Assembly: GCF_035594765.1 (NCBI RefSeq)
Contig: NC_085843.1
Coordinates: forward strand, 288,242,633-288,306,632
From: Anolis carolinensis
Taxonomy: Eukaryota
Direction of reading: 5' to 3'
DNA: 64,000 bases
Shown here: positions 1-64,000 of the stretch, piece after piece
Position numbering within the stretch: the stretch's first letter is position 1
How the letters are laid out: the number at the start of each line of letters is the position of its first letter
Notes under the pieces: model-generated
Databases searched by the model: none
Seen by the model: only the letters and a program-made list of their open reading frames with translations
Told to the model about the DNA's origin: nothing
Made by a program: the position numbers and the translations under genes

Positions 1-282
1 CCATACAGTTCATTCATACCCACACGTATTAAATCCACATTGATCAAATCTGCACATCATATTAATGTGACATCAGCTCCACCTCTTCAGATGGAGAACT
101 TTCCAGATTCTAGTGAAGTGTTTCCTGAGCATGCACAGAGTCCCCCCCCCCATTGCTTACCTGCATCAGGAGGTGAGGGGAAGTCCTGGACTCCCCCCCC
201 CCCATTCTGGGCCACTCCTCCCTGTGTGTGTGTGTGTGTCTGGGAGACCCCTAGGACCCTCTTCTCTGTCACTCCTCTGCAG

Positions 283-752
283 GCCGGGTGGTCAACTTGA
301 CCAGTGCGCTGGGCCGGGTGGCCAGTCCGCTGCGCTCCTCCTACTGCGTCTCCAAGTTCGGCCTGGAGGCCTTCACCGACTGCCTGCGCCAGGAGATGCG
401 CCCCTGGGGGGTGGCCGTGGTGGCCGTCGAGCCCAGCAACTTCATCGCGGCCACCGGCATCTTCACGGAGGAAGGCGTGGAGGCCGCGGCCCGGGAGATG
501 TGGGGCCGGGCCAGCGAAGGGGTCCGCGCCGACTACGGGGAGGCCTCCTTCTGGCGGCAGGTGGGCCACATGAAGGCCTTTGTCCGCAGTGGCCTGAGGG
601 ACCTCAGCCCCGTCCTGGACGACATCACGGACGCCCTCTGCGCCCAGCTGCCCTACGCCCGCTACAACCCCATGGAGCCCCGCTGGTGGCTGCGCCTGCA
701 GGCCGTGACCCACCTGCCCTCCGCACTGACCGACTGGCTCTATGCAAATTAG
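283..752 (+). CDS. BDH1: D-beta-hydroxybutyrate dehydrogenase (BDH1 or a BDH1-like paralog), last coding exon only; upstream exons lie outside the window
   Basis: Pyrimidine tract plus AG at 281-282, then GRVVNLTSALGRVASPLRSSYCVSKFGLEAFTDCLRQEM...VVAVEPSNFIAAT (SDR YxxxK motif = YCVSK), closely resembling the BDH1 terminal exon. Stop TAG at 750-752; AATAAA at 1517-1522. Confidence 0.85.
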
Positions 753-2069
753 CCATTATCTCACCTAACTCCCAAGTTTCCAAACAAATATTTTTTGGGG
801 GGGTCCCTTCTGGGTAAACAGAGGTCCCAATCCCTGCGGAAAGGAATGTGCCTCATGCACGACGACTGACCCCAGTGGCTCCTTTGCAGACCAGGCAGGC
901 CCCGGCCAGGCAGTTCATGACTGGTCAAGCAGTAACTCATCCCCCTCCCACCCCGGACCCCATCCTCAGCTGGATCAATTGGGAAGTCTTTGCTGAATCA
1001 GGAAGACCCCAGCCCTGAGATTCCGAGACCCAAAGCCAAGGCCAGAGAGTGGCCCCGCATGAAGCCACAGGGGCCTGGGGTGTACAAAGGGTCAGCCCCT
1101 GTTGCTCAGAGCGTTCTCTTCAGGCAGAGAAGACCACGTCCAAAAGAAAGGAGGCGAGATGCTTCTTTGGGCTGGACACCAACTTGCCCTGGAACGAAGG
1201 GAGCAGGCCTCTCCGCTCTGTTTCAAACGCCTTTCTCTAGCATTGCCTTCAGCCAAATGGAGGCTTGCTGTCCAACCTAAGAGTTTCCCAAAGTCCAGAC
1301 CAAGGGGCCTTTCCCAGAAGAGAGCTTTCCCTCCAAAGTCTGCTTTCAAGAGGTTGCTCCGTCAGCCAGGCTCACCTTCAGGGCCGCACTTCCTTTCCTC
1401 TCCTTTCCGATTGTCTCCCAGCGGCACCGTGAAGGGACCTTCACTCACTGTAATCAAAGGGCTACCAATCAGCACCTGGCGCTGGGGAAGCGAGAGATTG
1501 CAATGATGCTCCCGGTAATAAATGCACGCCTTTTAAGATTCTCAAAATCTGGCCTGTCTTGGCTTCTCCCTCCTTTGCCTTCCTTCAGAGAGGGAGAGAG
1601 AGTTGGGGAAATCAGGGGTCAAGGAAAAAGAGAGAGAAAGAAGAGCAGGGAAGGAGGAAGAGAAGAGAAGGAAGGAGAGCAGAGCCATTCAGAGAGAAAG
1701 CAGGAGACCTTTGCAACAGAAGGCCAGGATCCCCTGGGTCTTTTAGATCGCTGTAAAAACCATTAAGCAAACACAGGCGTGATTTCTGTCCCAGTTCCCC
1801 CACCATCTCCTCTGGGACCCCCGTACGGCGTATCATGGACAGCCTGAGACCATTGGACGGCTTGGCCAGAAGAAATGTGCAACCATTTCCTGTTCTTGGG
1901 GTGCGCTGTAGCTTTCTCCTTGCTAACCCATCTGTCGCTTTGTTATTTACTGACTTGAAATATCCACTCTGTTCCCGTGCAAAGAGCCTCTTGGTATTCA
2001 AGCTGTGCCTGGGTAATGCCCTCCACCATTCAAGTTCCCTCTCCTTTGGGGCAGTGGTCACTCGGCTTG

Positions 2070-2793
2070 GGAATTGACGAGCCTAAGCTCTAATCACCCT
2101 CTTTATGAGGTAAATTCCCATTAAAATAGCAGAGTAAAAATGCAACAGCGGTGTGACTTACACTTAGTGTGAGTTTCAGAAGACATCTTTGTGTCTTCAG
2201 GAAGGCAAAGGGATGCAAACTTAGCTTTAAAGTTTAAAAGCATTTATTGAGGTAAAAAGAAATCCATTGATGGATAGAAAAGGTTCGGACCTAGCTAGCT
2301 AATCTATCCTGTTCTAATACACATAGATGGATTAAAATAACAAAGTTCTAGATAGCTACATCTTGACTAATAGAACAAAGCAGGAAGCTGGAATGGCGAC
2401 CAAACCTTGTGGGTCTGTTCTTCTCTAGGGCCATAAACATTCCAAAGGCCAAATTAGGGAAGTTACATCAAAGCCCTAGGAGAGATCACATTTCTAGAAA
2501 CATCAAAGGGTGGGTTGAGCTAAATAGGACGGGAAGCAGGAAACAATGGTGAAGCCTAATCAAAGCATACAAGGAACTGGGGAAGGTGTCCCTAATTCTT
2601 TTCTAGGCTTCCTATCTAACCATAGAGATTTCGGGTTGTTGTATGTCTTTCGGGCTGTGTGGCTATGTTCCAGAATACTTCTGGAACATGGCCACACAGC
2701 CCGAAAGACATACAACAACCCTGTGATCCTGGCCATGAAAGCCTTCGACAACACATAGAGACTTAAGCAGTGCAGGATGATATTTTTCCAACA
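2070..2793 (-). mobile_element. LTR-like dispersed repeat, copy 1 (homologous to ~59600-60249), interrupted by a Penelope fold-back
   Basis: Long colinear similarity to 59600-60249 (taagctc..accctctttatgaggtaaattccca; aagcatttattgaggtaaaa..gaaatccattgatggatagaaaaggtt; gcagtgcaggatga..aaca). On the minus strand it starts TGTT and contains AATAAA. No TSD confirmed; boundaries approximate. Confidence 0.6.
2629..2753. mobile_element. Penelope-like element 3' end, fold-back form
   Basis: 43-bp inverted arms (2633-2675 / 2679-2721, one mismatch, 3-nt loop), terminal ggccatgaaagccttcgacaaca, 8-bp TSD CATAGAGA at 2621-2628 and 2754-2761. Confidence 0.8.
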
Positions 2794-2887
2794 ACTCGGG
2801 CATCATGAGGCCCCTGAATCAAGGGCATCCTCTTCCCCTGTGAGCTGTGTCGGCAGCACTGAGTCACGGAAGGCCAAAGAGGCATGC

Positions 2888-2889
<2 letters not shown>

Positions 2890-2922
<33 letters not shown>
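2890..2922. repeat. (GA)n microsatellite
   Basis: Read directly from the sequence. Confidence 0.95.
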
Positions 2923-2925
<3 letters not shown>

Positions 2926-3705
2926 GAACGCCAGCCAAAGACAGAGAGGGAAGCATCCCCGGTGTCCCCTCTGCAGGGCTTCCTCCTCTTCCCGGGGCTC
3001 CTTCCGAAGGGGGCTGAGGGCGCCAGGCAATGGCTTCTTGTCCCAGTCATTCCTCTAGTGCAAGTCATGGAACTGCCAACTCCAGATCCAAAGTTTTTTG
3101 GGGAGGAATCCCCTCTTAGCGACTCCAGGGGAGGGGAAGGACCTTCTCTGTGGGCCAGCAACACCCCCTGCCCCACAAAGCAAGGCTGGAACTAGGCTGT
3201 GAAGGGGAAATGCCCCAACGCTCCCCATGGCCCCCATCCTCACATGCTTCTCCCGCAGGCTAGAGGCTCCATCCAAAGCATGTGGCCCCCAAAGTTCTCT
3301 TCTTGGGACCCTCCTCTGCCCCCCATCCCCCCAGAGCATGCCAGGCTCACCTGTGCCTCACCTGTGAGGGCAGCTGGAGGCAGTCAGGTGAGAGGAAGGG
3401 CCTCCTGTCAGTCCTCCGCGCCCTGCAATTAGGGGGATTAGTTGCAATTAGGGGATTAGGCCTCCTCCCTCCAGAGCAACACCTGGCAGTGTGTGTGTAT
3501 GTGTGGGGGGTGGCTTCCCGGCCTTGTTTACCTCTCCCAAGATTGCAGGGACCCCCCCCCCCCCCAGCAAGGCAAGCAGAGCAGAGGGTCAAGCAAAGGC
3601 CCTGCAGCCTCCTTGGGTTGGTCCTCCGTCCCCTGACAAGGCTGGGCCTCCCATTAACACAGTGGGTTTTTTACATTAATAAAACCAAGTTACTATTATA
3701 GAGAT

Positions 3706-3965
3706 TTTTTATCATGTCAGAAGGGACTTGAGACCATACTGCAAGTCGCTTCTGGTGTGAGAGGCTTGGCCGTCTACAGAGACGTTGCCCAGGGGTGCCT
3801 GGATGTGTTACCATCCTGCTGGGAGGCTTCTCTCCTGTCCCCGCAAGCTAGAGCTGACAGACGGGAGCTCACTCCAACTCACGGATTCAAACCGGCAACC
3901 TTCAGGTCAGCAACCAAACCATCAGCTGGCACAAGGGTTTAACCCATTGCGCCACCGCAGCTCCT
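3706..3965 (-). mobile_element. tRNA-derived SINE (Anolis SINE2-like)
   Basis: Same family as 12315-12587 and 27051-27458; tRNA-like head on the minus strand and A-rich tail. Confidence 0.75.
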
Positions 3966-5116
3966 TACAGAGATGCAAGAACAAGAAGCAGGGAAAGAGG
4001 AGTTAGTGACAAGAATAACAGGATCCTCAGTGATGTCCAAGGGATCCCGAAAAGTTAGCCTCCCAGAAGTAAGAAGACACAAGACAAAAAAGACAGGTGT
4101 GTGGATTAGGAAGAGGCCATACAGCCTGGAGACCACACAACACCCGTGATTCTCTCCATGAGCTTCCTCTCCAAAACTGGGGTGTGTGCCGAACTCCACC
4201 CCACACCCCATGCACATGCACATGCCTGGTGCTGTTGTTAAGAAGGAGTGTGACCATATTGCTGCTGCTGCATCACCCAGAAAGATTTAACAGCAGATGA
4301 CTTGTTTTGCAGAATGGACTAATCACCCTGATAATTGCACTTCATCCTGCCTCAGATGGCCTAAAATTCCAGGTGCGCAGCCAAGGGCCCGGCCAACCTG
4401 GTGCCCTAACCCTCCAGGTGAAGCCCGTTGTTGACGTGCGATGGAGAGAGATCCCAGTGGCCATCATTGGTCAAGGGCCATGCGACCCAGGCCCTGCCCT
4501 GGATGGGGTCTCATCGGACTGAGAGGTAAAGGAAAACGAGTGGGAGAGCCATGGCATGGGGACCTCACTGCAGACTGAGCCATAAAACAACAGGGTGGGG
4601 TCTCCCATTTCCCTGCAGCCCCCTTGCCCTTTGGTTCCCCTTCTCTCCTTACAGAGAATCGTACCTGCACCCTGGGCACACCTTGGCACACACTCTCCCT
4701 GGGAAGAGCGGGCAGATGGAGACGGGTGCTGGCATTCCTGGACCTGTCTGATCTCGCTTGCAGTGTGGACGGATTGATGCTGACTTCAAATGACAGCCAG
4801 GGAGGCTGAGCGCAGCACCTGATGCTTAGTTTTTGCCCATGCTGTGGGCCTGCCTGCTGATGTGTCCATCCCACCGGAGCCCCAGGGATGATCGGGGAGT
4901 CTGGTGGGACCTCTGCCCAGACAAACCCTTCTCCCGGGAGCTCCTCACGCTTGTGGGCCCCCATGGCAGCAGCAACACTGCCTGTCCTTCTGTGTATCTC
5001 AGCCCCGGGCGAGGGTCTGTGTCGTGTTTTTGTGGCAGGAGGAACATGAGAGGAAGAGAACCGTGGGGCTTGAGTGGTGTAGGAGACGGCTGAGGATGGG
5101 GCCCTGCACCTCAAAG

Positions 5117-5388
5117 AGGGGCTTTGGGGTCCCAATCCCTGGCTCTGTCCGAGAGATGGACAGAGTGGAAGGGGGCTTTGGGGCCACAATCCCTGGCTCT
5201 GTCCGAGAGATGGACAGAGTGGAAGGGGGCTTTGGGGCCACAATCCCTGGCTCTGTCCGAGAGATGGACAGAGTGGAAGGGGGCTTTGGGGTCACAATCC
5301 CTGGCTCTGTCCGAGAGATGGACAGAGTGGAAGGGGGCTTTGGGGCCACAATCCCTGGCTCTGTCCGAGAGATGGACAGAGTGGAAGG
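5117..5388. repeat. Minisatellite, 5 x 54-bp units
   Basis: ggctctgtcc recurs at 5141, 5195, 5249, 5303 and 5357; unit gggggctttggggccacaatccctggctctgtccgagagatggacagagtggaa. Confidence 0.95.
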
Positions 5389-5953
5389 CGGCCCTTGGTG
5401 GGAGCTGGGATCCTCAGGAGAGTGGGGCTCCACCCTTTGCCTTCCACAGAGTAGTCGGAGGAGGGAGAGGGCATACCTGAGAGCAGGGCCTGGACATCAC
5501 AGCCAACCGTCATAGGGAGGACTGGGTGAATACTACAAGAACTCAGCAACGGAAGGGGAAGAAGCTTAAATGAGCAGCTGCAGGAAAGGGCACATGGCCC
5601 ATGGTGCCGCGGCATGAATGCAGAGAGTATAGGAAATAAACAAGATGAACTTGAGCTCTTGACATAGCAAACCAGATACCGGTATGATACAGTAATATAT
5701 ATCTTTGAAACCTGGCAGTATGAGTCTCAATATGGTAAAGATAAGCCTGTGTCATTTTGACTAAGCCTTTCTGTCCCTAAGGAGCCTTTTGAGTTTGTTG
5801 AGTTAAAGCTGATATGTTTGTTGGGATGAGGCTGACTTTGAGTGTGAGCTGAGTGGAGGTCATTTGAGGGCTCCTTAGGGTTGTTCTATTGAGTGGGTAG
5901 CCCCAGGGCCTCCACCTGCACATGTGGCCTGGAAGAATGGAGGCATGTGCTGA

Positions 5954-6091
5954 GAGGAAGTGAGTCAAAGGGCACTCGCCCTCTATATAGATGCAGCCCC
6001 AGGCCCTGGAGCTCGGCCCACAGGAGCTGCACTTGCAGATAAGGCCGACGGGGCGTTTTCCGTGGGTTTGGTGGAAGAGACGGCAGAAGGT
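5954..6091 (+). promoter_or_regulatory. Candidate TATA promoter with ETS/AP-1 composite site and a short non-coding first exon (possible APOD upstream promoter)
   Basis: GAGGAAG (5954-5960) abuts TGAGTCA (5961-5967); TATATA at 5984-5989; donor AAG|GTGAGA at 6089/6090. Confidence 0.35.
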
Positions 6092-7221
6092 GAGAGTGTG
6101 TCTCCTGGGTTCAACCTTCCCAGCCCCACAGAATGTCAGTGTATGTGTTGTTGGGTTATTAAGGCTACTTTTTGTGAGAGTAGAAGCTTGCTTGCTTGCC
6201 TGCCTGCTTACTCATTAGGGTTCTGGTGTCCTATTGTGCCTGGGCTCAGGATCTCTGCTTCAGCGGATGGTCTCAGGAAAGTGGGACTTCTGCTGAAAGG
6301 CAGCAAGTCAGAGGTTTGGTTGGGCACTAGCTCTCTACAAAGCTGTGGCCCACACGTTGATGGAACTCAGTGTACAAGAGATCAGCGGACAGAGAAGGTC
6401 CATGGACATCTTGCAGAGGAGTTGGAGACTTATGGGGTGGACACTTGGGAGTTGGGTTTCGGTATTACATAAGGCTAGGGAACACTGATAGTGAGGGAAC
6501 CACCACAAGAGTTGTAGCTGGTTTGTAGTCTTGCCGGAAAATGTGGATAGCAATACTTGCCTCAAGGGCAGGTTGGTGCCCCCCTTGGAAGAGAAGGCCC
6601 AGGAGCTCGAAACCCTTGTATCTCCTGTGCAGCATATTCGGGAACAGATGTCCTGGACAGGGAAGATTGTCCTGGAGGAGGAACACATTGAGGATGTTTC
6701 TGAGGAGGGGTTTGTTCCTAAACACAGGGGGAAAGGGACACATAGACAGAAAAGGACCATGGATGGTTCTGAGTTCGGAGCTACAAGATCAATTTGGAGC
6801 TCTCTCCAGCAAGAGACCTTGTGGGCTATCCAGTCCAGCTTCAGAGACAATGAGGCAAAACTGGGGGAGAGCCACAGAAGGCAGCGCATGGGGGGGGGGG
6901 GAGGCACAGAGCACCTTGCAATGGGCAAGCTGTTGTCCCGGCACTTCACGCGTTGTGCTGTTCCTCTGAAGACGTGGTCACTTGGTACAGAGGAGCACCT
7001 CCACCTCCTCTTTGAAATGGCACATTCATTCAAGTGGAGGCCAGAGGAGGAGGGAGGAACCAGGCTTCTGCTTGGGGGCATCCGCATCCTGGCAGATGAT
7101 GGGTGTGTGCTTGGCACCGGCTTGGCACCAGCGCCTCCCATTTCTCCTCGCCCGCCTCTGAGCCACAAGGCAGAAGGGGCAACTGCCCCACAAGGAGGAA
7201 GGGAGGGAGTGGCGGAGGCCC

Positions 7222-7302
7222 TTAAAAGGAGGGCAGCTGCCAGGAGAGCAGGCAGGGAACACAGGCTGCAGGTCACTGGGAGAAGAAGACTCCAGGCCAG
7301 GT
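7222..7302 (+). promoter_or_regulatory. Candidate proximal APOD promoter and non-coding exon 1
   Basis: TTAAAA TATA-like box at ~7222; donor CAG|GTAGGC at 7300/7301. The first coding exon has an acceptor at 8113-8114 upstream of its ATG, which implies a non-coding first exon. Confidence 0.4.
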
Positions 7303-8140
7303 AGGCAGCCCCAAGCAGTCCCTCTGCTCCCACGGAGAGCCCACTGATGCCGCCTTGGGGGCTGCTTCAAGGCCGGCGGGCAGGAGGATCACTGCTCTCC
7401 ACAGGATGCCTAGAGCTGAAGAACGATTTCAGGGGGAAATGCCCCTGCTTTTCTGACACTCATCCCACCCCCCTTTAAGCCTTCATCCCGTGTTGCTATG
7501 GGGGGGGGGGTAGTTATGGGAAAATAATGCTTCCCCCCCTGGGCAGCCACCACCCAGATGGCAACAAAGGGCCCTTCCTAAGGTGCCCCCCGCCTGGAAG
7601 GGCAGACCTGGCAGGGTAAAGGTCAGCCAGGCCAGAGAAGGAGCCTGTCCTTGGCCCCTGACAGCACTCCATCGGTCAAACAGAGAGAAGGGCTGGCAGC
7701 AAAAAAGAAGGCAGGGAGGCCAGCCCCCACTTCCCTGCAGGAGGGCTGGGCTCTTCCTCCTCCTCCTCACTTGCTTTCCATCCCAAAGTCAGCCTTTGGG
7801 CAGCAATGGGAGGGTCAGTGTCCCAACTGAATATTTGTGATGGACCAACTCCCCATTACCAATTCTATGGCCGTGAGATGGGGACCCTCGGGCTGCTGGG
7901 GAGGTTCCCTCTGAAAGTGTCTGTTCCCTTTTGAAATGTGGCCGCAAGCAAAAGACCCTCATAGACATTTGTGACAGGTGACACTGAGAGGCCAAGCAAA
8001 GCCAGGTGCTCCTCAAAGATCTCTCTTTGCAACCGGGTCGGTGTGCAACTGCACAGCTGTGCAAATGGCATTTGCTGACACAACGCGTGCCCCACTGTCC
8101 CCTCTTTCCTCCAGGAGAGCGTCCTGCCATTCTTGCCGCC

Positions 8141-9994
<1,854 letters not shown>

Positions 9995-11369
9995 CCCCCC
10001 CGCAAGGGGACCAAGGCTGGACCGAAGGACGCATGAACACTCTGACAGACAGACTTTCTTGCTTCCTTGTGCTAAATAGCAACGCTTACGGCATGATATC
10101 TGTTGGGAGGCCTTGGGCTGGGCGCAGGGGAAGGGAAAAAGGAAGGAAGGAAATAAGGATTGAAGGATGGCAAGGAAGGAGAGGAGGAAAGGAACAAAGG
10201 AAAGATGGGGCGGAAGGATGGATGGATGGAAGAAGGAAAGGGCAAAGGAATGTCGGGCGAGAGGGAAAGAAGGAAAGTCGGGAGGGCAAAACCTGTCTTC
10301 GTGTAGCTTTGTGAGGCCTCTTTTCCAGCTGTTGCTTCAAAGCCCACATCTGGCTCCAGGTGAGCCAAAGGCAGTTGTTTGGGATTCTGTGCCACTGCTG
10401 CCTTTGTGGTGTCATGGAGGGCAGAGAGCTGGAACCCACCGGGCAGCCATGCCATGCCTTCCTGGGTGAAGCTACAACCCAAATGCTCTTTTGAGGAACC
10501 TTCAGCTTTTCTGCTTAGAATAATAAACTCCGCCAGGCAAGCAGTTTGCATTGTTCTGCTGGATTTCTTCTGCTTCTGGGCATCCTCTCTTGGCTGTATG
10601 TGTGGGAGGGGCACCCCTATGTGTTGCGCACTGAGGCACATCCTTGGCTACCTCCACAGGAAACCCTGTTGCCCCTTTTGAGGGGGTGGGTTGAAGATGC
10701 CACAGGACAGCCCTCTCTCAAACAAGGAGGTGGTTTGCCTTGCATGAGGCGACAACAGCAGCCAGTTCGCCCAATGGTGTGTGCCCTTTCCCTGCTCTAA
10801 GGGCCCCAGGGGTCCCCTCTTGCCACCTGCAGAAGGCCCCTGACTCTGGAAAAGCCTCTGCTTCCACCCAAGAGGAAGGGTCGCACTGCCTTGCCCAGGA
10901 GGAAGGGCCTAAACGTCCAAAGGGAGGGTGGAGTGGCCACATGCCTGCCTTGGGCCCCTTTCAGGCAGTGAGTGGCCGGGACTCTGAGCACCTGAGTGTG
11001 AAGCCTCAGCTGGAGCTGCAGCGCCCCCTAGAGAGAAGCAGGGGCATCACCACCAATGTGTTTTGCTCTCCAAAAAAGCCTTCTTAATAATAATAATAAC
11101 AACATTTATTCTTATACCCAGCCTCCATCTCCCCGAAGGGACTCGGGGCGGCTTACATGAGGCGACAGCCCAGGCAAATACAATAAGAAATATAAAACAC
11201 AACAACAACAAAAACCAGCCAGCAGAGAGGAAGAGGTTGTGCTGCAGGAGACTCTTTAGAGTTATTATTCACTCCTGTAAGAAGTGGGGGCCTAGTTCCC
11301 ACCTCTGAGCTTTTCTGCTTCTTGTACTCAGACAAATGCATACTCAAGTATTTTCTTGCTTACGTTAAT

Positions 11370-12168
11370 AGAATCACAGATTCACAGAATAATAAAGTTG
11401 GAAGGGATCCCCAAGGGCCACCCAATCCAACCTTATTCTGCCAGACAGGAAAAGCACAATCAAAGCACCCCTGACAAATAGCCATTCAGCTTCTGCTTAA
11501 AAGCCTCCAAGGACGGAGCTTCCACCAGACTACTGAGGCAGAGAGTTCCACTGCTCAACATAATAATAATAATAATAATAATAATAATTTTATTTTTATA
11601 CCCCGCCTCCATCTTCCCAGGGGGCCTCGGGGTGGCTTACAGATATAAAACGAACATATAATAATATCAAATACAGAGAAACACGCAAATGAAGGCATAA
11701 AATAAAGTCACAATCATTTGTAAAACACAAGTTAAAATGCTGCGATACAATCATAAAATCAACAGCTTTTTTTAAGGTCAGGAAGTTCTTCCTAATGTTC
11801 AGGTGGAATCTCCTCTCCTGTCATTTGAACCCATGGCTCCATTTGAACCCATGGCTCCCTCTATTGGAGGGAGCAAGCTTGTTTTCTGCTGCCCTGGAGA
11901 CTAGGACATGGAACAATGGCTTCAAACTACAGGAAAGGAGATTCCACCTGAACATCAGGAAGAACTTCCTCACTGTGAGAAGGGCTGTTCGGCAGTGGAA
12001 CTCTCTCCCCGGGGCCGTGGTGGAGGCTCCTTCCTTGGAGGCTTTTAAGCAGAGGCTGGATGGCCATCTGTCGGGGGTGCTTTGAATGAGATTTCCTGCT
12101 TCTTAGCAGGGGGTTGGACTAGATGGCCCATGTGGTCTCTTCCAACTCTACTATTCTATGATTCTATG
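11370..12168. mobile_element. Cluster of CR1 LINE 3' fragments (minus 11370-11560 and 11760-11840; plus ~11860-12168) with an L2-type tail inserted at ~11561-11758
   Basis: Translation RTWNNGFKLQERRFHLNIRKNFLTVR..VRQWNSLP..VVEAPSLEAFKQRLDGHL is the CR1 ORF2 C-terminus; (ATTCTATG)n tail at ~12154-12168. Confidence 0.85.
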
Positions 12169-12314
12169 AGTCTTAGCTTCCAGGACAACAGAAAACAAGC
12201 CTGCTCCTTCTTCCTTAGGACACCCTTTCACGTATTAACACATGGTGATCGTGTCTCCTCAACCCACTTTCGTACCCCCTCCTGGCCCATAAAGGCTCCC
12301 AAGGCCATGAATAA

Positions 12315-12587
12315 TATTTTTTTCCAGTGTCAGGAGCAACCAGAGTTGCTTCTGGAGTGAGAGAATTGGCTGTCTGCAAGGACGTTGCCCAGGGGACATT
12401 GCCCGGATGTTTTGATGTTTTTACCATCCTTGTGGGAGGCTTCTCTCATGTCCCCACATGGAGCTGGAGCTGAGAGAGGGAGCTCATCCACCTTCTCCCT
12501 GGGTGGGATTCGAACCTGGCAGCCTTCAGGTCAGCAACCCAACCTTCAAGTCACAAGGCTTTTATCCCCTAGGCCACCGGAGGCTCC
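12315..12587 (-). mobile_element. tRNA-derived SINE (Anolis SINE2-like)
   Basis: Homologous to 3706-3965; B-box-like ggttcgaatccc on the minus strand. Confidence 0.75.
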
Positions 12588-12785
12588 ATGAACAATAATA
12601 CAATAATTCGAAGGTCGAAACACTTCATAAACACATTAAAACGAGGCCAGACACAGATGCAGGCGAAACGTCAGGAGAAAATGCTGCTAGAATACATTGG
12701 AAAGCACACAACACTCCATTAAAATAATCATTTAAAACTCCTGAAAAGAATCCCAATCTTAGGATCTTTCTTTTCCCGCCCTCAG

Positions 12786-12912
12786 CCAACTCCCGCCATT
12801 CCTCACAGCCTCAGGCCCCTTCCTTTTCCCCCTCAGCCGCTTAAGCGGCTGAGGGGGAAAAGGAAAGGGCCTGAGGCTGTGAGGAATGGCGGGAGTTGGA
12901 GTCCAAAACACC
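12786..12912. mobile_element. Palindromic MITE remnant directly upstream of the PPP1R2 CpG island
   Basis: ccaactcccgccattcctcacagcctcaggcccc..ctcagccgc-ttaa-gcggctgag..gggcctgaggctgtgaggaatggcgggagttgg forms a near-perfect hairpin; related to 61272-61389. Confidence 0.65.
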
Positions 12913-12919
12913 CGGCCTG

Positions 12920-13310
12920 GCCCCGGCCTGGCGTCGACTCCTATAGCCCAGAACCGTGCGGCTCTCGATGCGCTCCTGAGGCGATGGCGGCCATTTTGGG
13001 AACTCGGCGGGGCCCTTCAGGGGAGGAGGAGCCTTGGCGCATGCGCGGAGGGCGGGGCCTGTGAGCTGCAACATCTCTCCCGCCTTCCTTCCTTGCCCGC
13101 CCCTCCCTTGTGACGTCACCGCCCACACCAGCGCCTTCCCTGCCCACCTTGCGCGTGCGCAGTGGGCCCACCCGACTGAGGCGGAGGCTGAGGCGTCGTC
13201 CGGGGCGGCTGCGGCCTGTGAGGCGGGCGGGAATCGAAGCGACGGGCCTCGAGAAGCAGAGGAGGAGGGCGGGCGGGAGGGCGGCCAGGCGGGCGAGGGG
13301 GTGCCCGGCC
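12920..13310 (+). promoter_or_regulatory. PPP1R2 CpG-island promoter / 5' UTR
   Basis: CpG-dense. YY1-like gatggcggccatttt ~12983-12997, NRF1 GCGCATGCGC 13037-13046, GC box, palindromic CRE GTGACGTCAC 13110-13119, second NRF1-like site 13150-13161. Confidence 0.8.
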
Positions 13311-23955
<10,645 letters not shown>

Positions 23956-25119
23956 AGCCAGCAGGCCCTTGGGTTCCTGCATCACGCCTCTCTGTCGTGG
24001 CCCAGCCCTGCGGAGTGGCCCGCTTGCACTGTTGTATTGCCAAGAAAGCAGCTGAGTAGCCACCGAGACTTTTCTGTTAGGGACTGGAGATGGCCTCAGA
24101 AGGCAGCTTCGTGTAAAATCTGTGACCCCAGCTCATTCACTCTGCTCCTCTTCTTGGTTTGAAGGCACCCAGCGCCTCCTGCTTCCTGCTCTTCCCCGTG
24201 GCTGCTGATGTGCCAGACCCTCCAGTGAGGGAGATGCCCCTCGCCCTCCTCTCTCTGCCACTCGCTTCCTACCTGCACCCACTGCCTCAGTTGTTGTTCT
24301 CTGAGAAAGAGCGGCTGCACTGAACCAGGCAAGGGGCTGGTGCTTCCTCTGGCCCTTTGTGGTTGCGCTTGGGGTGTTAGAGTTGGGAAACCATGAGCCA
24401 ACCCCAACATGCGGTGTAGTTTTTTTCATGTCCTTGGCTGGTTTTTGTTCTGCCGTGGCTCTTTTTCCACCCTGCGGTGTGCCTCTCTGCCACCTAAGGC
24501 ATCCATTCACCATGCTGCTCTGCCGCACTGCTGGGGCCCAGGGAGAGGCCAGCGCTGGGGGTCTTTGCTGGGGGAGGAGAAGCTCAGGGAGGCTGGGCCC
24601 TCCTCCATCTGGGAATTGGCCTCGGAGAGGAGCAGCATCTGGGTGTCGAGGGAAGCCTCTGGCCAAGAAGGGAGGAGCTGGCTTAAGTCTTCCTTCTGAC
24701 TGCACTGGCTCAGAGAATATTTTTCCATGACTCCTTTTTAGATTTTGCGTAAATTCTGTATGTTTGCAGGACTCTGTATGACTGTGTAGATCTTATTTTA
24801 AGATGACATCTTGTTGTGTGTCCAAATAACACCTTGAGCTATTTTATCATTGTGTCAAACGGGGACTTTTTTCAAATGCCGGGCTCTAACTCTCTTGGAG
24901 GACTGTGCAATGTGTGTAACATAGTTATCAAACTTTAATTCAAGGAGGAGGGAAGCTGTAGAAAGGGTCTAAAAGAGCTGAGGCAGTGTTGGATTGCCTC
25001 AGGCAACCGGCTTGGATTTCTGTGCCCCCCCCCCCCCCACTCCCATCCAGTTGTGGCATTTCCATAAAGGAAAAGGCATTCTCTCCTCCCCCCCCCCCCC
25101 CCAAAGCCCTGGTAAATGT

Positions 25120-25432
25120 GTTGTCGAAGGCTTTCATGGCCAGTGGAAGAGGGAGACTCAAAGGATCAAGGGTTTAGAGAACAAGCCCTATGAGGAGCGG
25201 CTGAAAGAGCTGGGCATGTTTCTTCGAAGGCTTTCATGGCCAGGATCACAAGGTTGTTGTGTGTTTTCTGGGCTGTATGGCCATGTTCCAGAAATATTAT
25301 CTCCTGATGTTTCGCCCACATCTATATACCGCACAATCTCTGAGGATGCCTGCCATAGATGTGGGCGAAACATCAGGAGAGAGTACTTCTGGAACATGGC
25401 CATACAGCCCGGAAAACACACAACAACCCTGA
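25120..25432. mobile_element. Penelope fold-back insertion with a captured CR1 fragment and a degenerate hammerhead
   Basis: Inverted arms ~25252-25325 / 25355-25428; 12-bp TSD CCTGGTAAATGT at 25108-25119 and 25433-25444; CTGAGGA..GAAACATC at 25340-25374. Confidence 0.8.
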
Positions 25433-26023
25433 CCTGGTAAATGTTTGACATTTGTTGAGAGAGGCTGGGGCCTGGTAACTTGGCATCTGGGTGGAGTGAG
25501 CCTGACCTGCCTCCCTGGGAGGCTGCCCCCCCCTGCTCCCACTTGACCCCTTCATGTGCAAGACAATGGCCGGAGGGTAGCGGGGTTGGGAAGTGGAGGT
25601 TAGCTTGCGCCCTGTACAGCACTTGGATTATTGACACTCAATAAAACATCAAGCAACTAGTTGTTGAGGCCAGTGGTTGCAGAGCTCCTGACTGGGTTAT
25701 TCCTCCCCTACATGCATGCGCACGCACGCACACACACACGGGGGGGGGGGGAGGGGTGACAGTCAGAGAGGCCTGGCCCTGGTGGGGAAGGTGAGCAATC
25801 CCTGCGCTTGAGCAGCAGCAGCAGCTGGAACCCCCAGGATGCCTTTCTGCATGAGGTCTCTATTAAGAGGCTGAAACGTTTGGGGGGGGGGGGGGCGCGG
25901 CAAAGAGTTGCCCCAGCCTTTTCCAGAAGCTGCTGGGTCCGCCTGCCAGTCCCTTTCATTCTGAGGCATTTGGGGAATTGCAACCCTTGGTTTTGGTGGG
26001 ATGGAATCTTAGGATCATGGAAG

Positions 26024-26205
26024 TCATAGAATCATAGAATAGTAGAGTTGGAAGAGACCACATGGGCCATCCAGTCCAACCCCCTGCTAAGAAGCAGGAA
26101 ATCGCATTCAAAGCACCCCCGACAGATGGCCATCCAGCCTCTGCTTAAAAGCCTCCAAGGAAGGAGCCTCCACCACGGCCCCGGGGAGAGAGTTCCACTG
26201 TCGAA
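26024..26205 (-). mobile_element. CR1 LINE 3' end
   Basis: Near-exact reverse complement of 11990-12168, with (CATAGAAT)n tail. Confidence 0.85.
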
Positions 26206-27050
26206 CCTCCCTAGGACTTCCCTTCACGTATTTGTACATGGCTATCATGTCTCCATGAAGTCCAACCCTCATCTTTCTGCCAAGCAGGAAGGCTCCATTC
26301 AAGCACCCAGGGCAGATGGCCACCCAGCCTGTGTTCCAAGACCTCTGGGGAGGAGACCCCCGGGCAATCTGTTCCATTGCTGAACAACAGTTATCATTGC
26401 CAGGAGGTTCTTCCTCAGGTGGAGGGGGTCCCCTTTTCCTGCTGCTGAAACCCAAGGCTCCACTGTGTCCCTCAGGCCACGTTCTGCACCACCTTCCTTA
26501 GAGGAAGCAACTGGAAGCTGGGCTCCTATGTTGTGGGTACCGACCTGGTAGGGAGACCAAGATGCTTGTGCGTCAAGCCTTTGTCCTCCCAACTCTTCTT
26601 GTCACTCTCGGCTTCTGGAACAATTCCTTTAGTGTTGCCGCCAGAGAATCCTGCAAATCTCTTGGAAAGAAGGCGGATGAACATCAGCATCTGAAGATGG
26701 AGAGACCGTGACCCTCCGCCATCCCCTTCATTGGATCGAGTGCCCCGTTGTCTGAAGGCCCAGAGCAGTTGCTTTTCTCTCTGCTCATGAACAGAAAATG
26801 GCAAAAGAGACTTAATGGTGGGCTTAAAGGAAACCCAAACAAATGTGGGAAAATAACCGAAACTGGGAAGCCTGGGCCCTTGGAACCAGAAATCAGCTGC
26901 AAAGAGGCGCGACATCTGGAAATGCATGTCCTCTTTGTGAAAGACCAGCCCTGCAGACCCAGAACAGGCCTCCTTCACGCTCTGAACATTTTGGACACAG
27001 GAAAGGGTTTCGGAAGGCCAGCCACATACACATATTGGTAAGCAACAAAG

Positions 27051-27458
27051 GGAGCCCCTGGGGGCACATGGGGTTAAACCTTTGTGCTGGCAGGACTGCT
27101 GACCAAAAGGTCAGCGGTTCAAATTCGGGGAGACCGGGTGAGCTCCTGTCTGTCAGCTCCAGCTCCCCATGTGGGGACATGAGAGAAGCCTCCCACAGGA
27201 TGGAAACATCCGGGCCATGTCCCCTGGGCAACGTCTCTGTAGAAAGCCAATTCTCTCACACCAGAAGCCACTTGCAGTATGTTCTCAAGGTGAGCTCCCG
27301 TCTGTCAGCTCCAGCTTGGGGGACACGAGGGAAGCCTCCCATAAGGATGGTAACACATCAAACAGGGCAATGTCCACTGGGCAACGTCTTTGCAGACTGC
27401 TGATTCTCTCACACCAGAAGCGACTTGCAGTTTCTCAAGTCGCTCCTGACACGAAAAA
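27051..27458 (+). mobile_element. tRNA-derived SINE with an internal tandem duplication of its 3' half
   Basis: Head ggagcccctggggg..ggttaaac..ggttcaaattc; block ggtgagctcc..tctgtcagctccagct..ttctctcacaccagaagc..cttgcagt occurs twice (~27138-27288, 27289-27452). Confidence 0.75.
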
Positions 27459-27589
27459 CAAAACATCAAAATGGAGTGTTTGCCGTGGACGCTGCGGAAG
27501 AGGCTCCAGCTGCTCTCCACAAACCCGCGTGGTCTGGAAGGCTTGCCAGTGCTGCCCATGTTTTGGTTTTTATACCTCATTCATACACC

Positions 27590-28033
27590 TAAATATTCCC
27601 CGGGTGAGGCGGGGCCGCGAGTGGGAAAGGCCGAAGGAGGCCCTTTTCGCGGAGGTAGGCCGCAGGCAGCGGCTTCCGTTCAGCAGCCCCGGTTGCCAGG
27701 CAACGGCGCCCTGAGGGGCGGGGAGCGGAAGAGCTGTGGCGCCCCGCGATTGGGCCGCCGCCTCGGGCTTTCTCCCCAGCCATTGGCGCGCGGGCCTGCC
27801 ATTCAAGCGCGGGGCGGGGCCTGCGCGCGGGAAGCCCTCCCCGCTGTAGCGCGCGTTCCTCCATTGGCCAGTCCGGGCGGAACTCAGGGAGTGGGCGGGG
27901 CCGGGTGGGGCGAGGCGCGCGGGGGCTGCCGGGAAGAGGAAGCAGGCAGCTAAGCCCCGCCCCTCGGCTTCTCCCGCTTCCTCGGCCCGGAAAAGCGGAA
28001 AGAGAGGAAGGAAGGAGCCGGGCGAGGGCGAGG
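27590..28033 (+). promoter_or_regulatory. ACAP2 CpG-island promoter / 5' UTR
   Basis: CpG-dense; RFX X-box-like GTTGCCAGGCAAC at 27692-27704, three inverted CCAAT boxes (ATTGG ~27749, 27782, 27863), several GC boxes. Confidence 0.8.
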
Positions 28034-49299
<21,266 letters not shown>

Positions 49300-50149
49300 A
49301 GGGCCCTTGGGGCCGGATGGGGGGGGCCCTCCCCTCCCCCCCTCCCCCCCTCCCCCCCTCCCTCTGTGCCCCCTCCTCCCCGTGTACGGAGCTCCCCGCC
49401 CCTCCCCCTTTTTATACATAAACGCTGCTTTCATTAGACGTCTTGCCCTCTCTTTGCCCCTTTCAGGGGATGGGGGGGGGGGCTGTGTGTTGTGTTGGGA
49501 GGGGTCTTGGGTACGGGGAGGGCGGAGCATGAATTTGGAAGAGTTCTGGTTCTCCTCCTGCCAGGATTGCAACCTTTTTGAAAAGTATTTTTGAGCATGA
49601 TGCTCAGCTCGAAGTGACTACCACAAGCATCACTTGGGCAAAAAAGAGAGACCTAGAGGCCGGGAATTGGGGGGGGGGGGGCTCCAAGGGGCCTGCTCTC
49701 CCGCCCACCCCCTTCTGCCAGGCAGGAAGGTGCACAAACCAAACACCCCCAAGAGAGGCCCACCCAGCTTCTGTTGAGAAACCTCCAGAGAAGAAGGCTC
49801 CTCTGTTTCCTGGGGAGGGTTCCAGGAGAGGGGGACCGTGACTCCTCTTAATGCAGCCCAGAATCGCATTGGCCTTTTGAGCTGCTGCCTCACACCCTTG
49901 GCTCATGTTCAGTCATACATATTCGTATTGTGAAGCCATGGCTGTATTACTTTCCTCCATCCAGGCACTAAGTGCCTATGGATGCAGCCCTAGAATCGCA
50001 TTGGCCTCTTTCGCTGCTGCATCACCCTTTGGTTCCCTTTCCTCAGCCTCCCAGGCCCCTCCCCTTCCCAGGGCCTGATGCCTGAGCTCAGGGAGGGCAG
50101 GGCAAGGGAGGTGCCAGGGGGCCTTGAGAAAAGGGCTCTGCCGCCAAGG

Positions 50150-50932
50150 AAGAGGAGAAAAGTGGTCTTGCCAGACATCAAGGGAACCACTGACCACAGG
50201 GGGAAGCTGAAGAAGCACAACCTACAAACAGTCTACAGATTCACCAAGAAAATCCAGCAGATGCTCAGTTCAGCTGTGGACAAGTCTACAGAGGGAACAC
50301 CAAACGCAGCAATGCCCAAACACGAGTCAAGATACGGGAATGGCAGGCACTGCAGACTCACTCAACCAGAGAAGCCAGCCATGGCAAAGCACTTGAGGAA
50401 CGAACCTGGACACAGCATATTATCTGAAAACACAGAAATGGTGGACCACCCTCACAACCACCGTGTCAGGCGACACAGAGAAACCACTGAAATCCACAAG
50501 AAGCAGGTGGACAATGTCAACAGAAAGGAGGAAAGCATGAAAATGAACACAATCTGGTTCCCAGGATTTAAAAAAAACTCAACAGTAAATAAGGGACAAC
50601 ACTGAAAATGAATTCCTGGCAGGAAACAATCAGGGCCAGCTAACACCTCCCAACAAAGGATGCCCCCAGGCAGGAAGCAGCCAGGCTTTGAAGCTGTAAG
50701 GCTATTCAGTGCTAATTAAGGTGGCCAATGGCAACATTCGCACTTACCTCCAACAGACAAGAGTCCTTTCTCCCACCCTGGACATTATTCCACAGATATA
50801 TAAACTCCACTTGCCTAGTTTCCAACAAGACCTCGCAACCTCTGAGGATGCCTGCTATAATTGTGGGTGAAATGTCAGGAGAGAATGCTTCTGGAACATG
50901 GCCAGACCTCCCGGAAAACTCTCAACAACCCA
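50150..50932 (+). mobile_element. Penelope-like retroelement fragment: degenerate GIY-YIG endonuclease region plus pseudo-LTR with hammerhead motif
   Basis: KVVLPDIKGTTD..KKHNLQTVYRFTKKIQQML..; SCGQVYRG (decayed YIG, other frame); RHCRLTQPEK..HSILSENTEM..HRETTEIHK..NVNR. The 3' part is homologous to 28560-28955. Hammerhead core CTGAGGA..GAAATGTC at 50842-50876. Confidence 0.85.
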
Positions 50933-50989
50933 AGGAGGCGGGGTTTGGGGGGGGGGGCTGTATAGTTTTTCAAGCATTTTATTTTATTC

Positions 50990-51500
50990 TCTACGTCACG
51001 CAGGCCCTTCCCCTGCCGCCCCGCTAGGGGGAGCCCAGCCTTGTCCGTGCCCTTGCTTTCTCCCGGGGACGGGGCCCTCCTGATGCTCATTGGCTGCGTG
51101 ACGGCTGGGGGCGGGGCCTCTCCCGTCGCGTCTCCAATGGCGGCTTCCTTCTCCTTTCCCTGTGGGCGGGGCCAGCAGCGGTGTCATTTTCTTGTTCGTC
51201 ATTGGCTGCACGGCGATCGGGGGGCGTGGCCTCTCCGTCGCTTCTCCAATGGCGGCGCCCTTCTCCTGGGGCTTCCCTAAACCGCGCCTTTCCCTGTGGG
51301 CGGGGCCAGCAGCGGGTTCACTTTCCCGTTCGTCATTGGCTGCACGGCGGTCGGGGGGCGTGTCCTCCCGTGGCTTCTCCAATGGCGGCGCCCTCCTCCT
51401 TGGGCTCCTCTAGGCCGCGCCTTCTCCCGGGGGCGTGTCCAGGGGCGGGGCCATTCTCATTGGCTGCGTGCGGGCGGGGGCGTGTCTCCGCTCCGTTCCA
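50990..51500 (+). promoter_or_regulatory. XXYLT1 CpG-island promoter built from four repeated CATTGG / GC-box / CCAATGGCGGC modules
   Basis: cattggctgc at ~51088, 51200, 51334, 51458; ccaATGgcggc with ATG at 51137, 51249, 51382, 51501. Confidence 0.8.
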
Positions 51501-51996
51501 ATGGCGGCCTCCTGCCTGCCGCGGCCCTGCTGGCTGTTGGCGGCGGCGTCTCTGGCGGTGGCGCTGGGGCTCTACTACGCCGGGGGCCCCTCCTCGTGGG
51601 AAGCCGCTCCTCCTCCTCCTCGTTCTCCGCCGCGGGAGCTGCACGTGGGCTCGGTGCTGGCGCGGGCGGAGGGCCGCGCGGGGCTGGTGTGGCGGGCCGG
51701 GGCGGCGCTGCGCTCGCTGGCCGGGGCGGGGGCTCCGCGCCCGGGCACCGCCCTCGTCCTCCACCTCCTCACCGACGCCCAGAGCAGGGCCGCCGCCGAG
51801 CAGCTCGCCCGCCAGGCCCTCCACGGAGCCCCCTTCCCGCACAAGGTGCGCCGCCCCCAGGGAGCATGCGCAGAGCGGGGGTCGGGGTGGGTGTGTGGGA
51901 GTGAGTGAAGGAAGGCTCGTCAGGACCCCGTTCAGAAAGATTGAGGCCTCCCGGGAGTGCCCGCTTGCCTGCTGGGATGTGACAGAGATCAGAGAC

Positions 51997-52041
<45 letters not shown>

Positions 52042-52656
52042 TTTGTCAATGTCTATTGTTTCCAAATGCCGCTGAGATCTTTTTGGCACGGCACCCAATG
52101 TGCCAATTGAAACCAGTGCAGGTGGTCCCGGTGGTGATGGGCACGCTGGGTGCCGTGCCAAAAGATCTCAGCTGGCATTTGGAAACAATAGACATTGACA
52201 AAATTACGATCTGCCAACTGCAAAAGGCCACCCTACTGGGATCTGCACACATCATCAGAAAATACATCACACAGTCCGAGACACTTGGGAAGTGTTCGAC
52301 TTGTGATTTTGTGATACGAAATCCAGCATGACTATCTTGTTTGCTGTGTCATAGTAATAATAATAATAATAATAGACATTGACAAAATTACGATCTGCCA
52401 ACTGCAAAAGGCCACCCTGCTGGGATCTGCGCGCATCATCCGAAAATGCATCACACAGTCCTAGACACTTGGGAAGTGTTTGACTTGTGATTTTGTGATA
52501 TGAAATCCAGCATATCTATCTTGTTTGCTGTGTCATAATAAAATAATAATAATAATAATAATACATCACACAGTCCTAGACACTTGGGAAGTGTTTGACT
52601 TGTGATTTTGTGATACGAAGTCCAGCATATCTATCTTGTTTGCTGTGTCATAATAA

Positions 52657-52706
<50 letters not shown>

Positions 52707-52830
52707 TAATGGGATCTGCGCGCATCATCCGAAAATGCATCACACAGTCCTAGACACTTGGGAAGTGTTTGACTTGTGATTTTGTGATATGAAATCCAGC
52801 ATATCTATCTTGTTTGCTGTGTCATAATAA

Positions 52831-52865
<35 letters not shown>

Positions 52866-53114
52866 ATCACACAGTCCTAGACACTTGGGAAGTGTTTGAC
52901 TTGTGATTTTGTGATACGAAGTCCAGCATATCTATCTTGTTTGCTGTGTCATAATAAAATAATAATAATAATAATAATAATAATTAATGATAATGGGATC
53001 TGCGCGCATCATCCGAAAATGCATCACACAGTCCTAGACACTTGGGAAGTGTTTGACTTGTGATTTTGTGATATGAAATCCAGCATATCTATCTTGTTTG
53101 CTGTGTCATAATAA

Positions 53115-53161
<47 letters not shown>

Positions 53162-53285
53162 TAATGGGATCTGCGCGCATCATCCGAAAATGCATCACAC
53201 AGTCCTAGACACTTGGGAAGTGTTTGACTTGTGATTTTGTGATATGAAATCCAGCATATCTATCTTGTTTGCTGTGTCATAATAA

Positions 53286-53320
<35 letters not shown>

Positions 53321-53789
53321 TAATGGGATCTGCGCGCATCATCCGAAAATACATCACACAGTTCTGGACACTTGGGAAGTGTTTGACTTGTGATTTTGTG
53401 ATATGAAATCCAGCATATCTATCTTGTTTGCTGTGTCATAATAAAATAATAATAATAATAATACATCACACAGTCCTAGACACTTGGGAAGTGTTTGACT
53501 TGTGATTTTGTGATACGAAGTCCAGCATATCTATCTTGTTTGCTGTGTCATAATAAAATAATAATAATAATAATAATAATAATACATCACACAGTCCTAG
53601 ACACTTGGGAAGTGTTTGACTTGTGATTTTGTGATATGAAATCCAGCATATCTATCTTGTTTGCTGTGTCATAATAAAATAATAATAATAATAATACATC
53701 ACACAGTCCTAGACACTTGGGAAGTGTTTGACTTGTGATTTTGTGATACGAAGTCCAGCATATCTATCTTGTTTGCTGTGTCATAATAA

Positions 53790-53839
<50 letters not shown>

Positions 53840-54155
53840 ATCACACAGTCCTAGACACTTGGGAAGTGTTTGACTTGTGATTTTGTGATACGAAGTCCAG
53901 CATATCTATCTTGTTTGCTGTGTCATAATATAATAATAATAATAATAATACATCACACAGTCCTAGACACTTGGGAAGTGTTCGACTTGTGATTTTGTGA
54001 TACGAAATCCAGCATATCTATCTTGTTTGCTGTGTCATAATAAAATAATAATAATAATAATACATCACACAGTCCTAGACACTTGGGAAGTGTTCGACTT
54101 GTGATTTTGTGATACGAAATCCAGCATATCTATCTTGTTTGCTGTGTCATAATAA

Positions 54156-54195
<40 letters not shown>

Positions 54196-55558
54196 GGATC
54201 TGCACGCATCATCCGAAAATACATCACACAGTTCTGGACACTTGGGAAGTGTTCGACTTGTGATTTTGTGATATGAAATCCAGCATATCTATCTTGTTTG
54301 CTGTGTCATAATAAAATAATAATAATATTGACACAACGACCTATCCAGCATATCTATCTTGTTTGCTGTGACATAATAAAATAATAATAATAATAACAAT
54401 GACACAACAACATATCCAGCATAGCTATCTTGTTTGCTGTGTCATACAATGTTGTTGTGTCAATAATAATAATAATAATTTTATTTTTATACCCCGCCTC
54501 CATCTCCTCGGGGGGACTTGGGGCAGCTTACAAATACAAAACAAACATACAATAATATCAAATACCGAAAAACGCGCAAATGAAAATTAAAAGACATAAA
54601 ATAAAGTCACAATCATTAGTAATATACAAGTTAAAACACAGCAATGAGATCATAAAATGAACTGGGCAAAAGTGCATTAAGTGAGACTTGTAAACTTGAA
54701 GGAAGTTAAAAGTGCTATAAGATCATGGGGGAGAACCTTAAAATGAGGGGTGAACCCTGAGGCTATAACAAAAAAATTAACCATGCGGATGCAACCAATC
54801 AAATAGTAACCGCTAGTGTGAGAGTTTAACATGTTTACATCTGTTAACGTTGGCTGACTTGGTCAACCTTTGGGGACCCCCCCCCCTCCCCGTTTACATT
54901 AATCAGAGACCATGGCTCTTTCTTTCCAGTTAAGGAAATGTCTACAAAGTTGTTATCTATCTATTTATTTATTTAAAATATTTATATTCTGCCCTTCTCC
55001 AAAGGTGTGAGAAGGAGCACAACATGTACGTGGCACGCATTCCATGCCGGGACATAAAATAATTGTAAATTACACAAACATTAAAAACATTAAACATTAC
55101 AATCAGTTACAGCGTTCCCTCACTTATTGCTGGGGTTAGGTTCCAGGACCCCCCGCAATAAGTGAAAATCCACAAAGTAGGGACGCTGTATTTATTTTAG
55201 TAGTTATACACTATTTTAAGTCTTTATGAGCCAATCATGTGTTGATAAATTTCCTTCTCTGTGTTGTCGAAGGCTTTCCATTATTACATTGCACTTTATT
55301 GTCCATTTTAGCTGTGAAACTACCTCTCCCCATTTCGGAATATTCTGCACTTTGGCCTAGATCTATGAATTAGTCTCCTGTTTTTAACATTTTATGCTGC
55401 ATGTTGATGTTAATGACTTTTTTATTGATGCTGATGTTTTTATTGTTGGGATAATAGTGTTATTGTTTTGTTATTGTTATTATATTGTTGTATCGGGCAA
55501 GGCCCCATGTAAGCCACCCGAGGCCCTTCGGGGAGATGGGGCGGGGTATAAAAATAAA

Positions 55559-55606
<48 letters not shown>

Positions 55607-58600
55607 TCATGGCCGGGATCACAGGGTGGTTGTATGTCTTTCGGGCTGTGTGGCCATGTTCCAGAAGTATTCTCTCCTGACGTTTCGCCCACATCTATGG
55701 CAGGCATCCTCAGAGGTTGTGAGGCATGGATAAACTAGGCAAGGAAAGTAAATATATATTTACCCTGGACTCTCCACAGATATATATTTACCTTCCTTGC
55801 CTAGTTTAGTCATGCCTCACAACCTCTGAGGATGCCTGCCATAGATGTGGGTGAAACGTCAGGAGACAATACTTCTGGAACATGGCCACACAGCCAGAAA
55901 GACATACAACAACCCCAATTTCCTTCTCCTCCCTTTGCTGCTTGGGCTCCTTTTCTCTCCCTTTAGTTTCTCCTTCCTTAGGATGTAAATTGGAATTTTT
56001 TATGATTCATAATAGTCTTTTAGAGTTTATTGAAAAACCGCAAAACAGTGGATCCGCAAAAAGTGAAAAGTAGTGAAGGAACACTGTATTTCTACTTTAA
56101 AATCAGCTGTTTAATCCAACTCAGGACCCCATGCTGGCTCCGGAGTAAGTCTCCTCTGCTTGCCTCATTGCCCTGCCCCAAAGGTTTGGTCCCACAGCCA
56201 GGACCATCTTTCTGAAATACTATAAATAATAATAATAATAACTTTATTCTAATACCCCGCCCCATCTCCCCAGAGGGACTCGGGGCGGCTTACATGGGGC
56301 CAAGCCCAGACATAACAATATAAAAGCGAACAATGCAATAAAACAAACAATCAACGATAAACAACAATATTGATAAACACAGTCATAAAAAGTCAGCATA
56401 CAAGATAGATATTAAAAAACATGAATTGAATTTACGAATCTGGGCCAAGGTGCAAAATATTATTTAAATTTATATTCCGCTCTTCTCACCCCAAAGGGTA
56501 TTTATATTCGCCCTTCTCACCCCAAAGGGGACTCCGGGCGGATCACAGATCACAAGTCCGCGGCAAACATTCAGTGCCAGTTATATGGTGACAAGACAGA
56601 CAACAGATTCGGGTATTCTTTAGGCTTTCCCGTCTTTTCGGCATCGGTTGTGGCCACAGGGGGGTGCTGTCGCGCCATCTCCTTGCCGAAGATCATTCTT
56701 TTGTTTGTAAACTTTTCCTCCTTTTTCCACCTAAAACACCTTCCTGCTTTAATGCGGCTCCTATTTATCTACTCACATTGCTGTTTCCAATCCATTAGGT
56801 GGGCAGGTAGCTGGGCTGAAGGCCAAGGGTTCAATCTGACCCAGCTTTGGTTGCCAAGCAAGAATTGCTGCAGCTGCAGCTGGCGATTAACCCGCTGTGC
56901 TAAAGCCAACCCTGTACTTACATACATATAAGGATGCTTATATCACTTATAATGAGGGAGATGGCCCTCCTTTGTAAACTGTAAAGGGGTTGTGTCAGAG
57001 TATTTTGCAGCGCAGCAGTAGTTTTATGGAATCACTGGAGCGCAGAACGAAGAGACATCAGAGACGATGGTAAAACTATATACAAAGTTTTACTGTAAGC
57101 AGTAATAATCAAGACAAACAAGCTTGAAGACAATAGACGAACACAGGACTTTCACTCTCAGCAGACAGCACTCAACACAACTCAGAACAGAACTGAACTG
57201 ATCTGATGCAATCAGTAATGCACAAACACTTGTGTCTGGACACTCCCCAGTTCCAGCCACACATCAAGGACATCACAGCTTCTCAGTAATTAACTCTTTC
57301 CAGACTATAGTACACTCTGGATGATGCAATCAGTACGCAATACAGGCATGACACAAATTGCATTTAAACTCTACCAATTGCATTTAAACACTACTTGCTC
57401 TTCCGACAAGCTTTCAATGGGTGAAAAACTCGGGGCTATGTCTGTTTTTATTGTTGCTTTTATTGTTGTTTTTATTGTTATTTTAAAGCTAAGTGTATTG
57501 TTTTTATTTCTGTAAACCGCTCCGAGCCAAACTGGGAGTAGCGGCATACAAGTTTAATAAATAAATACACAAATCCCACATTAACAGATTGATAGAGATT
57601 CTTCGCATGACCTCCCACAAAGTTCTTGCTGCACCCCTCCCCACTCGTTCTTGAAAGCCACCACAACCTCAAAGGTTTCCTTATGTTAAAAAGAACATCA
57701 ACACAAGGCCGCTTGCATTACCAACACTGCTCAAGAAGCGTCAACATCTGGAATCAACATTTTCCAGGATGGAAGACATTTATCAGTAATGTACACCTTT
57801 GGGAGAACATCACTGAAATATTGCTATAGAAGTGACCGTATTACAATCCAGAAATTGTGACAGAGACGCTGTTCACTCGCCTCTCTGCTCCATTGGGAAG
57901 GAGAGAGATGGTGTGCCTTGGGAGCATCAGGTCTGCAAGGAAAGCAGAATTCTAGACACTGGGGCCTCCTTTTCTCAAGGGAAGAAAGAGGGAGAAGTGT
58001 GGTTTTGCAGCCATAATATGGTTGCATCGAGTCAGTTTCTGCTGTAGATGAAACAGGGATTCTAATCCTTGGCATTGTTATTATTATTATTTTTATTATT
58101 AAACTTTATTTGTACCCCGCTAGCATCTCCCGAAGGACTCGATGTGGCTTACAAAGGCCAAGGCCTCAACACACAATATAACAATACAAAATAAAAGGCA
58201 AATTAAAAACAATTAAAACAGTATAAACAACAAGCAATAAACAATACGCTAAAACACAATAGAACTGGGCCGGGCCAGAGTAATGGGTACAAGATTAAAA
58301 GTGCTGTTGTGACAGGTGAAATATAAGGCTTCTAGGGCAAGTGCAGAGTGCGATAGGCGATCTTAGTTCTAATAAAGTGCTGATGGGACTTGGTGTTGGA
58401 GATTTCCTATTCATCTGGGAAGGCACATTGGAACAGCCAGGTCTTCAAGTTCTTTCTGAAGTCTGCCAGTGTAGGGGCCTGTCTGAGATCCTTGGGGAGA
58501 GTGTTCCAGAATCGGGGGGCCACCACGGAGAAGGCCCCGTCTCGTGTCCCCACCAACCGCGCTTGCGACGCAGGCGGGATCACGAGCAGGGCCTCTCCAG

Positions 58601-61600
58601 ATGACCGAAGTGAACGCGTGGGTTCGTAGACGGAGATGCGGTCATGGAGGTAGGATGGTCCCAAACCGTTCAGGGCTTTGTAGGTAAGAACCTGCACCTT
58701 AAATTGGGCTCATTAAATTGTTCTTAGGGAAAGAAGATGCATTTTGGCGTTTTGGAAGCTTTGGTGTGTTGGCAGATGTGCAAGGAAGCCGTCTGGCCTA
58801 AGAGGAAAGATGGAGAAATGGCACCTGCGTGAATGCTGAGTAACAAAGGCCGATGCCTAAAGCAGCCTCAGGGCCATTTAGAAACCTCCAGTTTCCAAAC
58901 TTTTGGTGACCCCAGCATTGAGCAAAGGGGGCCCATCTGGGGGCTGGAGCCACACTTTGAGGTGCAGCCTCTTGGCTCCTGGAAGATGAAGCCTGAAGCA
59001 GCCGGAGGACCAGCCTTTGGGAGACTGCAGTCCCTTCTTGTCAGCCTCAGACCCTGCATCCATGCCCCCCCCCCATTGACCCTCCTTCTCTTGAACTCTG
59101 ATCCTCCAATTGACCCCTCTTCTGTTGATCTCTGAACTCCCCAATTGACCCCTCTTCTCTTGACCTCTGACCCTCCCAACGCAGGTGGTCTTCCATGACG
59201 TGGAGCCGCTGGTGGAGAGGCTGCTCCCGGTCATCGGCCCCATGCAGGAGCTCTTCAGCGCCGGCGCAGGCACCTACTACAGCGACGCCATCTTCTTCCT
59301 CTCGGTCGCCATGCACCGCATCATGCCCGCAGGTGGGTGCCTCCCCGTCCTTGGCTCAGGGATTATGGGCCCTGCCATCCAGCACGGCTCCTTTGCGGGG
59401 CTGCCGGGACCCCCTCCGCCTCTGGCATTGCCCAGGTCTGCTCTCTAAAGCTCGCTAAAGGTGTATCTCACCAAGGTATTGGTACAGTTTGTCATGTCTG
59501 AGTGGTAAGGGATCCTGGGAGCCGTAGCTTTGCGAATGGTCTTTGGCAGAGAAGGCTGAAGACCTAAAGTGTCATCTGCAGAGACCAGTGTAAACACCGC
59601 ACAAGAGAATCTATGAGTTGTTAAGCTCAAATGACCCTCTTTATGAGGTAAATTCCCAGGAAAAAACAGCAGAGTGTGTGGAAGTGTGCCTTCCAAAACA
59701 GCAGGAAACTTACGCGGAGCGAGTTTAGGAAAGCCTTTGTCTTCTGGATGGCAAAGGATCGCAAAGTCAGCTTAAAAGTTTAGAAGCATTTATTGAGGTA
59801 AAAGAAATCCATTGATGGATAGAAAAGGTTTGGAGCTGACTAGCTTATCTATGCTGGTCTAAGACAGGTAGGCTGGTGAAAATAATAAACAACTCTAGAT
59901 AGCTACATTTTGCCTATGAGAAGAGGCAAAATGCATCCCTTTTGATGTAACAAAGGGATCAGAAAGAGAATTAAGATCAGAATGGAATGGCGACCAAACT
60001 GCATGGTCTGTGCCTTTTGCTCAGGGCCATAAAAATTCCAATCTAATTGAGGAAGTTACATCAAACCCTACAAGAGGTCACATTGCTAAATAAACAAGTG
60101 AATGGGTGGATCCAAACAGAACAGGAAGAAGGAAGAAACAGCAAAGCCTATCTGGCATGCATGGGATATAGAGAGGTGTCCCTCAGTCTATTTCTATGCT
60201 TTCTATCTAATCATGGAGACTTGAGCAGTGCAGGATGACATCTCTAACAATCCCCAAAACAGTCTCTAGGTGGCGATGGGGATCGCAGTCTGGGCTTTTG
60301 GGATTGCGCAGAGCCTTGAGCCGGGCAGCCCAGGTGCGGTCGGGCTGCATTCCTTCCATGGTGTGGACATGCCGTGGGGCACACACGCAACATGAAATAA
60401 TGACGCAGCAGAAGAGTGTGAAGAGATGGCACTCTGCACATCCAAGGCCAGGCCCCTGATAGTCATAATCACGATAATACTTTATTTCTAGGCCACCCTA
60501 TCTCCCAAAAGGCTCTCAGGGCAGATCAGCAAACATTCAATTCCTCTAAAACATAACATAATAAAGCACTTCATAATAAAACAACCATATAGAGGGCATC
60601 AGAATATACTTATAAAACCACCCAAATTAGTGGCAAGGGATTTAAATATGCAGGTCCTCCCTCTTCTTCACCCCCTCCTTTACCCCCAGAGATCTCCCGG
60701 CTGATCCTGGTGGACCTGGACGTGGAGTACCGGGCCAGCATCCAGGAGCTCTTTGAGGAGTTCGACCGCTTCCCCGAAGGAGCCGTCATCGGCATCGCCC
60801 ACGAGATGCAGCCCGTCTACAGGTAGGGGACGGGGACACCCCCCCCCCCCAGATGTGGGGCTGAAGCGCTGCGAGGGGGTGCTTGTGGGCTGACTGTGTT
60901 TTCTTAACGCCTCCATCTACTCCAACCTTGGTTTTGCTCCTTGCAAAACTCACCCCGTTTCCTGTATCACACCTCTGAGATCAGATAGGTTGCCTGATAA
61001 AAATACTTCTTTCCGGTCATTTCAAACCCTTTGCCCAGACCTGCTTCCCTGTTGAGGCTGAATTGGGGGCCCCTATTTTGAGCCCCCTTGACCATCCGGC
61101 CTTCCACCCGTTCTTCCTCCACTCGGTCTTTTCACAACAGTTTCTGACATCTTTGCAATCAGAGGATCGTCTTGAGTACAATAGGCTTTCAGTCTCTGGT
61201 GGACCTGCTTCAGATGCTGCTTAGGGAATCCTCTGCCACCATCTTCCACCTGTATTGGTCATTATCTAGTACAGGCCTGGGAAAACTTGGGCTGACTGGG
61301 TGTTTTGGACCTCAACTCCATACAGGCTGTTAGGAATTGTGGGAGTTGAAGTCCAACACACCCAGACAGCCCAAGTTTGCTCATGCCTGATCTAGTGTTT
61401 TCTTCCATGCAGAGAGCAGCATCGTGGTGTCTTTGAATATGGTCTGTCCTGGTTGTTCCACTATGTGCAATATTATCCTCCGCATGAATGTCTCCTTGCA
61501 GCTTGGGCTTGCCTTCATTTTGGACTGGTGCTCCTTCCTGCATTGTTGTTGTTGTTGCTAATAAGAAGAAGAAATCATCCTTTATTTGTACCCCGCCTCC

Positions 61601-61672
61601 ATCCCCCATAGGGACTTGGGGTGGTTTACACAATGACATGCAATAGTGCCATAACATATACAATACAATACG

Positions 61673-61726
<54 letters not shown>

Positions 61727-62003
61727 CTTTATTTATATACCGCTCCATCTCCTCAAGAGGACTCAGGGTGGTTTCCAGCATGGACAAAACACTCAGTTGT
61801 CAAAATAACATACAACAGCATATATCACTCATATAGCAACGATAATATATCACTCAGAACACAATAGATAAAAACTAACATATAAAATCAATAAAAGCAA
61901 ACTCAATTAAATAGATACAGTAAAATGTGGTTGTAGCCATAATTAAAAGATCCATACAATGGTTCAGTGTCTCAACTGTAGTACCTTAAATGATGGAAGG
62001 TGC

Positions 62004-62060
<57 letters not shown>

Positions 62061-62306
62061 TGCTATCTACCTAGCAATGCGCAAGGGTACCTCCCAAGGG
62101 GTGAGCACTTGGCTTAGGAAAGCGTCTGTGCATGTTGCTAGGTAGATAGCAAGCTACCTAGCAACGCACATGGGGCACTTCCTTCAACCAGCTTGCCGGA
62201 TAATAGGGCCTCCCTATTATCCATCAGATCCGGTTATTCGACATTTGGCCCACCCATTTATGTCGAATAACCGGAACCCTACTGTATTATAATAATAATA
62301 ATAATA

Positions 62307-62338
<32 letters not shown>

Positions 62339-63141
62339 GGCAATTAGGTTGGCAATTGTCTAAACAGTGAAAAGCCTGCTGAAACAACCACGTTTTTAAT
62401 TCTTTTCTGAAGTGCAGTAGTGTGGTGGCCTGCCTAAATTCTCTGGAGAGGGCATTCCAAAGCCGGGGGGCCACTACTGAGAAGACCCTCTCTCTCGTCT
62501 GCACCAACCGCTCTTGAAATGTGGCTTCCCTGGCAGATCTTAGAGCCCGCGCTGGTTCATGGGGGGTTGGATGTGGTCATGAAGTTAGGCTGGACCGAAC
62601 CGCATAGGGCTTTGTACTTTGAACTGGGCCTGGAAACAAATGGGCAGCCAGTGGAGCTGCTTCCTTGAGGGCATGGCATGGCCGTAACCTTTCTCTCCCG
62701 CCCGCCCGCAGGCACCTGTTCTGGCAGTTCCGGAAGGAGCACCCGGGGACGCGTGTGGGGGACCCCCCTCCGGAGGGGCTTCCCGGCTTCAACAGCGGGG
62801 TGCTGCTGCTGGACCTGCCGGCCATGCGGGCCTCGGGGCTGTACAACGGCCTGCTGGAGGAGGGCCCGCTCCGTGCGCTGGCCCAGCGGTTCCGCTTCCG
62901 GGGCCACCTGGGCGACCAGGACTTCTTCACGCTGGCCGGCATGGAGCACCCGGGCCTCTTCCACCGCCTGCCCTGCGCCTGGAACCGCCAGCTCTGCACC
63001 TGGTGGCGCCTCCACGGCTACCAGGACGTCTTCGAGCACTACTTCCGCTGCGACCAGGCGCCCGTCAAGCTCTTCCACGGCAACTGCAACACCCCCATCC
63101 CCCAGGAGGAGCCCCCACGGGGGGCGGGGGGCGGGGGGTGA
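51501..63141 (+). CDS. XXYLT1: Xyloside xylosyltransferase 1 (GT8, type II membrane protein), 351 aa; exons 51501-51845, 59185-59332, 60690-60822, 62712-63141
   Basis: N-terminal TM segment; GTYYSDAIFFLSVAMHRIMP, DLD (DxD), IGIAHEMQPVYRHLFWQFR, GFNSGVLLLDL, GHLGDQDFFT, WNRQLCTWW, HGNCNTPIP. Junctions in frame (345+148+133+430 nt). Confidence 0.96.
51997..54480 (+). repeat. Tandem array of 15 R4/Dong-like LINE 3' ends (plus 2 partial) separated by (AAT)n
   Basis: catcacacag..gacacttgggaagtgtt..tgtttgctgtgtcata recurs at ~52265, 52449, 52564, 52738, 52865, 53022, 53192, 53352, 53464, 53585, 53697, 53839, 53951, 54063, 54222. The first unit encodes VVPVVMGTLGAVPKDL..ICQLQKATLLGSAHIIRKY (RLE-type C-terminus). 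Confidence 0.9.
55676..55716 (-). ncRNA. Minimal type I hammerhead ribozyme motif
   Basis: Minus strand CCT-CTGAGGA-T-GCCTGC-CATAGAT-GTGGGC-GAAAC-GTC-AGG. Confidence 0.8.
55823..55863 (+). ncRNA. Minimal type I hammerhead ribozyme motif
   Basis: CCT-CTGAGGA-T-GCCTGC-CATAGAT-GTGGGT-GAAAC-GTC-AGG. Confidence 0.75.
58080..58710 (-). mobile_element. L2 LINE 3' end
   Basis: QVLTYKALNGLGPSYLHDRISVYEPTRSLRSS..AFSVVAPRFWNTLP..FRKNLKTWLFQCAF plus 3' UTR and tail. Confidence 0.88.
59070..59178 (+). repeat. About three copies of a ~34-bp pyrimidine-rich repeat forming the acceptor region of XXYLT1 exon 2
   Basis: cc(a/c)attgaccc(c)tc(c)ttct(c/g)ttga.ctctga repeated three times before cgcag. Confidence 0.75.
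59600..60249 (-). mobile_element. LTR-like dispersed repeat, copy 2
   Basis: Colinear with 2070-2793 and lacks the Penelope insert (empty site catggagacttgag). Confidence 0.6.
61272..61389. mobile_element. hAT-type palindromic MITE
   Basis: CAGGC...GCCTG termini, 8-bp TSD ATCTAGT(A/G). Confidence 0.8.
62345..62645 (-). mobile_element. L2 LINE fragment
   Basis: RERVFSVVAPRLWNALSREFRQATTLLHFRKELKTWLFQQAF. Confidence 0.8.
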
Positions 63142-64000
63142 CTGACCCCGAGGGCAACGGGGGAGGGCAGGCGTAGGCACGGGTCAGGACGGCCCCTCCC
63201 GCCGGACACTGGCGCAGTGCAGGACAATGGGACCACCAAAGGGGCAAGCGCTTCCCCTCTCCGTCTGTCCATCCGTCCATCCGGCTGCTGGACGTCACTC
63301 CGCCAGGAAGCAGCCGTTTCCTCTGAGGAATCCTGGCAGAAAGAGAGAGAGTGGGGGGGAGGATGGTCCCCTGGGGACTACTGGGGAGGGGGACATTCTT
63401 CCTGGCGAAAGGGATGATCCACGTTCAGGGGCTTCTCTCCCAAGGGATGCCTCATGAAGCCAGCCTGGAGCTGAAGCCCCCTCCCCATACCCACCCTCTT
63501 GGCGTCCGGCTGGAGCTGGGTCTTTGGGGCCAGACTCTGAGAGAGGACAGAAGGCCGGCCTGGCAAGGAAGAGAGAGGCAGGACCACAGGCCTTTGGAGC
63601 AAACTCTGGAGCTGGAAATAAAGCATCTTTGGGCCGGTGGCCTTTGTCTTTGCGGAGGAGCCTCTTTGCCCCGCCTGCTTTGGGAGCCGGATCCCGCCTT
63701 GGACTGGTCCTCGCCCTTGGGACCAGTGGGCTGAAGCAGAGGGGTCCGCCCTGGCTCTGGGATCCCCCTAAGGGGTCGCCTTCCGCCCTGGACCCCAGAA
63801 GGGTCAGTGGGGTCAGAGGGGCCTGTCCCCTTTGGATGCCGGCCTGCGGACTCTGAGGACCCGGCTCAGAGTTCAGCAGGTGCAGAGAGGGGCCAAAGCC
63901 AAGGGGCAGGGGGCATTGTATTGTATTGTTCTGGGCATGGCCCCGTGTAAACCGCCCCGAGTCCCCGTTGGGGAGATGGTGGCGGGGTATAAATAAAGTT

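Follow-up and report, generated by a model that had tools for sequence, protein, structure and literature searches.

How a stretch of about 2.5 kb in the green anole genome (51997-54480) came to hold 17 head-to-tail LINE 3' ends, parted by runs of (AAT)n, is the question that this locus raises. Coordinates refer to the window, meaning the whole 64,000-nt stretch of DNA that was analysed. The explanation that we favour, at a probability of roughly 0.6, is a young tandem array of R4/Dong-type LINE 3' ends, in which a few seeding insertions would have been followed by duplication in place. An earlier note on this DNA had described a CRISPR-looking array of 15 units. The likeness is visual only: every spacer 3' of a unit consists of (AAT)n, 19-58 nt long, and what repeats is a LINE 3' end in an animal genome. 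Fifteen is the correct number for units with the hairpin core (ACACTTGGGAAGTGT, 15 nt), of which the 64-kb window contains 15 exact occurrences, all on the + strand, and no others, but two ultra-short units were overlooked. The units (u1-u17) and their surroundings are as follows, with unit count and order as read from the assembly sequence.

51435..51908, + strand: ORF; coding part to the GT donor, 51435..51847 (splice site AAG/GTGCGC at 51847/8)
51997..52039, + strand: left (AAT)14 tract, array boundary
52040..52107, - strand: u1 snap-back arm, a 68-nt inverted copy of the u1 interior, seen as inverted repeats and as a blast match on the minus strand
52108..52353, + strand: u1, 246-nt sense copy with the last ~52 ORF codons and the 3' UTR
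52375..52537, + strand: u2, 163 nt, joined to the spacer at AATA/GACATT microhomology
52564..52652, + strand: u3, 89-nt class, haplotype TTTG / ACGAAG
52711..52826, + strand: u4, 116-nt class, AATGATAAT directly upstream
52865..52953, + strand: u5, 89-nt class, TTTG / ACGAAG
52995..53110, + strand: u6, 116-nt class, AATGATAAT directly upstream
53166..53281, + strand: u7, 116-nt class, AATGATAAT directly upstream
53325..53440, + strand: u8, 116-nt class, AATGATAAT directly upstream; mosaic, with a TTCTGG patch in common with u15
53464..53552, + strand: u9, 89-nt class, TTTG / ACGAAG
53585..53673, + strand: u10, 89-nt class, chimeric, its 3' haplotype being that of the 116-nt class (TTTG / ATGAAA)
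53697..53785, + strand: u11, 89-nt class, TTTG / ACGAAG
53839..53927, + strand: u12, 89-nt class, TTTG / ACGAAG; tail AATAAAA minus two A
53951..54039, + strand: u13, 89-nt class, TTCG / ACGAAA, the majority state of copies at other loci
54063..54151, + strand: u14, 89-nt class, same sequence as u13
54195..54310, + strand: u15, 116-nt class without the AATGATAAT variant; haplotype TTCTGG, TTCG, ATGAAA
54330..54375, + strand: u16, ultra-short, a 13-nt leader and then the final 33 nt of the element (tandem period 65, inverted repeat)
54397..54463, + strand: u17, ultra-short, second 3'-end subtype (CATACAATGTTGTTGTGTCA)
54464..54480, + strand: right (AAT)n tract
54480..54662, - strand: 3' end of a different retroposon family, with further copies in the window

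The core-bearing units fall into four 5'-truncation classes, with the counts and starts first reported: one long unit (u1), one of 163 nt (u2), five of 116 nt that begin with GGGATCTGC, and eight of 89 nt that begin with CATCAC. The long unit, put at ~250 bp, does contain a sense copy of 246 nt, but this is preceded by the 68-nt inverted copy of its own interior, a sequence also present in sense at 52137-52205. AATA microhomology lies, as had been noticed, at the u2 junction and at that of the 89-nt class, and leaves the start of u3 uncertain by 4 nt. The variants gatatgaaat, gatacgaagt and gatacgaaat were distributed as described, and gttctggaca occurred in units 8 and 15 only. The ORF stop TAG stands immediately 5' of the hairpin and has mutated to GAG in u1, which has the most private changes of all and is probably the oldest unit. 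Both u16 and u17 keep just the final ~33 nt of the element. The u16 leader resembles an inverted element end, while the 5' leader of u17 is the exact inverted complement of its 14-nt 3' extension, i.e. a snap-back; this second 3'-end subtype, CATACAATGTTG..., is distinct from the 3' end of the core-bearing units.

Array units are 94-100% identical to one another, as might be the case if mis-assembly of near-identical reads had inflated a short array. We consider an artefact of this kind very improbable, given that the array varies in spacer length and unit order with neither regularity nor periodicity, unlike a collapsed or expanded repeat, that 2.5 kb is easily spanned by a single long read, and that comparable arrays exist at other loci of an independent record. 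The search for similar arrays that the earlier note proposed found 2-unit and 4-unit arrays at other loci of this genome. Among the loci compared, L003 contains an N run, which was left unaltered.

The identity of the element was read mainly from its relatives, the evidence inside the window being the last ~52 codons. A Pfam search with the 54-aa ORF tail found nothing; the tail matches the C-termini of 131 proteins, including fragments 87-91% identical to it from assembly GCA_035594765.1. In the matched proteins, RVT_1 is followed by zf-RVT and then by a weak PD-(D/E)xK-type match, no variation is seen across the alignment in the CCHC knuckle or the PD..D..K motif, and an APE domain is absent from both full-length relatives (1110 and 1138 aa). 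In PDB, the best scores went to R2 proteins (5e-21, as against 1e-10 for L1 ORF2). Neither the window nor the other loci compared contain a 5' end of the element. By these comparisons, the core is the ORF end and 3' UTR of a LINE with a restriction-like endonuclease (RLE) and no APE. Five LINE clades have been reported from the green anole (PMC5389967, PMC4640811), and because R4 is the sole RLE-type clade among them, we infer by elimination that the element belongs to the R4/Dong clade. Dong/R4 elements are associated with (TAA)n microsatellites (PMC3812793), and here (AAT)n follows all 17 units as well as copies at two other loci (L001 and L004); the exceptions are an L002 copy that ends in (GAA)n and an L004 unit preceded by (CAA)n. 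Together, the relatives of the ORF tail and the (AAT)n-ending copies elsewhere bear out the earlier proposal of an RLE-type LINE 3' end linked to (TAA)n.

The whole 3' UTR, with both predicted stems, is kept in every unit of at least 89 nt, and the start of the 89-nt class coincides exactly with the 5' base of the extended stem-loop that is predicted there. The stem-loop is conserved, and its covariation falls short of proof, with one compensatory pair only across 6 related 3' UTRs. Matches of Rfam miRNA models to the u1 foldback were sub-threshold, at 50 bits where the gathering score is 107, and were set aside as generic hairpin matches; Rfam matches on the AAT tracts were dismissed as noise.

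The array records several independent insertions. The units have five incompatible 5' structures, u1 and u17 show snap-back inversions, and the u17-type 3' extension is found again at an independent locus (L004 6020-5990). On the basis of these distinct 5' ends, the two snap-backs and the second 3'-end subtype, the sequences show that the locus was seeded by several independent events of reverse transcription, at least 4-5 in number. Each insertion also renews the target, as had been suggested, since each copy brings its own AATAAA-(AAT)n tail. Taken to its limit, this would make nearly every unit a separate retrotransposition into a growing (AAT)n tract, with recurrent 5' ends set by microhomology or by the base of the stem-loop, and shared variants reflecting a few active source subfamilies. 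Such serial insertion has points in its favour. The AATA/CATCAC junction recurs at an independent locus, in a dispersed short unit (L004 6095-6002) that has the family-majority haplotype and lacks the array's variants (10 outside copies compared); this junction can thus arise independently, and the common truncation point is no proof of duplication for the 89-nt class, whose start at the stem-loop base is likewise compatible with repeated insertion. The TTTG + ATGAAA haplotype is also present at L004 21335-21265, and so some apparently array-specific variants may mark a source subfamily and not descent in place. R4 is, moreover, active and still polymorphic in the green anole (PMC5389967).

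The 116-nt class is harder to reconcile with serial insertion: its junction has 1 nt of microhomology, yet it occurs five times, and four of the five units are directly preceded by the same spacer interruption, AATGATAAT, although a fresh insertion would arrive without it. Exact repeats of 218 nt (53367-53584 = 53600-53817) and 204 nt each take in a unit, its whole spacer and the next unit, where separate insertions would have had to produce whole spacers of equal length; in our reading, these repeats establish that multi-unit blocks were duplicated within the array. All 11 units that have the derived TTTG state lie together in a single uninterrupted block (P = 0.004), which also speaks against serial insertion. 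In the tree proposed by the earlier note, for which the outgroups were 10 copies from three other loci, unit monophyly was rejected when all 89 columns were used (p-AU 0.007 for all units and 0.001 for u2-u15), in favour of serial insertion. However, once two CpG columns were left out, the rejection was lost (p = 0.46 for u2-u15; with u1 added, 0.05); the tree is therefore uninformative, because the result rests wholly on two hypermutable positions. All told, we regard serial insertion as an unlikely source of nearly all the units.

Further observations speak for amplification in place. Unit u10 joins a short-class 5' end to a long-class 3' haplotype, and u2-u15 carry no private substitution in 14 x 89 nt, compared with at least one in 9 of 10 copies elsewhere. 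Tandem Repeats Finder (TRF) periods in the array range from 254 to 366. Identical unit types are adjacent three times against ~1.9 expected by hand count, a difference that is not significant. With the shared AATGATAAT, the exact multi-unit repeats, the chimeric unit and the absence of private mutations in u2-u15, amplification outweighs serial insertion, and most of the 17 units very probably come from local duplication. The notion of a self-feeding trap, further amplified, thus survives in its several insertions and in its exchange or slippage, but not in serial insertion as the main source of copy number.

Template jumping could also generate head-to-tail copies. If the reverse transcriptase, on reaching the end of one template, repeatedly jumped to a further RNA at its (UAA)n tail, a multi-unit insert would be laid down in one or a few events, with mutation and some exchange coming afterwards. 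R2 proteins do jump to further 3' UTR RNAs, and head-to-tail junctions have been seen in cells (PMC11371274); the snap-backs of u1 and u17 show template switching by the enzyme here, and the 2-unit and 4-unit arrays at other loci would suit such an origin. Even so, the shared spacer interruption, the exact multi-unit repeats and the chimeric unit would still need unequal exchange, u1 is clearly more diverged than u2-u15, and u17 is of a different 3'-end subtype. We think a concatemer quite unlikely.

It is also conceivable that the duplications are retro-duplications, in which an R4/Dong protein would copy units of a putative intron transcript in trans into the same tract, cDNA ends would anneal in AAT repeats, and the 89-nt unit would serve as a minimal non-autonomous template, possibly re-inserting elsewhere too as 89-nt mini-elements. 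The units have the same orientation as the upstream ORF, those of at least 89 nt retain the complete 3' UTR with both predicted stems, and AATGATAAT would be carried along whenever copying ran past a junction into the spacer upstream. R2 is known to have non-autonomous derivatives, the SIDEs (PMC3414825), and composite-cassette transposition has been proposed for MoTeR (10.1101/845669). Were this true, the host intron would be a source locus for a SIDE-like non-autonomous element, and its transcript would carry up to 15 sense 3' UTR copies with (UAA)n tails, which the earlier note suggested as a possible decoy or trans-mobilised template. Yet the sole dispersed short unit found, which shares the AATA/CATCAC start, has the family-majority haplotype and not the array variants (10 outside copies), and unequal exchange yields the same patterns without requiring RNA. 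Unequal exchange of DNA and retro-copying of array transcripts with ends annealing in AAT cannot be separated by sequence alone; we hold the RNA-level route to be improbable, and infer that amplification took place at the DNA level.

The surroundings suggest where the array began. The ORF at 51435..51847 is putatively the first coding exon of a host gene, with its GT donor 150 bp upstream of the array; the earlier note placed the array in intron 1 of XXYLT1, and the ORF had no family match in PDB, Pfam or Atlas that would bear out this name. In all, 14 sense AATAAA signals (15 of 17 unit tails) lie within the first 2.6 kb of the putative intron, where they could matter for the host transcript. 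On the other side, the minus-strand retroposon family has further window copies at 11589-11763, 55508-55558 and 63946-63993, and is also found beside the Dong copies of L002 and L004. Its copy at 54480..54662 ends in an (ATT)n tail that is the probable original target microsatellite. With this tail of an unrelated retroposon as landing site, few seeding insertions followed by in-place duplication would proceed in the following order: at least 4-5 target-primed reverse-transcription events into the tail would have produced u1 (with a snap-back 5' inversion), u2, a 116-nt founder, one or more 89-nt founders, and u16/u17, the latter from a source with a different 3' end and again with snap-back. 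Their 5' ends would have been joined to the upstream repeat via short AATA microhomology. Unequal exchange or replication slippage, with breakpoints mostly in the (AAT)n spacers, whose repetition is perfect, and some within units, then probably copied units and junctions intact, altered spacer lengths and created chimeric units.

Arrays of this type are known, both as arrays of target-specific LINEs and as a route from transposable element (TE) to satellite via double insertion and unequal exchange; the locus does not reveal a new kind of system, and smaller arrays of the family exist at other sites in the genome. Dong (Bombyx mori), DongAg, DongBg and Anolis carolinensis R4 are alike in RLE architecture, in (TAA)n association and in placing the 3' end into the repeat, whereas here just the last 33-246 nt are present, 17 times. 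The junctions recall those made by R2 proteins in cells, which are classed as join, snap-back, tandem and template jump (PMC11371274): u1 and u17 belong to the snap-back class, made when synthesis is primed from the cDNA 3' end with the cDNA itself as template, and the truncated units are direct joins with microhomology. The R2 junctions were made by engineered proteins at rDNA, while these arose naturally and survive as relics of another RLE lineage, at a microsatellite; until now such joins and snap-backs were familiar chiefly from R2 biochemistry. MoTeR arrays at Magnaporthe oryzae telomeres (10.1101/845669) offer a second likeness, an RLE-type element on a simple repeat with head-to-tail copies and short target-repeat tracts between them. 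They comprise full and truncated copies with repeating truncation points, and the identical truncation points and interstitial repeats are explained there by recombination-based amplification. MoTeR, however, is telomeric, with break-induced replication at chromosome ends, and the present array is interstitial, with no chromosome end.

The closest model is that of McGurk & Barbash for TE tandem dimers and arrays (10.1101/158386), exemplified by the R1 array of Drosophila melanogaster, in which a target-preferring element inserts twice, the target is not consumed, and unequal exchange then lengthens the dimer. In both, separate insertions can be told by their different 5' truncations, and in the present array we find independent insertions at one target and units copied as blocks with their junctions. 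It differs in having a microsatellite target that the element itself regenerates, units of 33-163 nt, a vertebrate host and a position within an intron. The locus offers a clean natural vertebrate record of a microsatellite-targeting LINE turning a simple repeat into a complex tandem repeat, with target-renewing insertions, enzyme signatures, and amplification and homogenisation by unequal exchange legible in one 2.5-kb sequence.

A motif scan of the window located exactly 15 copies of the hairpin core ACACTTGGGAAGTGT, all on the + strand at 52281-54238, and none outside the array across the 64 kb. The terminal element motif TTGTTTGCTGTG occurs 17 times in the array, which therefore comprises 17 element 3′ ends (u1-u17, numbered 5′ to 3′). 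The earlier note had counted 15 units; this holds for those with a hairpin core, but u16 and u17 had been missed, as had the 68-nt inverted arm of its long unit, u1. Its list of unit variants agrees with our segmentation and alignment, and both AATA microhomologies that it claimed are correct.

Units of the array
52040-52353: u1, sense copy on the + strand with its inverted arm (segmentation and alignment)
52375-52537, + strand: u2, 163 nt (segmentation and alignment)
u4, u6, u7, u8 and u15: 116-nt class (n = 5), all starting GGGATCTGC
u3, u5 and u9-u14: 89-nt class (n = 8), all starting CATCAC
54330-54375: u16, ultra-short, keeping only the last ~33 nt of the element
54397-54463: u17, ultra-short, keeping only the last ~33 nt of the element

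Every unit is followed 3′ by a spacer of 19-58 nt of (AAT)n, which opens with the element's own AATAAAAT in 15 of 17 cases; Tandem Repeats Finder gave periods of 112-184 for the units and 254-366 at higher order.

The longest unit encodes an ORF tail (VVPVVMGTLGAVPKDL...RKYITQS), and in 14 of the 15 units with a core the hairpin is immediately preceded by a TAG stop. When 1.84 billion representatives were searched in full with HMMER, the 54-aa tail matched 131 proteins, at their C-terminus; the closest matches (79-91% identity) are ORF fragments, and two less similar ORFs, of 1110 and 1138 aa, are full-length. Fragments with 87-91% identity to the tail are encoded in assembly GCA_035594765.1. 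A CCHC knuckle and a PD...D...K...KY motif are invariant in the alignment of tail-matching proteins. The Pfam domain order in these proteins (RVT_1, zf-RVT and lastly a PD-(D/E)xK nuclease family, weakly matched), the failure of Pfam to find an APE endonuclease in the two full-length relatives, and R2 proteins as the nearest solved structures (5e-21; L1 ORF2, 1e-10) point to the architecture of a LINE with a restriction-like endonuclease (RLE). R4, which belongs to the RLE clades (PMC4640811), is one of five LINE clades in the green anole (PMC5389967), and TAA microsatellites are a known target of Dong elements (PMC3812793). By elimination, we place the element in the R4/Dong clade as its probable affiliation.

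The 3′ UTR is predicted to fold into an extended stem-loop, tipped by the invariant hairpin, and a second stem (z = -2.4). Five related elements, of which four come from other assemblies, share this fold, with mostly one-sided changes and one compensatory pair. Since the 89-nt class starts at the exact 5′ base of the first predicted stem-loop, units of at least 89 nt retain the entire 3′ UTR; that they act as a decoy or template for RT is speculation. The units are in sense to a + strand ORF at 51435-51847 that ends in a GT donor 150 bp upstream of the array, and for which PDB, Pfam and Atlas searches found no match identifying it as XXYLT1. A GC-rich tandem repeat (51153-51449; period 134, 2.2 copies, 86% match) adjoins this putative first exon on its upstream side, with slight overlap.

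Five 5′ structures, those of u1, u2, the 116-nt class, the 89-nt class and u16/u17, are mutually underivable by simple tandem duplication. Unit u1 is a 246-nt sense copy that has, directly 5′, 68 nt of its interior in inverted orientation, and u17 ends in a 14-nt 3′ extension whose exact inverted complement forms its 5′ leader. Both match the snap-back junctions that R2 proteins produce on inserting templates in cells, where synthesis on the cDNA is primed by its own 3′ end; the same study also reports tandem junctions and template jumping (PMC11371274). Together with the 3′-end subtype of u17, which differs from that of the other units, these structures show that the serial insertion proposed in the earlier note is real, at least four to five events having seeded the array. 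The u1 foldback (52058-52186) was also considered as a miRNA and rejected, its score of 50 bits against the miRNA precursor model RF03632 (gathering threshold 107) being a generic long-hairpin match.

Loci fetched from the same assembly contain ten further element 3′ ends, all terminating in (AAT)n except one in (GAA)n. At locus L001 (35516-36021), a long copy and a 242-nt copy form a two-unit tandem with only (AAT)4 between them; at locus L004 (11185-11825), a long copy heads a series of units (81, 81 and 71 nt). Tandem arrays are a habit of this Dong-type family, and the window array is the largest seen, against two units at L001 and four at L004. The two 81-nt units have a common AATA|GTCATAG junction, yet differ at six or more sites. 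A solo short unit (L004 6095-6002) shares its starting junction, AATA|CATCAC, with the eight short array units, so this junction arises repeatedly and independently; it ends in the CATAC.ATGTTGTTGTGTCA subtype, as does u17, so u17 had another source than u2-u15. Related elements in other assemblies (L005 11076-11360, L006 10516-10880, L007 10964-11240 and L003 17067-17311, the last running into an N gap) have 3′ ends that are 75-79% identical and keep the stop-codon-plus-hairpin arrangement, with simple-repeat ends that vary: (CAA)n, (GAT)n then (AAT)n, or (AATA)n.

For the 116-nt class, five independent truncations at one base are implausible, because microhomology at its junction amounts to a mere 1 nt. 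Directly 5′ of four of these five units lies the interrupted spacer AATGATAAT|GGG, whose upstream G a new insertion would not carry along. The longest exact repeats in the array are 218 nt (53367-53584 = 53600-53817) and 204 nt (52660-52863 = 53115-53318), the former running from the 3′ part of one unit through its entire 23-nt spacer and the unit after it into 32 nt of the spacer beyond. Unit u10 combines a short-class 5′ end with a long-class 3′ haplotype, and u8 is mosaic between the types of u4 and u15. Private substitutions number zero in u2-u15 (14 x 89 nt), and nine of the ten outside copies carry at least one; each site that varies in the array is shared by several units, most of these sites being CpG/TpG, and the derived TTTG state occupies 11 contiguous units, u2-u12 (P = 0.004). 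The shared spacer, exact repeats, chimeras, lack of private changes, shared variable sites and contiguous TTTG block are marks of probable unequal exchange or slippage, and support the amplification that the earlier note had proposed. Breakpoints would fall in the (AAT)n spacers, which are long and perfect, so that spacer lengths vary while units and junction-proximal bases stay intact. Retro-copying of array transcripts, their ends annealing in AAT repeats, would leave the same patterns, and we regard it as an improbable substitute for DNA-level exchange. In the unit tree that the earlier note had put forward, monophyly was rejected with all columns (p-AU 0.007 for all units, 0.001 for u2-u15), but that outcome hangs on two CpG columns, without which monophyly is not rejected for u2-u15 (p = 0.46) and rejection is borderline with u1 included (p = 0.05); the tree thus does not decide between insertion and duplication. 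The TTTG and ATGAAA haplotype is present also at L004 21335-21265, reflecting either double decay of both CpGs or an existing source subfamily.

Immediately 3′ of the array, the minus strand carries the end of another repeat family, whose (ATT)n tail reads as (AAT)n on the + strand.

Copies of the neighbouring family
54480-54662, - strand: window, adjoining the array
11589-11763: window, following an uninterrupted (AAT)9 (11562-11763 with the tract)
55508-55606, + strand: window
61578-61640: window
61725-61800: window
about 4300-4700: locus L002
about 11850-11950: locus L004

Because this family flanks Dong-type copies or the array in the window, L002 and L004, its tails have the appearance of a preferred insertion site, and the Dong-type element seems to exploit these microsatellites. 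On the + strand the family starts TTTATTTATAyCCCGCC.CCATCTCC and directly adjoins tracts of (AAT)n, (ATT)n or (GAA)n; in its own orientation the family is a retroposon with a trinucleotide tail that varies. Elsewhere in the window, 228 nt of several near-perfect hairpins (62061-62288; MFE -108 kcal/mol) between (AAT)18 and (AAT)6(ATT)10 resemble a further insertion into an AAT microsatellite; neither the window nor the fetched loci yielded a second copy.

In conclusion, the window array is a real, well-preserved example of an already known kind of process, seen also in transposable elements that become satellites through double insertion and then unequal exchange, in the R1 array cited in the same work (10.1101/158386), and in MoTeR telomere arrays with their repeating truncation points (10.1101/845669). 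Particular to it are a microsatellite target that the element itself regenerates, very short units within a vertebrate intron (of a putative host gene), and enzyme signatures that are legible as a mix.
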